64,000 bases of DNA, from positions 372,001 through 436,000 of the forward strand of contig DATMBG010000051.1 of the NCBI GenBank assembly GCA_035559535.1, in the 5' to 3' direction. The stretch is from Candidatus Limnocylindrales bacterium (lineage in GTDB: Bacteria > Moduliflexota > Moduliflexia > Moduliflexales > JAUQPW01). The notes under the pieces were generated by a model. It was not told the DNA's origin. It did no database searches and saw nothing but the letters and a program-made list of their open reading frames with translations. The translations under genes and the position numbers were made by a program. Below are positions 1 to 64,000 of the stretch, piece after piece (the stretch's first letter is position 1; every line of letters begins with the position of its first letter).

Positions 1-1413
1 GGACTTTCCATTCAAGAAGTGTTTAATGAACTTCAAATCATTGCACGGACTTCAGGAGAAGCCTCCCAAAAAGCAAAAATTCAAACCTTAGCCACTTTGC
101 TTTCCAGATGCTCTCCTCGAGAAGCGAGATATGTGGTTCGAATCGTTTTAGGCACACTGCGCCTCGGAGTTGCTGAGATGACCTTCTTGTATGGATTATC
201 CAAGGCCTTAACCGGTACCAAAGAGAAGAAGGCTATTTTAGAGAATGCCTTTAATGTACTTTCAGATTTGGGAGAAGTTGCCTATCAAGCAGTCCAGAAG
301 GGTGTGGAAGCCCTTCAAGAGGTACAACCGGTCGTTGGTATCCCGATTCGTATGATGCTTGCCCAGCGAGTCGAGGATTTAGAAGAGGTTAAGAAACACA
401 TTCCAGGTAAGGTGTTTGTGGAATATAAATATGATGGGGAGCGTGTTCAAGTCCATATTCCCAGACAGGGAGATATGACCCTGTATTCGAGGCGCCATGA
501 AAAGATTACCCATCAATTTCCGGATATCATAGCAGCCATCCAACAGGCCTTTCCAGGAAAAGAAGCCATTATCGAAGGAGAAGTAGTTTCCATTGATCCC
601 CAAAGCGGCAAGTTACAGAACTTTCAAGTCTTAATGACCCGGCGCAGGAAACATAAGGTTGAAGAATATGTGGAAAAGGTTCCGGTGAAGTATTTTCTCT
701 TCGATATGCTCTACTTCAATGGGAAATCTCTTTTAAAAACCCCTTTATCCCAGCGAAAAGAGATGCTGGCGCGACATTTTTCCAACAAAAACGGTCTGGC
801 ACTTGCCGAGTATATCCTTACCGAAGAGGTCGAAGATATGGAGAATTTCTTTGCAGAAGCCATAGAGCAAGGGGGAGAAGGGGTCGTGCTTAAAGATGCC
901 ACAAGCTTTTACGAAGCCGGAATCCGGGGATGGAAGTGGATCAAGTTCAAAAAGGAGTATAAGAGGGAACTGGCCGATACCTTTGATTTGGTCGTTGTGG
1001 GGGGCATCTACGGTACCGGGCGGAGGGCGGGAACCTACGGTTCCCTACTCGTGGCTGCGTTTGATCCTGAAACCAATAAATACTATTCCTTTACTAAAGT
1101 AGGGGCTGGATTTACAGATCGGGATTTAGCTGCGTTACCTCAGATGTTTGCAAGGTATCAACTCCCTGGGAAATATCGCCTGGTAGAAACTGGGATGGAA
1201 GCAGACGTATGGTTTGAACCGGCCTTGGTGATGGAAGTTACCGGTGCTGAACTGACGATAAGTCCTGTCCACACTGTGGCCAAGGAAAAGTTAAAAAAAG
1301 GAGGACTTGCTCTACGCTTTCCACGGTTTTTGAGATGGCGGGATGATAAAACTCCCGAACAGGCCACTACAGTTCAAGAAATTTACGAAATGTACCTGGG
1401 TCACAAAAGATGA
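1..1413 (+). CDS. lig: ATP-dependent DNA ligase (archaeal/LigB-like), 5'-partial
   Basis: Motif I EYKYDGERVQVH, EGEVV, FDMLY, EGVVLK, WIKFKKEY, OB-fold DLVVVG, motif VI LRFPRFLRWRDDK; the frame is open from base 1. Confidence 0.93.
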   Translation, partial: GLSIQEVFNELQIIARTSGEASQKAKIQTLATLLSRCSPREARYVVRIVLGTLRLGVAEMTFLYGLSKALTGTKEKKAILENAFNVLSDLGEVAYQAVQKGVEALQEVQPVVGIPIRMMLAQRVEDLEEVKKHIPGKVFVEYKYDGERVQVHIPRQGDMTLYSRRHEKITHQFPDIIAAIQQAFPGKEAIIEGEVVSIDPQSGKLQNFQVLMTRRRKHKVEEYVEKVPVKYFLFDMLYFNGKSLLKTPLSQRKEMLARHFSNKNGLALAEYILTEEVEDMENFFAEAIEQGGEGVVLKDATSFYEAGIRGWKWIKFKKEYKRELADTFDLVVVGGIYGTGRRAGTYGSLLVAAFDPETNKYYSFTKVGAGFTDRDLAALPQMFARYQLPGKYRLVETGMEADVWFEPALVMEVTGAELTISPVHTVAKEKLKKGGLALRFPRFLRWRDDKTPEQATTVQEIYEMYLGHKR

Positions 1414-2162
1414 AATAGACCTTCATCTCAAAGCAAGGTCCCTATCCTCGCTGATAATTCCAGGATATTGGCCTTCTCGATACCCGGTTTTTCACTCTGG
1501 TCAGCAAGGCAGTTCGATTAAGACCGGATAACTTAGCGGCCTTAGAAGGTCCATCAATACCCCATTTTGTTTTTTCCAAGAAGAGTTTTCCTTAATCGGT
1601 TTTTCCATCCTCGTTCTGAGAGTCCTCCCGCACAGGTGACGCTTCATCTGATCCCGGGCTTTCGGAGATCAGAATCTTACAAATTTCTTTAAATCTTTGC
1701 AGGATACTGTCTTTAAATTTTTCTTGCCAAGGCCCAGAAAACGTTAGACGGTTTGATCCCATGGGAACCCGGCGCCGCCGGGTTCCTACAGTTGTTTTTT
1801 ACCCCCAGGAGGGATCTGGACCGGTAAACCCCTGTCTGGCTCACTTCCAACTCATTTGCATACGCTTCAAAGCTCAGTGTACTGATTCTCCACCAAAGGT
1901 CGATCCCGTTGAGGAAAAGCAGGATTATCGACCAACCTGTTATACCTGTCATACCTGTCATACCCGGTATTCTGAGGGGGGACCATCGAACTCTTTTCTT
2001 TTTCATTGACATCTGCCTATAAGACTGCGAAACTGTCTTTTGGTGATAAGGGGAAGGAAAAATTCAGAGGATGTTTTATAAAATCCTTGGAAAGAGGTCT
2101 TTAGTCAGATGAAAGGTTGGAAAAATTACTTTTTCAATAAATCTAACAGACGGGAGGTAAAG

Positions 2163-3296
2163 ATGCAGCGGATTCTGGTTTTTGTTTTCACGGCTATTTT
2201 CCTAAGCTTACTTTTTACTCAACCTGCCATGGCCGCAGAGACGGTTAAGTTAGGACTGGCAGGTCCTCTCACAGGAGATCAAGGAGTCTTCGGTGAGCTG
2301 TTGAAGATTGGAGCGGTCATTGCCATGGAAGAATGGAATGAGAAAGGGGGGGTTCTTGGAAAAAAGGTTGAATTCATCTGGGGGGATGACCAACATGACC
2401 CAAAGCAGGCGGTATCTGTAGCCAACAAGTTTGTTAATGAGGGCGTCGTCGGAGTTGTAGGCCATTTCAATTCCAGTTGTTCTATTCCGGTGTCAACGAT
2501 TTATGCCCGATTCGATATTCCCCAAATTACCCCCGCTTCCATCAATTCAGAATTTACCGACCGTGGCTTAAAAAACGTATTCCGAACCTGTGGGCGTGAT
2601 GATCAGCAAGCAATCGTTGCGGCAGATTTTATCGTAAATACCTTGAAGAAAACGAAAATAGCAGTTTTTCACGATAAGACCACTTACGGTCAGGGGTTGG
2701 CCGATAAAGTTGTTGGAGAGTTAAAGAAACTGGGGGTTGAACCGGTCTTCTACACCGGGGTTGTGCAGGGGGATAAAGATTATACCGCCGTTTTAACTGC
2801 TGCCAAACAGAAAGGCCCGGAGATTCTTTATTTTGGGGGAATTCATCCTGAAGCTATTTTGCTGGCCAGACAATCCAGGGAGTTAGGCTTGAATGCCGTC
2901 ATGTTCAACGGATCCGGCACCTTTACCCAAGAGTTTATCGAGGGGGCAGGTCCGGCAGCCGAGGGATCTTATATTACGTTTTACCCGGACCCAGAAAAGA
3001 TTGAAGCAGCCCAACCCTTCATCAAAAAGCTTAAAGAGAAATTCCCTCAGGCAAGAGAAATAAGTGCGTTTACCATTAATAGCTATGTGGCCGCAAATAT
3101 TCTCCTGGAAGCTATCCAGGCAACGGGAAGTACCGATGGAAAGAAATTATCAGACTTTATCCATAAAACCCGATTTAACACAGCCGCAGGATCTATTCAG
3201 TTTGATGAAAAAGGCGACCTGGTAGAAGCCCCCTTTGTGGTCTGGCAGGTTCAGAACGGAAAATTTGTGCAGATTCAGGAATTCAGGAAAAAGTGA
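2163..3296 (+). CDS. livK: Branched-chain amino acid ABC transporter substrate-binding protein (LivJ/LivK family)
   Basis: Signal peptide ending AMA-AE; GPLTG, DDQHDPKQAV, GHFNSSCSIP, FRTCGRDDQQ, HDKTTYGQGLA; GGAGGT RBS before ATG 2163. Confidence 0.88.
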   Translation: MQRILVFVFTAIFLSLLFTQPAMAAETVKLGLAGPLTGDQGVFGELLKIGAVIAMEEWNEKGGVLGKKVEFIWGDDQHDPKQAVSVANKFVNEGVVGVVGHFNSSCSIPVSTIYARFDIPQITPASINSEFTDRGLKNVFRTCGRDDQQAIVAADFIVNTLKKTKIAVFHDKTTYGQGLADKVVGELKKLGVEPVFYTGVVQGDKDYTAVLTAAKQKGPEILYFGGIHPEAILLARQSRELGLNAVMFNGSGTFTQEFIEGAGPAAEGSYITFYPDPEKIEAAQPFIKKLKEKFPQAREISAFTINSYVAANILLEAIQATGSTDGKKLSDFIHKTRFNTAAGSIQFDEKGDLVEAPFVVWQVQNGKFVQIQEFRKK

Positions 3297-3321
3297 ATCC
3301 TGGAAATGGATCGGAATCCGG

Positions 3322-3543
3322 TCAAACCCTCTTAGCAAGACCCTCGCGTTCATCCTGAATATCCCAACCTTCTGCTTTCTTCTCTTGGATGAACCGATTC
3401 ATTTTCTCTCTGGCACTTTTTTTCGGTTCTGAACTGAAATCTACGATAAGTTCTTGATGTCCGGTTTCGGTTACTCGATAGGCCCGGTAATCGGTGGGTA
3501 TGTAAAGTTTAGGCTTCATAGGTTTATTTCTTACCTTACCCAC
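3322..3543 (-). CDS. Small hypothetical protein
   Basis: Protein-like 65-73 aa ORF filling the gap between two genes; no recognisable motif. Confidence 0.45.
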   Translation of the reverse strand: MGKVRNKPMKPKLYIPTDYRAYRVTETGHQELIVDFSSEPKKSAREKMNRFIQEKKAEGWDIQDEREGLAKRV

Positions 3544-3608
3544 ATCTCTTTATTACGTCAAGTAAGTATCGTTTTTTAAACCAAGGCTAAAAAGGGAGGA
3601 CATCCTCC

Positions 3609-4344
3609 ATGACCGATCAGAAATTTATAACCCCTAAATTGAATATCCTTATCATAGATGACGATCCGAACAGTTGGGAGATCCTGATGGCTTGTTTGGA
3701 AGGGCCGGGTTACCTGATTGTTGAAGTTGACAACCCACAGGATGCTCTCATGGAGGCTTCCAGGAGACCCTTCGATCTGGCCTTTGTAGATCTGCGGTTG
3801 GGGACGAAGACCGGACTTGACTTTATCCCGAGGCTTTTGGCGGGAAGTCCCTGGATCAAAATCGTAGTCATCACTGCCTATGCCTCGGTAGATACGGCGG
3901 TTAAAGCGATGAAACGAGGAGCCGTAGACTACTTGTCGAAACCCTTTAACCCTTCCCAGGTAAGTCTTATGACGAAAAGGCTGGCGGAGATCCGGGCGCT
4001 GGAGCAAAAAGTAGCGGTGCTACAAGAAGCTCTTGGGCAGGCAAGCCTTGAAACCGAGTTGATCAGTTTCAATCCGACCATGCAGCGAGGACCAGTTCTC
4101 GCCCGGCAGATTGCGCAGAGCCATGTAACGATCCTTATTCAAGGAGAAAGTGGAACCGATAAGGGAGTACCGGCCCGGGCCATCCATGCCTGGAGCCCTC
4201 GAGCTACCAAATCCTTCTCTGTCGTATCCAGTGTATCCCTCTCCGCGGAACCCCTGGAGAGCAGCTCTTTGGACAGGTAATCGGTATGTACTGGCAACCA
4301 CCCCATCGCTGGAAGAGGCTGCCCAGATCCTGGGGATAGAGCAG
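3609..4344 (+). pseudogene. Decayed sigma54-dependent response regulator (NtrC/AlgB-like)
   Basis: Intact REC domain (IIDDD, DLRL, TAY, KPF); Walker A altered to GESGTDKG; stop at 4280 where LLESELFG would be; Fis-type HTH remnant RYVLATTPSLEEAAQILGI in another frame at 4279-4344. Confidence 0.8.
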
Positions 4345-4764
4345 AACTCGATCCACAACTCGCCGTGGCCTATTGGGGAATCGCATACGCCCTTGGCCCT
4401 AATATTAATGCAGACACATAACTCCGAATGGAGGACCTGTAGGGGGGATTCAGAGCGATCTGAGGGAGGAGCGGACAGTTCGTGCCCCTACTGTGTTATT
4501 CGTAGGGCCTACTGAATTACCTGTAGAAATCGCATGTAGAAGCAAAGTTTGAGTCGGCAAGCAGATGAGCCCCCAGGCGGGGCTGGCTACCTAGGGGGAA
4601 GAAAAAGAAACTTTAACTGTCCCTCCTGTAGACCGATGATGGCACACTAGCTAGTTAACCTGGATCATTTCTAATTCTTAAAATTCTTTAAGAAAAACTA
4701 TTTGATGGAATAAGCCTTTTATCTCATCAGATGACTCTTCAAGATTTACACTAGGAGATTTTCC

Positions 4765-4854
4765 ATGAAACGATTCAGTTTCTTGGAGGTTGTTTGGCTG
4801 GCTATCGTTGGCCTGTTTCCTTCCGCCTTGCGCACTGAGATCCTGCCTCCTTGA
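4765..4854 (+). CDS. 29-aa ORF with signal-peptide-like sequence (small protein or gene remnant)
   Basis: AGGAG RBS; MKRFSFLEVVWLAIVGLFPSALRTEILPP*. Confidence 0.3.
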   Translation: MKRFSFLEVVWLAIVGLFPSALRTEILPP

Positions 4855-4971
4855 ACTACGAGACGAAGCCGGAACAGACTCTCCGGCGAGAAGGCATCAC
4901 CATTATCGATGTCGATCTAGAATCCTAAAACTTCGGGAAGATTCTCGTCGATATTTCCCTTCCTCCCAATC

Positions 4972-5132
4972 TAGTGCTTTGTTACTTTAATTTTGCTTAA
5001 TGTTTAAGTGACCCTCACCCCCGGCCCCTCTCCCACGCTGCGGAAGAGGGGAGCTGGGGAGTGAAAGCAGCCCTATGAGGTCAAAATTAAGGTAACAGTA
5101 TAGTAAGAACAGGTTTGAAACCCGTCCCTACT
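4972..5132. mobile_element. MITE-like element with 16-bp TIRs and an internal CCCTCTCCC/GAGGGGAG hairpin, followed by a half REP
   Basis: TGTTACTTTAATTTTG (4980-4995) vs CAAAATTAAGGTAACA (5082-5097), 15/16 inverted match; ~40-bp core recurs at 56237-56276. Confidence 0.6.
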
Positions 5133-5214
5133 ACCTTCTACCTGAGTTACCCTATAGAGACAACCTTCCTCATCCCTATCGGCTTACCATGGACAACAAA
5201 ACTAACGAAGTGGC

Positions 5215-6750
5215 TTATCGGGTCCAGGCAAACCATTTTGTGAATAGTTTCTTAATCCGGGGGGTCAACAAAGTGCGTCGATAAGCATCTGCCACCTGTT
5301 TAATGGCTTCGGCCTGGGTGGGATAAGGATGGATTACCTCTGCCAAAGTTCTTAAACCTATACTCCCTACCATCGCTGTGGTGATCTCGCTGATTATCTC
5401 TCCTGCATGACGGGCTACAATGGTAGCACCCACAATTTTATCGGTCCCCTTCTTCACGTGAATCTTGACAAACCCTTCCTCGTCTCCATCAATAAGGGCC
5501 CGATCTACCTCACCCATGGACCTTACGAAAGTATTCACTTCTATCCCCTTTTCTCGAGCATCCTTTTCAGACATCCCGACATGGGCGATTTCCGGGTCGG
5601 TGTAAGTACACCAGGGAACAGTCAGAGCACTCAATTTCTTACGCCCCAGGAAGAGGGCATTCTGGATCACAATTCTTGCTGCAGCATCGGCAGTATGGGT
5701 AAATTTATATTTTAAACAGATATCACCAGCGGCATAGATACGAGGGTTGGTGGTCTGTAAGTAATCATTCACCACTACCCCATTTTTCTTGTCATACTCT
5801 ACTCCTACAACTTCAAGATTTAGACCCTCCACATTGGGAGCACGTCCGACCCCGAGCAAAATTTCATCCACGGAGATAACGTCCTCGTTATTTCCGTTCT
5901 GTAAGTAAGCCAGCTTCTCTTTACCGGACATGGTAACTCGCTTGACGGTCGTATTTAATCGGATATCGATTCCCTCTCGTCGGAGTACCTCTGTAAGAAT
6001 TTTGGCAGCGTCCGGGTCCTCCATGATCAGGAGTTGCGGCGCTATCTCAACAAGGATTACTTCACAACCTAATCGGCAGAAAGCCTGTGCCAGCTCACAA
6101 CCTATGGGACCTCCACCAATGACAAGCAGGCGTCTTGGACGTTCGGTCAGGAAGAAAACCGTTTCATTGGTCAGGCAACCGACTTCTGCCAGTCCGGGGA
6201 TAGGAAGATGAACAGCCCGTGCCCCGGTAGCCAGAACGGCTTTTTTAAAGCGAAGGGTTTTCCCTGCAACCTGTAGGGTGTCAGGACCTGTAAACCGACC
6301 CTCTCCCAGGAATACATCTACACCCAGTTCTTGAAATCTTTTGGCTGAATCATGATAACTAATCCTTGCTCGTAGTTTTCTTAATCTTTCCATAACGGCA
6401 GGAAAATCTACTTCTCCGCCTCCCGGAACATTCACACCGAACTGACGGGCGTTGCGAACCTCTGCAGCAGCACGAGACGATCGAATTAAGCACTTCGAAG
6501 GTACACACCCTACGTTTAAACAATCGCCACCTAGAAGGTGTTTTTCAATTAAGGCCACCTTGGCACCTAACCCGGCCGCTCCTGCAGCGGTCACCAATCC
6601 CGCCGTACCGGCTCCTATTACAACCAGATTATAACAGGGAGCCGGTTCAGGATTTTTCCAATCCGGTGGATAAACATTGGAAAGAAGAATCTGATTATAT
6701 TTATCATCCGGTAGCACCTTTGCGGACAGTACCTTTGACATGGGGTTCAT
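5215..6750 (-). CDS. MerA/dihydrolipoamide-dehydrogenase-like pyridine nucleotide-disulfide oxidoreductase
   Basis: GAGTAG FAD motif, GGDCLNVGCVPSK redox disulfide, GGGPIGCE, HPYPTQAE; no C-terminal Cys-Cys. Confidence 0.88.
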   Translation of the reverse strand: MNPMSKVLSAKVLPDDKYNQILLSNVYPPDWKNPEPAPCYNLVVIGAGTAGLVTAAGAAGLGAKVALIEKHLLGGDCLNVGCVPSKCLIRSSRAAAEVRNARQFGVNVPGGGEVDFPAVMERLRKLRARISYHDSAKRFQELGVDVFLGEGRFTGPDTLQVAGKTLRFKKAVLATGARAVHLPIPGLAEVGCLTNETVFFLTERPRRLLVIGGGPIGCELAQAFCRLGCEVILVEIAPQLLIMEDPDAAKILTEVLRREGIDIRLNTTVKRVTMSGKEKLAYLQNGNNEDVISVDEILLGVGRAPNVEGLNLEVVGVEYDKKNGVVVNDYLQTTNPRIYAAGDICLKYKFTHTADAAARIVIQNALFLGRKKLSALTVPWCTYTDPEIAHVGMSEKDAREKGIEVNTFVRSMGEVDRALIDGDEEGFVKIHVKKGTDKIVGATIVARHAGEIISEITTAMVGSIGLRTLAEVIHPYPTQAEAIKQVADAYRRTLLTPRIKKLFTKWFAWTR

Positions 6751-6768
6751 AAAAGTGTTCCTCCTTGA

Positions 6769-7461
6769 TTAGTTTTCTTTGAACTTTTTGACAAGCTTAG
6801 GAATAAAGAACGAGAAAACAAACAAAACCAGGGAAAACAAAACTTTCACGGAGAGTAACTGACTCCAATCTCCACTGGCTAAGACTTCTTTAAGGGTTCC
6901 TACGAAGAAGGTAAAAATAAAGGTACCTACCAGAATTCCTAAGGCGGTACCGAAAAAATAATCTAAAAACCGGACCCGGGTAAGTCCCATACCGAAGTTT
7001 AAAGGGGTAAAAGGAAAGTAGATCAAGCGGAGATAAAGTACAGTAGCAAATCCATTGCGAGCGATGGCATCATCATACTTTTTGAGCCTGTCGCCGATGA
7101 GAGAAGCGGCAAAATCTCTACCCAGCGTACGTCCAATAAAAAAGGCAACGCTGGAGCCGGCCATCGCCCCAAGCCAGACATAGAGAAAACCCCAGTAGGG
7201 TCCAAAAATAGCAGCTCCTAAAGCAGTCAGTACGGTACCCGGTACAAATAAACAAACTCCAACGGTATAAATCACTATATAAATCAAAGGGGCCCAGATG
7301 CCCGCGGATTCTAAAGAACGACCTAGAACCTCAGGGGTAAAAAATTCCTTAACCGGGGTAAACCGAACTAGGTAAATGGCTCCCACGATAAAAACTATGA
7401 AAATGGAAGCCTTAATGGCAGCCCCTTTGCGACTCGATGACGGTTGCACAACACCTTCCAT
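6769..7461 (-). CDS. TVP38/TMEM64 (DedA/VTT) family membrane protein
   Basis: FVPGTVLTALGAAIFG, GRTLGRDF, LRLIYFPFTPLNFGMGLT pattern; several TM segments. Confidence 0.88.
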   Translation of the reverse strand: MEGVVQPSSSRKGAAIKASIFIVFIVGAIYLVRFTPVKEFFTPEVLGRSLESAGIWAPLIYIVIYTVGVCLFVPGTVLTALGAAIFGPYWGFLYVWLGAMAGSSVAFFIGRTLGRDFAASLIGDRLKKYDDAIARNGFATVLYLRLIYFPFTPLNFGMGLTRVRFLDYFFGTALGILVGTFIFTFFVGTLKEVLASGDWSQLLSVKVLFSLVLFVFSFFIPKLVKKFKEN

Positions 7462-7835
7462 AATTTTATTCCTCCCTTTTTATAGGTCCAGGATATACCT
7501 TAAAACTAGTATTATAAATACTTGATTTAACCTGTTTGGTGAACGGTCGTCCCATGCAAGAAATCCTTACATAAAATTTTGACAGTCATATAGTTTTAGT
7601 CATGGTCCATCTCCCCGTTTATCAACTAAAAAGGTACTTCCCCCTGAAGGACTATAAAATCATTTGCTTTTTATAAATCCTGTGGACTCTTTTAACCTCG
7701 GAGTTGGTAATATAAAAAGGAGAGGATCCTGTAAGGATTTTTACCTGTCAACCGACTGTTTATTAAACAGTTTAGGAAAATGATTTAAAAACCAGCATAA
7801 ACCTTTTAACCGATTACGTCAAGCGAGGAAAATCT

Positions 7836-8801
7836 ATGCTCATCAAAATTAAAACCAATTTGGATATTCCTTCTTCGGAAATTACCGATAAAAAACTCTA
7901 TCTTAACCGGCGTGAGTTCATCCGGGCTGCCTCTATGGCTGCGGTGACAGCAGCTTCCGGATCTTTAGGTCCGGATCTGTTGAGGCCCGACACGGTCCAG
8001 GCAGGGGAAAAGTTAGAGGAGGTAGTTAAAGGGCCTTACAGCACCGATGAAAAACCCACTTCCTATACAGCTATCACCACCTATAATAACTTTTACGAGT
8101 TTGGGACCGATAAGGAATCCCCGGCCGAAATAGCCCCGAAAACCCTCAAACCTCGCCCCTGGTCGGTTGCAGTAGAAGGTGAGATAAACAAACCGGCTGT
8201 TTATCATCTAGAAGATTTGATTCCTAAGACCCTGGAAGAACGTATTTACCGACATCGTTGTGTTGAGGCCTGGTCGATGGTGATTCCCTGGGTAGGGTTT
8301 CCGCTGGCGGATTTGATCAAACGCTTTGAACCGACCTCCAAAGCCAAATTTGTTGAATTTACCACCCTGTATGATCCAGAACAGATGCCCGGACAGAAAC
8401 GGGCTATACTTAAATGGCCCTATGTGGAAGGATTACGCATGGATGAGGCCATGAATCCCCTGACAATCCTGGCCGTTGGGTTGTATGGAGAGGTTTTACC
8501 TAACCAGAATGGGGCCCCGCTTCGGCTGGTGGTACCCTGGAAGTATGGGTTCAAGAGTATTAAGTCCATTGTTAAGATACGTTTTGTGGAAGAACAGCCC
8601 ATGAATACCTGGGCCCTGGCCGCTCCAGATGAGTATGGCTTTTATGCCAATGTAAACCCAGAAGTAGATCATCCCCGTTGGAGCCAGGCCCGGGAACGGC
8701 GTGTGGGAGAATTTTTCAAGCGCAAAACCCTTATGTTTAATGGCTATGCAGAACAGGTTGCGCATATGTACGCCAATATGGATTTAAGAACCTATTTTTA
8801 A
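7836..8801 (+). CDS. msrP: Protein-methionine-sulfoxide reductase catalytic subunit MsrP
   Basis: Tat motif [56 protein letters not shown]. Confidence 0.96.
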
Positions 8802-8833
8802 GATCCAGAAGGAGGACTTAATTTAATCCCATT

Positions 8834-9098
8834 TCACCCCTCTTTCCTGAAGTTTCAGGAAAGGGGAAGTGGGCTTTCTGAGGCAGGTCTGAGGTAGGTG
8901 TTTTATGGGAGTGCTCATTGGTAAGCGTTCCCATCTTATCTCCTTCCCGTTTCCCGGGGGAGGGAACTTCGGAGTAAAGCCCCCCTTCCCCTATTACAGG
9001 AAGGAAGAGTCAGGGAAAGAGGCTTATTTATAAGCACTCTCCAGGGGAAGGTAAGCAAGAGGGGGAAAGCCCATGAAAATTAAGGTAACAGGGTACTA
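8834..9098. repeat. Composite palindromic (MITE/REP-like) insertion between msrP and msrQ
   Basis: Several C-rich/G-rich hairpins (TCCTGAAGTTTCAGGA, as at 11236); right end AAAATTAAGGTAACAG identical to 5083-5098. Confidence 0.55.
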
Positions 9099-9126
9099 CA
9101 GACAATGGATGAGGGAGAAAGGACTA

Positions 9127-9789
9127 ATGACCCGGAATCGGTGGATACAGTATGTGGTGAAGCCTATGGTCTTTGCTGCTTGCCTGATTCCTTTGGTTAT
9201 ATTGATCATCAAGGCCCTGACCGGTCATCTTGGTGCTAACCCTATTGAAGCAACTACCCGAAGTATGGGAGATTGGGCCTTGAGATTCTTATTAATCACC
9301 CTGGCCGTGACCCCGCTGAAGCATCTTTTAAAGTGGGACTGGCTGATTCGATTTCGGCGTATGCTGGGGTTATTCGCTTTTTTCTACGCCTGCCTGCATT
9401 TCTTGAGCTATGCAGGACTCGATCAGTTCTTTGCCCTGGATGAAATTACCAAAGATGTGATTAAGCGCCCTTTCATTACCGTGGGTTTTACCAGTTTTCT
9501 CCTCCTGATCCCCCTGGCCGTTACCTCCACCAATAAAATGATCAAACGCCTTGGAAAGCGATGGCAATCCCTCCACCGATTGATTTATCTCATCGGTATG
9601 GGTGGGGTGATCCACTATTTCCAGTTGGTTAAAGCAGATACGCGAAATCCTACAATTTACGCCATTATACTGGCGATACTTTTGAGTTATCGTTTATGGG
9701 CGAAGTGGATTCAGAATAAAGGAGCAGGATATAGATATGACCGGCTAAAAATTGGCAACCTGCCAAGATCCTCGTCTAAACAACCCTAA
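9127..9789 (+). CDS. msrQ: Heme-binding membrane subunit MsrQ
   Basis: LGANPIE, GDWALRFL, RRMLGL, YACLH, KRPFITVG, WQSLHRLIY; follows msrP. Confidence 0.94.
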   Translation: MTRNRWIQYVVKPMVFAACLIPLVILIIKALTGHLGANPIEATTRSMGDWALRFLLITLAVTPLKHLLKWDWLIRFRRMLGLFAFFYACLHFLSYAGLDQFFALDEITKDVIKRPFITVGFTSFLLLIPLAVTSTNKMIKRLGKRWQSLHRLIYLIGMGGVIHYFQLVKADTRNPTIYAIILAILLSYRLWAKWIQNKGAGYRYDRLKIGNLPRSSSKQP

Positions 9790-10030
9790 ACCCCACCATG
9801 GCATGCTTTAGAGACTCCAAAGAGATAAAAAAGGAGAGACAAAATTCGTCACTTTTCCTTGTCATAACATCTATCTAAGTTCTTACCTTTTCAAACCGGA
9901 TACCCTTTCACCGGAAAATATTACCTAAAGAAAATAACAGTAATTTAAAGGCTTAAGCCCTATAGAAGCAGTCTATTTATAACTATGACATTCTAAACTT
10001 CTCCGCGCCCCGTAAGAACTCCCCGTCTGA

Positions 10031-10206
10031 TACTTTGTTTACTTAGTTTTGTGTAACTTTTAAACCGCTCCTCCCCCCCTAGCCCCCCAGTTCCCCCTCT
10101 GTAGGAGCGGGAGGCCTCCCGCCCCTACTGGGGGACAGGGGGTGAGGGGAGAGGGGGTTGGGGTGAGGGCCACTTAAATGTTAAACAAAACTAAGTAAAC
10201 AATGTA
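10031..10206. mobile_element. 176-bp MITE-like element with 22-bp TIRs enclosing nested hairpins and a GTAG-type REP
   Basis: TACTTTGTTTACTTAGTTTTGT (10031-10052) vs ACAAAACTAAGTAAACAATGTA (10185-10206), 21/22; central GTAGGAGCGGGAGGCCTCCCGCCCCTAC. Confidence 0.72.
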
Positions 10207-10505
10207 CTCATACATTGCAGTGTTCTAATACTAAATAAATAGGTCACATAACCTGCAGGGCGATCCCCCAGGATCACCCTTTAACAGGGCGGCTTTCCGG
10301 AGTTGTTCCTGGCGGTCATACCGGATTTTAACAGGAATAGGAATTAGCATATATATTGCATGCCCCTTTTATCAAGGATATCCATTTTCCCGAGGAACGA
10401 TATAAAAGGTAAATAACTCCTGGTTTCTTGCAAGAACACCTTAAAACTTAGGATCATCTCGACAGGTTATTCGATCTGTTACGCCGAAGAAAGGAGTCCG
10501 TACTT

Positions 10506-10985
10506 ATGAGGCCAGTTCAGCTTAAAAAGAACCAGTTGGGTTTTACTCTAATTGAATTACTGGTGGTAGTCACCATTATCGGTATTATTGCAACTATAGC
10601 CGTTCCGAATTTATTAAATGCCACTCAAAGGGCTCGACAACGTAGAACCATGGGAGACATGAAAACCATCGCCAATGCCATAGCCCAGTATCTTCAAGAT
10701 AACAGTATTGTACCTCTGGGAGGTTCGATAGGAACTACTGTTACAACTCCAAATACCAGTCTTAACAACGTATTAATTCCCACTTATATAACGGCTATTC
10801 CAGACCGGGATGGCTGGGGTAATCCTTTTCGTTATATTGTATCGGCCAGAGATTCTTATACCCTTGAAAGTAGAGGGCGAGACGGGATTAATAACGTTAA
10901 CGCAACAAGGAATGACCAAAATTGGGATCATGACCTCATGCTGAGTAATGGAATATTTATTGCCTCCCCGGACTCCGGTACCTAA
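10506..10985 (+). CDS. Type II secretion GspG-like pseudopilin / type IV pilin
   Basis: Prepilin cleavage motif G-FTLIELLVV, hydrophobic helix, DGWGNPF and SRGRDG motifs; AAGGAG RBS. Confidence 0.85.
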   Translation: MRPVQLKKNQLGFTLIELLVVVTIIGIIATIAVPNLLNATQRARQRRTMGDMKTIANAIAQYLQDNSIVPLGGSIGTTVTTPNTSLNNVLIPTYITAIPDRDGWGNPFRYIVSARDSYTLESRGRDGINNVNATRNDQNWDHDLMLSNGIFIASPDSGT

Positions 10986-11049
10986 CCCATCGAAGGAAAA
11001 AGCAAACAGGCAAGCATGGATCTTTTTTACTTAGAGGGGGTACTTTATT

Positions 11050-11273
11050 TCGTTCCCAGGCTCTGCTTCAACGGTATTAAGTTAAGAGCAGGTAATAAGG
11101 TGGAAGGTTTTTTAGCTCCTTAGGGAGCATCCTGTTAAACAGGACGCTCTGAAGGGGCTTTAAGGCTATTTAGAATTTTGTAGCTATTAACAGGCCATTC
11201 CTGGCACCTATGTCCCTCACTCCCCTTCCCCCCTCTCCTGAAGCTTCAGGAGGGGGAGGAAGGGGAGTGAGGG
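11050..11273. repeat. Cluster of REP-like palindromes
   Basis: Near-perfect 60-nt hairpin 11214-11273; CATCCTGTTAAACAGGACGC core shared with 20838-20857; TCGTTCCCAGGCTCTGC half-palindrome. Confidence 0.6.
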
Positions 11274-11311
11274 AAGGTAACCTGCGATTCGATGTTTCTC
11301 ACCGGATAGAG

Positions 11312-11500
11312 TTACCTTCCATTCTGTTCCATCAATTTAGCCACCAGCCCTGTCCAACCCGTCTGATGACTGGCTCCAATGCCTGCACCGTTATCTCCGT
11401 GAAAGTATTCATAAAACAAAACAAGATCCTGCCAGTATGGATCTTTTTGGAATTTTTCTGTACCTCCCTAAACAGGTCGGCGACCCTCAGGACCTCTGGC
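11312..11500 (-). pseudogene. C-terminal remnant of a GH63/MGH1-like glycoside hydrolase
   Basis: Hand translation: [60 protein letters not shown]; in-frame TAG; 5' part missing. Confidence 0.8.
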
Positions 11501-11513
11501 CGGAGTTATCGTT

Positions 11514-12734
11514 TTAATGTTTAACAAATGGAACCCCCTCCGCAGCCGGTGGGGTAGCACGTCCAATAAGACCTGCCAATACGATCATGGTTACCAGATA
11601 GGGAATCATACTGAGGAACTGATAGGGAACCTGGACGCCGGAGATTTGTAGCTTGATCTGAAGGGCATCAGCAAATCCAAATAGAAGGGCGCCCCCAAAG
11701 GCCCCCCCTGGATTCCATTTTCCAAAGATCATAGCTGCCAGGGCGATAAATCCTTTGCCTTCGGTCATCATATCATCAAAGTTACCCACCGTTTCCAGCG
11801 AGAACCAGGCCCCTCCAAGCCCTGCGAGGAAACCACCCACTATGACATTGATATATCGTATTTTGAAAACAGAGACTCCCAATGTATCGGCCGCCTGGGG
11901 ATGCTCACCCACCGCACGGGTTCGTAACCCCCAACGGGTATAGAAGATAAGAACATGCAAGGTAGGAACCAGGATTAATAAGGCATATACCATGGGTTGA
12001 TTACGGAAGAAGACTTGACCGATGAGAGGCAGGTCCGAGAGAACAGGAATCTGCCAGGCCGGAAAAACCGGGGGAGCTGGTAAAGGGCTATCCACAATAA
12101 AAGCCTTGCGAATAAATCCGGTAATTCCAATGGCCAGAATATTAAGGATCATCCCGCTGATAATTTGGTTTACTAAAAATCGAATGGAGAGTACGGCATG
12201 GAGGGCAGCCGTAAGGCCACCGGATAGGACGGCAATAATCAATCCCAACCAAATGTTTTGTGTATAAAGAGCTGCCACAAATCCTGTACATGCTGCAGTG
12301 AGCATCATCCCCTCAATAGCCACGTTTATCACTCCGGAGCGTTCGCAAAGGATACCTGCCAGAGCACCTAAACCGATCGGTGTGGCTAACCGCAAACTTT
12401 GTGCAAGCATCCCGATTACATCGATCTGTCGTCCCGCACCGGCCCAGATAAGTACAATAAACACCATGAGGAATGGTGCGATTCTCCGGGGCAGGAGCTG
12501 AAAAACCCTCCCTAATCTTTTCTCCAGCCGGAAGGAAAATGGGAGTGGGGCATACAAAATCCCCAGGATAATAGAAATCATTCCACACATCAGAAAGGTA
12601 AATTGGGTGGGGAGTTTTAGGGTTCCCAGGGTAGAGAAGCGCAAAGAGGAGGTCATATGGGGTGCCATAGCTGAAGCACTCCATAAGAGAAACACACCGA
12701 AGAGTAAATAAAACAGGCCCAAGTTAGAAAGCAA
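11514..12734 (-). CDS. Nucleoside/simple-sugar ABC transporter permease 2 (NupC/YufQ type)
   Basis: ERSGVINVAIEGMML, GLRTRAVGEHPQAADTLG, GKGFIALAAMIFGKW, PAAEG. Confidence 0.9.
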   Translation of the reverse strand: MLSNLGLFYLLFGVFLLWSASAMAPHMTSSLRFSTLGTLKLPTQFTFLMCGMISIILGILYAPLPFSFRLEKRLGRVFQLLPRRIAPFLMVFIVLIWAGAGRQIDVIGMLAQSLRLATPIGLGALAGILCERSGVINVAIEGMMLTAACTGFVAALYTQNIWLGLIIAVLSGGLTAALHAVLSIRFLVNQIISGMILNILAIGITGFIRKAFIVDSPLPAPPVFPAWQIPVLSDLPLIGQVFFRNQPMVYALLILVPTLHVLIFYTRWGLRTRAVGEHPQAADTLGVSVFKIRYINVIVGGFLAGLGGAWFSLETVGNFDDMMTEGKGFIALAAMIFGKWNPGGAFGGALLFGFADALQIKLQISGVQVPYQFLSMIPYLVTMIVLAGLIGRATPPAAEGVPFVKH

Positions 12735-12745
12735 AAATCAAATTG

Positions 12746-13789
12746 TCAGTTGATTCGATATATCCAGCGCACAATTTGATTTGCTGCAATAAACATAATG
12801 ACCAGAGCTTGTATTATACTGATCAGATCAATGGAGATTCCGGTTCGAACCTGCATCAGACCGGCCCCATTCCGGAGACCACCCCAAAGAAAGGCCGAAG
12901 GTATAATACCTATAGGGTTCGATTTGGCCAATAAAGCGACTGCGATGGCATCAAACCCATAGCCGGCAGAAAAAGCTGCCGGTAGGGTATGATTCAGCCC
13001 CAATACTTCCCCTACCCCGGCCAATCCGGCCATGGCCCCGGCCATGGCCATGGCCAGAACTATATTACCGCCTACATTCATCCCGGCATATCTGGCCGCG
13101 CCGGGATTGGCTCCGACCGTGCGAATCTCAAAACCCAGGGTCGTCTTGAATAATAACCAGTGGGTAAAAACAACAGCTGCCAGTGCCAGGAGAAAACCGG
13201 CATGCAATCGATAATCGGGTCCAAAAATTCTCGGTAGCTGGGCTGTCGGAAGAATGTAAGGCGTACGATCCATGCTGGCCGCAGGATCACGAAAGACATT
13301 TTTTACCAAATAATCCACCAGTTTGAGGGCAATATAATTCATCATGATGGTATTGATTACCTCATGGGCACCTAATTTGGCTTTAAGGAGACCCGGAATG
13401 GAACCCCAAACACCCCCACTTATAGCTCCAACAACCAGAGCTAAGGGTAAATGAAGCCAGGCAGGTAATCCCTGTACGGCATAACCCACAATCACGGAGG
13501 CCAGGGCTCCCATATAAAACTGCCCTTCCGCGCCGATATTAAACAAACCCCCTTGAAATCCTATGGCAACCGCAAGGCCTGTTAACAGGTAAGGAGTCGC
13601 AGCAACACACGTCTCGATAAGCGCACGCCGTGATCCAATCATTCCCTCAAACAAACCCCGATAGGCTTCAAGAAAGTTGACTCCACTTATTTCGATCAGG
13701 ACGGCACCCAGGATTAATGCCGTACATACGGCCAGGATAGGGATGAGGATTTCTCTAAAGATCGGTACCATCTGCCTTCTACTTTTCAT
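12746..13789 (-). CDS. Nucleoside/simple-sugar ABC transporter permease 1 (NupB/YufP type)
   Basis: GLFNIGAEGQF, HEVINTIMMNY, GFEIRTVGANPGAARYAG, GYGFDAIAVALL. Confidence 0.9.
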   Translation of the reverse strand: MKSRRQMVPIFREILIPILAVCTALILGAVLIEISGVNFLEAYRGLFEGMIGSRRALIETCVAATPYLLTGLAVAIGFQGGLFNIGAEGQFYMGALASVIVGYAVQGLPAWLHLPLALVVGAISGGVWGSIPGLLKAKLGAHEVINTIMMNYIALKLVDYLVKNVFRDPAASMDRTPYILPTAQLPRIFGPDYRLHAGFLLALAAVVFTHWLLFKTTLGFEIRTVGANPGAARYAGMNVGGNIVLAMAMAGAMAGLAGVGEVLGLNHTLPAAFSAGYGFDAIAVALLAKSNPIGIIPSAFLWGGLRNGAGLMQVRTGISIDLISIIQALVIMFIAANQIVRWIYRIN

Positions 13790-13793
13790 TTAT

Positions 13794-15374
13794 TTATTTT
13801 ATTCCAGCCATCCACAACCCTAAAACTTCTCGGGATGCCTCTTTCGCATCCACGGTAGCAAGGATATGACCTCGATACATTACGGCAATTCGATCCGAGA
13901 GGGATAAAATCTCATCCAAATCTACAGAAACCAGAAGGACCGCGCATCCTTGATCCCGCTTCCGTAGGATCTGCTTGTGAATAAATTCTATAGATCCAAC
14001 ATCCAGGCCGCGGGTAGGCTGGGCGGCAATCAGTAGGATAATCGATCGAGAGAATTCCCGGGCAACAACCATTTTCTGTTGATTACCGCCGGACAGATTC
14101 CCGGCTCTAATGAAAATGCTAGGGGTCCGAATATCAAACTCCGTAACCAGACGCATTGCATGTTCTTCAATAGCCGCCTGGTTCCTTACAATCCCTCGTG
14201 CAAAAGGTTTTTGGTAATAGATATTGAGAACCAGGTTATCGGTCAGGGGGTAGCTATCCACCATGCCATAGGTATGGCGATCTTCGGGAATATGGGCCAC
14301 ACCTTGTTCCAGGATTTTCCTCGGACCCGAATAGCCGGAGTGAATAAAGGGGGTCATATCAACTCCGTTTATGTGGATACTACCGGCGATTGTTTTTCGC
14401 AAACCGGTCAAGGCTTCAACTAACTCCGTCTGTCCATTACCTTGTACTCCAGCGATCCCCAGAATTTCGCCTGGATAAATATCCAGGGATACTCCTTTCA
14501 CAGCGACAGAACCACGATCATCTGTCACCTGCAAATCCTGAACATGCAAGACAGGTTTTCGGTCGGATACTTCCCTCTGAAACTCCAGGGGTTTTTTCTC
14601 TACGGCCAGAATAACCTCACGTCCCACCATCATGGAAGCCAGTTGGGTTTCCGTAGTTTCCTTAGAGGTTGTCGTTCCCACCACCCGCCCATTGCGTAAG
14701 ACGGTGATACGATGGGCCACATGGAAGACTTCCCTTAGTTTATGGGTAATAAAGATGATGGATTTGCCTTGCCGGGCCAGTGAACTTAGGGTACGGAATA
14801 AATTTTCAGATTCTTCTGGAGTCAGTACCGCCGTGGGCTCATCCAAAATCAGAATGTCCGCCCAAATCGAGCTTTTGGACTTAGATTCTCCGTTGGATTG
14901 TCGATAAAGGGCCTTAAGGATTTCCACTCGCTGACGAATACCTACGGGTAGATCCTGGATAAGAGCTTGAGGATCAACTTCCAGATGGTATTGCTCGGAT
15001 AACTCCCGAATTCGATCTGCCGCCTGCTTCAAATCCAGAAACAAGCCTCCCCGCGTTACTTCATTTCCGAGAATTATATTTTCGGTAACGGTCATAACCG
15101 GTACCAGCATGAAGTGCTGGTGGACCATTCCGATACCATGGGCAATAGCATCCTTGGGACTCGTCAAATGGACTTTGGTTCCATTCAAGAAAATCTGACC
15201 CTCATCCGGCCTGTAGAGGCCATACAGGATATTCATCAAGGTTGTCTTACCGGAGCCGTTTTCACCCAAGAGGGCATGAATCTCTCCCTTCTCCAATCGG
15301 AAATCCACATGATCATTAGCCACCACCCCGGGGAATCGCTTTGTGATTCCCCGCATTTCCAATACCAAAGTCAC
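13794..15374 (-). CDS. CUT2-type ABC transporter ATP-binding protein (NupA/YufO type)
   Basis: GENGSGKT, GMVHQHFMLV, LDEPTAVL, GVQGNGQ, LSGGNQQK, AQPTRGLDVG; two fused NBDs. Confidence 0.93.
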   Translation of the reverse strand: MTLVLEMRGITKRFPGVVANDHVDFRLEKGEIHALLGENGSGKTTLMNILYGLYRPDEGQIFLNGTKVHLTSPKDAIAHGIGMVHQHFMLVPVMTVTENIILGNEVTRGGLFLDLKQAADRIRELSEQYHLEVDPQALIQDLPVGIRQRVEILKALYRQSNGESKSKSSIWADILILDEPTAVLTPEESENLFRTLSSLARQGKSIIFITHKLREVFHVAHRITVLRNGRVVGTTTSKETTETQLASMMVGREVILAVEKKPLEFQREVSDRKPVLHVQDLQVTDDRGSVAVKGVSLDIYPGEILGIAGVQGNGQTELVEALTGLRKTIAGSIHINGVDMTPFIHSGYSGPRKILEQGVAHIPEDRHTYGMVDSYPLTDNLVLNIYYQKPFARGIVRNQAAIEEHAMRLVTEFDIRTPSIFIRAGNLSGGNQQKMVVAREFSRSIILLIAAQPTRGLDVGSIEFIHKQILRKRDQGCAVLLVSVDLDEILSLSDRIAVMYRGHILATVDAKEASREVLGLWMAGIK

Positions 15375-15382
15375 TAAAGCCT

Positions 15383-15533
15383 ATACCTTTTCAAGTTGAA
15401 AATGGTCCTTTTGGAGGGTTATGGCCAGCAACCCCAGGAGCGAAGCGATCTGTTGAAGCCAGAAGATAGCTTCGGTTCCCATCACTCCCTGTAAGGACAG
15501 TTCCGGTATCCCAAGATCAACTGGAAAAGGTAT
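15383..15533. mobile_element. 151-bp MITE-like element with 17-bp TIRs
   Basis: ATACCTTTTCAAGTTGA (15383-15399) vs TCAACTGGAAAAGGTAT (15517-15533), 16/17; internal GAGCGAAGCGATCT...AGATAGCTTCG palindrome. Confidence 0.62.
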
Positions 15534-15623
15534 GAGAAGGTAAAAGGCCGAAGTAAAAACACTTTAATTTTTTCAGATCCTATTCCCGGTTTTTGTCTTG
15601 TGCCTTTCCCTCCTCGCCTTTTT

Positions 15624-16628
15624 CTAGACCCCTGTTTTAATCTTCCCCGCCTTTAACCCATCGGCAATTTCTCTGAGTCTGGCTTTTACCGTATCGGGAA
15701 CGGCCGTCTCGGTTTCATGGAAGGGAGCCAATCCAATACCATCATTACCGGCATTGAATAGAGCCGTTCCTCCCTTAAAAGAGCCGTCAACAGCCGCTTT
15801 CACGGCACCATATACAGCATTGTCCACACGCTTCATGGCACTGGACAGTAATTTTTTAGCCCCGGGAGCTTCCCCTTTTTTGAAGGTGGTCATATACTCA
15901 TCCTGATCCACGCCAATGACCCATACCCCTGCCTGGGCAGCACCCAGAATCGCCCCAGAGCCAGTTGTACCACCCCCACCGAAGATCACATCTGCACCTT
16001 CGTCGATCTGGGAAAGCGCAGCAGATTTACCCCGTGCCGGATCGGTAAAACTATCAATATAAACGGCCAGTACTTTACAGTCCGGGCAGACGTACTTTAC
16101 CCCGGCTTCGTAACCTTTTCTAAATCGAACTACCGGCGGAATCTCCATTCCGAGGACGGCTCCCACAATTTTACTCTTGGTCATAAGACCTGCCAGCGAA
16201 CCAGCCAGGAAGCCTGCTTGATCTTCTGCAAAGATAAGACCCAGAATATTAGGAACCGATGGGTCGTAGGCAAAATCTACAATGGCAAACTTCACATTGG
16301 GATATTTCTGGGCCATTTTCTTGGTCGCATCCCCAACCAGAAAACCCACCGTGATAATCATCTCATACCCTTCGGATATAAGCTGTTCAATGTTTTTTTC
16401 ATAATCTGTAGGCTGGCGTGTTTCAATAAAAGCGCTTTTAAGACCAAACTCTTGAACGGCCCGCATCATGCCTTTATAGGCGGATTCATTGAAAGTACCA
16501 TCATTTATCTTGCCTACATCGGTCACCAAACCCACTTTCGTTATATTGGCCGCAGAGACCTGTGATATACCCTGTCCCAGTAAAAGGATTAAGCCCAGTC
16601 CTACTAACTTAAGTAATTTTTTTCCCAT
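15624..16628 (-). CDS. BMP family (PnrA/TmpC-like) nucleoside-binding protein
   Basis: Signal peptide without lipobox Cys; GKINDGTFNESAY, VGFL, FAEDQAGFLAG, FTDPARGK, IGVDQDEY, SAMKRVD; AAGGAG RBS before ATG 16628. Confidence 0.92.
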   Translation of the reverse strand: MGKKLLKLVGLGLILLLGQGISQVSAANITKVGLVTDVGKINDGTFNESAYKGMMRAVQEFGLKSAFIETRQPTDYEKNIEQLISEGYEMIITVGFLVGDATKKMAQKYPNVKFAIVDFAYDPSVPNILGLIFAEDQAGFLAGSLAGLMTKSKIVGAVLGMEIPPVVRFRKGYEAGVKYVCPDCKVLAVYIDSFTDPARGKSAALSQIDEGADVIFGGGGTTGSGAILGAAQAGVWVIGVDQDEYMTTFKKGEAPGAKKLLSSAMKRVDNAVYGAVKAAVDGSFKGGTALFNAGNDGIGLAPFHETETAVPDTVKARLREIADGLKAGKIKTGV

Positions 16629-16699
16629 CTTCGTTTCTCCTTTCTTACTATACTTTTGCATTTTCTCGTAAGCCATGGATTTTATTTATCCACGAAAGA

Positions 16700-16795
16700 C
16701 TATGAGAGTACTGAAGTGTGGAAGTGAGGGGGGGGGTATAGGGAGATTTACCCTTATACCCCATACCCCCCACAACTCCTATACTCCCATACTCT
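16700..16795. repeat. Inverted array of degenerate ~8-nt repeats
   Basis: TATGAGAG/TGTGGAAG/TATAGGGAG units opposed by CCCCATAC/CTCCTATA/CTCCCATA units. Confidence 0.5.
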
Positions 16796-16860
16796 TTGTG
16801 GTCCTCCCTGGAGGCATATTTAAAAACGGCAAAAGTATAGGATCTGTTAAAATAGGTTTT

Positions 16861-17829
16861 TCAGTAAAAAACCGTTCGCGTTCTATGTCTCGGTTTTATC
16901 CTCTTATAATAAGGTTGTTGTCCTCGATTCCAGAGAAGATAGTCTAATTTCATGGCCGTGACTTCCTGTCCCGATCTTTTTAGCTCTTGAACCAAAAGTT
17001 CCACGGCATGAACAGCACACGCCCGAATTTCGACTTCCTCGGGAGAACGAAAAGGAATCAACTCTTCGGCGTCAATCCGTACGGCTAATTCTTCAGTATA
17101 ACGCAGAATACCATCCACCCGGAGAACATGGGGTACCAGATTATCCGCAAAGATGGTCAAGCGGTCCAAATCGTAAAATCGACCAGGTCCCTCCCCACCA
17201 AAGGCCAGGTGAAGATCTGCAGCCATCAACTGGGCCCGTTTATAGAACGGTACCATCCCCTCGCCATACGGTTCGATATCGTTAAAGTAGGGCATTTTAA
17301 TCAGTAGCTGTATCAGTCGCTCCGCCGATGAATCCGCCGCTTCAACTAAACCAACAAAGCTTCCATCAAAATCCTCAAGCACATACCGACCGAGGTCATT
17401 CAAGGCCGTAGCAAAAAGCTGCATAAGCTCCCGCACCGGCTCGTTTTGAAGATCTTGATGGAATATTTTTGCACAATCTTCTAAGGTCAGCCGAACCAGT
17501 TCCTGCGGGGAAAGCGGCCCATGATTTTTATAGTAATCGTTGAGGGAAGAAGCAACAGTGAAGTATCCCGACATACCGGGGCGTTTACGTAAGTACGGAA
17601 AATAGCCGGATCCAAAGTTAATCGTATCCAGTGTCAAAAGGAAGGCAACCGTATCCTCTCCATGGCCTAAATAATGGCAATTTGCATCCAACTCTGGAGA
17701 TTTAATTTGTTCTAAAGGTAGAGAAGCCGCATAGGATGGAATACGATCGTAGTGAATACGAACATGGGTTGCCTTCTCGGCCACGGTTTTGCAGGCAGTT
17801 CGGACCTTTTCTGTCAAACTCACTTCCAT
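16861..17829 (-). CDS. qng1: Queuosine salvage protein, queuosine 5'-phosphate N-glycosylase/hydrolase (DUF2419, C9orf64-like)
   Basis: LDTINFGSG, GYF, FYKRAQL, TIFADNLVPHVL, EVEIRA, LDYLLW and C-terminal HRTRTVFY, the characteristic DUF2419 motif series. Confidence 0.9.
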   Translation of the reverse strand: MEVSLTEKVRTACKTVAEKATHVRIHYDRIPSYAASLPLEQIKSPELDANCHYLGHGEDTVAFLLTLDTINFGSGYFPYLRKRPGMSGYFTVASSLNDYYKNHGPLSPQELVRLTLEDCAKIFHQDLQNEPVRELMQLFATALNDLGRYVLEDFDGSFVGLVEAADSSAERLIQLLIKMPYFNDIEPYGEGMVPFYKRAQLMAADLHLAFGGEGPGRFYDLDRLTIFADNLVPHVLRVDGILRYTEELAVRIDAEELIPFRSPEEVEIRACAVHAVELLVQELKRSGQEVTAMKLDYLLWNRGQQPYYKRIKPRHRTRTVFY

Positions 17830-17902
17830 TCCTTTCTTTCAAAGGCGTAAAGAACGTCCCAGGCTACTACCTTCTTCACGCCTTTGCAAGCAATCCCGAA
17901 AA

Positions 17903-18766
17903 TTAACGGGCGGTTCCTGGCTTTACGGTAGCTGCCAGCTTTTCCAGAGCATCTATCGCCTCAGCTTCAGGCAAGGAAGGGATCAGATGCAAAACCCGAT
18001 TAACTCCTACTTCGGCATAACGGGCGTTGGAGTCAGGATTCGGATCGGCCCGATAAATGGTGATACTGATGGATTTCGGATCTCGACCTGCGGCCATAGC
18101 CAGACGATCCAACTCCCTACGTCCTTCGGCGACCTTTTCCAGGCTGATATAATTTCCTCGTGGTAGCCAGCCATCCCCCCATTCGATGACACGCTTAAAA
18201 ACGTTGGCCGCTTCACCACCTAAAATAACAGGTGGATGGGGTTTTTGAACGGGTTTGGGATAACACCAGACCGGAGGAAATTTATAGTAAGATCCTTGAT
18301 AAGAAGACTCATCCTGGGTCCACAGGGCTTTCATAGCGAGAACGGCATCTTTGGTCTGACGCCAGCGGTGTTCAAAATCCCCACCCATGATCTCGGTTTC
18401 TTCTTTCAACCAGCCGGCCCCTACTCCAAACAAAAACCGACCTTTAGATATCAAGTCCAGCGTTGCGACTTCTTTAGCTAACAATATCGGATTACGCTCC
18501 GGTACCAGACAAATCCCCGTAGCTATTTTCAGTTTCTGGGTTGCAGCCGCTGCCGCTCCCAGAGCAACAAAAGGATCGACCAATTGCTTGTAAAATTCTG
18601 GAAGCTTCCCATCTGGACTTCCTGGAAATCGGGTTTCCATATGGACGGGGATAATGGGATGCTCCGGAATCCATAGGGATTCAAATCCCAAAGCTTCGGC
18701 CTTCTGGGCCAGGGTAATAATATCAATGGACTTGTGGGTTACAAACATGATAATACCGATATCCAT
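17903..18766 (-). CDS. LLM-class probable F420-dependent oxidoreductase (Rv2161c-like)
   Basis: GFESLWIPEH, DPFVAL, AKEVATLDLISKGRFLFGVGAGW, PKPVQKPHPP, WGDGW. Confidence 0.85.
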   Translation of the reverse strand: MDIGIIMFVTHKSIDIITLAQKAEALGFESLWIPEHPIIPVHMETRFPGSPDGKLPEFYKQLVDPFVALGAAAAATQKLKIATGICLVPERNPILLAKEVATLDLISKGRFLFGVGAGWLKEETEIMGGDFEHRWRQTKDAVLAMKALWTQDESSYQGSYYKFPPVWCYPKPVQKPHPPVILGGEAANVFKRVIEWGDGWLPRGNYISLEKVAEGRRELDRLAMAAGRDPKSISITIYRADPNPDSNARYAEVGVNRVLHLIPSLPEAEAIDALEKLAATVKPGTAR

Positions 18767-18844
18767 AATTTTACTCCGTTCTTAGTAAAGGTTTAAAGAT
18801 TGGTTTTTATTTAAAGTATCCGTCTCTCAACCCGGTTACCCAGC

Positions 18845-19837
18845 TCACCTTTTCCGCTCCTCACTCCGATCCGTAGCCGGTGGAGGTTCTGGAGATAGGG
18901 CCGAGATCTCTGCACGAAGCTCCGGCGTCATGTTGATTTCCAGAGCCTTGAGAGAATCTTCCAACTGGGTAACGTTCCGTGCACCCAGAATGGGAGCCGT
19001 AATTGCCGGATGACTGGCAACCCAGGCTACGGCAAGTCCGGCCGGATTGAAACCTCGCTCTTTGGCAAAATGGACAAACTTCTGAGCCACTTCATACATC
19101 CAATCCTCACCGTAACGGTTCTGATACATTTTACTTTCAAAGAAGCGACTCTTAGGGGAAGTTCCATGGGCATCGGGTTGAGGTCGAGAGGTATATTTTC
19201 CGGTCAACAGACCACCTCCCAAAGGACTATAGGAAATAACCCCGATGTTCTCGGACTGGGCCATGGGTAAGATCTCCACCTCGGCCTGACGCTTGACCAG
19301 ATTGTACATGGGTTGAATACACTTAAACTGAACCCAACCTTCTTTGGCAGATATGCCCAACGCTTTGGCAACTTGCCAGGCCGCAAAGTTGCTGGCTCCA
19401 GTGTAAAGAACTTTCCCTTGAGAAACCAAATCATCCAGGGCCCGTAAGGATTCTTCCAAAGCTACTGAAGTATCAAAATGATGCAGAAAATAAAGATCCA
19501 CGTAATCTGTCTTGAGCCGTTTCAAACTGGCCTCAATCGCCGCCATGATATGACGTCGAGAAGTACCTCCACTGTTAATATCAGAACCCATGGGGGCATA
19601 AACCTTGGTCGTAATAATCACTTCATCCCGACAACCCGAAATAAGCTCCCCTAAAATCTCTTCAGCACGTCCTTTTCCATAAACATTGGCACAATCAAAG
19701 AAATTGATTCCTACTTCCCGACAACGATGGAACATGGCTGCCGATGCTTCCTTGTCGGCATCGGTCCCGAAAGACATGGTTCCAAAACACAGGCTGGAAA
19801 CCTTGACGCCGGTATTACCCAGGATTTTATATTTCAT
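18845..19837 (-). CDS. Aldo/keto reductase
   Basis: LCFGTM, FFDCANVY, ITTK, SLKRLKTDYVDLYFLH, GASNF, YSPLGGGLL, PILGA. Confidence 0.93.
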   Translation of the reverse strand: MKYKILGNTGVKVSSLCFGTMSFGTDADKEASAAMFHRCREVGINFFDCANVYGKGRAEEILGELISGCRDEVIITTKVYAPMGSDINSGGTSRRHIMAAIEASLKRLKTDYVDLYFLHHFDTSVALEESLRALDDLVSQGKVLYTGASNFAAWQVAKALGISAKEGWVQFKCIQPMYNLVKRQAEVEILPMAQSENIGVISYSPLGGGLLTGKYTSRPQPDAHGTSPKSRFFESKMYQNRYGEDWMYEVAQKFVHFAKERGFNPAGLAVAWVASHPAITAPILGARNVTQLEDSLKALEINMTPELRAEISALSPEPPPATDRSEERKR

Positions 19838-20041
19838 CCAAAATCCTTATCCCTCAAACCTGCAAAGTGAATGATGGTAAACCGTCCCCCCTGCAAAGTC
19901 TGGGTTTACTTTCTCCTTTTAAGAATTACGCCGTCAACCTTAACCAAATCTATAATATAAAATAGGTTTGTCTATAAAAAATGTTGACAGGAACAAATCA
20001 GGGTATAAAAATTTTTCAAACCCTAGCAAGAAATTATTCTT

Positions 20042-20704
20042 ATGTTATATGCTCAGTTTAATCATAAAAATCCCAAAGGATCGAAATTCCTTACTGCTTA
20101 TGGATCTAAACCGAAAACCCCCTGTTCTAAGGGTGATGATGGAAATCCACCGGAAAGTCGTTTCTGGCTGATACCGACCGACCCATTGACCTGCCTGAAG
20201 ATTTGTTCGAAGAGGATCTATTACCTGGTAAGTATTCTTGGGATTATCGGCTTTACCTCCTGTCTTTCCTTTGCCCAACCTCCACCGCCTCCTTTCTACG
20301 ACGAAATCCAGGTCCCTGTGATGGTTATTACCGATGGAGATACCTTTGTGATGAACATCGGTAATAAGTCCTTTATTGTCGAACCTATCGGTGTTGATGC
20401 CCCTGAGACCAATCCTTTACAGTGTTACGGGATGGAAGCCCAAAGTCGAGCCATGCAGCTTTTAACGGCTAAGATGGTAAAACTCGAAGCAGATCCTGCC
20501 CTGGGGAAGGGCCTTATAAATGGTCGATTACTACGATATATTTGGGTGGATGGCAAGCTCTTCAACTACCTCATGATCCGGGAGGGTTTTGCTAAAACCT
20601 TCAACTACGAGACCTCGTATAATTATCAGATATACTTCTTCGAAGCCGAGCAGGCAGCCAGACAAGAGAAGAGGGGGATTTGGAGGGCCTGTAAAGGAAG
20701 ATAA
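20042..20704 (+). CDS. Thermonuclease (SNase) family protein with hydrophobic leader; start uncertain
   Basis: TDGDT, IGVDAPET, CYGMEA, GRLLRYIW, REGFA, AEQAARQEKRGIWRAC. Confidence 0.8.
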   Translation: MLYAQFNHKNPKGSKFLTAYGSKPKTPCSKGDDGNPPESRFWLIPTDPLTCLKICSKRIYYLVSILGIIGFTSCLSFAQPPPPPFYDEIQVPVMVITDGDTFVMNIGNKSFIVEPIGVDAPETNPLQCYGMEAQSRAMQLLTAKMVKLEADPALGKGLINGRLLRYIWVDGKLFNYLMIREGFAKTFNYETSYNYQIYFFEAEQAARQEKRGIWRACKGR

Positions 20705-20753
20705 GAACGTCCGGTTAAGAGGTCGAGGAGCCTAAGCATCAGCTTAAGCTAAA

Positions 20754-20958
20754 AGCCCCGTCAGGGGCGAATAGTTGGTAGCTCCCGACGCAAATCGGGA
20801 AATTCAGAATTCAGAATTTTTTTAAGCTCCCCGGTAGCGTCCTGTTAAACAGGTCGCCCTGCTGGGGTTTAGTAGGTTAAACGTCCCCATTTGGTGGATA
20901 GGACTCTGTTTCCCCTGGCTTACACCAGGGGCTATCCCCAGGTTGCCCCCATGGGGCT
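20754..20958. repeat. AGCCCC...GGGGCT-bounded REP-like composite element
   Basis: AGCCCCGTCAGGGGCG start, CCCGACGCAAATCGGG and CCCCTGGCTTACACCAGGGG hairpins, GCCCCCATGGGGCT end; core shared with 11115-11160. Confidence 0.6.
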
Positions 20959-21207
20959 AACCTTCTTATCCTGGTGCGTATACATAGTTAACCAGTTTAG
21001 TTAGGGAATCTTTCTCTCTATAACTACTGGCAGGTCACCCCACCGAGATTAAAGAAAAGGAAATTCTATTAAGGAATTACCCAGCCGAGGCTATGGAAAA
21101 GATACATCCTTGTAGTAAAATTTGAAGATAACCCAAGACCCCCCTTCTGAGGCAGGAGGGTATAAAAACCTGAAGGATAACCTTGCCTTTTACGATTCGA
21201 AGATAGG

Positions 21208-21624
21208 TTAGCAATCTACTTTATTTATAACCTCGAAACTTCTCCCCATAGCTGCAGGTTCGTAAAATTCCTGATCCTCTGATTTTGTCAAAAAAGCCGG
21301 ATATACCTTTCCTTTTTCCAAAATCGGAATCGGGCGCGGACCAACCAGCGGTTTCGTGTTGTGAACATAATGCAGGTGGATAACGTCTCCTGGCTTAACC
21401 TGGGATTTGGATTGGTGGACCGCCATCACTTTTGCTTCAATCTCTACGTTTATACTTTCTGATGCTTTCTCAGTCTTTACCGATAGTATCTGCAGGTTGA
21501 GATACTCTGGTGCATTTTTCTGCATCTCTTTGTAGGAGCAGGGAGACAATTCGGCAAGGGCTGTTTGAACGGCGAAAGTTATAATAAGAAGAACAAAGTT
21601 GAGTAAAGTTATAAGTGTTTTCAT
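21208..21624 (-). CDS. Secreted hypothetical protein, possibly OB-fold-like
   Basis: Signal peptide MKTLITLLNFVLLIITFAVQTALA; beta-rich body; GAGG RBS. Confidence 0.65.
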   Translation of the reverse strand: MKTLITLLNFVLLIITFAVQTALAELSPCSYKEMQKNAPEYLNLQILSVKTEKASESINVEIEAKVMAVHQSKSQVKPGDVIHLHYVHNTKPLVGPRPIPILEKGKVYPAFLTKSEDQEFYEPAAMGRSFEVINKVDC

Positions 21625-21970
21625 AACCTCTTCCATTCTATTTGTTGCTTCTATCTTTTTAGAGCCACTCTACGTATAGATCCTACAGGTCCTTCTCAGA
21701 TTTTATACATTCTCCAGTACCCTTAAACAGGTAAAGTGGATTAAGGTTGTTCTTTTTTAGCTTTCCACTTCTTGTTTCCTCTTTGGCCTGACTTTCCGGT
21801 GTTGAGAATTACTGTCCCTTAAAATTACCGGTTCTTAGCATCCATTTTTCTAAAATTCTCTCCGAATCTCGTTTAAGGTAATCACCCGTGACAGGAATCT
21901 CAATTCGGTTATTTTCTTAGGGTTGGTACCTGGGATTGTCGGAGAATTTTTAAAGAGTCTTGCTGTCGAT

Positions 21971-23137
21971 TTACTCAAAAACATGTAAAGCGGTTCGGTG
22001 GGCTGCGATCCAATCCCAATCGTAAGTAACTCCCAAACCAGGCCCTTCCGGTACCGGGAAACAACCATCTTTACCAACCCCATCCAGTTCATCGGTGTAA
22101 TCACAGGCGTAGACCGGGGGTAAGGGATTACCGCATTTGGGGCCAACCAGGGCCAGTTCGTAAAAATTCGTATTTCGGATAGCAGCCATGCAATGGCGGT
22201 GGGCCGGACCGGCTGCGTGGACCTCTACGTCGACACCGAAAGCTTCGGCCAGATGGGCAATTTTCATAGCCCCTGTGATACCCATATCATATTCCGGATC
22301 AACACGGAGAAAGTCGGTTGCTTCCGCGATTAAGAAATCCGCTTTCGGTTCAAGGCCACGGACATGTTCGGTCTCCAGGAGAGGCGTTTTGATCATTTGA
22401 CGGAGCTTACGATGGGCGTAAGCGGAGACTCCGGTATCCCGGAACGGATCCTCGTACCAAAAGAAACCGGCTTCATCACAGGCACGACCCACTGCCAGAG
22501 CATCTGCAAAGGTTCGCAATTCACAGGCCGGATCAACCATGAGTTTCATACGGTCCCCCACCCGCTTTCCTACGGTCCGGATGGTTGCTACTTCCTCCGC
22601 CACGTTGCCTTCGCCCCATCCGTGAATCTTGAAGGCCCGATAGCCCATTTCATAACATTGCTCTGCAAAGTCCGCATAAGCTTCCGGAGAAGACAACCCA
22701 CCATTTCGGTCACCATGCAGGGTACTGGCATAGGTCGGCAGGCGTTTACGCCAACCCCCCAGCAGGGTTGTGATGGAAGCACCGAATTTCTTACCGGCCA
22801 GGTCCCAAAGACAGATGTCTATGGGTCCATGCCCCATATGATCATACTGCCGAAGGGCTCGCTTAAAATCATCGTAGATTTGTTCCCGATGCATGGCATC
22901 CCGCCCGATTAAATGGGGAGCCAGCGTAAGGGTTTGTCCTAAGGATATGCGGTTTGCCACCCAAAGGGCCACATATTCACCCCGAACTCCATCCTCCGTC
23001 TGGATAACGATGGCATACTTACTTAACTTTTGTCGTCCATTGGGTTGATAGACTAAATTGAAACCACTGGCATCCAAACCTATGTTGGGGGCCTCGTAAG
23101 TAAATTCATGGATTTCAACGCGATTGATTTTGCTCAC
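21971..23137 (-). CDS. Mandelate racemase/muconate-lactonizing enzyme family protein
   Basis: IDICLWDLAGK, KIH, LMVDP, WYEDP, ETE, EVH, PEGPGLGV; GAGGAGG RBS before GTG 23137. Confidence 0.88.
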   Translation of the reverse strand: MSKINRVEIHEFTYEAPNIGLDASGFNLVYQPNGRQKLSKYAIVIQTEDGVRGEYVALWVANRISLGQTLTLAPHLIGRDAMHREQIYDDFKRALRQYDHMGHGPIDICLWDLAGKKFGASITTLLGGWRKRLPTYASTLHGDRNGGLSSPEAYADFAEQCYEMGYRAFKIHGWGEGNVAEEVATIRTVGKRVGDRMKLMVDPACELRTFADALAVGRACDEAGFFWYEDPFRDTGVSAYAHRKLRQMIKTPLLETEHVRGLEPKADFLIAEATDFLRVDPEYDMGITGAMKIAHLAEAFGVDVEVHAAGPAHRHCMAAIRNTNFYELALVGPKCGNPLPPVYACDYTDELDGVGKDGCFPVPEGPGLGVTYDWDWIAAHRTALHVFE

Positions 23138-23514
23138 TGCGCTATCCTCCTCAGAGTTTGCTGCAAAGATACCAAAACTCAAAAAATTACCCTCTTGCCC
23201 GGTTAGTTGTAACTCACCCCCAGAGTCATTACAAGGGGCAATGGGGCTGAAGCCCAAATTGAAGCGAAGGGAACAGAACCCTCTTCGAACCTCTAAAAAT
23301 TGCTTCGCGGAGCTTATTCTGAGGTATCGAAGGGTTCACAATGCCAGGTCCAGAGCATCCTTTTCAGATATACCGAATAGAAAATATGCTCGGATACTCT
23401 TTGTATCTCTACAGCAAAGAATAAGCAAATTAAAGTTGATATGAGCTCATCGTACCGTGATAACCTATCTCTGTCAAGGAATTTGAGAACAAATCTTATG
23501 GGGGAGAGAAATAG

Positions 23515-24105
23515 TTATCCTACCAGGAACACGGTACAGGATCTTGGCCCGTGGGCGCCGATGACCAGAGCCTGTTCAATATCTGCGGTTTTAGAAGGTC
23601 CGGAGATAAAAGCTCCATATCCTGGATTTATAAAGGCCAAACGCTCGTAGGCTTGATGCATGTTGTGGACGAGTTGATGGGCTTCCACCACCAGGATCAG
23701 GTGTTGGGTAATAAAATAAATGGCCCGGTGGCGGAGTCCTCGATCTGTCACCCAAACTGCCCCATTTTCGGCTACGGCAAATTCCCCTTTTAGAATGGCT
23801 ACTTCTACATCTTCGAGATGATGCGGATCTTCTACAGATTCGAGATCTACGGTGGGTTCGCCTACCCCGGGTAGGAGAGAGACTATTTTGCGCGCGTTCT
23901 GATAAAATTTTAGATTTTTTAATTCTCGATTCAGGGCTTCTATATCTTTCACTCGAAAAAAAGAGCCGCCAACTGCCTTCAGGATTTCGGCAAACTGGGC
24001 TTCCGGGTTTTCATAACAAACTCCGAGACCCTGAAGATCTGGCAAAGGAACCTCAGGGGGTAAAGATTTTTTGATGGCCTGTAGAATGGTTTGTTTACTG
24101 GTCAT
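23515..24105 (-). CDS. lutC: Lactate utilization protein C (LUD domain, YkgG)
   Basis: AVAENGAVW, FISGPSKTADIEQALVIGAHGP. Confidence 0.92.
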   Translation of the reverse strand: MTSKQTILQAIKKSLPPEVPLPDLQGLGVCYENPEAQFAEILKAVGGSFFRVKDIEALNRELKNLKFYQNARKIVSLLPGVGEPTVDLESVEDPHHLEDVEVAILKGEFAVAENGAVWVTDRGLRHRAIYFITQHLILVVEAHQLVHNMHQAYERLAFINPGYGAFISGPSKTADIEQALVIGAHGPRSCTVFLVG

Positions 24106-24138
24106 AAACTAGCGGCCGGGAGTCAAAAACCAAAATTT

Positions 24139-25527
24139 TTACTTCCGGTTCCTGGCCTCCGACCCCTGAACCTTCCTTTTCCGGTACATTTCCCGAAAGC
24201 TTTCTTTGGGGAAAGGCGGAAGTTCTCTTTGTTTTCCCCAGACATTCCATCTATTATAAAGGACGGATCGGGGAAGCTTGGGTACGATCCAGCGGACTAA
24301 CCGACCGGTTCCTTCATAGGCCCAGGTGTTTTGAAACACCCATCCCACGACTTTCATCGTCAGTCGCTTAGAAAAGGGAATTAATCCCTGAAGTACCAAT
24401 TCCTTTCTCCAGGCAAGGAGTTGATGATGGAGATCGATTTTTACCGGGCAAACATCCGTGCAAGAACCACAGAGGCTGGACGCAAAGGGCAGACTGTAGT
24501 ATCTTTGAGGATCCTGGGCGGGGGATAAAATTGATCCGATGGGACCCGGGACCACCGAATCATAGCTATGTCCTCCGCTTCTCCGATACACCGGACAGGT
24601 ATTCATGCAGGCCCCACAACGTATGCAGGAGAGGGTACGTCTGAATTCCGGTTTTTGTAGGATCTGGCTCCGTCCATTGTCCACAATGACGATATGGAGT
24701 TCGCCTCCCGGACGAGGCCCATGAAAATGAGCCGAATAGGTAGTAATCGGCTGGCCCGTAGCAGAACGAGCCAGAAGTCGGAGAAAAACCCCGAGATCCC
24801 GGGCTCTAGGGATCAACTTCTCGAAGCCCATACAGGCAATATGAAGAGGAGGCAAGGAAGTCCCCATATCTGCATTCCCTTCATTGGTACAAATAACCAA
24901 TCCTCCCGTTTCCGCTATGGCAAAATTCACTCCGGTAATGCCGGCATCGGCTTTCAAAAACTTCTCCCGCAGATGACCGCGAGCCGATTCGGTGAGATAG
25001 GTGGGATCGGAGGCTCCTTTTTCCGTATGCAGATATCGATGAAACAGCTCACCGATCTCTTCCTTCTTTTTATGAATGGCCGGAAGTACAATATGACTGG
25101 GAGGTTCTTGAGCCAATTGAACAATTCGCTCTCCCAGGTCCGTATCTACGACTTCAATTCCTCGGGCTTCCAGAAAAGGATTGAGGTGGCATTCCTCGGT
25201 TAACATGGATTTACTCTTAACCACCCGCTGGACCCCATGATTTTTTAAGATCTGATAGACCGTCTCATTATGTTCTCTGGCATCAACAGCCCAATGAACC
25301 TTAGCTCCCAGTCTGGTGGCATTTTCCTCAAACATCTCCAGATAATCTGGAAGCCTGGACATGGTATGGGCTTTGATCTGTGCAGCTATCTCCCGGAGAT
25401 TTTCCCACTCGGGTACGCTCTGGGCCATTTTATCCCTTTTGACCCTGACATACCAGAGTGCCTGATCATGCCAGTGGACCCTGGCCTCATTACGGATAAA
25501 TTGAGCCGCTCTTGTTGAATGATCCAT
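24139..25527 (-). CDS. lutB: Lactate utilization protein B (Fe-S, YkgF)
   Basis: KSKSMLTEE, DTDLGE, PPSHIVLPAIH, TNEGN, CIRCGACMNTCP, SSLCGSCTDVCP. Confidence 0.94.
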   Translation of the reverse strand: MDHSTRAAQFIRNEARVHWHDQALWYVRVKRDKMAQSVPEWENLREIAAQIKAHTMSRLPDYLEMFEENATRLGAKVHWAVDAREHNETVYQILKNHGVQRVVKSKSMLTEECHLNPFLEARGIEVVDTDLGERIVQLAQEPPSHIVLPAIHKKKEEIGELFHRYLHTEKGASDPTYLTESARGHLREKFLKADAGITGVNFAIAETGGLVICTNEGNADMGTSLPPLHIACMGFEKLIPRARDLGVFLRLLARSATGQPITTYSAHFHGPRPGGELHIVIVDNGRSQILQKPEFRRTLSCIRCGACMNTCPVYRRSGGHSYDSVVPGPIGSILSPAQDPQRYYSLPFASSLCGSCTDVCPVKIDLHHQLLAWRKELVLQGLIPFSKRLTMKVVGWVFQNTWAYEGTGRLVRWIVPKLPRSVLYNRWNVWGKQRELPPFPKESFREMYRKRKVQGSEARNRK

Positions 25528-25613
25528 AACTCGATAGGTGTCACGGGCCAGATACCTTAAGTTTATAGCAGAAAAGCCTATCGCCTGGCTTCTGGCTCCT
25601 GACTTCTATTTTC

Positions 25614-26354
25614 TTAATCTCCTGCCAATATCTCGGCAATATGCATCACCCGGATCGGTTTTCCGGCCCTACGGATCAATCCATCCAGATGCATCAGGCA
25701 GGACATATCAACCCCGGTTAAAACTTCGGTTCCAGACTGTTCATGATCGGCAATACGATCTTTTCCCATCATACAGGATACGGCTTCCTCACCCACGGCA
25801 AAGGTCCCCCCAAATCCACAACACTCATCCGGACGACTCAACTTCACAAGGGTTATACCCTCTAAAGATTCCAGAAGGGGACTCACTTTGCTGAAGGGGT
25901 TTCCCATCCGTTCACTGGACTTGGCCAGACGTAACTCACGGAGGCCATGACAGCTCTGATGCAATCCAACTCTATAAGGGAAACGTCCTTCTATCTTTTC
26001 TAATTTCAAAACATCGGTAAGAAATTCACACAGCTCAAAGGTTTTCTTCTTTAACTCCTCCAGGCCAGGTTTTCCTTTCAGGTAATCATCGTAATGATTA
26101 CGAACCATGGAAGTACAACTCCCCGAAGGACAAACCACATAGGGATAATCTTTGAAGATCCGATAGAATTTCTCCGCAAGGGGAGCTGCATCTGCTGCAC
26201 ATCCGGCATTTGCCATGGGCTGTCCACAACAGGTTTGATCCAAAGGGTAGTCTACCTCCACGTTAAATCTCTCCAATACTTTGAGGGTAGCCATACCTAC
26301 CTGGGGATAGAGCTGATCTATGTAACAGGGGATAAACAAACCGACTTTTATCAT
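25614..26354 (-). CDS. lutA: Lactate utilization protein A (CCG domains, YkgE)
   Basis: FIPCYID, QTCCGQP, PSGSC, HQSCH, ECCGFGGTF, DMSCLMH. Confidence 0.94.
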   Translation of the reverse strand: MIKVGLFIPCYIDQLYPQVGMATLKVLERFNVEVDYPLDQTCCGQPMANAGCAADAAPLAEKFYRIFKDYPYVVCPSGSCTSMVRNHYDDYLKGKPGLEELKKKTFELCEFLTDVLKLEKIEGRFPYRVGLHQSCHGLRELRLAKSSERMGNPFSKVSPLLESLEGITLVKLSRPDECCGFGGTFAVGEEAVSCMMGKDRIADHEQSGTEVLTGVDMSCLMHLDGLIRRAGKPIRVMHIAEILAGD

Positions 26355-26595
26355 AGGATAACTCTTATAACCTCAGATTTAAACTACTGGGTCCTCTTAA
26401 TTTTTCAGGATTATTATGCATTTTATCCCATTGATTCAAGGCAAAGTCAAGGAGGAAAAATTCTTTTTAAGATTTGGATCGTAAAAGAGAGGTTGATCCG
26501 AAGTCAGGAAAAGATAGTCTAAAAAACCATCGATAGAGGCAGATAAACGCGGACCAGATAAGTATCCTTTGGCGTTTATCTGCGGCAACCCTTTA

Positions 26596-27609
26596 TCAAG
26601 GTTCTGAAATCTTGACTAACTGTTTACCGATATTTCCACCCTTTAGCATGCTGATGAAGGCCTGGGGAGCATTTTCAATTCCTTCTGCGATGGTCTCTCG
26701 ATACTTTAACTTACCTGCTTTGAACCATTCGGCCAGTTGTTGGAGTGCTTCTCCATATCGATCGGCATAGTCGAAGACCAAAAAACCTTCTACTCTAGCC
26801 CGTTTAATGATCAATTGCCTGAGAAAGCGGGGACCCAGTTCCGGTTTTTCCAGGTTATAATCGTGAATTTGTCCACAGATCACGACACGCGCCTTTACGT
26901 TGATCCAGCGAAAAACCGCATCGGTCAAAGGACCTCCCACATTATCAAAATAGACATCGATTCCGTTGGGGCAGAGTTCCTTGAGTTTTTCATAATAATC
27001 CGAAACGGTCTTGTAATTAAAGGCGGCATCAAAACCGAGCTCTTTAACAAGAAAATCAACTTTCGTATTATCTCCTGCAGAGCCCACGACTCGACAACCC
27101 TTAATTTTTGCAATTTGCCCTACAATAGAGCCCACAGCTCCTGCTGCACCGGAGACAAAGACCGTTTCTCCTGGCTGGGGTTTACCTATATCTAACAAAC
27201 CGAAGTAAGCCGTCATACCTGGCATTCCCAGAACTCCCAGGGCTGTCGAAATGGGAGCCAATGTGGGGTCTACTTTTCGTAGGCCTTTACCATCGGATAC
27301 AGCATACTCTTGCCAGCCCAGGTATCCTGCAATGATTTCTCCTTCTTTAAAGTCCGGATGATGGGACTCAATTACCTTCCCGACGATCTCACCGATCATA
27401 ACCTCACCGATCTGGACCGGCTTTGCATAGGAGGGGGCATCGCTCATTCGTCCCCGTTGATAGGGATCTAAGGAAAGGTAAAGGGTACGGACCAGTATTT
27501 GTCCCTCCCCGGGGACCGGAATAGGGGATTCTACTAATTTGAAATCGGATAATTTAGGATATCCTACAGGTCTTGAAGCCAGGGTAATTTGTCGGTTGGT
27601 ATTTGACAT
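26596..27609 (-). CDS. NADP-dependent MDR oxidoreductase (CurA/YncB, prostaglandin-reductase-like)
   Basis: LASRPVG, YLSLDPY, LGMPGMTAYFG, SGAAGAVG, YFDNVGG, GGNIGKQLV. Confidence 0.92.
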   Translation of the reverse strand: MSNTNRQITLASRPVGYPKLSDFKLVESPIPVPGEGQILVRTLYLSLDPYQRGRMSDAPSYAKPVQIGEVMIGEIVGKVIESHHPDFKEGEIIAGYLGWQEYAVSDGKGLRKVDPTLAPISTALGVLGMPGMTAYFGLLDIGKPQPGETVFVSGAAGAVGSIVGQIAKIKGCRVVGSAGDNTKVDFLVKELGFDAAFNYKTVSDYYEKLKELCPNGIDVYFDNVGGPLTDAVFRWINVKARVVICGQIHDYNLEKPELGPRFLRQLIIKRARVEGFLVFDYADRYGEALQQLAEWFKAGKLKYRETIAEGIENAPQAFISMLKGGNIGKQLVKISEP

Positions 27610-27891
27610 CGGGGTATTTTCTCTTCTGTACCCAGACACGGACTTATAGAATGAACAGGTTGATAGGAATCTGAAAACCCGTTTATTCTAAATCCGTATT
27701 CGGATGTTTTAATATCCATGATTTTACTTCATACTCTTATTTTAAAGGTTGGTATGGAATAGCGTATGCCTACAGATAGAACGCGTCAAGGGATTTTTAG
27801 ACTTATCATCGGTTCCCTTGGTAGTGGTTTTTCTTGACAAACCTCCCGGTCTGTTTTACCACTGATAGAAACTAGAGGAGGTATACAAACC

Positions 27892-29178
27892 ATGTACGAT
27901 GTACCCATTAATCGTCGCCAGTTTATTAAAAAGACGCTCGGTACGGTTGCCAGTTTATCCGGCTCCTATCTCTTCAGGCCCGCCCGGGTTCGGGCAGCAA
28001 CCCCGGAACTTACCATGTTGAGTTGGAACCACTTTGTACCGGCAGCAGATGAAAAATTAAAGGAGCAGGCAGCCAGATTTGCCCGAGAACAAGGGGTAAT
28101 CATCCGAATCGATACGATTCCCCACCTACAACTTCCGACTAAATTAGCCGCCGAGATCCATGCTCAAGCCGGACATGACATCGTTTATATGGTCGAAACG
28201 GCCCCCTGGCTCTATCATGAACATTTAATTTCCGTAGATGATGTGGTTGAGGACCTGGGGGCCAAACGGGGAGGATGGTATTCCTTTGTTAAGGAAAGTG
28301 ACTTTGTGAAAGATTCCTGGAAGTCGATTCCCTGGTTCTTTTTAACCTGGCCTGGAATATACCGTGAAGATCTCTTTCAACACGCCGGATATCCGATTCC
28401 TCAGACCTGGGAAGACCTTTTGAATGCCGGGCGGATCTTGAAGAAAGAAGGGCATCCTGTAGGAATTGCCATCAGCCAGACCAATGATGCCTACAATACC
28501 TTTTGGTCGATCCTTTGGTCCTTCGGAGGTAAAGTCCTGGAGGCAGATGGAAAAAGTTTAGCCCTGAACTCTCCGGAAACCGAAGCCACTCTGGACTATT
28601 ACAAAAGGTTATATGAAGAGGCCATGGATCCAGAAGTCCTCTCCTGGGATGATGCCAGCAACAATCGATTTTTACTATCGGGGAAAGGTTGCTGGATTCA
28701 CAATCCCATCAGTCCTTATATAACGGCGGTAGATAAAAAAATGGAAATTGCCGATAAACTGGGAATCCACTCGGCACTCGCCGGACCGGCCGGGAAGCAT
28801 GTGGAACTCTCGGTGGCGAGTTTGGGAATCTGGAATTTCTCAAAAAATCAGGAACTGGCCAAGAACTTTATCAGATACCTTTATGAGCCGGAGAATTATT
28901 CTGACTGGCTGGTAGCCGCCAGGGGATATAGCCAGGCCCCCTTACGGGCCTATGAGAATCACCCTCTTTGGACCGAGCATCCCAAGTTTAAGCTTCTCCC
29001 CGGTGAAGCCCGATTTGGCCATGTCCATGGCTGGCCTTCCCCTCCGAATCCTTATGTCCAGCGGATCAACGATCTCTATATTCTCCCCAACATGGCCGCC
29101 AAGGTCGTCACGGGAACACCCATCAAAGCGGCTATAACCTGGGCAGAAGAGCAAATTAAGAGGGTCCTGGAAAGCTAA
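27892..29178 (+). CDS. Tat-exported family 1 (sugar-type) ABC substrate-binding protein
   Basis: NRRQFIK twin-Arg; WNHFVP, YREDL, PQTWEDL, WDDASNN; GAGGAGG RBS. Confidence 0.86.
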   Translation: MYDVPINRRQFIKKTLGTVASLSGSYLFRPARVRAATPELTMLSWNHFVPAADEKLKEQAARFAREQGVIIRIDTIPHLQLPTKLAAEIHAQAGHDIVYMVETAPWLYHEHLISVDDVVEDLGAKRGGWYSFVKESDFVKDSWKSIPWFFLTWPGIYREDLFQHAGYPIPQTWEDLLNAGRILKKEGHPVGIAISQTNDAYNTFWSILWSFGGKVLEADGKSLALNSPETEATLDYYKRLYEEAMDPEVLSWDDASNNRFLLSGKGCWIHNPISPYITAVDKKMEIADKLGIHSALAGPAGKHVELSVASLGIWNFSKNQELAKNFIRYLYEPENYSDWLVAARGYSQAPLRAYENHPLWTEHPKFKLLPGEARFGHVHGWPSPPNPYVQRINDLYILPNMAAKVVTGTPIKAAITWAEEQIKRVLES

Positions 29179-29255
29179 AAAATGGTGGGCAGAAGCCAGG
29201 GGATAACTACCTTTTTTATGGTCCCTTGTTTACCGCCCGCTGTCTCCTGTAACCT

Positions 29256-30380
29256 ATGAAAATTACCGATCTAATCCTGGAAGTAGCAGAGTTCCCCTTC
29301 CCGGAAGATTTTCATCCGGCCTGGGCGCCCGGCGGAAGTGAAAAAGGGATAGGGGTGACCATCATTAAAATTTTAACAGATGAAGGAATTACCGGAATAG
29401 CCGCTGCATCGACCTTTGGAAGCGAGATTCCGACGTTTAACTCCCTAAAATCCCACCTCTTGGGAAAAGATCCCTTTGCGGTGGAGCAACATATCCAGAC
29501 TTTGCGAAACGCTCGACCCCACGGAGGGCTGCCCTGGCCCATTGAAATCGCCCTTTGGGATATCATTGGAAAAGCCTCCCATCTTCCTATTTATAAATTA
29601 TGGGGCGGTTATCGGGACAAAATCAAGGCCTACGCCAGTAGTGGCGAACTCCGGCCTCCCGAACGGCGTATCGAAGACGTTTATCGGTATTATGAAGAAG
29701 GCTTCCGGGCTGTAAAACTTCGCATTCATTACCCTGAGATGAAAGAGGATCTGAACCTGGTTACAGCAGTTCGCAAAGCCATCGGAGATAAGATGGAAAT
29801 CATGGTAGATGCCAATCAAGCCGGAGTACTGGTCAGTCCCGGATACAATCCGACCTGGTCCTACTCTCGGGCGGTGATGACCGCCCGGGAATTGGAAAAA
29901 CTCAACGTAAGCTGGCTGGAAGAACCCCTCAACCGATATGACTTTAAGGGATTAGCACGCCTTACCAAGGAAGTAGATCTTCCCATCGCAGGTGGAGAAG
30001 CCAATGTAGGAATTCGAGAACTTAAAATGCTTCTGGATATGGATTGCTACGATATCCTTCAACCCGATGCAACCCTCTCCGAAGGTCTTTTTCAATTACG
30101 AATGTTAGCCGGAATCGCCCATGTAGATGGTAAACGGTTCATTCCCCACACCTGGGGAAACGGACTGGGACTCGTAGCCAACCTCCATTTAGCGGCTTCG
30201 ATTCCCAATTGTACTCATCTGGAGTATCCCTACGATCCTCCCTCCTTTACTAAGGAAGCTTATTTCGGGATGCTTAAAACACCCCTCGAAGTCGATGGAG
30301 AAGGCTATATTCACGTTCCCCAGGGTCCGGGATTGGGCGTGGAGTTGGATGAAGAGGCCATAGCCAGGTACAAAAAATAA
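29256..30380 (+). CDS. Mandelate racemase/muconate-lactonizing enzyme family protein
   Basis: EIALWDIIGK, KLR, MVDAN, WLEEP, AGGE, QPD, PHTW, GPGLGVE. Confidence 0.92.
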   Translation: MKITDLILEVAEFPFPEDFHPAWAPGGSEKGIGVTIIKILTDEGITGIAAASTFGSEIPTFNSLKSHLLGKDPFAVEQHIQTLRNARPHGGLPWPIEIALWDIIGKASHLPIYKLWGGYRDKIKAYASSGELRPPERRIEDVYRYYEEGFRAVKLRIHYPEMKEDLNLVTAVRKAIGDKMEIMVDANQAGVLVSPGYNPTWSYSRAVMTARELEKLNVSWLEEPLNRYDFKGLARLTKEVDLPIAGGEANVGIRELKMLLDMDCYDILQPDATLSEGLFQLRMLAGIAHVDGKRFIPHTWGNGLGLVANLHLAASIPNCTHLEYPYDPPSFTKEAYFGMLKTPLEVDGEGYIHVPQGPGLGVELDEEAIARYKK

Positions 30381-30465
30381 ACAGCAGGGATCAGGAGTCA
30401 GCAGCCAGGGATCCATATTTCCTCCGGCTCCCGGATCCTGACTCCCAATTCCTGACACCTCAAGG

Positions 30466-31602
30466 ATGAAAATTACCCAAATTCAAGCCAATCTCATTGA
30501 GATCCCTCTACCTAAAGAGCACCATTATGCCTGGGTCCCGGGATCTGCCGTAAAATCCATCCAGTTTACACTGGTCAAAATTTTCACCGATGAAGGTATT
30601 ACCGGGATTGGGGCTTCTCATATCTGTTTTGGAGAAGAAGTTGTCCACAGTATTCATAACCTCCTAACCCCTTTCCTGATAGGAAAAGATCCCCTGGCCA
30701 CGGAACGGCATATTGAGACAATCTACAGTGCCCGTTACTTTGGAACTCCCCTCTGGCTTGTAGATCAGGCCCTATGGGATATTGTAGGAAAAGCCGCCGG
30801 ACAACCCCTCTATAAACTTTGGGGAGGCTTTCAAGATAAAATCCTGGCCTATGGAGCCCCTTCGGAGCCTCGATCCCCCCAGGAGCACCGGGAGATAGTT
30901 CATCACTACCTGGAAAAAGGATTCAAAGCCATCAAGCTCCGCCTCCATAATGAAGATCCTAAGGACGATCTGGCCATTGTGGAAGCGGTTCGGGATGAGG
31001 TAGGGGATCGAATGGAGATCATGGTGGACGCCAACCAGGCCCTGTTACTTAACAGTCCCCGACCTCATCCGATCTGGAGTTATGAACGGGCCTTGATGAT
31101 GGCCCGAGAATTGGAAAAATTAAAGGTCTACTATCTGGAAGAGCCTCTCTATATCTATAATTTCAAAGGAATCGCACGATTAACCCAGGAGACCGATATC
31201 TATATTGCAGGTGGGGAATGGAACGGACCCATCCACGAATTCAAGTGGCTTCTGGATCAGGGCTGCTATGATATCCTCCAACCCGATGCCATGCAATCCG
31301 ACGGTCTGTTCCGAATGCGCCAGATTGCCCACATGGCCTATCTGGAGAACAAACTGTTCATTCCCCATACCTGGGGAAATGGGCTCGGTCTGGTAGCCAA
31401 TCTACAGGTTGCCCTTTCGGTTCCAAATTGCCCGTTCTTTGAATACCCTTATGATCCTGAAACTTTAAGCGTAGAAATGAATCAGGCCATGATCCAGGAA
31501 CCTCTGCAGGTGGACGCCGAAGGTTATTTGCATGCCCCCAAAGGACCTGGATTGGGGGTCGAACTCAATGAGGATTTTATTCGAAGGTACACACTTCGAT
31601 AA
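30466..31602 (+). CDS. Mandelate racemase/muconate-lactonizing enzyme family protein (tandem paralogue)
   Basis: DQALWDIVGK, KLR, MVDAN, YLEEP, AGGE, QPD, PHTWGNGLGLVANL. Confidence 0.92.
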   Translation: MKITQIQANLIEIPLPKEHHYAWVPGSAVKSIQFTLVKIFTDEGITGIGASHICFGEEVVHSIHNLLTPFLIGKDPLATERHIETIYSARYFGTPLWLVDQALWDIVGKAAGQPLYKLWGGFQDKILAYGAPSEPRSPQEHREIVHHYLEKGFKAIKLRLHNEDPKDDLAIVEAVRDEVGDRMEIMVDANQALLLNSPRPHPIWSYERALMMARELEKLKVYYLEEPLYIYNFKGIARLTQETDIYIAGGEWNGPIHEFKWLLDQGCYDILQPDAMQSDGLFRMRQIAHMAYLENKLFIPHTWGNGLGLVANLQVALSVPNCPFFEYPYDPETLSVEMNQAMIQEPLQVDAEGYLHAPKGPGLGVELNEDFIRRYTLR

Positions 31603-31621
31603 TTCGATGATCGGATCGCCT

Positions 31622-32974
31622 TTACAGGCGAGGTTTTTCTTTAAATCCCAGTACCTTCTCACACCAGTGGGCAGCTCCAAGGAGCCTATCTTCCTTAAAA
31701 TGAGCTGCTGCTAACTGAATTCCCAGTGGAAGTCCGGATTCACTGAGACCGGACGGAAGGGTTATTGCAGGAAAGCCGGAAAAGGTCCAGGGAATATTAA
31801 AAGAAGGATCCCCCGTAGCCTGCAAACCTTTGGGAGCCGGAGATGCCGTCGTTGGGGACAACAAAACATCCCACCGACTCAAAAGGGGGATCATGTCCTG
31901 AATAAATTGATTTCGGATCCGTTGGGCCCGCAAGTATTGAACTCCGGAAACCAACATGCCGGTCTCAATGAGCTCCCGGAGTTTTGCGCTATACTTTTCC
32001 TTATGTCGATGGAACAGATCTTCATGAACAGCCGCCATTTCCACCCGCATGATGGTCCGATGAGCTGCCTGGACGGCAGAAAAACTCTGGGGCATTTTTA
32101 TGTCCTGGACGGTAGCTCCGGCACCAGCCAGACGCTGGATAACCCCCTCGAAGTGTTTACGAACCTGTTCTTCAGCATGGTCCAGGAAGAACTCCCGAAC
32201 AAGTCCGATTCGGGGTGGACCTTCAAAACGTTGTAGAGCCTGAGGATAATCGGGGACGGGCTCCTTGGATGAACGGGCATCTTGAGGATCGTGGCCAGCC
32301 AGGACTTTTAAAAGGAGGGCAGCATCTTCGACGCTGCGAACAAAAAAGCCCGGATGATCCAGACACCAGGCATCCGGAAAAATTCCATGACGGCTGATCC
32401 TCCCATAAGTGGGTTTTAGGGATACAACCCCACAGTAGGCGCCGGGCCTGAGTAAAGAGCCAGCAGTTTGAGAACCCAGAGCCGCCGGACACATCTCTGA
32501 AGCCACAGCCGCTGCGGAACCACTACTGGAACCTCCGGGAGTATGTTCCAGATTCCAGGGATTACGGGTCGGAGCCGGATCAAAATAGGCAAACTCGGTA
32601 CTCGCCGTTTTTCCTAAAATGATAGCCCCGGCCTCTTTAAGGCGTCGGACGGTTGTTGCATCATAAGTCGGCACGAAATCGGCAAAGATCCTGGACCCCA
32701 TGGTGGTTCTCAACCCCTGAGTATAAAAAATATCTTTGACCCCCACCGGAATCCCATAAAGGGGGCCTCGAGGCTTTCCCTGCTCAAGTTCTTGTTTACA
32801 ACGAGCTGCAGCCTCTAAAGCCCCTTCTCGATCCAATGTCGTCCAGGCTTTTACCTTTGGCTCTACCTTATCGATTCGTTCCAAAAGGGATTTTACCAAA
32901 TCTATGGGCGAGAGTTTCCCTTGGGAAAGATACGTCAAAGCTTCTGTAATGGTCCAGGTATAAGGCTCCGTCAT
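31622..32974 (-). CDS. Amidase signature (GatA/AtzE-like) enzyme
   Basis: GIPVGVKD (catalytic Lys), TPGGSSSGSAAAVA, GSQTAGSLLRP (nucleophilic Ser). Confidence 0.92.
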   Translation of the reverse strand: MTEPYTWTITEALTYLSQGKLSPIDLVKSLLERIDKVEPKVKAWTTLDREGALEAAARCKQELEQGKPRGPLYGIPVGVKDIFYTQGLRTTMGSRIFADFVPTYDATTVRRLKEAGAIILGKTASTEFAYFDPAPTRNPWNLEHTPGGSSSGSAAAVASEMCPAALGSQTAGSLLRPGAYCGVVSLKPTYGRISRHGIFPDAWCLDHPGFFVRSVEDAALLLKVLAGHDPQDARSSKEPVPDYPQALQRFEGPPRIGLVREFFLDHAEEQVRKHFEGVIQRLAGAGATVQDIKMPQSFSAVQAAHRTIMRVEMAAVHEDLFHRHKEKYSAKLRELIETGMLVSGVQYLRAQRIRNQFIQDMIPLLSRWDVLLSPTTASPAPKGLQATGDPSFNIPWTFSGFPAITLPSGLSESGLPLGIQLAAAHFKEDRLLGAAHWCEKVLGFKEKPRL

Positions 32975-33067
32975 GACTTCGCTGTCTGTTGTTCGTTGCC
33001 CGTTGTTTTTAGATCCGTAGGAACAGACTCCTTATGGAATCTCAATGGACAACGAACGACCGGTTAC

Positions 33068-33232
33068 CTACAAAAAGAAAATGGGTTCAAGTTGAGGATC
33101 CATTGGATAAGAGATGATTTGTTCAAGCTCTTGAGCTGTTGATTGAAGCGCCGGCCGAAGAGCTTCAGCTCTATCAGCTCCCCATAGACTCACCGCCCAT
33201 TCCAAAAGGATCTTAAGCTGATCTTCTTTCAT
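33068..33232 (-). CDS. 54-aa GatC/AtzG-like small protein upstream of the amidase (not in ORF track)
   Basis: MKEDQLKILLEWAVSLWGADRAEALRPALQSTAQELEQIISYPMDPQLEPIFFL*; two amphipathic helices and an EPxxF tail. Confidence 0.65.
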   Translation of the reverse strand: MKEDQLKILLEWAVSLWGADRAEALRPALQSTAQELEQIISYPMDPQLEPIFFL

Positions 33233-33309
33233 GGCCTATAGTTCGCTGTCCTCGGTCGTTACCCTTTAGGATCCTTCAGTAACGAACAAAAGACAACGAA
33301 CAAATCTCC

Positions 33310-33792
33310 CTAAGAGAACCGTTCTATCTTAACGATTTCATAAGTCTTAACGCCGTCGGGAACTTTAATTTTCACCTCATCGCCTACCCTTTTTCCCATC
33401 AACCCCTGGGCAATGGGGGATTTAACAGAGATGACGTTTTCATAAAACTCGGCATCCTCTCCACCCAGAATCTGATAAACAACTTCCTTATCGGTATCCA
33501 GATCGTAAAGGGTTACCTTGGTTCCCAACATAACCCTATCAGTGCTGATGTTTAGCGTATCGATGATAACGGCGTTGGCCAAACGGTTCTGTAAATTAGC
33601 CGCTTCCAGATTTAACATTTCCTTCTTGGCTATGGCCATCTCCCATTCGGCATTTTCGCTTAAATCTCCATAGCTGGCAGCATGCCCAATTTCTTTGCTA
33701 ATCGTTCCACCCGGTCTTATCATTTCCTTAAGTTTTTGCAGTTTCTGATCCAGATGGTTCCAGGTTTTTCGAGTCATATAATTAACTTCCAT
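33310..33792 (-). CDS. greA: Transcription elongation factor GreA/GreB family
   Basis: GDLSENAE, LGTKVTL, ISVKSPIAQGLMGK. Confidence 0.9.
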   Translation of the reverse strand: MEVNYMTRKTWNHLDQKLQKLKEMIRPGGTISKEIGHAASYGDLSENAEWEMAIAKKEMLNLEAANLQNRLANAVIIDTLNISTDRVMLGTKVTLYDLDTDKEVVYQILGGEDAEFYENVISVKSPIAQGLMGKRVGDEVKIKVPDGVKTYEIVKIERFS

Positions 33793-34064
33793 AGTCCTTT
33801 TAACACCTTTCCTTGTAAAAATTCTTTATGACTTGTTAACAGGGAGTGTTTCGTAACATGTAACGAAAAGTTGTTCCTGTCAAGAAAATTGTTCTCTACT
33901 TTCTAAGGATAATTCCTTTAGAATAGATTTCAACGGGGATTAATATTTTTCCTGATCGGGTAATCCTTTAGGGGAGGTAGGTGCCGGCAGCAGGTTCCAG
34001 GGGATGGACCCTCTGAATAAAGGGTATACCAAGGTATGTCCAAGGCGTTATAGGACTCTGGAAA

Positions 34065-35162
34065 TTATTCTCTAATTTCCTGAATTCGTTTAAACCCATG
34101 GATCTCCATCAACTTTCGTAATCCCTTGTTGATTCTATAAACCATGAAGGGTCCTTCGTAAATCAAGCCGGTATAAACTTGAATTAATCGCGCCCCGGCC
34201 TTCAACATGGCAAAGGCATCCTCGGCTTGAAAGATGCCCCCAACTCCTATAACGGGGAGCCTGGTATGATGGTAAATATATCGTACCACTTCGAGAGCTC
34301 TTTTTTGTAACGGCTTGCCGCTCAACCCCCCCATCTCATGGGTCTGGAGGCTCAGACCCTCGCGTCGAAGGGTGGTATTGGTTGCAATGAGACCATCGAC
34401 CCCGCGATTTAAACAAACTCCCATCAATTCATCCAGGACCTGCCAGGTTAAATCTGGTGAAATCTTTACGAAAAGAGGCCTTCTAGGAGTTCCCATTTGC
34501 TTGGATAAGGCTTTAGACTCTTCCTGAAGGGCTATTATCAAATTGTCCAGTTGATCTCTCTCCTGCAAGGTTTGCAACCCGGGCGTGTTGGGTGAGCTGA
34601 CATTTATGGCAAAATAACTGGCATAGGGGTAAAGTCTTTGAAAGGAGTATACATAATCTTCAACGGCTTTGTCTAAAGGGGTTATTTTAGATTTTCCGAT
34701 ACTAATTCCCACGGGAATGGTTGGCGGCTTCATCTCCTGAAAACGCCTCGCTATGGCATCGGCACCTTCATTATTAAACCCCATTCGATTGATCAGGGCT
34801 TTATCTTTGGGAAAGCGAAAAATACGAGGTCGGAGGTTACCTTCCTGTGGATATCGGGTAACGGTACCTATTTCCAGAAAGCCAAAACCCAAAGTAGTTA
34901 ATCCATGAATAGCTACTGCATTCTTATCAAAACCTGCCGCCAGTCCCACAGGGTTCTTGAAAGTAAGCCCAACAACCTCTTGCTCCAAAGCAGGATCCTG
35001 AAAAGATGTAAAATTTTGTAAAATCTCCGGCTTCCGCCCGAGGTATTGGAAGACCTTCAGGGCTAATTCATGGGCCAGCTCCGGGTCTTTATGAGAAAGT
35101 TTAAAGAGAAGAGAACGTATCCAGGGATAAAACATGACCGATCGCATAGGATCCCGGATCAA
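34065..35162 (-). CDS. pyrD: Quinone-dependent dihydroorotate dehydrogenase (class 2)
   Basis: DPELAHE, NPVGLAAGFDKN, NRMGFNNEG, NVSSPNTPG, VKISPD, GGLSG, QVYTG. Confidence 0.95.
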   Translation of the reverse strand: MIRDPMRSVMFYPWIRSLLFKLSHKDPELAHELALKVFQYLGRKPEILQNFTSFQDPALEQEVVGLTFKNPVGLAAGFDKNAVAIHGLTTLGFGFLEIGTVTRYPQEGNLRPRIFRFPKDKALINRMGFNNEGADAIARRFQEMKPPTIPVGISIGKSKITPLDKAVEDYVYSFQRLYPYASYFAINVSSPNTPGLQTLQERDQLDNLIIALQEESKALSKQMGTPRRPLFVKISPDLTWQVLDELMGVCLNRGVDGLIATNTTLRREGLSLQTHEMGGLSGKPLQKRALEVVRYIYHHTRLPVIGVGGIFQAEDAFAMLKAGARLIQVYTGLIYEGPFMVYRINKGLRKLMEIHGFKRIQEIRE

Positions 35163-35441
35163 CGGAATCCCCCTTTTAATCCTTAGATTTCCTCTTTGCC
35201 TTTCCTGACGTAGGGGCAGGTTTGAAAGAGCCTCCTAAGGACCGTGTAATTAAATGCAAAGGGAAATAAATCTTGAATAAAACTCTTTTCTAAATATACG
35301 TTCCAATCCTTTTCTTTGAAAGGAAGTAAGCAGGAAAAATCCCTCTAACTCTGTTTTATTTAGAATTAGAGGGATCTTGAACAAAACAGGAGGGTAGATT
35401 AAGAATCTTTCCCTACCCGATCACCGTTTTTACCTCTACTG

Positions 35442-36080
35442 TTAGCGGGAGGGTTGCCCTGAACTCTGTAGCTTGGTCTTCCATTCAGACTCTGGAAGTA
35501 CCTGAAGGGACGTAATCATATCTCCTTCAGCCGCAACTTTCGGGGTTGCGGGTCGACCGGCCTGACCGGTTGTTGCCTGTTCTCCGGGTTGTACAGGTTG
35601 TTGAATATCTCGTTGGGGGGGTTCTTTGTGACTGGGTCCTACCTTCGTCCCTTCCCCTTTCTCTTCTAAAGGTTGCTTAATATCTTGCCCGGGAGTTTGA
35701 GGATGACTGGGTCCTACCTTCGTCCCTCGGACTGTTCGAGTAAATTGTACATATTGACCCGGTTTCAGGTCCGAAAGATTCCCGCCTTTAAAGGCACCCT
35801 CACCCAAAGTAAAAGTTATTTCTTGGCCCTGGGTCTCGGTCGAAGACGTTCTCGTTTCAATGGTAACGGTTCGCCTGTCAGAATCTACTTTTTTAATCAC
35901 TCCGAACTCTGTTTGTCCTTCCTTGCCCATTTGTCCTTCCTTCAGGGTATCTTCAGGCTTCTTGGATTCTCCGGGTTCTACCCCTCGGGATTGAGGATCG
36001 GAAACGGCTGCGTGGACGAGATGGGTCAGTGAAATCAGGAATATAAAACTCACAATCCATAAACACCACTTCTTAAACAT
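35442..36080 (-). CDS. Secreted hypothetical protein, CusF/OB-fold-like with repetitive Pro/Gln insertion
   Basis: Signal peptide; GVIKKVD..RTVTIE...LSDLKPGQYVQF...MITSLQV; 75-nt internal duplication; AAGGAGGT RBS. Confidence 0.7.
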   Translation of the reverse strand: MFKKWCLWIVSFIFLISLTHLVHAAVSDPQSRGVEPGESKKPEDTLKEGQMGKEGQTEFGVIKKVDSDRRTVTIETRTSSTETQGQEITFTLGEGAFKGGNLSDLKPGQYVQFTRTVRGTKVGPSHPQTPGQDIKQPLEEKGEGTKVGPSHKEPPQRDIQQPVQPGEQATTGQAGRPATPKVAAEGDMITSLQVLPESEWKTKLQSSGQPSR

Positions 36081-36598
36081 AACCTTACCTCCTTATTTGG
36101 GGATATTGAGTTAAACCCTGAGAAGGTTTTCACTCTCCTTCCCTATCAAGACTTTATGACTCTCTTTACTCAACCAACTGTCTTTTCATTTTTCTGATTC
36201 TAACCTAATATCATATGAATCTTTTGGCAATATTTATAACAAAATATTTTATTTTATCTTATATTATGTATTTATTACTTCCTTTTTAGGTAATTCCTTC
36301 AGGCAGAAGTTTTAGGTGTTTTCATTCCTTTTCCTCCTTTTTACAAGTTTTAGGTTTACTTAAAGGCAGGGGAATAACCCGCTGGCTTATGCGGATTTGG
36401 CAACAAGTCTCGAGGTAGCAAGACGGTCCTTCCAGATTGAAGAGAATCCCCTTGACAGTCATCTTGTGGAGCATCATATATATCGTAGAAACTTTCCTCT
36501 CCAACTCATTGCCGGGGGGAAAATTGTTTTTGATTTCAAGGATCGGATCTTCTCCAGGGTCAGGGTTCAAGAAATCAGGCAGAGGAGGACCCAAGATT

Positions 36599-38155
36599 AT
36601 GTTAGAGGTATATGTTTCGGGTGTCGGGATGACTCTGTTTGGAAAGAGAAAAGAATCTTTACCGGAGTTAATGACCGAGGCTGCCTATAAAGCTTTGCAA
36701 GATGCAGGACTCGAGGAAGTGGATGCTATTTACATAGGAGTCATGAACCCTGAGGCCTTTATCCAAGAAGGAAATTTTGCCAGTTTAATGGCCGACCATT
36801 TAAAGCTGATTGGGACTCCGGCGGTTCGAATTGAAACAGCTTCATCCTCCGGTGCGGCTGCCTTTCACCTGGCCTATCAAGCTATAGCTTCTGGCTATTA
36901 TAAGCGGATTCTCGTCCTGGGCGGAGAGAAAATGACCCATCTGAATACCACGCAAGCTACAAAGATTCTGGCGGAAGTTATCGATCGATCTGAACGAAGT
37001 TGTGGGGCGACGATGCCGGCCCTTGCCGCCATGCTGACGGAGAGGTACCTTAAAGAGTACAAAATTTCCCATAACACCATGCAGAAGATGCTGGCCTTGG
37101 TTGCTATCAAAAACCATTATAACGGTTCTTTAAATCCCTACGCCCAATTTCAACATGTTCTCTCTGAGAAACAATATCTTGAGAGTAAAGTGGTAGCCTT
37201 TCCTCTCAAACTCTATGATTGTGCTCCCATAACCGATGGGGCGGCGGCCGTTATCCTGACCTCGGATAAAACAAACGTACGGGTAGCAGGTCTGGGACAG
37301 GGGACCGATACGCTGGCTATTCGCCATCGTACCTCTTTTACCTCGTTTAGAGCAACCCGACTTGCTGCCTTCCGGGCTTATCAGATGGCCCGTTTAAATC
37401 CCGACGATATTGACTTTGCAGAAGTTCATGATGCTTTTACTCCCTTCGAGATCATCGGCACTGAAGATTTAGGTTTTTTCCCCCCGGGAAAAGGGATTAA
37501 AGCCCTCGAAAAAGGAGAGACTCACCTAAAGGGTCGACTCCCCATTAATCCGTCGGGAGGACTCAAAGCCCGGGGGCATCCAGTGGGAGCCTCAGGACTG
37601 GCCCAGATTGTGGAGATCGTCTGGCAACTACGTCGGCAAGTTGAACCCTCCCGGCAATTGGACAAGGCCCGAATTGGATTGGCCCAAAGTATCGGTGGTC
37701 TGGCTACCAACAACTTTGTGACGATCCTTGAAAGAACGGATCTTTGGAGAACTTTCCCATCTAACTGGCAGGGAGTATACCCTTTACCAACCGACAAAAC
37801 TCTATTGGTCCGAAAAACAAACGAAGAAATCGCCGAAGAAGGCGTCATTGAAACTTTTACCGTTCTCTACACAACTCCAGAAGGCTTCCCCTCCCCTTTA
37901 CCCTTAGCACTCATCAAAGATATCAAAGGAAACTGGGTTATCGCCCGGGGTCGTAGTTTAAAACATCTCAAGATCGGAAATCGAGTAACCCTCCATAAGG
38001 TAGGAGACAGTTACTATTTTCTGGCCCGGACTTATCTGGATAAAGTTCATCTCTCTCTTCGAAGGATGCTTCGGAAATGGAGTAAAAGCAGACGCTATCG
38101 CGTGTTGAATCCGTTCTTGCTTAAAAAGAAAAAAGAGGTAAAGACCGTTGGATGA
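36599..38155 (+). CDS. Thiolase-fold (SCP2/archaeal type) protein fused to a DUF35-like OB fold
   Basis: GVGMTLFG, RIETASSSG, GGEKM, KNHYNGSLNPYAQF, DCAPITDGA, EVHDAF, NPSGGL, GHPVGASG; C-terminal GVIETFTVLYTTPEGF; GGAGG RBS. Confidence 0.85.
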   Translation: MLEVYVSGVGMTLFGKRKESLPELMTEAAYKALQDAGLEEVDAIYIGVMNPEAFIQEGNFASLMADHLKLIGTPAVRIETASSSGAAAFHLAYQAIASGYYKRILVLGGEKMTHLNTTQATKILAEVIDRSERSCGATMPALAAMLTERYLKEYKISHNTMQKMLALVAIKNHYNGSLNPYAQFQHVLSEKQYLESKVVAFPLKLYDCAPITDGAAAVILTSDKTNVRVAGLGQGTDTLAIRHRTSFTSFRATRLAAFRAYQMARLNPDDIDFAEVHDAFTPFEIIGTEDLGFFPPGKGIKALEKGETHLKGRLPINPSGGLKARGHPVGASGLAQIVEIVWQLRRQVEPSRQLDKARIGLAQSIGGLATNNFVTILERTDLWRTFPSNWQGVYPLPTDKTLLVRKTNEEIAEEGVIETFTVLYTTPEGFPSPLPLALIKDIKGNWVIARGRSLKHLKIGNRVTLHKVGDSYYFLARTYLDKVHLSLRRMLRKWSKSRRYRVLNPFLLKKKKEVKTVG

Positions 38156-38498
38156 TGAGCCTCCTGGGAGCAATCCCGAAATGATCCGATAGAACTACCC
38201 GGGTCTTCCTATCTGGATTCTTTAACCCTATAGGCCCCTTTTATGGGGTTGATTCGGTAAAATTGCACAAAAAAGAGTCAGTTTCTGTCTTTATTCTGTC
38301 CCCCTCTGGCTCAAAACTTCCAGGGTCTGAACCGGCCTTCTCTAAAGGGATCGGATAGGGTTTTTGAAACAGGCTGAAACCTTTGGTAGAGATTTTGCTA
38401 TACTTAAAGGACTTAAAGGAAAGATAGGATCGGAAAGCTTGATTCTTTCAGTGGATAATCCAGCAGCTACCAGTAAGTGAGGAGATAGGAAGATCTTT

Positions 38499-38906
38499 AT
38501 GAACAGAAAAGTTATTGTATTGGTTGCCCACGATGCTAAAAAAACGGACATTTTGGAGTGGGCAGGTTTTAATAGAGAAACTCTCAAATCCTTTAAGATT
38601 TACGCAACTCAAACCACCGGACAAATCTTGCAGGACAAGCTCGGATTAAATATTAACCTGCTGAAGAGTGGACCTTTGGGGGGAGACGCCCAGGTTGCTA
38701 CCATGATTGTGGAAGGTAAGGTAGATATCTTGGTATTTTTCTGGGATCCTCTCACCCCTCAGCCCCATGATGTAGATGTGAAAGCTTTATTGCGCTTAGC
38801 CGTGCTTTATAATATCCCCATAGCCTGTAACCGCTCTACGGCAGATTATATTATTTCTTCCCCCCTTGTGAATCTCGAAGTTACAAAATCTTTACCGGAA
38901 TTATAG
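38499..38906 (+). CDS. mgsA: Methylglyoxal synthase
   Basis: LVAHDAKK, ATQTTG, SGPLGGD, FFWDPL, PHDVDVKALLR, ACNRSTAD. Confidence 0.96.
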   Translation: MNRKVIVLVAHDAKKTDILEWAGFNRETLKSFKIYATQTTGQILQDKLGLNINLLKSGPLGGDAQVATMIVEGKVDILVFFWDPLTPQPHDVDVKALLRLAVLYNIPIACNRSTADYIISSPLVNLEVTKSLPEL

Positions 38907-38917
38907 GCAGTTTCTAC

Positions 38918-38946
38918 TTGACCTCCTTCTCTCCCCATGATAGATT
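38918..38946 (+). promoter_or_regulatory. Sigma70-type promoter for the AOR operon
   Basis: TTGACC-N17-TAGATT with extended -10 TG. Confidence 0.5.
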
Positions 38947-39082
38947 GATTCAAGAACCACTCAAATTCCAGAGATAGCCAACAGCATGAAGTTAAGTTTT
39001 TGAAAGGAGAGGAACTTAAACTGTGGGCCCTAAAGTCGGTCGGTAGACCGGTTTTGTACAGTTTAAGTTACCGGCTGAAGGG

Positions 39083-40954
39083 ATGTACGGTTATGGAGGC
39101 CGTATTTTAACCATCGATCTTAATTACCGCACGACTCGAATTGATTTCTTTGGAGATGGTTTTGCTCGAAAGTATCTGGGGGGGAATGGATTTGTAATTA
39201 GATTGCTTTATAATCTGGTTAGACCCAGGGTTAAACCCTTTGATCCGGAAAACGTGATCGTATTTGCCACCGGACCCATCAACGATACCTGTATTCCCAG
39301 TGATAGTCGAATCTGTGTGGGGACCAAATCCCCGTTAAACGGATTATTTTTTGACTCTACCTTTGGCGGGCGATTTCCGGTAACGCAGAAACGGACCGGG
39401 TTTGATGCCATTGTTATCACCGGGAAAGCAGATCGTCCGGTATATCTGGTTGTAAATGAATCCGGAGTATCTATCAAATCGGCGGAATCCTTATGGGGAT
39501 TAAAAATTACCGATGCCATTAAATCCATCCTGGAGGTAGAAGGTCCGGATGCAGATGCCATAGCCATCGGACCGGCCGGGGAAAACCGGGTACGATTTGC
39601 GGCCATGGGCCATTTCTGGAAAAACCGGGGAGGGATCTCAGGAAGGGGCGGCATAGGAGCCGTTATGGGATCTAAGAACGTTAAGGCTCTGGTGGTTCGG
39701 GGGAACCGGAAAACAGAAGTTGCCGACCTGGCCGATTTGAAAGCCCTGGTCAACGAAAACCGGGAAGCTCTCAAAACCGGTACTGCAGTTCTTAAGGCCT
39801 ATGGAACCCAGGCCCTGGTAGATCTGATCAATACCAAAGGGGCCCTGGGTACCCGAAACCTGCGTTATGAAGTCTGGGATCGGGCCTCTGAAGTCAATGC
39901 GGATACTTACAAAGAAAATTATTTTGAAAAGGATACAACCTGTTATCACTGCTCTATTGCTTGTGGAAAGGATTTTGCGGTTAAAGAAGGAGAATATGCA
40001 GGGCTTCGATGGAAGATGCCGGAATTTGAGACGATTTTTGCCTTTGGGTCCATGTTAGATAATTCCCATGCGGCTTCTCTTATCAAGGCCAATGAACTTT
40101 GCGATGAATTGGGGATGGATACCATCAGTTTGGGAGTAACCCTGGCTTTTGTTACCGAGTGCTTCGAGCAGGGTTTATTGACCCGCTCAGATACCGGGGG
40201 CATCGATCTTCGTTTTGGAGATTATCGCCTGATGAATGAGCTGATTGAGGCTACGGCGTTCCGTCGAGGATTTGGGAATGTGTTGGCCGAGGGTTCAGCC
40301 AGGATTGCAGAACAATTGGGTGAGAAAGCAAAGGAATTCCTCTATACGGTAAAGGGAGTTGAAGTACCGGGCCATTCCGCCCGGGGATTGAAAGGGATGA
40401 GTATCGGTTATGCAACCGGAACCCGTGGTGGTTGTCATCACGATACCCGCCCAACCCTCCAGTATGCCTCTACGTTTGACCACCGTTCCACAAAGGGAAA
40501 ACCTGAATTTGCCATCCGCACTCAAAACTTTACGGCCCTGGATGATTCTCTGGTTCAGTGTCGATTCACCAGTGAACGGGGCGGATTCGGTGCCATGATC
40601 AACGATAAGTATACCCGAATGATCCGGGGAATCACCGGTTGGGATGTGACGACGGAGGAAATCGAACAGATCGGAGAGCGGATTTGCAATCTGGAACGCG
40701 CTTTCAATGTCCGAGAAGGGATTCGACGTAAGGATGATACCCTTCCCCACCGGGTCATGACGGAACCTATCCCCTCCGGACCCTTGAAGGGAATGTATTG
40801 TCCTCCCGATGAATTGAATGCCATGCTGGATGAGTATTACACCCTTCGAGGTTGGACAAAGGATGGTATACCCGGTGAAGCAAAACTCAAAGAACTGGGA
40901 CTCCAGGACGTTATAGCCGAGATGGAAATGGCCAGGTATGAATCCCATAAATGA
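39083..40954 (+). CDS. aor: Aldehyde:ferredoxin oxidoreductase (tungstopterin AOR/WOR) family protein
   Basis: KSPL, IGPAGEN, GRGGIGAVMGSKNVKA, CYHCSIAC, PEFET, CDELGMDTIS, YYTLRGW. Confidence 0.93.
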   Translation: MYGYGGRILTIDLNYRTTRIDFFGDGFARKYLGGNGFVIRLLYNLVRPRVKPFDPENVIVFATGPINDTCIPSDSRICVGTKSPLNGLFFDSTFGGRFPVTQKRTGFDAIVITGKADRPVYLVVNESGVSIKSAESLWGLKITDAIKSILEVEGPDADAIAIGPAGENRVRFAAMGHFWKNRGGISGRGGIGAVMGSKNVKALVVRGNRKTEVADLADLKALVNENREALKTGTAVLKAYGTQALVDLINTKGALGTRNLRYEVWDRASEVNADTYKENYFEKDTTCYHCSIACGKDFAVKEGEYAGLRWKMPEFETIFAFGSMLDNSHAASLIKANELCDELGMDTISLGVTLAFVTECFEQGLLTRSDTGGIDLRFGDYRLMNELIEATAFRRGFGNVLAEGSARIAEQLGEKAKEFLYTVKGVEVPGHSARGLKGMSIGYATGTRGGCHHDTRPTLQYASTFDHRSTKGKPEFAIRTQNFTALDDSLVQCRFTSERGGFGAMINDKYTRMIRGITGWDVTTEEIEQIGERICNLERAFNVREGIRRKDDTLPHRVMTEPIPSGPLKGMYCPPDELNAMLDEYYTLRGWTKDGIPGEAKLKELGLQDVIAEMEMARYESHK

Positions 40955-41810
40955 GAATATGCCCCAAGTAAAGCCAAATCCACCACCCCCTGAACTCGTC
41001 CATTCCCTTCGTCTTAAGGCCAGACAAATCCGACGGAACGTCCTTTTGATGGCCAAAGGAAAAGGGGAAGGTTATGTAGGACAGGGGCTTGGAGCGGCAG
41101 ATATTTTAACGGTTCTTTACTTCTATGAAATGCGTTTCGATCCCCACCGTCTGGATTGGCCGGATCGGGATCGCTTTTTGCTCTCCACCGGACATTACTC
41201 CATTGTGCTGTTTGCCACTCTCACCGAACTGGGGGTATTTCCTCCGGAGGAGCTATCTTCTTACGGTGCCGACGGGAGCCGATTCGAAATGTCGGCGTGT
41301 GAAACTACCCCGGGGGTTGAAATAACCGGTGGTTCATTAGGACATGGGTTATCCCAGGCCGTGGGGATGGCCCTTGGCTCTCGCCTAAGTGGACGGAAAT
41401 TTCGGGTTTTCAACTTTCTCTCAGACGGAGAACTGCAAGAAGGAGCTACCTGGGAAGCCGCCATGGCTGCAGCCCATTATAAATTGGATAATCTTATTGC
41501 CCTGGTGGATATCAACAACATGCAAGCCGATGGAAAGACCTCCGACGTTATGATGGTAGAACCTGTGGTAGACAAATGGAAAGCTTTTGGTTGGCATACC
41601 CAGAGTATAGATGGTAATTCCCTGGAGGAGTTACTGATCGCGTTTCAAACCGCCCGATCTATCCAGAATCAACCCAAAGTCATCCTCTGCTATACCTTAA
41701 TGGGAAAGGGTGTTCCTCTCATCGAGCAGAAGCCCAAAGCCCATTTTATTCGGGTGGAACCCCATGAGTGGGATCTTGCCTTACGTCAACTGGAGGAATC
41801 TAAAGTATGA
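40938..41810 (+). CDS. Split transketolase-like protein, N-terminal (ThDP-binding) subunit
   Basis: RDRFLLSTGH, GGSLGHGL, SDGELQEGATWEA...DINN, MGKG. Confidence 0.92.
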   Translation: MNPINENMPQVKPNPPPPELVHSLRLKARQIRRNVLLMAKGKGEGYVGQGLGAADILTVLYFYEMRFDPHRLDWPDRDRFLLSTGHYSIVLFATLTELGVFPPEELSSYGADGSRFEMSACETTPGVEITGGSLGHGLSQAVGMALGSRLSGRKFRVFNFLSDGELQEGATWEAAMAAAHYKLDNLIALVDINNMQADGKTSDVMMVEPVVDKWKAFGWHTQSIDGNSLEELLIAFQTARSIQNQPKVILCYTLMGKGVPLIEQKPKAHFIRVEPHEWDLALRQLEESKV

Positions 41811-42811
41811 ACAACCCTCAGACCCATCGCGGATTTACCGTAGCCATGAGTGTTTCCGAAGCGGTTACTGAAGCCCTCACCACCGTTGAAAAACCGTTTG
41901 GCCATGCTTTGATTGCAGTTGCACGTCAGAATCCCAACGTCGTGGGATTAACGGCAGATTTGGGTAAATATACGGATATTGATATCTTCGGTCAGGAATT
42001 TCCCCACCGTTATTTCCAGATGGGTATGGCCGAGCAAAATCTTATAGGGGTCGCGGCAGGTTTGTCCCGGGTTGGATACATTCCCTTTGCGACCACCTAC
42101 TGTGTATTCGCTACGCGTCGAGCCTATGATTTTATTGCGGTGGATATCGCTTTAGGGCGGGCTAATGTAAAAATTATTGCCGGTTTACCGGGATTGACGA
42201 CCGGATATGGGGCTACCCACCAGGGGATCGATGATCTGGCCCTCATGCGGGCCATACCTAACATGGTTGTTATCGATCCCTGCGATGCCACAGAGATCCA
42301 GCAGGTAGTTCCGGCCATCGCCGAATATGGAGGGCCTGTTTATATGCGCATACTACGCGGACAGGTAAAACAGGTCCTGGATCCGAAGACCTATCGGTTT
42401 GAATTGGGTAAAGCAAAGCTGCTGCGTCAGGGGAGAGATCTGACCCTGATCAGCACCGGCTTAATGACCCAACAGGCATTGCAGGCAGCCGATTTGTTAA
42501 AACAGGATGGTATTGAAGCCACCGTCTTGCATGTCCCTACCTTGAAGCCTTTAGATCAGGATGCCATTATCCAGGTAGCTGAAGCGACCAGGACCGTTCT
42601 GACCCTGGAAAACCATTCTGTTCTGGGAGGACTGGGTTCTGCCGTTGCAGAGACCCTCTGTATGGCCGGGTTGTCTGTAACCCTGGCTAAAATCGGGATT
42701 CCCGATCAGTTTGTGGAATGTGGTTCTATTCCCTATTTGACCGATAAGTACGGTCTTTCTACCTGGCACGTAATACAGACCGCAAAAGAGATTCTTTCTC
42801 GGCGGAAGTAG
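41807..42811 (+). CDS. Split transketolase-like protein, C-terminal subunit
   Basis: TADL, GMAEQN, GATHQ, GPVYMR, LKPLD, ENH, GGLGSAVAE; ATGA overlap with the N subunit. Confidence 0.92.
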   Translation: MNNPQTHRGFTVAMSVSEAVTEALTTVEKPFGHALIAVARQNPNVVGLTADLGKYTDIDIFGQEFPHRYFQMGMAEQNLIGVAAGLSRVGYIPFATTYCVFATRRAYDFIAVDIALGRANVKIIAGLPGLTTGYGATHQGIDDLALMRAIPNMVVIDPCDATEIQQVVPAIAEYGGPVYMRILRGQVKQVLDPKTYRFELGKAKLLRQGRDLTLISTGLMTQQALQAADLLKQDGIEATVLHVPTLKPLDQDAIIQVAEATRTVLTLENHSVLGGLGSAVAETLCMAGLSVTLAKIGIPDQFVECGSIPYLTDKYGLSTWHVIQTAKEILSRRK

Positions 42812-42836
42812 GGGCACGGTGGCGCCGTGCCCTTAC
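42808..42836. repeat. GTAG-type REP palindrome
   Basis: GTAGGGGCACGGTGGCGCCGTGCCCTTAC, overlapping the transketolase stop codon. Confidence 0.65.
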
Positions 42837-42866
42837 TTTTTATAGAGGTGAGATCACAAAAAATCT

Positions 42867-42910
42867 GGAGTTATCTTAATCTTTGCCCGGAGTTATCTTA
42901 ATCTTTGCCC
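42867..42910. repeat. Perfect 22-bp tandem duplication
   Basis: GGAGTTATCTTAATCTTTGCCC x2. Confidence 0.9.
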
Positions 42911-42923
42911 AAGGAAAGGTGCC

Positions 42924-44090
42924 ATGAAAGTTATCAAACTGGAAACTTTTCTCACCAATGCAGGGTTGCGGAACTACCTGTTCATACGGCTGCACACCGA
43001 CACTGGCTTAACAGGAATCGGCGAAGCATCCTTGGAATGGCAAGAGCAAACGGTTCAAACCCTCATCCACGAATTTTTAGAAGAACGTTATGTACTGGGA
43101 GCTAATCCCTTCGACATTGAAGACCTGATTACCCGTATGGTTCGCGATCAATATCAGGGGGGCTCTACGATCATGACCGCCATTAGCGGGATTGAAATTG
43201 CCCTATGGGATCTTGTTGGAAAGGCCTGTGGTCAGCCGGTTTACAATCTCCTTGGGGGACGTTGCCATGAGCGTCTTCCAGCTTATGCCAACGGTTGGTA
43301 CGGAGGGGCTTATACTCCTCAACAGTATGCAGATCGGGCGAAGGAAGTTGTAAGTCGAGGATATACAGCCCTGAAGTTCGATCCCTTCGGAGTAGCCTGG
43401 AAAGAGTTACCCCGCGTAGACCGTAAACAGGTTATGAAAATTGTAGAAGCGGTCCGACAGGCCGTTGGAGAAAACGTCGATCTCCTGATTGAAGGTCACG
43501 GACGATTCTCCGTGGAAACCGCTGTGGAAATAGCCAGAGATCTGGAGCCTTATCATCCCACCTGGTTTGAGGAGCCGGTTACCCCGGACAGCATCGACCT
43601 GCTTTATGAAGTCAAATCCCATGTGAAAATTCCCCTTGCAGCCGGTGAGCGTCTCTATACCGTCTCCGATTTTTATCGCTTAATATCTAAAAGGGCCGCT
43701 GATGTGGTACAAATGGATGTGGCACATTGCGGCGGCATCCTAACCAGTAAAAAGATTGCAGCCATGGCGGCTGTTCAAGATATACGGATATCCCCCCATT
43801 GCTCGATCGGTCCGGTAGCCTTGGCCGCAGCTTTACATGTGGATATAGGTACACCCAATTTTATGATTCAAGAAGCCTATGGCGAGTTCGACGTACCGTG
43901 GCGGGATGCTTTGGTTCGAGGGTGGAATCCCCTCCAACAGGGTTATTTTTACCTCCCGGAAAGTCCGGGTCTTGGGGTAGATATAGACGAAAACATTATT
44001 GCCGCTCACCCCTACGTAAAGAATGCTTTTCCCAGTTTATGGGATCGGAGCTGGTTTGAGAAATTTACCCAAAATCAAAAGAACCACTAG
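42924..44090 (+). CDS. Galactonate-dehydratase-like (DgoD subgroup) enolase-superfamily enzyme
   Basis: TDTGLTGIGEA, SGIEIALWDLVGK, YANGW, KFDPF, IEGHGRF, WFEEP, AGERL, SPH. Confidence 0.88.
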   Translation: MKVIKLETFLTNAGLRNYLFIRLHTDTGLTGIGEASLEWQEQTVQTLIHEFLEERYVLGANPFDIEDLITRMVRDQYQGGSTIMTAISGIEIALWDLVGKACGQPVYNLLGGRCHERLPAYANGWYGGAYTPQQYADRAKEVVSRGYTALKFDPFGVAWKELPRVDRKQVMKIVEAVRQAVGENVDLLIEGHGRFSVETAVEIARDLEPYHPTWFEEPVTPDSIDLLYEVKSHVKIPLAAGERLYTVSDFYRLISKRAADVVQMDVAHCGGILTSKKIAAMAAVQDIRISPHCSIGPVALAAALHVDIGTPNFMIQEAYGEFDVPWRDALVRGWNPLQQGYFYLPESPGLGVDIDENIIAAHPYVKNAFPSLWDRSWFEKFTQNQKNH

Positions 44091-44120
44091 GTCAGGCGTC
44101 CCGCCTGATCTTGATAAGGA

Positions 44121-44768
44121 TTAGAACACCAGAATCATCCCTCCTGCCACCATAAGGGCTATCACCCATAGAAGGTCCAGGTTGAACCAGGCTTGACGCA
44201 GCAGAGCCAGTCCCAGTTTTTCATAAACCAACAGAGCCACGGCGCCTGTGACCAGAAGAAGGCTAAGGGTATGGATACCTGTTGCTGCAAGCAACAACCC
44301 GGGAGAACCGGCCATCTGACCCAACAAGGGTGTAGTCATCCCATGAGGGTGAACCTGCCCGGAGGCAGGCCAGTTTAAAAGAATGGGCACAAGCATCAGA
44401 CCGGCCCCATGGGCAGATGACATGAAGAAGGACCAAATCACAAGGTCCTTAAAATCTACCCGCATGCCCACCCACCGTGGGTGGCGGGAACGGAAAAGCC
44501 GGTAAAGACCGAAAGCAAAGAGTATCGAAGCACCCAGTCGGCGTAGGATAGGCTCCGGTAGGATGACCTGAGCTACTCCTACCAGAAGCACAATCCCGCC
44601 AATCGAAAGTGCATGCCCCAATGCGATGGGGAATAAAGCTTTGATAACTACCTGCCGACTCTTCTCCTGCAATCCCAGGGCTACCGCAAACAACCATCCC
44701 ATGCCCGGATTCACTCCATGGTAAGCACCCAGCAAGGCAAGGGCAATCCAGGGCCAAAGTTCACTCAT
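44121..44768 (-). CDS. His-containing integral membrane protein coupled to the SBP56 gene
   Basis: About 6 TM helices; GAYHGVNPGMGW, GHA, SAHGAG, IHT; ATGA overlap with the SBP56 stop. Confidence 0.8.
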   Translation of the reverse strand: MSELWPWIALALLGAYHGVNPGMGWLFAVALGLQEKSRQVVIKALFPIALGHALSIGGIVLLVGVAQVILPEPILRRLGASILFAFGLYRLFRSRHPRWVGMRVDFKDLVIWSFFMSSAHGAGLMLVPILLNWPASGQVHPHGMTTPLLGQMAGSPGLLLAATGIHTLSLLLVTGAVALLVYEKLGLALLRQAWFNLDLLWVIALMVAGGMILVF

Positions 44769-46144
44769 GGAAAGCAGAATGAATCGGAAGAACTATCCCC
44801 ACCCTGCAATCGAACTTGATGGGGTCGAATCTCTCCAAAATCCACAAAAAAGTTGGGATCCAATGAAATTCCCCCCTCGGGTCTGGCATCTACTTTCACC
44901 ATCCAGCCACGCAAATTAGGATAGAATTGATCATCCCAGCTACTATAAAGGGAATTGGTAAAATAGATGCGACGACCATCTCGACTTACTTCCACCATCT
45001 GGGGACCCCCTTCTAAAGGTCCGGATTTGGGATGGGGAGCTCGACGGACCAAACCACCTGCCTGTACCGAACCGGTAAGTTTGGGATTAAAGGGATCGGA
45101 AACATCGTACTGGTGGAGTTCACCGGTACCCCAGCATGAAACATAAAGGAAACGATCATCTAAAGAGAGATTGATATCTGTTATCAGAGGAGGTACGGCC
45201 TTTAAATCCTTTAAAATAGGAGGTAAGGCCTCGGGATCTGCGGACTCGGCAGGGATTTGGATGACCTTCTTTATGGCCCACTGGTCCTTCTCTCTATACC
45301 ATAACCATACAGAGCTGGAAAGATCTCGTACATCCACTACAACGCCCACAAAGCCGTAGGTTTTGGTCGGATCATGGGCAGGGCGTAGTTCAAGTACCAT
45401 TTGATAATCATCGCCTAAATCCAGAGCCTGAATATGCTTGCGACGACGGATGTCCCAGAAGTGGATACGGTGACCAAAACGACGATTGACTACATCCTCC
45501 AAATGAAGACCGTTCTCAAAAAGCGATGGAGGACCCCACTCACTGGTAATACCGACATCATATCCCAGATGCCACCAGAAATCATAACCCAGGAACTGGG
45601 GACCCCTGTCTACCTCCCACCTTCCTAAGATCTGGAAGTCGTAGTGATCAAGTAAAAAGACTCCCCCAGGCCCATCTCCATCGCTTGTCGAACCTAAAGC
45701 ACTGATATAGATTCCCTCAGGTCCGCAGTGAACCGTATGGAGTCGGGTATAGCCGGCCCGGGCCATGACTTCTTTCGGCTCAATGATTTTGACAATATGA
45801 GGTTCCATGGGATCGGGTTTTGTATCCATGATATAAATCCGAGAGGAGCGGAGACCCGGTACGAGCAGGTAACGCCGTTCCAGATAAGGATGAGGGGCAT
45901 AGGGGCATAGGGCCGAACTGCAAGCATTCCAACCGAAATGATGGAGTTCATCCCCTACATAAGGCATCTCCACAGAGTGGATAATCTTTCCGTAAGCAGA
46001 TGAGTTGGGATTCAAATCCACCACACGGAGTGCATCCGGCTTGCCTTTTTGAATGGTTGCTACATAAGCCAGTCCTTCCGCTGGAGCCTGCATGGCAAGT
46101 CTTGGGGAAGGATAAAAGGTTGGATCCGGTTTCCAAAGTAACAT
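44765..46144 (-). CDS. Selenium-binding protein SBP56 / SELENBP1-like putative methanethiol oxidase
   Basis: GDELHHFGWNACSS, HTVHC, GYDFWW, SEWG, ITDINLSLDDRFLYVSCW, GGPQM, SSWDDQFYP, GGDSSSD. Confidence 0.93.
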   Translation of the reverse strand: MLLWKPDPTFYPSPRLAMQAPAEGLAYVATIQKGKPDALRVVDLNPNSSAYGKIIHSVEMPYVGDELHHFGWNACSSALCPYAPHPYLERRYLLVPGLRSSRIYIMDTKPDPMEPHIVKIIEPKEVMARAGYTRLHTVHCGPEGIYISALGSTSDGDGPGGVFLLDHYDFQILGRWEVDRGPQFLGYDFWWHLGYDVGITSEWGPPSLFENGLHLEDVVNRRFGHRIHFWDIRRRKHIQALDLGDDYQMVLELRPAHDPTKTYGFVGVVVDVRDLSSSVWLWYREKDQWAIKKVIQIPAESADPEALPPILKDLKAVPPLITDINLSLDDRFLYVSCWGTGELHQYDVSDPFNPKLTGSVQAGGLVRRAPHPKSGPLEGGPQMVEVSRDGRRIYFTNSLYSSWDDQFYPNLRGWMVKVDARPEGGISLDPNFFVDFGEIRPHQVRLQGGDSSSDSFCFP

Positions 46145-46425
46145 GATTCTACCTCCTAGGAATAAAGTTTAAGCTAAGTTTGAGATCATCCCCTGTGCCA
46201 ACCTGGGTAGGTCAGCCTATTACCTCTATACTGTTATACTGTTAAATCTTTTTCCAATCACCTCCAAAGTTCTCACTATAGTTTAGTTATAGCCAAGATT
46301 TTAGCCTTGTCAATAAGAAAGAAGTTTGGTATTTTAGATAAAACCTTGTAAATTATAAAAGATGTTAAGACAAGACAGGAATCAAGGAAAGTAATGGGGA
46401 GAAAATTTTTAACCCCAACATCTAG

Positions 46426-47046
46426 ATGGGAATATTTGTAATTCTATTTCCAATGCTGGTCAGCATGAATTTTCCGTCTTCTGAAGCCTCAGCAGAGAGA
46501 AAACCGGATCAAGTTGGCCTTCTCCCATTGGGAGAGATATCCTCCGAGCTTTTGACCTGGTTGGGAACCGAACTAGAGAAGCGGCTTTATATCCAGGTCG
46601 AGGTACTCCCGGCTTCCTCACTTCCGGAGTCTGCCTATAATCCCCAACGTAAACAATATTATTCATCGGTTATTCTCGATAAGATTCGAAATTTACGCCC
46701 CTGGGACTATGATAAAGTTCTTATCATCGTGGATGTAGATCTGTTTGTTCCTGCCCTTAACTTTGTTTTTGGGGAGGCGGAAAGTCCCGGTAAAATGGCT
46801 ATCATTTCCCTAACCCGACTAAGGCAAGAATTTTACGACCTGCCCGGTAATGAGCCATTATTTCGGGAGCGAGCTTTAAAAGAAGCCCTTCACGAGCTGG
46901 GGCATACCTATGGGATGCGGCATTCCAAAAATCCAGATTGTGTCATGTACTTTTCTAATGGTCTGGCAGACACCGACAGAAAACGGGCCGACTTCTCTCA
47001 ATGTCAGGATGTTTTAAAGGGGCTAGAAAAGATCATTCGCAAGTAA
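46426..47046 (+). CDS. Archaemetzincin-family Zn metalloprotease with hydrophobic N-terminus
   Basis: RKQY, DVDLF, LNFVFGEA, KEALHELGHTYGMRH (HExxHxxGxxH), CVMYFS Met-turn. Confidence 0.88.
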   Translation: MGIFVILFPMLVSMNFPSSEASAERKPDQVGLLPLGEISSELLTWLGTELEKRLYIQVEVLPASSLPESAYNPQRKQYYSSVILDKIRNLRPWDYDKVLIIVDVDLFVPALNFVFGEAESPGKMAIISLTRLRQEFYDLPGNEPLFRERALKEALHELGHTYGMRHSKNPDCVMYFSNGLADTDRKRADFSQCQDVLKGLEKIIRK

Positions 47047-47091
47047 CATCGACTTTTCCTTTGCCTCGGGTTTTGTTTTTATTATTTTCCT

Positions 47092-50000
47092 ATGCCTGAA
47101 TTACTCCAGATTCTGGCCGGTTATGTCCCTCAAGTGATGGTGAATCACCTGATTTCCCATCCCGAGCCTCTCGTTACGCCTTCTGCCGAGCGTTTCCCTG
47201 CCGCGATACTTTTTGCCGATATTTCCGGCTTTACGACTCTGGCCGAACGCCTCACCCAACAGGGTCCGGCCGGTATAGAAAAACTCTCCAACGTCCTCAA
47301 TACCTATTTTAGTCAGCTTATCGAGCTTATTATGGCCCATGGAGGGGAGGTCTTTAAATTTGCCGGGGATGCCCCTATTGCGCTCTGGCCCGTTGCCCAA
47401 CCCCGTAATCGCCATCTTATTCGGAATATGGGAGATGAGAATCTCTCCCTGGCTACCTGTCGTGCAGTCCAGTGCGGTTTAGCCTTGCAATCGATGTTTA
47501 ATGAATATAAGGTGGCGGAAGGTCTGCGCCTTTCCTTACGGGTAGGTATTGGAGCAGGGGAGGTTCTCATGGCGAGTGTGGGAGGTGTGCGAGGACGTTG
47601 GGAATTTCTGGTAGCCGGCGAGCCCATCACTCAAATGTGCCACGCAGAGCGACAGGCCTATCCCGGTGAGGTGGTCCTATCTTCTGAAGCCTGGAAGCTT
47701 ATTCAGGATCAAGGTTCAGGCCAACAGTTACCCGAAGGGGGTTTCCTGATCCAATCACTCCGTGAACCTCTTCCACTTCGTCCTTTGTTCCCGATTAATC
47801 CTCCACCGGGCTTTGAGGTTATTTTACGAAGTTATATTCCGGCTGCGATTCTGACTCGCCTCGATGCAGAACAAACTGAATGGCTGGCCGAACTTCGTCG
47901 TATCACGGTATTGTTCGTCAACGTCATGGGATTAGATTACACATCCCCCTATATCCTGGACAGATTGCAAACGGTGATGCAGGTTTTACAGACGGTGTTA
48001 TACCGTTATGAAGGAAGTGTCAATCAATTCATGGTAGATGATAAAGGAACCATCCTGGTAGCGGCATTGGGATTACCTCCCTTAACCCATGAAGACGATG
48101 CGGTACGAGGTATACAGGCTGCGCTGGGAATGCAGGCCGAGCTTCGACAATTGGGATTGCGGAGTGCGGTCGGTATTGCCACCGGTCGGGTGTTTTGTGG
48201 GGAACGAGGGAGCCTGATTCGGCGTGAGTATGGCATGATCGGAGACGTAGTCAATCTGGCAGCCCGATTGATGCAGGTGGTAACAGAAGATCTTTCCATA
48301 GGTCAAAGTATTCTTTGTGATGCAGCCACCTATCAGGCAGCTCGAATGCGTTTGGCCTTTAAAACTTTACCCACGATAACGGTCAAAGGTAAAGCCGAAC
48401 CCGTTGCTGTTTACTCCCCCTATGGTCAGACCAAGATAACCCCCAAATCCCCAACAAAAATGGTTGGAAGGACAACTGAACGTAAGTTTTTACTGGAACG
48501 ACTCAGAGCTTTGCGGGAAGGTCACGGAAGTACTGTAATCATAGAAGGTGAAGCCGGCATGGGTAAATCCCGGCTGATACAAGATCTCCTTCAGCACGCT
48601 CAGGAGCTAGGAATCGCAAGTTTGATGGGAGTTGGGGATGCCATTGAGAAATCTATTCCTTACCACGCGTGGTATCCTATTTTTCATCAACTTTTCAATC
48701 TGGATCATTTGACCGATGACCTGGAGAGCCGATGTAGGCAGGTCCTGGCCCAGTTGCAAGTCGACCCTGAGTGGTTAAATTGGGCACCGTTACTCAATTC
48801 GATTTTATCACTGGATTTACCGGAAAATGAAATCACAAACCAGATGTCTGCCCAGGTACGGGCTGAAAATACCCGTAACCTGCTCTTAAGGGTGATAGAA
48901 AAAGCTGCCGACCGGGCGCCTATGATGGTGATTCTGGAAGATGCCCACTGGTTGGATTCGGCCTCGTGGGCTTTAACCTTAACCATCGGTCGTCGGATCC
49001 GTAACCTGCTGTTGATTATCAGTACACGTCCGATGATGGACTCCCTCCCGGCTGAATATCATCAGTTTCTTACTATGCAACCGGGTCGATGGGGTTCTGA
49101 GATCCATCGGTTACAGTTGAGATCTCTTTTACCGGAGGAAACGGTGGAGATGATAACCCAACGGCTGGGGATCACTGCCCTTCCGGAATCGGTAGCTAAA
49201 TTGATTCAAGAGAAGGCAGAGGGCCATCCGCTCTTCAGTGAGGAGTTGGCTTATGCCTTACGGGATGCAGGTCAGATTCTCATCTCCCATGGAGAATGTT
49301 ATGTTTCACCTGCAGCAGGGGATTTCAGTACCCTGAACTTTTCAGATACCCTCCAGGGCCTGGTTATCAGTCGGATCGATCGATTAACGGCGCAGCAACA
49401 ATTAACCTTAAAGGTAGCCAGTGTTATCGGGCGCGCGTTTCCATTCCGCCTCCTCCAGGATATTTATCCTATTAAATCAGACAAAGCGCAATTGGTTCAA
49501 CAACTTAATGCCCTGGAAAAGCTGGATGTCATTTTACTCGAAACGCTGGGATCAGATTTGGTGTATAGGTTTAAACATGCCATAACCCAGGAAGTGGCCT
49601 ACAATTTGATGTTATTTTCCCAACGACGCGGACTGCATCGGGCTATCGCAAGATGGTATGAGTGTGTATATGCCCGGGATTTAACCCCCTTCTATTCCCT
49701 TTTAGCTTATCATTGGAGTAAAGCCGAAGAAGAATCAAAAGCCATCCATTATCTGGAAAAGGCCGGGGAGCAGGCCTTCCGCACCGGTGCTTACCCAGAA
49801 GCCCTGACCTTTTTCAGCGAAGCTTTAAGACGGGATATTCGAGAGGATAGAAGCAAAAATAAGATGACCGTTGCCTTATCAACTCAGCGACCTATTGCCA
49901 AATCTCAATTACGATGGGCACGGTGGGAACGGCAGATGGGAGAAATTTGTCTGGAGTTGGGGCAATTACCGGAGAGTCGAGATCATTTCGAACGGGCTTT

Positions 50001-51318
50001 GGCTTTATTGGGCTGGTCGGTGCCTGCCACACGGCGGAAATTGATGTTAAGCCTGGCAGGACAGGTGTTACGACTATTCTGGCCAAGAAGACCGATAAGC
50101 CAACCTTCAGATGGGAGGAAAATAGAGAAGATAACCCCAGAAGAGGAGTGTATCATCTGGTTAGAAGCGGCCCGGGCTTACACTCAGTTGGGAAAGGTAT
50201 ATTACTTCTCCAATGAAACATGGGCCGTTATCCATGCAACCCTTTATACCCTCCATCTGGCCGGCTGGGTGGGTCCTTCACCTGAATTAGCCCAAAGCTA
50301 TGCAAATATGTGTGTCGGAATTGGGTTTATTCCCTTGCATTCCATAGCTGAAGTTTATCTTCGTCGGGCACAGGAAGCGGCTCAGAACTTGAATGAACTT
50401 CCCACGCTGGCTTATGTGTCGATTATAACCGGTGTCTACCGCCTCGGTATGGGTCGTTGGGCTGAAGCTCAAGAGGCTCTTAATCAGGCTATTGAAATCT
50501 GCAATCGCCTAGGAAATCAACAACAATGGGCAGAAAGCTTGATTCTTCTGGAACAGATAGCCTATTACCAGGGGGGCTTTGCCCAGGGTGAGAAACTAGC
50601 TGTAGATCTTTACACAAAGGCCTGTCGAAGTAGCAACTTTCTACATCAGGCCTGGGCTTTAGGCGGACAGGCTGAAAACAAACTACGTCTAGGCCAGATA
50701 GAAGAAGCCATAACCCAACTGAAAGCGGCTCTGGATCTATACGCCGATAATATAGATCGTACCTCGGTTATCACCACCTATGGGCTTCTGGCCCTCGGAT
50801 ACCTCCGTCAGGGGGAATGGCAACTCGCCCGGCAGGCCGCTGATCTGGCAGTAAAAGCCATTGCAAATTCCTCGCCTACTTCCCACTACTTACTGGAAGG
50901 ATACGCCGGGGTTGCCGAAGTATATCTGGCCCTGTGGGAGGCAGATAAGTTTAAAGGCAAAGCCCAAGATCCCGGGTCAAAAATTCCAGAATCGGCAAAG
51001 CAGGCTTGTAAGGCCTTACGCAGGTATGCGAGAATCTTTCTGATCGGTCAACCCCGAGCCTGGCTTTGTCAAGGTTTATATAACTGGCTGGCAGGTAAGC
51101 CCTCTCGAGCTTACAAAGCCTGGCAAAAGAGCCTTTCTTTGGCTGAACGACTCCATATGCCCTACGAGCAAGGACATGCTCAATATGAAATGGGCCGGCA
51201 CTTAGAGACAGGAGCATTGATGCGACGTACCCACCTCCTGCAAGCCTATGAAATTTTTGATCGGCTAGGAGCAATCTATGATCGGGACCGTGCCCGGGCC
51301 GCATTGGAAGCCCTATGA
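47092..51318 (+). CDS. Tandem adenylate/guanylate cyclase + STAND AAA ATPase + TPR protein (soluble adenylyl cyclase-like)
   Basis: C1 FADISGFT/KFAGDA; C2 DDKGT/GDVVNLAARLM; Walker A GEAGMGKS, Walker B ILEDAHW; GHP, ASVIG, YRFKH winged helix; TPR tail. Confidence 0.92.
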   Translation: MPELLQILAGYVPQVMVNHLISHPEPLVTPSAERFPAAILFADISGFTTLAERLTQQGPAGIEKLSNVLNTYFSQLIELIMAHGGEVFKFAGDAPIALWPVAQPRNRHLIRNMGDENLSLATCRAVQCGLALQSMFNEYKVAEGLRLSLRVGIGAGEVLMASVGGVRGRWEFLVAGEPITQMCHAERQAYPGEVVLSSEAWKLIQDQGSGQQLPEGGFLIQSLREPLPLRPLFPINPPPGFEVILRSYIPAAILTRLDAEQTEWLAELRRITVLFVNVMGLDYTSPYILDRLQTVMQVLQTVLYRYEGSVNQFMVDDKGTILVAALGLPPLTHEDDAVRGIQAALGMQAELRQLGLRSAVGIATGRVFCGERGSLIRREYGMIGDVVNLAARLMQVVTEDLSIGQSILCDAATYQAARMRLAFKTLPTITVKGKAEPVAVYSPYGQTKITPKSPTKMVGRTTERKFLLERLRALREGHGSTVIIEGEAGMGKSRLIQDLLQHAQELGIASLMGVGDAIEKSIPYHAWYPIFHQLFNLDHLTDDLESRCRQVLAQLQVDPEWLNWAPLLNSILSLDLPENEITNQMSAQVRAENTRNLLLRVIEKAADRAPMMVILEDAHWLDSASWALTLTIGRRIRNLLLIISTRPMMDSLPAEYHQFLTMQPGRWGSEIHRLQLRSLLPEETVEMITQRLGITALPESVAKLIQEKAEGHPLFSEELAYALRDAGQILISHGECYVSPAAGDFSTLNFSDTLQGLVISRIDRLTAQQQLTLKVASVIGRAFPFRLLQDIYPIKSDKAQLVQQLNALEKLDVILLETLGSDLVYRFKHAITQEVAYNLMLFSQRRGLHRAIARWYECVYARDLTPFYSLLAYHWSKAEEESKAIHYLEKAGEQAFRTGAYPEALTFFSEALRRDIREDRSKNKMTVALSTQRPIAKSQLRWARWERQMGEICLELGQLPESRDHFERALALLGWSVPATRRKLMLSLAGQVLRLFWPRRPISQPSDGRKIEKITPEEECIIWLEAARAYTQLGKVYYFSNETWAVIHATLYTLHLAGWVGPSPELAQSYANMCVGIGFIPLHSIAEVYLRRAQEAAQNLNELPTLAYVSIITGVYRLGMGRWAEAQEALNQAIEICNRLGNQQQWAESLILLEQIAYYQGGFAQGEKLAVDLYTKACRSSNFLHQAWALGGQAENKLRLGQIEEAITQLKAALDLYADNIDRTSVITTYGLLALGYLRQGEWQLARQAADLAVKAIANSSPTSHYLLEGYAGVAEVYLALWEADKFKGKAQDPGSKIPESAKQACKALRRYARIFLIGQPRAWLCQGLYNWLAGKPSRAYKAWQKSLSLAERLHMPYEQGHAQYEMGRHLETGALMRRTHLLQAYEIFDRLGAIYDRDRARAALEAL

Positions 51319-51545
51319 CTATCCCGACCAGTTAGAGAAGTTGACCTTTTTTCCCCGAAGGGAGATATTTAAAACTAAAGAGGAGTGGTTTAAAAGCCAG
51401 AGGTCCAGATGGATAATTAAACTTCTGGCTTATCCGGGTAAGGAAAGTGTAAAGTGGGGTCGAAATTATTCTGATACCGGACCGCTACCTTGTTACTTTC
51501 CCTGTTCTTTGCCTTATCCAGAGTTAAGAATTTAAGAAAGAGCCT

Positions 51546-52643
51546 ATGAAACAGCATAATTCGATTATTCTTCTAGTTGGAACCCAAAAAGGAGGTTTTC
51601 TGCTTACCAGCGACCGGGATCGCAAAAAGTGGGAAGTCCGGGGTCCTTTCCTGGAAGGATCCACGGTGATTCATATGGTCTTAGATCCACGAGATAACCG
51701 AACGATTTTTGCCGCAACATCCCATCTGGTGTGGGGTAGCCATATCCAAAGAAGTCGAGATTTTGGTAAGACCTGGGAAGTTCCCAAGGAAAGTCCCAAA
51801 TTTCCGCCGGGCCTTGGGATGACAGTAAATTCGATTTGGGAGATTAAACCCGGACGCGAGGGAGAGCCGGGGACCTTTTATGCAGGCGTTGAGCCAGCAG
51901 CCCTCTTCAAGAGCCAGGACGAAGGAAATACCTGGACCCCCCTGGAGGCTCTCCTCAACCATCCTACCCGACACCTCTGGCAACCGGCCAAAGGCGGCTT
52001 GAGTCTTCACAGTATCCTTCTAGATCCTACCCGTCCTCAACGGATGTTTGTAGGAATCTCGGCCGGTGGGGTTTTTCGTACCGATGATGGAGGTCATTCC
52101 TGGCAGGCTGTCAACCGGGGGGTTCGTGCGGATTATCTTCCGAATCCTTTCCCAGAAGCCGGACAATGCGTCCATAAGTTGACTTTCCACCCCAAACGCC
52201 CCGAGGTCCTCTACCAACAAAACCATTGCGGAGTTTACCGAAGCCGTAATGCAGGTGCTTCCTGGGAAGACATCAGCGAAGGACTCCCTTCCCGTTACGG
52301 TCTCCCTATAGCCATTCATGCCCATGATCCTGAAACAATCTATGTGGTCCCGGAGGAAAGCGATCAGAATCGGGTAACCGTAGATGGGCGATTCCGGGTT
52401 TATCGGAGTCGAAATGGCGGACAAACCTGGGAGGCAGCTTATAAGGGCTTACCTCAAGAAAATGCCTATCTCCATGTACTCCGAGAAGCTCTGGTGACCG
52501 ATGCCTGTGACCCTTGTGGGGTCTATGTAGGAACCAAAGGGGGACACCTGTTCTATAGCCGAGATGAGGGAGTTACCTGGGAGGTTTTGGCAGAGTGGTT
52601 ACCCCCCATCTATTCCCTGAGTACAGGGTTTCTGGATAACTGA
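51546..52643 (+). CDS. BNR/Asp-box beta-propeller protein (sialidase-like)
   Basis: Repeated SxDxGxTW boxes; VGTQKG; YQQNHCGVYRS. Confidence 0.85.
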   Translation: MKQHNSIILLVGTQKGGFLLTSDRDRKKWEVRGPFLEGSTVIHMVLDPRDNRTIFAATSHLVWGSHIQRSRDFGKTWEVPKESPKFPPGLGMTVNSIWEIKPGREGEPGTFYAGVEPAALFKSQDEGNTWTPLEALLNHPTRHLWQPAKGGLSLHSILLDPTRPQRMFVGISAGGVFRTDDGGHSWQAVNRGVRADYLPNPFPEAGQCVHKLTFHPKRPEVLYQQNHCGVYRSRNAGASWEDISEGLPSRYGLPIAIHAHDPETIYVVPEESDQNRVTVDGRFRVYRSRNGGQTWEAAYKGLPQENAYLHVLREALVTDACDPCGVYVGTKGGHLFYSRDEGVTWEVLAEWLPPIYSLSTGFLDN

Positions 52644-52697
52644 GGTTTTCCGGTTGGCCTTCTGGAGGGAAAGACATTCAACAGGAAACCCAAGGCT

Positions 52698-52761
52698 ACC
52701 TATCCAGGTCAGGCTCAGCCAACGCGCTAAAGCGCGTTGGCTGCAGCAGAAGAGTAAGCGG
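52698..52761 (-). other. Strong hairpin resembling a degenerate attC site; also a likely bidirectional terminator
   Basis: 13-bp perfect stem CAGCCAACGCGCT/AGCGCGTTGGCTG; minus strand has GCTGCAGC...GCTGAGC boxes with one extra base. Confidence 0.35.
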
Positions 52762-52796
52762 GTGTAGAGACAAACTTCCCCGTCGTTCTATCTTTC

Positions 52797-53798
52797 CTAA
52801 GCCTGCTTAAGAAACTCCGTGACCTCTTTGTTGAAGACATCGGGAGCCTCACGCATCAGGAAGTGACCGGCCTTCTTAACCGGTTTAAAGGTCAGATTTA
52901 AGTAGTACTGAACAACAAGGTCGGCCCAATTAATCACCACACAGGTGTCTCCTTCCCCCCAGAGCACCAGAGTCGGAATATGGGTAGGGGTATAATCTAT
53001 GGGTTCCCAACCTTTAGACAACGGACCGAGGTTTGCCCGATACCAGCTAAATCCTCCCTCTATGTTTCCGGGTTTTGTGAAGTTGTCAGTAATGATCTCC
53101 AATTCTTCCGGGGTCCAAAGGTTCTTATTGTAAGACCACCATTGGAAAAACCATCTAAAGTAAATCTTGGTTGCTTCTCTACTGGATTCAACCAATTCTA
53201 CGGCCAGGGGAGTTCCATGGAACTGGGAATACCAGGAATGGGCAAAGAAAGCTGGAGAAAGATATCTCGCCTCGGCTCCCGGAAGGAAGGGATTGACCAG
53301 GACAAGTTTTTTTACCATCTCCGGGTATCTTCTAACAAATTTATGCATGGTCAGGGATGTCCAGTCATGCCCACACCAATAGGCTTTCTCTATCCCCAGA
53401 GCCTTTGCCAGCCTCATCTGATCATCCACGGTGGTATCGAGGTCATAATGCTGAAGGGGATCTAGCTTAATACGCCTTGTGGTAGGATCATAACCAGGTT
53501 TACCAGAGTCCCCATATCCTCGATTGTCCGGAGCTATAACGTCAAAGTGCTTCGCAAGCTCTTTAATGTTCATCCAGTAATCATACCAGAAACCCGGCCA
53601 CCCATGCAAAAGGAATAAAGGCTCTCCGCTTCCTTCTCGTACATAATGAAACTTTACTTCATAACCCCGGGGATCTTGCGTGGTAACTTCGTAGTGCTTG
53701 AAATCTTCCGGTCGGAGAAGTTTCCTCCCGTATAGCGTATCCACCCTTTTAGATTGAATTTCCTCCCACTTCCCTCCATACAATTCTTGATAGGCCAT
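52797..53798 (-). CDS. Alpha/beta hydrolase (epoxide hydrolase/haloacetate dehalogenase-like)
   Basis: LLHGWP, APDNRGYGDS, GHDW nucleophilic Asp, WYRAN, WGEGD, AGHF. Confidence 0.9.
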   Translation of the reverse strand: MAYQELYGGKWEEIQSKRVDTLYGRKLLRPEDFKHYEVTTQDPRGYEVKFHYVREGSGEPLFLLHGWPGFWYDYWMNIKELAKHFDVIAPDNRGYGDSGKPGYDPTTRRIKLDPLQHYDLDTTVDDQMRLAKALGIEKAYWCGHDWTSLTMHKFVRRYPEMVKKLVLVNPFLPGAEARYLSPAFFAHSWYSQFHGTPLAVELVESSREATKIYFRWFFQWWSYNKNLWTPEELEIITDNFTKPGNIEGGFSWYRANLGPLSKGWEPIDYTPTHIPTLVLWGEGDTCVVINWADLVVQYYLNLTFKPVKKAGHFLMREAPDVFNKEVTEFLKQA

Positions 53799-54134
53799 AG
53801 ATTCATCCTCCCTTCTTTGAAAGGTTATGAAAAATGCGTTACGCCCTCAGAAACTTTTTGTTTTTTCTCACCAGAGTATCCAGCAAAGGATATCCCCAGA
53901 TCGGCTAAAAGTTAAAATGAGTTGTCGGAACACCGATACCGGTAGAATGTGTGTGAGTTCCAGGGAAGAGGATATATTCTGCAGGGGATTCCACAGGAAG
54001 TTAGGCCCGCCGACTTTTATCCTCAAACCTGATAGATCTGTCTGGCAGGAATCGATCAAGATTACTTTATATCCTTCCCTCTAAATGTCAATGAAAAATA
54101 GTAAGCCTGATCCTTTCGTCTGGATCTTTTTTAT

Positions 54135-54163
54135 TTGACATTCGTATTTTATTCGCCTATCTT
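54135..54163 (+). promoter_or_regulatory. Sigma70-type promoter of the radical SAM gene, with ATTC-N7-ATTC in the spacer
   Basis: TTGACA-N17-TATCTT. Confidence 0.5.
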
Positions 54164-54224
54164 CTTAAGAAAGAGTTTCAGGCTATTTTCCAATCCTTAT
54201 CAAAACAACCCGGAGGGTAAAGCG

Positions 54225-55463
54225 ATGGAACTACAAGAAAAAATTAAAATTTTAACCGAGATGGCTCTGGAGGATCGAGATACCCGGCGAATTCCTATAG
54301 GTAGAGATCCTATTTTAAATCCCTTGAACCTTCGTCCTTTGGCTTATCGGGGATCTCAAGGTATGCCACTCATGCGTGTTTTAATGACCAATGCCTGTCG
54401 GTTCAACTGTACGTACTGTCCTATGCGTAAGGACCGTCATCTTCCCCGTGTCGCTTTAGAACCCGAAACGATCGCTTCTACTTACCTGGAGGCCGTACGA
54501 AAAAGATGGGCCGATGGTCTGTTTGTAACCACCGGAATTCCGGGACGTCCTGCTCAGGCTATGGATCAACTCATCAAGTTGTTAGAAATCCTTCGGTTTC
54601 GGTATCGGTACCATGGGTACATTCACGTTAAGATAATGCCGGGAGCCGAGTCAGCTCAGATTGAGCGGGCTGTTCAACTGGCCCATCGGGTCTCGTTAAA
54701 TCTGGAAGCACCCTGCCAGAGTATCCTGAATGAACTTGCCCCAGAAAAAAATTTATCCCGATCCCTGGCAGATCTTCAACTCGCCCATGAAACGAAACAA
54801 CGTCTCCGGGCGGAGTCGGGTTTTTCCAAAAAACTCCCCTCTCACCCTGTCTTACCGGCCGGAATTACCACACAGTTTGTAGTAGGAGCCGGTCAGGATA
54901 CGGATCGGCAAATCTTAGGGCTGGTGGAGGATTTATCCAGGAGAAAGAAGATTCTTCATCATAGCCATTTTAGTGCTTTCCGTCCCATTCGGGATACACC
55001 CTTAGAAAATAGAAGAGAAACTCCTGTGTTGCGAGAACAACGACTTTATCAGGCAGAGTATCTGATGCGGGAGTATGGATATCAACTCGAAGAAATGGTC
55101 TTTGATAAGCAAGGAAATCTTCCCCTAGAGATGGATCCCAAGGTAGCCTGGGCGATCCATCATCCCGAACAATTCCCTGTGGAGATCCAGACCGCCCATT
55201 GGGAGCAATTGCTTCGAGTTCCCGGGATCGGTCCGGTATCTGTGGAACGGATTCTTCGGTATCGAAGACGGGAACTGTTGAGGGATCGAAAGGATTTAGA
55301 TCGATTGGGCGTGGTTACAAGCCGGGCTCAAAAATTTATAACCCTTCGAGGAAAACGTATCACAGAGGATCGAGACGCCATCCAGCAGACATTGTGGGAT
55401 TTTAATACCCTGGAGTCCCATCCCTCCCGAACTTATGAATTTAGCCCGGGAACCTTTCGATAA
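54225..55463 (+). CDS. Putative DNA modification/repair radical SAM protein with C-terminal HhH (TIGR03916-like)
   Basis: TNACRFNCTYC, GYIHVKIMPGA, SLNLE, PAGITTQFVVGA, SAFRP, REQRLYQAEYL, DPKVAWA, LLRVPGIG. Confidence 0.9.
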   Translation: MELQEKIKILTEMALEDRDTRRIPIGRDPILNPLNLRPLAYRGSQGMPLMRVLMTNACRFNCTYCPMRKDRHLPRVALEPETIASTYLEAVRKRWADGLFVTTGIPGRPAQAMDQLIKLLEILRFRYRYHGYIHVKIMPGAESAQIERAVQLAHRVSLNLEAPCQSILNELAPEKNLSRSLADLQLAHETKQRLRAESGFSKKLPSHPVLPAGITTQFVVGAGQDTDRQILGLVEDLSRRKKILHHSHFSAFRPIRDTPLENRRETPVLREQRLYQAEYLMREYGYQLEEMVFDKQGNLPLEMDPKVAWAIHHPEQFPVEIQTAHWEQLLRVPGIGPVSVERILRYRRRELLRDRKDLDRLGVVTSRAQKFITLRGKRITEDRDAIQQTLWDFNTLESHPSRTYEFSPGTFR

Positions 55464-55470
55464 GGATAAA

Positions 55471-55545
55471 AAAAACGCAGATTTTTAGAATAAACAGATT
55501 TAAGGATCTACCGGTATCTGTTCATTACTAAAAATCTGCGTTTTT
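55471..55545. terminator. Bidirectional terminator-like inverted repeat
   Basis: Perfect 18-bp arms AAAAACGCAGATTTTTAG / CTAAAAATCTGCGTTTTT between convergent genes. Confidence 0.65.
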
Positions 55546-55593
55546 ACTTTTCTACCCGGATTTACCCGGAAATTACCGGTTAAGTAATCTCAA

Positions 55594-55860
55594 TTAAGCA
55601 GGCGTTCTCGGTCCGGGTCTGAGTAAGCGATAGATAACCAGCAGAAGGATAGATCCCAATACGGCGATCACTATACTACGGATATTGAACCCGGTTATAC
55701 TTCCCCAACCTATACTACTTGCAATGAATCCACCAACCAGGGCACCTACAATACCTAGGATGATAGTAAGGATAATACCACCTGGATCACTCCCCGGCAT
55801 GAGAAACTTGGCAATAACTCCAACAATAAGACCGAAAATAATCCAAGAGATGATACCCAT
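55594..55860 (-). CDS. GlsB/YeaQ/YmgE family stress-response membrane protein
   Basis: MGIISWIIFGLIVGVIAKFLMPG, TIILGIVGALVGG. Confidence 0.92.
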   Translation of the reverse strand: MGIISWIIFGLIVGVIAKFLMPGSDPGGIILTIILGIVGALVGGFIASSIGWGSITGFNIRSIVIAVLGSILLLVIYRLLRPGPRTPA

Positions 55861-56076
55861 ATAACCCCTCCCTTTATGATTTCCTATCTAGGAGAATCTA
55901 AGGGAAATACTCTATAGGAATATCCCTCTCGTTCTATCTAGATGGAATGAAATTTTAATCTATATTGGTAATTTTATTGTACTTCTTTTAAACAGATTTG
56001 TCAAATGAAAACCTGACCATGGGATTATTCCTGAATATCGACCCATATTTTTCTTGCGTAGAAATCGATCTCATCC

Positions 56077-56410
56077 TAGTATTGTGTTGTTGGAGATAGA
56101 ACTTCCCGAAAGCCCACCTTGAGGGTAAAGAGGGGTATTATTATCTGGGATGAAAGACCCCACAAAAGATGAAGGGAGAGAGGTAATCAGTCAGTGGATA
56201 AAGTCCGTTTAGGGCAGGAATATAAAAAATACGAAACCCCCGGCTCCTCTCCCACGCTGCGAGAAAGGGGAGCTGGCAAATCCCCAGATCAACTTCCCAA
56301 ATACCTCCTCTCCTCTTCTCTCACCCTCCCCGTGGACGGGGAGGGAAGGGGGGAGAGGGGTCGGGGGTGAGGGCAGAACGGTTATTCAAATCTAACTTTA
56401 CAAAGTATTA
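56077..56410. mobile_element. Degenerate MITE-like composite element
   Basis: Ends TAGTATTGTGT / ACAAAGTATTA; ~40-bp match to 5019-5058; GGGGAGAGGGGTCGGGGGTGAGGGC as at 10146-10170. Confidence 0.5.
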
Positions 56411-56583
56411 TGTCTGTGGACTTTAAAAAATAGTTGAAAATAACCCGATATTATTTTATAACAAAAAATCAAACCATGGAGTTTTAAAAGTCTTTATCAG
56501 TGATTCCAGGATAGACCCGGTGAAAGAGTGGAGATTTCGGTAGGGTCAAACTCCTGGATAGCCCAGCTAGCAGGAGGCGATTT

Positions 56584-58395
56584 TTGGAGCATCGTACATT
56601 AAATTATACCGATTTGAAAGAAAAGGTTGTTATTCAACTTCAGGCGCTTCAGGAGTTTATAGCAGAACGGGGATATAGAGAAAGAGAAGCAGAAGCTGCA
56701 GAGTTGGTTACAAAACTTAAAGAAGACAAGGTTAATCTTGTAGTTCTGGGACATTTTAATCGAGGAAAATCGACTTTTATCAACAGTCTTTTAGGAGAGG
56801 ATCTTTTACCTACTTCCATTATTCCCCTTACGTCTGTTATTACGTTAATAAAATATGGAGAAACTTTTAAAATCGATGTTTACTTCAAAAACAAGACAAG
56901 TCGGGAAATAGACGTTAAAGAAATTTCAGATTATGCCACCGAAGAAGGAAATCCTCGTAACCAAAAGAATGTCGAGCGCATTGAAATCTCCTTTCCGGCC
57001 CCTTATTTAAGAAATGGAATCATAGTCGTAGACACCCCGGGTTTTAGTTCCGTGCATGTAAGCAATACGCTGATTACGCAAAATTATCTTCCAGAGGCCG
57101 ATGTGGCGATGTTTCTGATCACAGCAGATCCGCCGATCAGCCAGGTAGAAATTGAGTTCCTGAAGGAGATCAAAAATTTCACCAATAAAATCTTCATCCT
57201 CCAAAATAAGATTGATCAGGTAAATGAAGCAGAAAAGCAGAAATCCCTTGAATTCTCGAAGCGTATCATCGAAACGACTTTGGATCTTCAAAACCTGAAA
57301 ATCTATCCCATTTCGGCTAAATTAGCTCTGGAGGGGGAGCTCGAAAAAAATCCCCAAAAAGTCGCGGCCAGTCTCCTCCCTGACTTTGAGAGAGCCCTTG
57401 AGGAGTTTCTTCTTCGGGAAAAGGGGAGGTTTGTGCTGTTAACTGCTATTGAGCAGGGTTTGAAGCTTTTGGCAGAGGTCAAAGTAGCTCTGGAAATGGA
57501 GAGGGGGGCTTACCTGACTTCCCATCGAAACTTAGAAAGTAATGCAAAAATCTTTAACGAACGTCTGGCTATTTTACAACAGGAACAAAAGGATTTAAGA
57601 GATCAAATTCAGGGAACCACCCAGAGACTCTTAAAAAGTTTGAAACCAAGACCTGTAAAGCCAGAGCAAGTCGCTTTTGTTAAGGAAGCTTTTCAGATCT
57701 GCTATGAAGCCCATCAGGATGATGAGAGAAAAGCCCTGGTACAGACGCTGGAAACCTGTTTTAAACAATCTGTCCAGAATGCCTTAAAAGCCTCGGTGTT
57801 ACCTGAGTACCTGGAGATTCAGAAGGAATTTGATGAAGCGGTTACCCGATTTATAGACCGAATCTATGGGTTAGCCGGGCAGATCCGACAACTTGCTGCG
57901 GAACTCTTTGATATCCAGATAGAAAAGCCCCAGCTTGCAGAATTGCAAAAATCTGAAAGCGAAATGTTCCCTGCCAAACCTTCTGAAGAGGCAGACTTTT
58001 ACTTCCCCTCAATGGAAACGGAGAATCAACCCCTTTTTAAAATTTCCCCTTTTTCCCTCTTGTTACCTAAAAAGTACTTCCAGGGGCTTATGTGGCAGGA
58101 AATGCTCAGAAAAGTAGAAAGCGAATTGAAGCAACAGGGAGAACAACTCTGCCAGGGATTCGCGGAACGAATCCAACAGCGTGCCGGTAAACTGCCGGAG
58201 ATTATGGATCAACAAATTAACGCGGTTATGGAGAGTGTTCAAAATGCTTTAAAACGGGCCCTGGAAGTCAAGGTGAAGAGCAAGAAAAAAGCCGAGCAGA
58301 CGGTTAAAATTTTAGACGAAAAGCTTTTCCAACTCCAATTGATCAGAAGAAAGTTATTGGATTTGCAGAAAGCCCTTCTACCTCAAGAGGGATAG
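56584..58395 (+). CDS. Bacterial dynamin-like GTPase
   Basis: G1 GHFNRGKST, LPTSIIPLT, G3 DTPG, G4 NKID, ISAK; long helical C-terminus; AGGAGG RBS before TTG. Confidence 0.88.
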   Translation: MEHRTLNYTDLKEKVVIQLQALQEFIAERGYREREAEAAELVTKLKEDKVNLVVLGHFNRGKSTFINSLLGEDLLPTSIIPLTSVITLIKYGETFKIDVYFKNKTSREIDVKEISDYATEEGNPRNQKNVERIEISFPAPYLRNGIIVVDTPGFSSVHVSNTLITQNYLPEADVAMFLITADPPISQVEIEFLKEIKNFTNKIFILQNKIDQVNEAEKQKSLEFSKRIIETTLDLQNLKIYPISAKLALEGELEKNPQKVAASLLPDFERALEEFLLREKGRFVLLTAIEQGLKLLAEVKVALEMERGAYLTSHRNLESNAKIFNERLAILQQEQKDLRDQIQGTTQRLLKSLKPRPVKPEQVAFVKEAFQICYEAHQDDERKALVQTLETCFKQSVQNALKASVLPEYLEIQKEFDEAVTRFIDRIYGLAGQIRQLAAELFDIQIEKPQLAELQKSESEMFPAKPSEEADFYFPSMETENQPLFKISPFSLLLPKKYFQGLMWQEMLRKVESELKQQGEQLCQGFAERIQQRAGKLPEIMDQQINAVMESVQNALKRALEVKVKSKKKAEQTVKILDEKLFQLQLIRRKLLDLQKALLPQEG

Positions 58396-58504
58396 AGCTA
58401 TCCGGATCCAAGCATCCAGAATTGGAAATTAAGGATAAAAGACTCCCTGCTTTTATCCTGGATCTTCAGTTTTGATGTCTGAGTGTTCGGATGGCTAAAG
58501 AGTT

Positions 58505-60061
58505 ATGAGAGAGCTCAGGATTCCGGACACCTTCAATGTAGCAACCGCCTTTATCGATGAAAACCTCGTCCAAGGGCGGGGACGGAAAATCGCTCTATAT
58601 TATGAAGATAAAACCTACACCTATCAAGAGGTCTTCGATAGGGTTAATAAAGCCGGAAATGCCCTCAAAGAATTGGGCGTTGAGATGGAGCAGCGGGTAT
58701 TAATGATCATGCTGGATTCTCCTGAGTTTGTGGCAACTTTTTGGGGAGCGATTAAAATTGGAGCGGTTCCGGTTCCGGTCAATACCTTGATGAGGGCAGC
58801 AGATTATGAATATTTCCTTAACAACAGTCGAGCTAAAGTCCTGGTTGTTCATGAAGCCCTATTACCCGAGATCGAAAAGATCCAGAAACGGCTTAAATAT
58901 CTTCGCCATATTGTTGTGGTAGGAAAGGCTAAGGAGAGTCAACTATCCTTCTATGAAATGCTGGACCGGGCTTCGCCGAATTTGGAAGCCGCAGAGACCC
59001 ATAAAGACGATGTGGCTTTCTGGCTTTATAGTTCGGGAAGTACCGGTCTCCCCAAAGGAGCTGTACATTTACAGCATGATATGATGTATTGTGCCGAATA
59101 TTATGCCAGGGGTATTCTCGGGATTACCGAACAGGATATTACCTTTTCGGCAGCTAAGTTGTTCTTTGCTTATGGATTGGGAAATAACATGTATTTTCCT
59201 TTCAGGGTAGGGGCTTCCGCAGTTTTATATCCAGGTCGCCCGACTCCGGATAAGATGTTTGAGATTTTAAAAAAGTATCGACCGACCCTTTTTTACGCAG
59301 TTCCTACCTTATATGGGGCTATGCTTCAGGTTGCAGAGAAGGATGCACAGTATGAAGTTCCCCCTTCGGTCCGACTCTGTATTTCAGCCGGAGAAGCTCT
59401 TCCTGCAGAAATTTATCGAAGATGGAAGGATCGGTTTGGAGTAGAAATTTTGGACGGAATTGGATCCACGGAGGTTCTTCATATCTTTTTATCAAATCAA
59501 CCGGGTAAGGTCAAACCCGGAAGTAGTGGCACGGTGGTTCCGGGTTATGAAGCCAAGATTGTGGATGAAGGGGATCAAGAAGTACCCGTTGGGGAAATAG
59601 GAAATTTACTTATTAAGGGGGATAGTACAGCCGCCTACTACTGGAATAACCAGGAAAAAACCAGGCAAACAATCTTGGGGGAGTGGATTCGGACCGGAGA
59701 TAAATATTACCTGGACTCAGAAGGATATTATTGGTACTGCGGACGATCCGATGACATGCTAAAGGTAGGCGGAATGTGGGTATCTCCGGTGGAAGTAGAA
59801 AGTACTCTGATTGAACATCCGGCTGTATTGGAAAGTGCTGTTGTAGGGGCTCTGGACGAAGAAAACCTTATCAAGCCGAAAGCTTTTGTGGTCCTCCGGG
59901 AAGGATACCATCCCTCCCCTGAACTGGTGGAGGAACTCCAGGCCTTTGTGAAAAACAAAATAGCTCCTTACAAATACCCCCGCTGGATTGAATTTGTAAA
60001 AGAGTTACCGAAAACAGCTACGGGAAAGATTCAGCGATTTAAACTGCGGACTCTACCATAA
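58505..60061 (+). CDS. Benzoate-CoA ligase family protein
   Basis: FWLYSSGSTGLPKG, AKLFFAYGLGN, SAGEALP, DGIGSTE, HIFLSN, GRSDDMLKVGG, PKTATGKIQRF. Confidence 0.92.
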   Translation: MRELRIPDTFNVATAFIDENLVQGRGRKIALYYEDKTYTYQEVFDRVNKAGNALKELGVEMEQRVLMIMLDSPEFVATFWGAIKIGAVPVPVNTLMRAADYEYFLNNSRAKVLVVHEALLPEIEKIQKRLKYLRHIVVVGKAKESQLSFYEMLDRASPNLEAAETHKDDVAFWLYSSGSTGLPKGAVHLQHDMMYCAEYYARGILGITEQDITFSAAKLFFAYGLGNNMYFPFRVGASAVLYPGRPTPDKMFEILKKYRPTLFYAVPTLYGAMLQVAEKDAQYEVPPSVRLCISAGEALPAEIYRRWKDRFGVEILDGIGSTEVLHIFLSNQPGKVKPGSSGTVVPGYEAKIVDEGDQEVPVGEIGNLLIKGDSTAAYYWNNQEKTRQTILGEWIRTGDKYYLDSEGYYWYCGRSDDMLKVGGMWVSPVEVESTLIEHPAVLESAVVGALDEENLIKPKAFVVLREGYHPSPELVEELQAFVKNKIAPYKYPRWIEFVKELPKTATGKIQRFKLRTLP

Positions 60062-60195
60062 CGTTAAGGAATATCGATACTAAAGTAAAAAGTACTTGAC
60101 GGGCATAAATAATGTTGTTAATGTTTTTCCTGTTAGCAGCAGAGGTGAAAATCAGGAAAATCCCTTTTATTTTTAAGGTTTAAGGAGGATTTCAG

Positions 60196-60474
60196 ATGAC
60201 TAAAGCCGATCTTGTGGAGAAAATTGCCGAGCGAGCCAAACTCTCAAAAAAAGATAGCGAAATCGTGGTAAATACGGTCTTCCAAAGTATTATTGAGGCT
60301 CTAACCAAGGGGGATAAAGTAGAGCTTAGAGGGTTTGGTAGCTTTCGAGCACGGGATCGTCAATCCCGGGTGGGACGGAACCCTAAAACCGGGGAAAGCG
60401 TTGAAGTACCTTCCAAAAAGGTCCCCTTTTTCAAACCCGGTAAAGATTTGAAAAAGTTAGTGAATGGAGGTTAA
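60196..60474 (+). CDS. ihfB: Integration host factor beta / HU family DNA-binding protein
   Basis: MTKADLV, VELRGFGSF, GRNPKTG, KVPFFKPGK. Confidence 0.88.
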   Translation: MTKADLVEKIAERAKLSKKDSEIVVNTVFQSIIEALTKGDKVELRGFGSFRARDRQSRVGRNPKTGESVEVPSKKVPFFKPGKDLKKLVNGG

Positions 60475-60546
60475 AAACAAAAGTTATAAAGCAGCCTCGT
60501 CTCTTTTAAAACGTTTGTAGCAGGCGCTCCAGGTAGTCATCAGTTT

Positions 60547-61131
60547 ATGGATTTCACAAAAACCAGGGAATTTATACATGAAACCTTGGGGGTTAAACAT
60601 GCGGAGAATTTAAGAAAAATTATTTCAGATACCGTAGAAAAGGAATGGCAGATTCCAGGTAAACGGTTTTCTCCTCTGTTACGAGAACATCTCCTTTATT
60701 TTATTGCTAAACAGCGTAATAATCTCTTCAGCCATCTTTTTCCTGAAATCCTTGAAATCAAGTTTCAAGAGGAGTATGGTTACGGCGATTGTCCGGTTGT
60801 TTTACCCAGATTAATTGAGGATCTGACTTCCAAGATCCGTCTTTATTTCGCCGAACGGGGAAAAGAAACTCTTGCAGCTCCCCCAGGCACTCATAACTCC
60901 CTTAAGGCCAGACTTTCCCCTTTTCAAGAGGCTTTCCAACTTTACCTGGAACAGATAGCCATTGATGATCCATTTCGGGAATCCATCCGAGAACAGACGG
61001 GACTCCCTGCAAAGTTCCTCAAAAAAATATTCGACGATTTTGAGAAAAAGTTCAAACCGTCTGCAAATCAATCTAAACACGAACTTCTTAAACTTTTTTT
61101 ACGTTTTATGGCGACTAAAGTTGAAAACTGA
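60547..61131 (+). CDS. Hypothetical helical protein
   Basis: 194-aa ORF filling the gap; no recognisable motif. Confidence 0.6.
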   Translation: MDFTKTREFIHETLGVKHAENLRKIISDTVEKEWQIPGKRFSPLLREHLLYFIAKQRNNLFSHLFPEILEIKFQEEYGYGDCPVVLPRLIEDLTSKIRLYFAERGKETLAAPPGTHNSLKARLSPFQEAFQLYLEQIAIDDPFRESIREQTGLPAKFLKKIFDDFEKKFKPSANQSKHELLKLFLRFMATKVEN

Positions 61132-61138
61132 AGAGAAA

Positions 61139-61900
61139 TTATCGAAATAGATCCCTTTCCGCAGGTCGAATCAGATCGATTCCTTTACCGTTTTCGAGGG
61201 TGTAGGAGTATCCTTTGATGAGAGCTGCTGGGACTCCGGTTGTTTTTCCCAGGACCAGCTCCGCCGCCGAAGCCAGCTCATCGGCAACGGCTATTTCTGT
61301 GGCTTTAAGTAGATGTCCATAAGGATCCCGCTGCCCTTTATAATTCTGGATAGGTTTCAGGCCACAAACTCCTAGGGCTACATCCACAAGGCCTTCTCGC
61401 CAGGGTCTGCCAAAGGTGTCTGAGATAATAACGGCGAGGGATATTCCGGTTTTCTGAATCAAGTAGTCTCGAATTCTTTGAGCCGAAGCATCTGAATCCA
61501 GGGGAAGCAGGGACACAACCCCCTCTCCGGCTATATTAGACTCATCTACTCCTGCATTGGCACATACAAATCCTTGTTTGGTTTCTACAATGAGGATCCC
61601 CCGATCCATTTTGACAATCCGTTTCGTTTCACGAAGGATTACTTCGATATGACGGGGATCTTTTCCCGCCTGCACGGCAATATATCGGGCAAACTCCGAC
61701 GGGATTACATCCTTGAGCCAAACCAGTCGCCCTTCGGCTTTTGAGACGATTTTCTGCTTAACAACTAAAATATCCTTTTCCTCCAGGACAATCCTTTGGC
61801 GTAAAAGTGCCTGAAGGAGAATCTCTGCCAGATTATCCCCCGGCATAATCTCAGGAATACCGGTAATCCCAATAATTCGGAGCTCGGACATACCCAGCAC
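61139..61900 (-). CDS. cofE: Coenzyme F420-0:L-glutamate ligase
   Basis: GIPEIMPGD, QKIVSKAEG, GFVCANAGVDESN, SDTFGRPWREG, AVADELASAA, DLFR. Confidence 0.95.
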   Translation of the reverse strand: MLGMSELRIIGITGIPEIMPGDNLAEILLQALLRQRIVLEEKDILVVKQKIVSKAEGRLVWLKDVIPSEFARYIAVQAGKDPRHIEVILRETKRIVKMDRGILIVETKQGFVCANAGVDESNIAGEGVVSLLPLDSDASAQRIRDYLIQKTGISLAVIISDTFGRPWREGLVDVALGVCGLKPIQNYKGQRDPYGHLLKATEIAVADELASAAELVLGKTTGVPAALIKGYSYTLENGKGIDLIRPAERDLFR

Positions 61901-62845
61901 TTATCTTAGAAGTTCTTCCATAACACGTTGAGCCAATTCTATTTTCTCCTTGAGCCCTCTCATAATCGTATCGGTTACCACAACCCGTAGCGGAGGTTCC
62001 GGTGGAGGCCTTAAAGATTCTACCTTTGTAACCAGATTTTGATCGATTGGGTCCAGGACAAAAATATCGAGGAAATCCTGATAGAGTTGAGCGACCTGAT
62101 AAGCCGAGACTTCAAGACCCAGTCCTCGCATCAACTTATCTGCCGGACCCTTTAGGGGGGCCCCACCAACAAGGGGGCTGATAGCTGCAATCCTGGCCTG
62201 AGTTTTCCGTAAAGCTTCCCGAACTCCCCTCACGGCTAAAATGGGTCCAATACTGATGATGGGATTGCTGGGACAGAGGATGATACCCTTTGCCTGCAAA
62301 ATTGCTTCTAATACCCCCGGAGCCGGATCCGCATCCTCTATACCTCTAAATTGAACGCCTTTCACAGGATCTTGCATTTTGCGCTGAACCAAATATTCTT
62401 GAAAATGAAGGATTCCCTGATCTGTCAAGATCAGGGTAGGAACCGGCTGATTCGTCATGGGAAGGATACGAACTTCGAGGTTAAAGGCCCGACGAATCGA
62501 GTCGGTAATCTGAGAGAGACTCCATCCCTGTCTGAGTAAATGGGTTCGGTAAATGTGCGTCGCAAAGTCCCGATCTCCCAACATAAACCAGGTAGCATGA
62601 CCATACTTCCCCAGCATATCCAGGCAATGAAAACTATCCCCCTGGATACCCCAACCCTTAGATTCATCTACAATTCCGGCCAGGGTATAGATAACAATAT
62701 CGATATCCGGAGAGATATGTAAACCGTGGAGTTCGATATCATCTCCGGTATTAACAATGACGGTAATCTCTTGCGGAGCCACGACCTGAACCAAACCTTG
62801 CAGAAATCGAGCGGCTCCCACCCCACCAGCAAGTACTGTAATCAT
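61901..62845 (-). CDS. cofD: 2-phospho-L-lactate/PEP transferase (CofD/FbiA)
   Basis: LAGGVGAARF, VNTGDD, ISPDID, LGDRD, HFQEY, PSNPIISIGPIL, KGPADK. Confidence 0.95.
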   Translation of the reverse strand: MITVLAGGVGAARFLQGLVQVVAPQEITVIVNTGDDIELHGLHISPDIDIVIYTLAGIVDESKGWGIQGDSFHCLDMLGKYGHATWFMLGDRDFATHIYRTHLLRQGWSLSQITDSIRRAFNLEVRILPMTNQPVPTLILTDQGILHFQEYLVQRKMQDPVKGVQFRGIEDADPAPGVLEAILQAKGIILCPSNPIISIGPILAVRGVREALRKTQARIAAISPLVGGAPLKGPADKLMRGLGLEVSAYQVAQLYQDFLDIFVLDPIDQNLVTKVESLRPPPEPPLRVVVTDTIMRGLKEKIELAQRVMEELLR

Positions 62846-62949
62846 ACAACCAGTATAGGGGCTCAGAGAATTTAAATCAAGGGAGTTATTTTTGTTATCC
62901 TTGATAGGGAACTTTATTCCAGGCGATTCCTTTGGTTACGGGTACTAGT

Positions 62950-62976
62950 ACAGGTGACCGGCCGGTCACCCCTACA
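62950..62976. repeat. REP palindrome (second copy at 63561-63589)
   Basis: GGTGACCGGCCGGTCACCCCTAC vs GGGCGACCGGCCGGTCGCCCCTTAC. Confidence 0.65.
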
Positions 62977-63067
62977 GTTTTCTTTAAATATTAGACTTGA
63001 CAGTTCTTGAAGTGATTCTTATGTAAGTACAAAGGGGTTGAAAGAGAAGTTCTTCAAGGAGGCAGAT

Positions 63068-63181
63068 ATGGTTTCAAAGAAGGAACTATGGGGTAGAATC
63101 CTGTTTTTGTTAGGCGTGTTGGCCTTAAGTTTCACCCTGGCTATTGCCATTTTTATCGGATTGATAAAATGGTGGACTTAG
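63068..63181 (+). CDS. 37-aa single-pass membrane protein (not in ORF track)
   Basis: AAGGAGG RBS; MVSKKELWGRILFLLGVLALSFTLAIAIFIGLIKWWT*; ends 4 nt before the next ATG. Confidence 0.6.
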   Translation: MVSKKELWGRILFLLGVLALSFTLAIAIFIGLIKWWT

Positions 63182-63185
63182 AAAT

Positions 63186-63524
63186 ATGAATTTTTATCAA
63201 CAGGTCTATGAGTTGGTTTTACAGATTCCGCCTGGAAAAGTGGCTACCTATGGTCAGATTGCAACCCTTCTGGGCCGTCCCCATGCCGCCCGTGCGGTAG
63301 GTTATGCCCTCCATCTGGCTCCGGACCATTTAAAAGTTCCCTGGCAACGAGTTATTAACTCCCAAGGGAAGATAAGCCCAAGATCGTCCTTAGATATGCC
63401 CCATGAACCCCTTATTCAAAGAATGCTGTTAGAAGCCGAAGGCGTAGTTTTTGACAAAACCGGACGTGTGGATTTAGAAAAGTATTTATGGGAAGGTAAA
63501 AAGAAGATAGGACGCGGGGAATAG
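63186..63524 (+). CDS. Alkyltransferase-like (ATL/YbaZ, MGMT family) protein
   Basis: IPPGKVATYGQIA, ARAVG, PWQRV (Trp in place of the acceptor Cys), LEAEGV. Confidence 0.9.
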   Translation: MNFYQQVYELVLQIPPGKVATYGQIATLLGRPHAARAVGYALHLAPDHLKVPWQRVINSQGKISPRSSLDMPHEPLIQRMLLEAEGVVFDKTGRVDLEKYLWEGKKKIGRGE

Positions 63525-63681
63525 AGACGCGGGGACGCGGGGAAATGGGGACAGGGAGAGTATGGGCGACCGGCCGGTCGCCCCTTACAGGGATCTAAAT
63601 TAACGATTCGCCGTATGATATAAAGACACGGGAATAGAAAACCATGGTAAATGTCCCTGCGTCCCCGTGTTCCATATCCCC

Positions 63682-64000
63682 TCAATTTTCCTTATCCTCG
63701 CCGGAAGGTTCTTCCGAACCTTGAGGGGAAGAACGCTGGGAACGAGAAGAAGAGAGGGTAGCCAGTTTCTCCAGTTGGGAGGGCGTGAGGACCTCTCTGG
63801 ATTTGATGATAAAGTCTGCGCGGAGTTGGGCCTGCTCTTTCTTTGCCTGGATAAGTTCCTGGGTTATTTTTTCTACCTGCTTTTGATCTGTCGTCGGTTG
63901 GATAAAGAGATCCCTCAATTCCCCGGTCAGAGATTGAACTCTGTTATCGATTTCGCGTCGTTTTGGGATAAACTCCCTAAGAATCCCGCCCAATTTAGTC
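63682..64000 (-). CDS. Spy/CpxP/ZraP-like periplasmic protein, 5'-partial
   Basis: Helical hairpin pattern ending REVLTPSQ (LTxxQ motif). Confidence 0.7.
   Translation of the reverse strand, partial: TKLGGILREFIPKRREIDNRVQSLTGELRDLFIQPTTDQKQVEKITQELIQAKKEQAQLRADFIIKSREVLTPSQLEKLATLSSSRSQRSSPQGSEEPSGEDKEN

Follow-up and report, generated by a model that had tools for sequence, protein, structure and literature searches.

The window, the 64,000-nucleotide stretch of DNA analysed here, carries on its minus strand five genes in the same orientation, which encode a member of the Q_salvage family (PF10343), a BMP/PnrA-type binding protein, a double ABC ATPase and two permeases, exactly as the first-pass annotation had placed them. 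The DUF2419 motifs that it had recognized in the first product do exist, in the form typical of a divergent branch of PF10343, here called DNL. Features of the locus and its context, with their positions in the window, are:

11514-12734, minus strand: ABC permease 2, 406 aa (BPD_transp_2, PF02653, 128 bits)
12746-13789, minus strand: ABC permease 1, 347 aa (BPD_transp_2, PF02653, 146 bits)
13794-15374, minus strand: ABC ATPase of 526 aa in which two nucleotide-binding domains are fused (ABC_tran, PF00005, two stretches)
15375-15623, minus strand: spacer of 249 nt, from the binding-protein gene to the ATPase gene
15624-16628, minus strand: periplasmic nucleoside-binding protein of the BMP/PnrA type, 334 aa when counted from the conserved ATG (Bmp, PF02608, 194.9 bits); longest ORF from 16676
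16629-16860, minus strand: spacer of 232 nt carrying a repeated palindromic element, an imperfect long hairpin with its core at about 16713-16794
16861-17829, minus strand: Qng1-like N-glycosidase, 322 aa, DNL branch of PF10343 (Q_salvage/DUF2419; Pfam 216.5 bits, cut-off 25)
17903-18766, minus strand: context, 73 nt upstream of the Qng1-like gene, LLM-class oxidoreductase (F420-dependent; TIGR03619, 258.6 bits)
18845-19837, minus strand: context, aldo-keto reductase, with which the co-oriented run begins (PF00248, 259 bits)
20042-20704, plus strand: context, divergent from the co-oriented genes, staphylococcal-nuclease-like protein whose N-terminal segment is hydrophobic (PF00565, 58.8 bits)

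The ATPase stop lies 4 nt from the start of permease 1, and the stop of permease 1 lies 11 nt from the start of permease 2. The closest NCBIfam models to the ATPase are those of sugar/CUT2-type and "B6" BMP-system ATPases, all under cut-off. Upstream of the Qng1-like gene, the LLM oxidoreductase is kept only in the congener (locus L013), a PLP enzyme being found at this place in the metagenome relative L102, and among the compared loci the aldo-keto reductase is likewise present in L013 only. For the binding protein, the probable start codon is the ATG at 16628: an AAGGAG site precedes it, and the congener keeps both of these but not the upstream ATG at 16676. Placing the start at this position gives gaps of 232 nt between the Qng1-like and BMP genes and of 249 nt between the BMP and ATPase genes, in agreement with the 230-250 bp first estimated. 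Repeat insertions had also been proposed for these gaps, which holds for the first, whose hairpin has four partial copies elsewhere in the genome, but not for the second, of which no other copy is found.

The 232-nt spacer folds with a minimum free energy of -87.8 kcal/mol (z -7.1 against 200 shuffles), and it recurs in the congener, where its hairpin is shorter. The 249-nt spacer is also structured (z -3.2) and unique in the genome, and a BMP-ATPase gap of 51-268 nt is usual for this type of operon in relatives (199 nt in L102). A search of positions 10500-20500 against Rfam (E <= 1) returned no riboswitch, preQ1 riboswitches included, and only below-threshold miRNA-precursor matches to two hairpins; the match in the 232-nt spacer is at chance level (26.4 bits, E 0.22, gathering score 84) and reflects the hairpin. 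Scans for sigma-70 promoters and intrinsic terminators did not rise above shuffled sequences and gave no such site in either spacer. The 232-nt hairpin spacer may separate the transcripts on its two sides.

The Qng1-like protein aligns with the StQng1 structures 7uk3/7u07 over residues 9-322 (157 bits, about 36% identity), and its AF2 model (pLDDT 95.5) matches 7uk3 in Foldseek with a TM score of 0.88 and an rmsd of 2.6 A. The functional residues described for Qng1 are the catalytic Asp231, the HhH Lys199, the relay formed by Asp69, Asn72 and Asp207, and the C-terminal Tyr323 (PMC9881137). Their equivalents in the window protein, D229, K197, D68, N71, D205 and Y322, are all kept and are invariant in 121 homologues, except for D68 (108/121). 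Likewise, Asp298 and Trp302, which read the 2-amino-6-oxo face of 7-deazaguanine, correspond to D296 and W300, invariant in the same set (n=121). The contacts to the sugar and the phosphate are altered: the ribose-stacking Phe75 and Tyr232 are replaced by S74 (119/121) and N230 (120/121), and the 5'-phosphate ligand Lys233 by L231 (121/121), with Gln306 kept as Q304. The equivalent of Arg80, a position that depends on the alignment, is Y79 in the window protein, and in homologues it is Y, H or L or falls within a deleted loop. A remodelled loop nearby contains an invariant K82 and, in 118 of the 121 homologues, R83, which might stand in as phosphate ligands. Three aromatics of the cyclopentenediol-ring pocket are also changed (W48L, W94F, W299Y). 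A canonical-type Qng1 found in a sister family of the same phylum keeps the F and Y ribose-stackers and scores 322-330 bits with the Pfam model, against 216 for the window protein.

Identities within DNL are 57-96% across related loci from many phyla and 66-94% among the best 120 database matches. The search returned at least 8000 significant relatives, with branch membership verified in the best 120 and in the fetched loci; judged from these sequences, DNL is a large, conserved and separate branch of the Qng1 family. A literature search found no assay of any DNL member.

The BMP protein keeps the aromatic cradle and ribose ligands of PnrA, with equivalents, mapped by hand, of D27, F36, F87, F186, D238 and K260, the last two of which we take to be the ribose ligands. 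Its N-terminus, read by eye, is a hydrophobic signal-like segment lacking a lipobox Cys. The best solved relative is 7x0r, the Lbp of C. thermocellum (222.9 bits), followed by T. pallidum PnrA (144 bits), and in the available part of PMC9601137 Lbp, the closest of them, is modelled with guanosine. The gene order of the importer (BMP, double-domain ATPase, two BPD_transp_2 permeases) is kept in 10 complete orthologous loci, the ATPases of which are 57-95% identical. Since BMP orthologues from genomes lacking PF10343 carry the same pocket motifs, the pocket of the window protein bears no sign of specialisation. Nothing identifies queuosine as the cargo of this importer, nor the importer as dedicated to queuosine. 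The neighbours of the Herpetosiphon BMP operons (iPGM-like, pyridine-nucleotide oxidoreductase) are uninformative on the ligand.

BMP-type ABC genes were found near the Qng1-like gene in 4 of the 31 informative loci, defined as Qng1-like loci flanked by 6 kb or more, and in none of the remaining 27, and no neighbour is conserved overall. The linkage might have been peculiar to this genome, but it recurs, with the Qng1-BMP-ABC order kept, in the congener L013 (96%) and in L102 (Qng1 78%, BMP 82%), and a comparable linkage is seen in another DNL clade, even if it remains rare. In this other clade (L115, L123) the Qng1-like gene is 1.5-1.9 kb away from a further BMP-ABC operon that is not orthologous to the first, and the orientations differ between the two clades. 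The genes lying between are a PF05014 deoxyribosyltransferase-like gene (L102, L115, L123), joined in L115 and L123 by a DeoC-like aldolase gene. More widely, a PF05014 gene directly follows the Qng1-like gene in L102 and L022, and both genes follow it in L115, L118, L120, L121 and L123; a tblastn search of the window's own genome with these neighbours returned no homologue. Seen from the importer, none of 18 loci with an orthologous BMP protein (51-77% identical) has a Qng1 gene beside it, and PF10343 has no match in 3 of 5 genomes carrying unlinked BMP-ABC orthologues. A Bmp gene was not found in two Actinomycetota genomes of the window clade, both of them incomplete MAGs and one (G019) unpublished. 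One of 12 Actinomycetota loci (G180) has a third, very divergent type of PF10343 gene next to a BMP-ABC operon, in divergent orientation to it. In Acidobacteriota, the Qng1-like genes (L031, L032, L035) share a conserved neighbour, which was considered as the UPS permease of PMC11130926 and rejected, having no Pfam match.

The adjacency may be a coincidence, with a general purine-nucleoside importer serving nucleotide salvage or carbon supply next to a stand-alone Qng1-like enzyme that clears or recycles, for instance, queuosine nucleotides from the cell's own tRNA turnover; we regard this as possible, although rather unlikely. The low linkage counts from both sides argue for it, as do the occurrence of the BMP orthologue group, with identical pocket motifs, in genomes lacking PF10343, and the conservation of the DNL protein across many phyla in varied contexts, as for a stand-alone housekeeping enzyme. 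The hairpin spacer between the two units points the same way, and the aldo-keto reductase and LLM genes upstream, with gaps of 73-78 nt, look like the real operon partners of the Qng1-like gene. Against this, each of two independent clades has its own BMP-ABC operon nearby, with nucleoside-processing genes in between, and the window and L102 agree in the order Qng1-BMP although their upstream genes differ. Moreover, with about 1% of a genome lying within 7 kb of some three BMP operons, we infer by rough estimate that chance would yield only about 0.3 linkages in 31 loci.

Regarding the queuosine pathway, the expectation of a genome with tgt and without queCDEF was borne out for tgt, which is present, and for QueE, which was not found, but QueF is there, and QueC-like and QueD-like genes occur below the NCBIfam cut-offs (completeness of the own genome 95.8%). 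In both genomes of the genus (G000, G001) the QueE search gave only radical-SAM cross-matches of 20-24 bits, and tblastn with real QueE proteins gave none; a full de novo pathway was therefore dropped after the NCBIfam cut-offs and the QueE searches. QueF (178 bits, cut-off 86.9), TGT and QueA are found in both of these genomes, and QueG and YhhQ in the own genome, the only one searched for them. Because QueF, QueA, QueG, YhhQ and tgt are present and QueE was not found, the cell looks like a salvager built for preQ0/preQ1 and not for direct use of queuine. PF10343, TGT and QueA occur in all nine genomes of this small phylum. The TGT motifs, DEC/GGLSVGE, which we take to be of the preQ1 type, are the same in sister genomes that have canonical Qng1 and no QueF, so that the TGT signature, tried as a marker of queuine use, does not discriminate within the phylum. 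All 10 Actinomycetota genomes examined from a separate actinomycete DNL group have TGT and one of them has QueF, and in G261 the DNL gene adjoins a TGT paralogue; by virtue of this gene content the DNL branch is tied to queuosine. Four genomes of the window clade (G015-G018) have both QueE and QueF, and the glycosidase is therefore not confined to salvagers.

Taken together, we tentatively hypothesize that glycosidase and importer represent a loosely coupled nucleoside scavenging in a bacterium apparently unable to make 7-deazaguanine, a reading that we favour while holding it with less than even confidence. The four downstream genes form a complete and ordinary ABC importer of the PnrA/Lbp type, which would take up purine (guanosine-like) nucleosides broadly, possibly including queuosine. 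The DNL glycosidase would then probably cleave a nucleoside or nucleotide and release a base of the 7-deazaguanine type (queuine or one of its precursors), and the freed base would enter the preQ1-type tRNA pathway (QueF, TGT, QueA, QueG), directly or after a conversion step. The gene identities, the fold, the conserved residues, the recurrence and rarity of the linkage and the content of queuosine genes are observed; that the two parts are coupled, what the enzyme cleaves and where the freed base goes is what we infer here. In favour of the scheme are the conserved nucleoside-binding residues and the guanosine-modelled Lbp, the linkage in two DNL clades and in G180, the tie of the DNL branch to queuosine, and QueF without a detectable QueE. 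Against it speak the 27 unlinked loci, the absence of Qng1 beside all 18 BMP orthologues with their undistinguished pocket, the Actinomycetota genomes without Bmp, the genomes of the window clade that have QueE, the hairpin spacer, the lack of a riboswitch match, and the fact that preQ1-type machinery is not known to accept queuine.

The first-pass annotation had proposed that the ABC system imports queuosine for Qng1, a transporter class not known to it as established for queuosine. Read in this way, the ABC system would be a dedicated queuosine importer feeding Qng1, with queuine destined for tRNA, and a new class of queuosine transporter. The lack of a detectable QueE in both genus genomes and the recurrence of the linkage, with synteny kept in L102, agree with this proposal, but the 4/31 count, the undifferentiated pocket, shared with unlinked orthologues, and the guanosine-modelled Lbp do not, and we consider it unlikely. 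Queuosine is itself a 7-deazaguanosine, so that a closest solved BMP protein modelled with guanosine, in the part of the source cited above, may also be counted in its favour, and a DNL enzyme without canonical 5'-phosphate ligands would suit direct nucleoside uptake without a kinase, although the invariant Lys82 and near-invariant Arg83 of the remodelled loop might still bind phosphate. Also in its favour, PMC11130926 in its available text scores the ABC family (PF00005) high among candidates beside bTGT, Qng1 and QueK, with candidate status only, and leaves most predicted salvagers without an assigned transporter; against the proposal, the only tested transporter next to a bacterial qng1, a UPS protein of Acidobacteriota, carried preQ0/preQ1 and not queuosine. 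The QueF, QueA, QueG and YhhQ set is that of a preQ0/preQ1 user rather than of a queuine user, and everything that weighs against loosely coupled scavenging applies here as well. As far as the same text goes, uptake of the queuosine nucleoside in bacteria is known for one ECF system only, and its main text, as available, does not name PF02608 or PF02653. A literature search found no paper joining queuosine with a BMP-family ABC transporter, and the match for DUF2419, ABC transporter and queuosine, among the matches listed, does not concern such a locus. If this ABC system did carry queuosine, it would add a transporter class and give a handle on queuosine exchange in environmental communities.

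It is quite improbable that the DNL enzyme acts instead on other modified purine (deoxy)nucleosides or nucleotides, the locus breaking imported nucleosides down to bases and sugar, without any particular connection to queuosine itself: the PF05014 and DeoC-like genes of the loci listed above, the replaced F75/Y232 ribose contacts and three pocket aromatics, a nuclease gene nearby and the fact that a preQ0 or preQ1 base would suit QueF and TGT directly are in its favour, but the own genome (G000) has no homologue of those neighbours, and the readers of the 2-amino-6-oxo face (D298, W302 equivalents) are conserved together with a proton relay that uses queuosine's side-chain amine. Examples of such substrates are 7-deazaguanine deoxynucleosides from modified DNA and preQ0/preQ1 ribosides. 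Just as improbable is a scheme in which PnrA-like BMP ABC systems are a further bacterial class of queuosine-nucleoside importers, a phosphate-independent DNL Qng1, which would cut the nucleoside directly, and a queuine-to-preQ1 step supplying queuosine to a whole small phylum that has lost QueE.

Returning to the favoured scavenging scheme, its glycosidase shares full-length homology and the same fold with Sphaerobacter thermophilus Qng1 and human C9orf64, queuosine-5'-phosphate N-glycosylases (PMC9881137). The catalytic Asp, HhH Lys, Asp/Asn/Asp relay, base-reading Asp/Trp, Gln306 and C-terminal Tyr of the S. thermophilus enzyme are kept, but the window protein has FADNL in place of FADYK, a shorter remodelled loop in place of NFCFW...R80 and three changed pocket aromatics. 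DNL occurs in genomes that make preQ0 and in others that cannot, and its ribose and phosphate contacts are altered; the annotation "queuosine salvage protein" may be too specific for this conserved branch. Like QPTR/YhhQ, the ECF systems QrtT/QueT with QueK and QueL of C. difficile (QueL accession in PMC11570991) and the MFS, HlyIII and UPS candidates (available text of PMC11130926), the locus has a transporter beside a queuosine-salvage gene, and the de novo pathway of the genome appears incomplete. Unlike them, the candidate transporter is a type I ABC system with a BMP protein, linked to the salvage gene in few lineages, and the genome also carries a YhhQ homologue of its own. With PnrA/TmpC of T. 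pallidum, BmpD/BmpA of Borrelia, PnrA of S. pneumoniae and Lbp, the binding protein shares its family, the cradle and the ribose ligands, and with their NupABC-like systems the operon shares its make-up of binding protein, double ATPase and two permeases; in contrast to the PnrA, BmpA and Lbp systems, the binding protein has no lipobox Cys and a glycosidase gene lies upstream.

In the window, seven co-oriented genes on the minus strand run from an aldo-keto reductase gene to two permease genes. They include a Qng1-like gene of the DNL branch, a divergent group of the Q_salvage/DUF2419 family (PF10343) with FADNL in place of the canonical FADYK, and a BMP-ABC operon, which comprises a BMP/PnrA-type binding protein (PF02608), a double ABC ATPase (PF00005) and two BPD_transp_2 permeases (PF02653).

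Genes of the co-oriented run, in order of transcription
18845-19837, minus strand, aldo-keto reductase, first of the run
17903-18766, minus strand, LLM oxidoreductase, F420-type
16861-17829, minus strand, Q_salvage protein PF10343 (Qng1-like), 216.5 bits
15624-16676, minus strand, BMP/PnrA-type binding protein, 194.9 bits
13794-15374, minus strand, ATPase of 526 aa with two ABC domains
12746-13789, minus strand, BPD_transp_2 permease 1
11514-12734, minus strand, BPD_transp_2 permease 2

Translation of the binding protein most likely begins with the ATG at 16628, because this codon is preceded by AAGGAG and both are kept in the congener, the other genome of the genus (Qng1-like protein 96% identical), whereas the ATG at 16676 is not. 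Given this start, the spacers on either side of the gene measure 232 nt and 249 nt, in agreement with the gaps of ~230-250 bp reported in the first-pass annotation. Its mention of repeat insertions holds for the first spacer, a strong hairpin (z -7.1) of which parts recur 4 more times across the genome and a shorter version is present in the congener, but not for the second, whose sequence is unique within the genome; a spacer at this BMP-ATPase position is usual among orthologous operons (51-268 nt). No riboswitch was found at the locus, and a scan for promoter-like and terminator-like sites revealed no enrichment. Most flanking genes are unrelated to the run (lactate utilisation, MsrPQ-like, pseudopilin), the exception being a divergent staphylococcal-nuclease-like gene with a hydrophobic N-terminal segment (20042-20704, plus strand); a secreted nuclease at this position would suit a nucleic-acid scavenging neighbourhood. 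Immediately downstream of the last permease gene lies a near-perfect palindromic element (11203-11283), which gives spurious miRNA-like Rfam matches and whose core is found at a dozen or more further genomic sites (28 BLAST rows, both strands counted); the 104-aa ORF that spans it (11210-11524) matches no family and is unlikely to be a real gene.

The most economical account of this arrangement, and the one we tentatively favor, is that a nucleoside importer of broad, guanosine-type specificity and a 7-deazaguanine-directed glycosidase are loosely tied in function, the lineage being obliged to scavenge a queuosine (Q) precursor. The host genome clearly has an intact TGT (362 aa), QueA, QueG, YhhQ and QueF (178 bits against a cut-off of 86.9). 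The pattern sought in the first-pass annotation, tgt present and queCDEF absent, emerged only in part: tgt is present and QueE was not found, but QueF is present, and so are QueC-like (78.7 against the NCBIfam equivalog cut-off of 150.3) and QueD-like (82.1 against 89.25) genes below their cut-offs. The latter two (contig C12 of the host genome, 30856-32800) adjoin a pteridine-reductase-like SDR gene and, with QueE undetected, the three may belong to a different pterin or deazapurine pathway. For QueE, two models gave only matches of 20-24 bits (ORFs of 339 and 458 aa) in the two genus genomes, which are 95.8% and 97% complete, and tblastn of the host genome with QueE proteins of real queE-queC-queF clusters returned nothing. 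Across the phylum (nine genomes, from the window's genus and a sister family) QueF is confined to the genus, and no QueE match above 32 bits was found in the five sister-family genomes searched. With PF10343, TGT and QueA in 9/9 genomes and QueE undetected where searched, the phylum looks, from gene content, like 7-deazaguanine salvagers that still use preQ1-type machinery. Under the scheme laid out in the accessible parts of PMC11130926 and PMC11570991, this would suggest either uptake of preQ0/preQ1 or an 'indirect' route of queuine salvage via queuine lyase. In 5/7 sister-family genomes a second TGT paralogue (335-413 bits) accompanies canonical Qng1 and QueA, QueF being absent; in the three aligned loci (L163, L164 and L165, from G007, G008 and G003) it is ~43% identical to the first and has motifs altered to LDIC and GGLNVGE. 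This paralogue could be a queuine-type TGT. The TGT motifs of the phylum, which we take to be preQ1-type, are uninformative as a test for queuine use because they are the same in both families.

Adjacency by chance is the strongest alternative, only a little less probable than the favored account. The Qng1-BMP linkage seen in the first-pass annotation was found beyond the window genome, in two clades, but proved rare. Among 72 Qng1-side loci (the window, 24 genome loci and 47 metagenome loci of its clade), BMP-type ABC genes lie inside the fetched flanks in five: the window, L013 of the congener, L102 of a metagenome relative (Qng1 78% and BMP 82% identical), L115 and L123. With a total flank of at least 6 kb the count is 4/31 (L123, with 5 kb, being left out), several loci being duplicates or close kin and the counts hence not independent; from the BMP side, a Qng1 gene was found near 0/18 orthologues. 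On a rough estimate of ~3 BMP operons per genome, placing ~1% of genes within 7 kb, ~0.3 hits would be expected in 31 loci, and linkage in two independent clades would exceed this, though not by much. The two clades come from a FastTree tree of 64 proteins (support values not inspected). The window, L013 and L102 share one co-directional BMP-ABC operon downstream of the Qng1-like gene; in L102 a PF05014 deoxyribosyltransferase-like gene stands between Qng1-like and BMP, and the upstream gene differs. In L115 and L123 a DeoC-like aldolase gene and a PF05014-like gene come after the Qng1-like gene, and another BMP-ABC operon, with a BMP only 32% identical and a different gene order, then converges on them.

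The DeoC/PF05014 pair also lies downstream of the Qng1-like gene in L118, L120 and L121; L022 has a PF05014-like gene alone, 267 nt downstream (tblastn, 60% identity), and in L034 the start of DeoC is visible before the contig stops 285 nt past the Qng1-like gene. The 2-deoxyribosyltransferase-like assignment comes from Pfam in L115:6905-9465, L123:55-2699 and L102:1253-2912, and from tblastn only in L022. PF05014, with or without DeoC-like genes, may form a small deoxynucleoside-processing module with the DNL Qng1-like gene; no homologue of either was found in the host genome. L115, L034 and L116 also have a FolE2 gene upstream. In an Actinomycetota sample of 401 genomes, centred on the unpublished genome G019 (which has PF10343 and QueF but gave no TGT or Bmp match), a divergently oriented BMP-ABC operon directly neighbours 1/12 PF10343 loci, that of G180, whose PF10343 gene is of a third, very divergent type. 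A BMP operon is adjacent in 0/6 sister-family loci fetched; BMP genes lie 8.6-10.9 kb off in one, and in two, L153 (L153:9158-11024; 277 aa, 80 nt downstream) and L154, the gene after canonical Qng1 encodes a lone ABC ATPase with no permease nearby. This ATPase may be what the PF00005 candidate in the accessible text of PMC11130926 refers to.

An importer dedicated to Q, as read in the first-pass annotation, is improbable. Among solved structures, the binding protein matches that of C. thermocellum Lbp best (7x0r, 222.9 bits) and that of T. pallidum PnrA next (144 bits); the available text of PMC9601137 describes an endogenous ligand in the Lbp crystal, modelled as guanosine by its authors. 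Orthologues 51-77% identical occur in Chloroflexota, 'Candidatus Entotheonella', Desulfobacterales and others, and the order BMP-ATPase-permease-permease is kept wherever the contig is long enough (10 complete loci). Five genomes with such orthologues were searched for PF10343: three gave no match, one scored only weakly (27.8 bits) and one carries a DNL-type gene elsewhere. The pocket motifs shared with unlinked orthologues, together with best homologues only 36-43% identical in the phylum outside the genus, argue that this importer is an unremarkable representative of a widespread group of guanosine-type nucleoside importers and shows no visible specialisation. In some Anaerolineales (L041:6663-8921, by Pfam; L044 and L052, assigned through BLAST clustering) the BMP orthologue sits in one frame of 717-753 aa, SBP_bac_1/8 joined to a Bmp domain, either two fused binding proteins or two genes without a stop between them. 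In Herpetosiphon (L046:14405-16030 and relatives) the gene next after the operon encodes an iPGM-like metalloenzyme, and a figure legend of PMC9601137 places a pgm gene in the C. thermocellum lbp cluster. The accessible text of PMC11130926, a survey of transporters beside bTGT, Qng1 and QueK, counts 'ABC transporter (PF00005)' as one of its ten top candidates, marked not tested, and gives preQ0/preQ1, not Q, as substrate of the UPS permease beside Acidobacteriota qng1. PF02608 and PF02653 are absent from that main text, and the Qng1-BMP-ABC association may already be in its Tables S2 and S3. No literature was found joining queuosine, the BMP family and ABC transporters, and among the matches listed for DUF2419, ABC transporter and queuosine no such locus was described.

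The DNL branch appears large, with at least 8000 significant relatives, from many phyla, among the scored candidates; the best 120 are 66-94% identical, and the motif was checked in those 120 and the fetched loci. It accounts for 10/12 PF10343 genes of the Actinomycetota sample, whereas the sister family has the canonical type (NFCFW, FADYK; Pfam 322-330 bits against 216 for the window protein). By association, the branch is tied to Q. TGT was found in 17/20 PF10343-bearing genomes searched, and in the actinomycete DNL group (10 genomes) TGT is present in 10/10 and QueF in 1/10. In G261 the DNL gene adjoins a TGT paralogue divergently (L092, G261:C534; 8924-9691, minus strand, and 9930-10982, plus strand); this paralogue is itself divergent (281 bits), both active-site motifs being unlike those of ordinary bacterial TGT. 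The picture is mixed in the window's own clade, where QueF occurs in 8/10 genomes and a QueE-like gene (67-73 bits) in 4/10, adjoining QueF in three (G015-G017). A substrate other than Q is the least probable of the readings.

The loose functional tie that we favor joins two proteins with characterized counterparts. The Qng1-like protein aligns end-to-end with S. thermophilus Qng1, and its predicted model (pLDDT 95.5) has a TM of 0.88 on 7uk3. With residue roles as given in the available portion of PMC9881137 and conservation scored in 121 homologues, the catalytic and base-reading residues are common to both: the nucleophile Asp, HhH Lys, Asp/Asn/Asp relay, base-reading Asp and Trp, Gln306 and C-terminal Tyr are kept, nearly all invariant. 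In contrast to the canonical enzyme, in the DNL branch FADYK is FADNL (Tyr232 to Asn and Lys233 to Leu, 120-121/121), Phe75 is Ser, the Arg80-bearing loop is remodelled and shorter, and the cyclopentenediol pocket has changes at three aromatic positions. The remodelled loop carries invariant Lys82 and Arg83 (118/121), which might still bind phosphate, and therefore a loss of phosphate binding is not claimed. Compared with PnrA, BmpD and BmpA, the window binding protein retains their nucleoside-binding residues, namely the stacking phenylalanines and Asp/Lys ribose ligands named in the accessible text of PMC7093131 and PMC13325309, as mapped by hand on the alignment with solved relatives.
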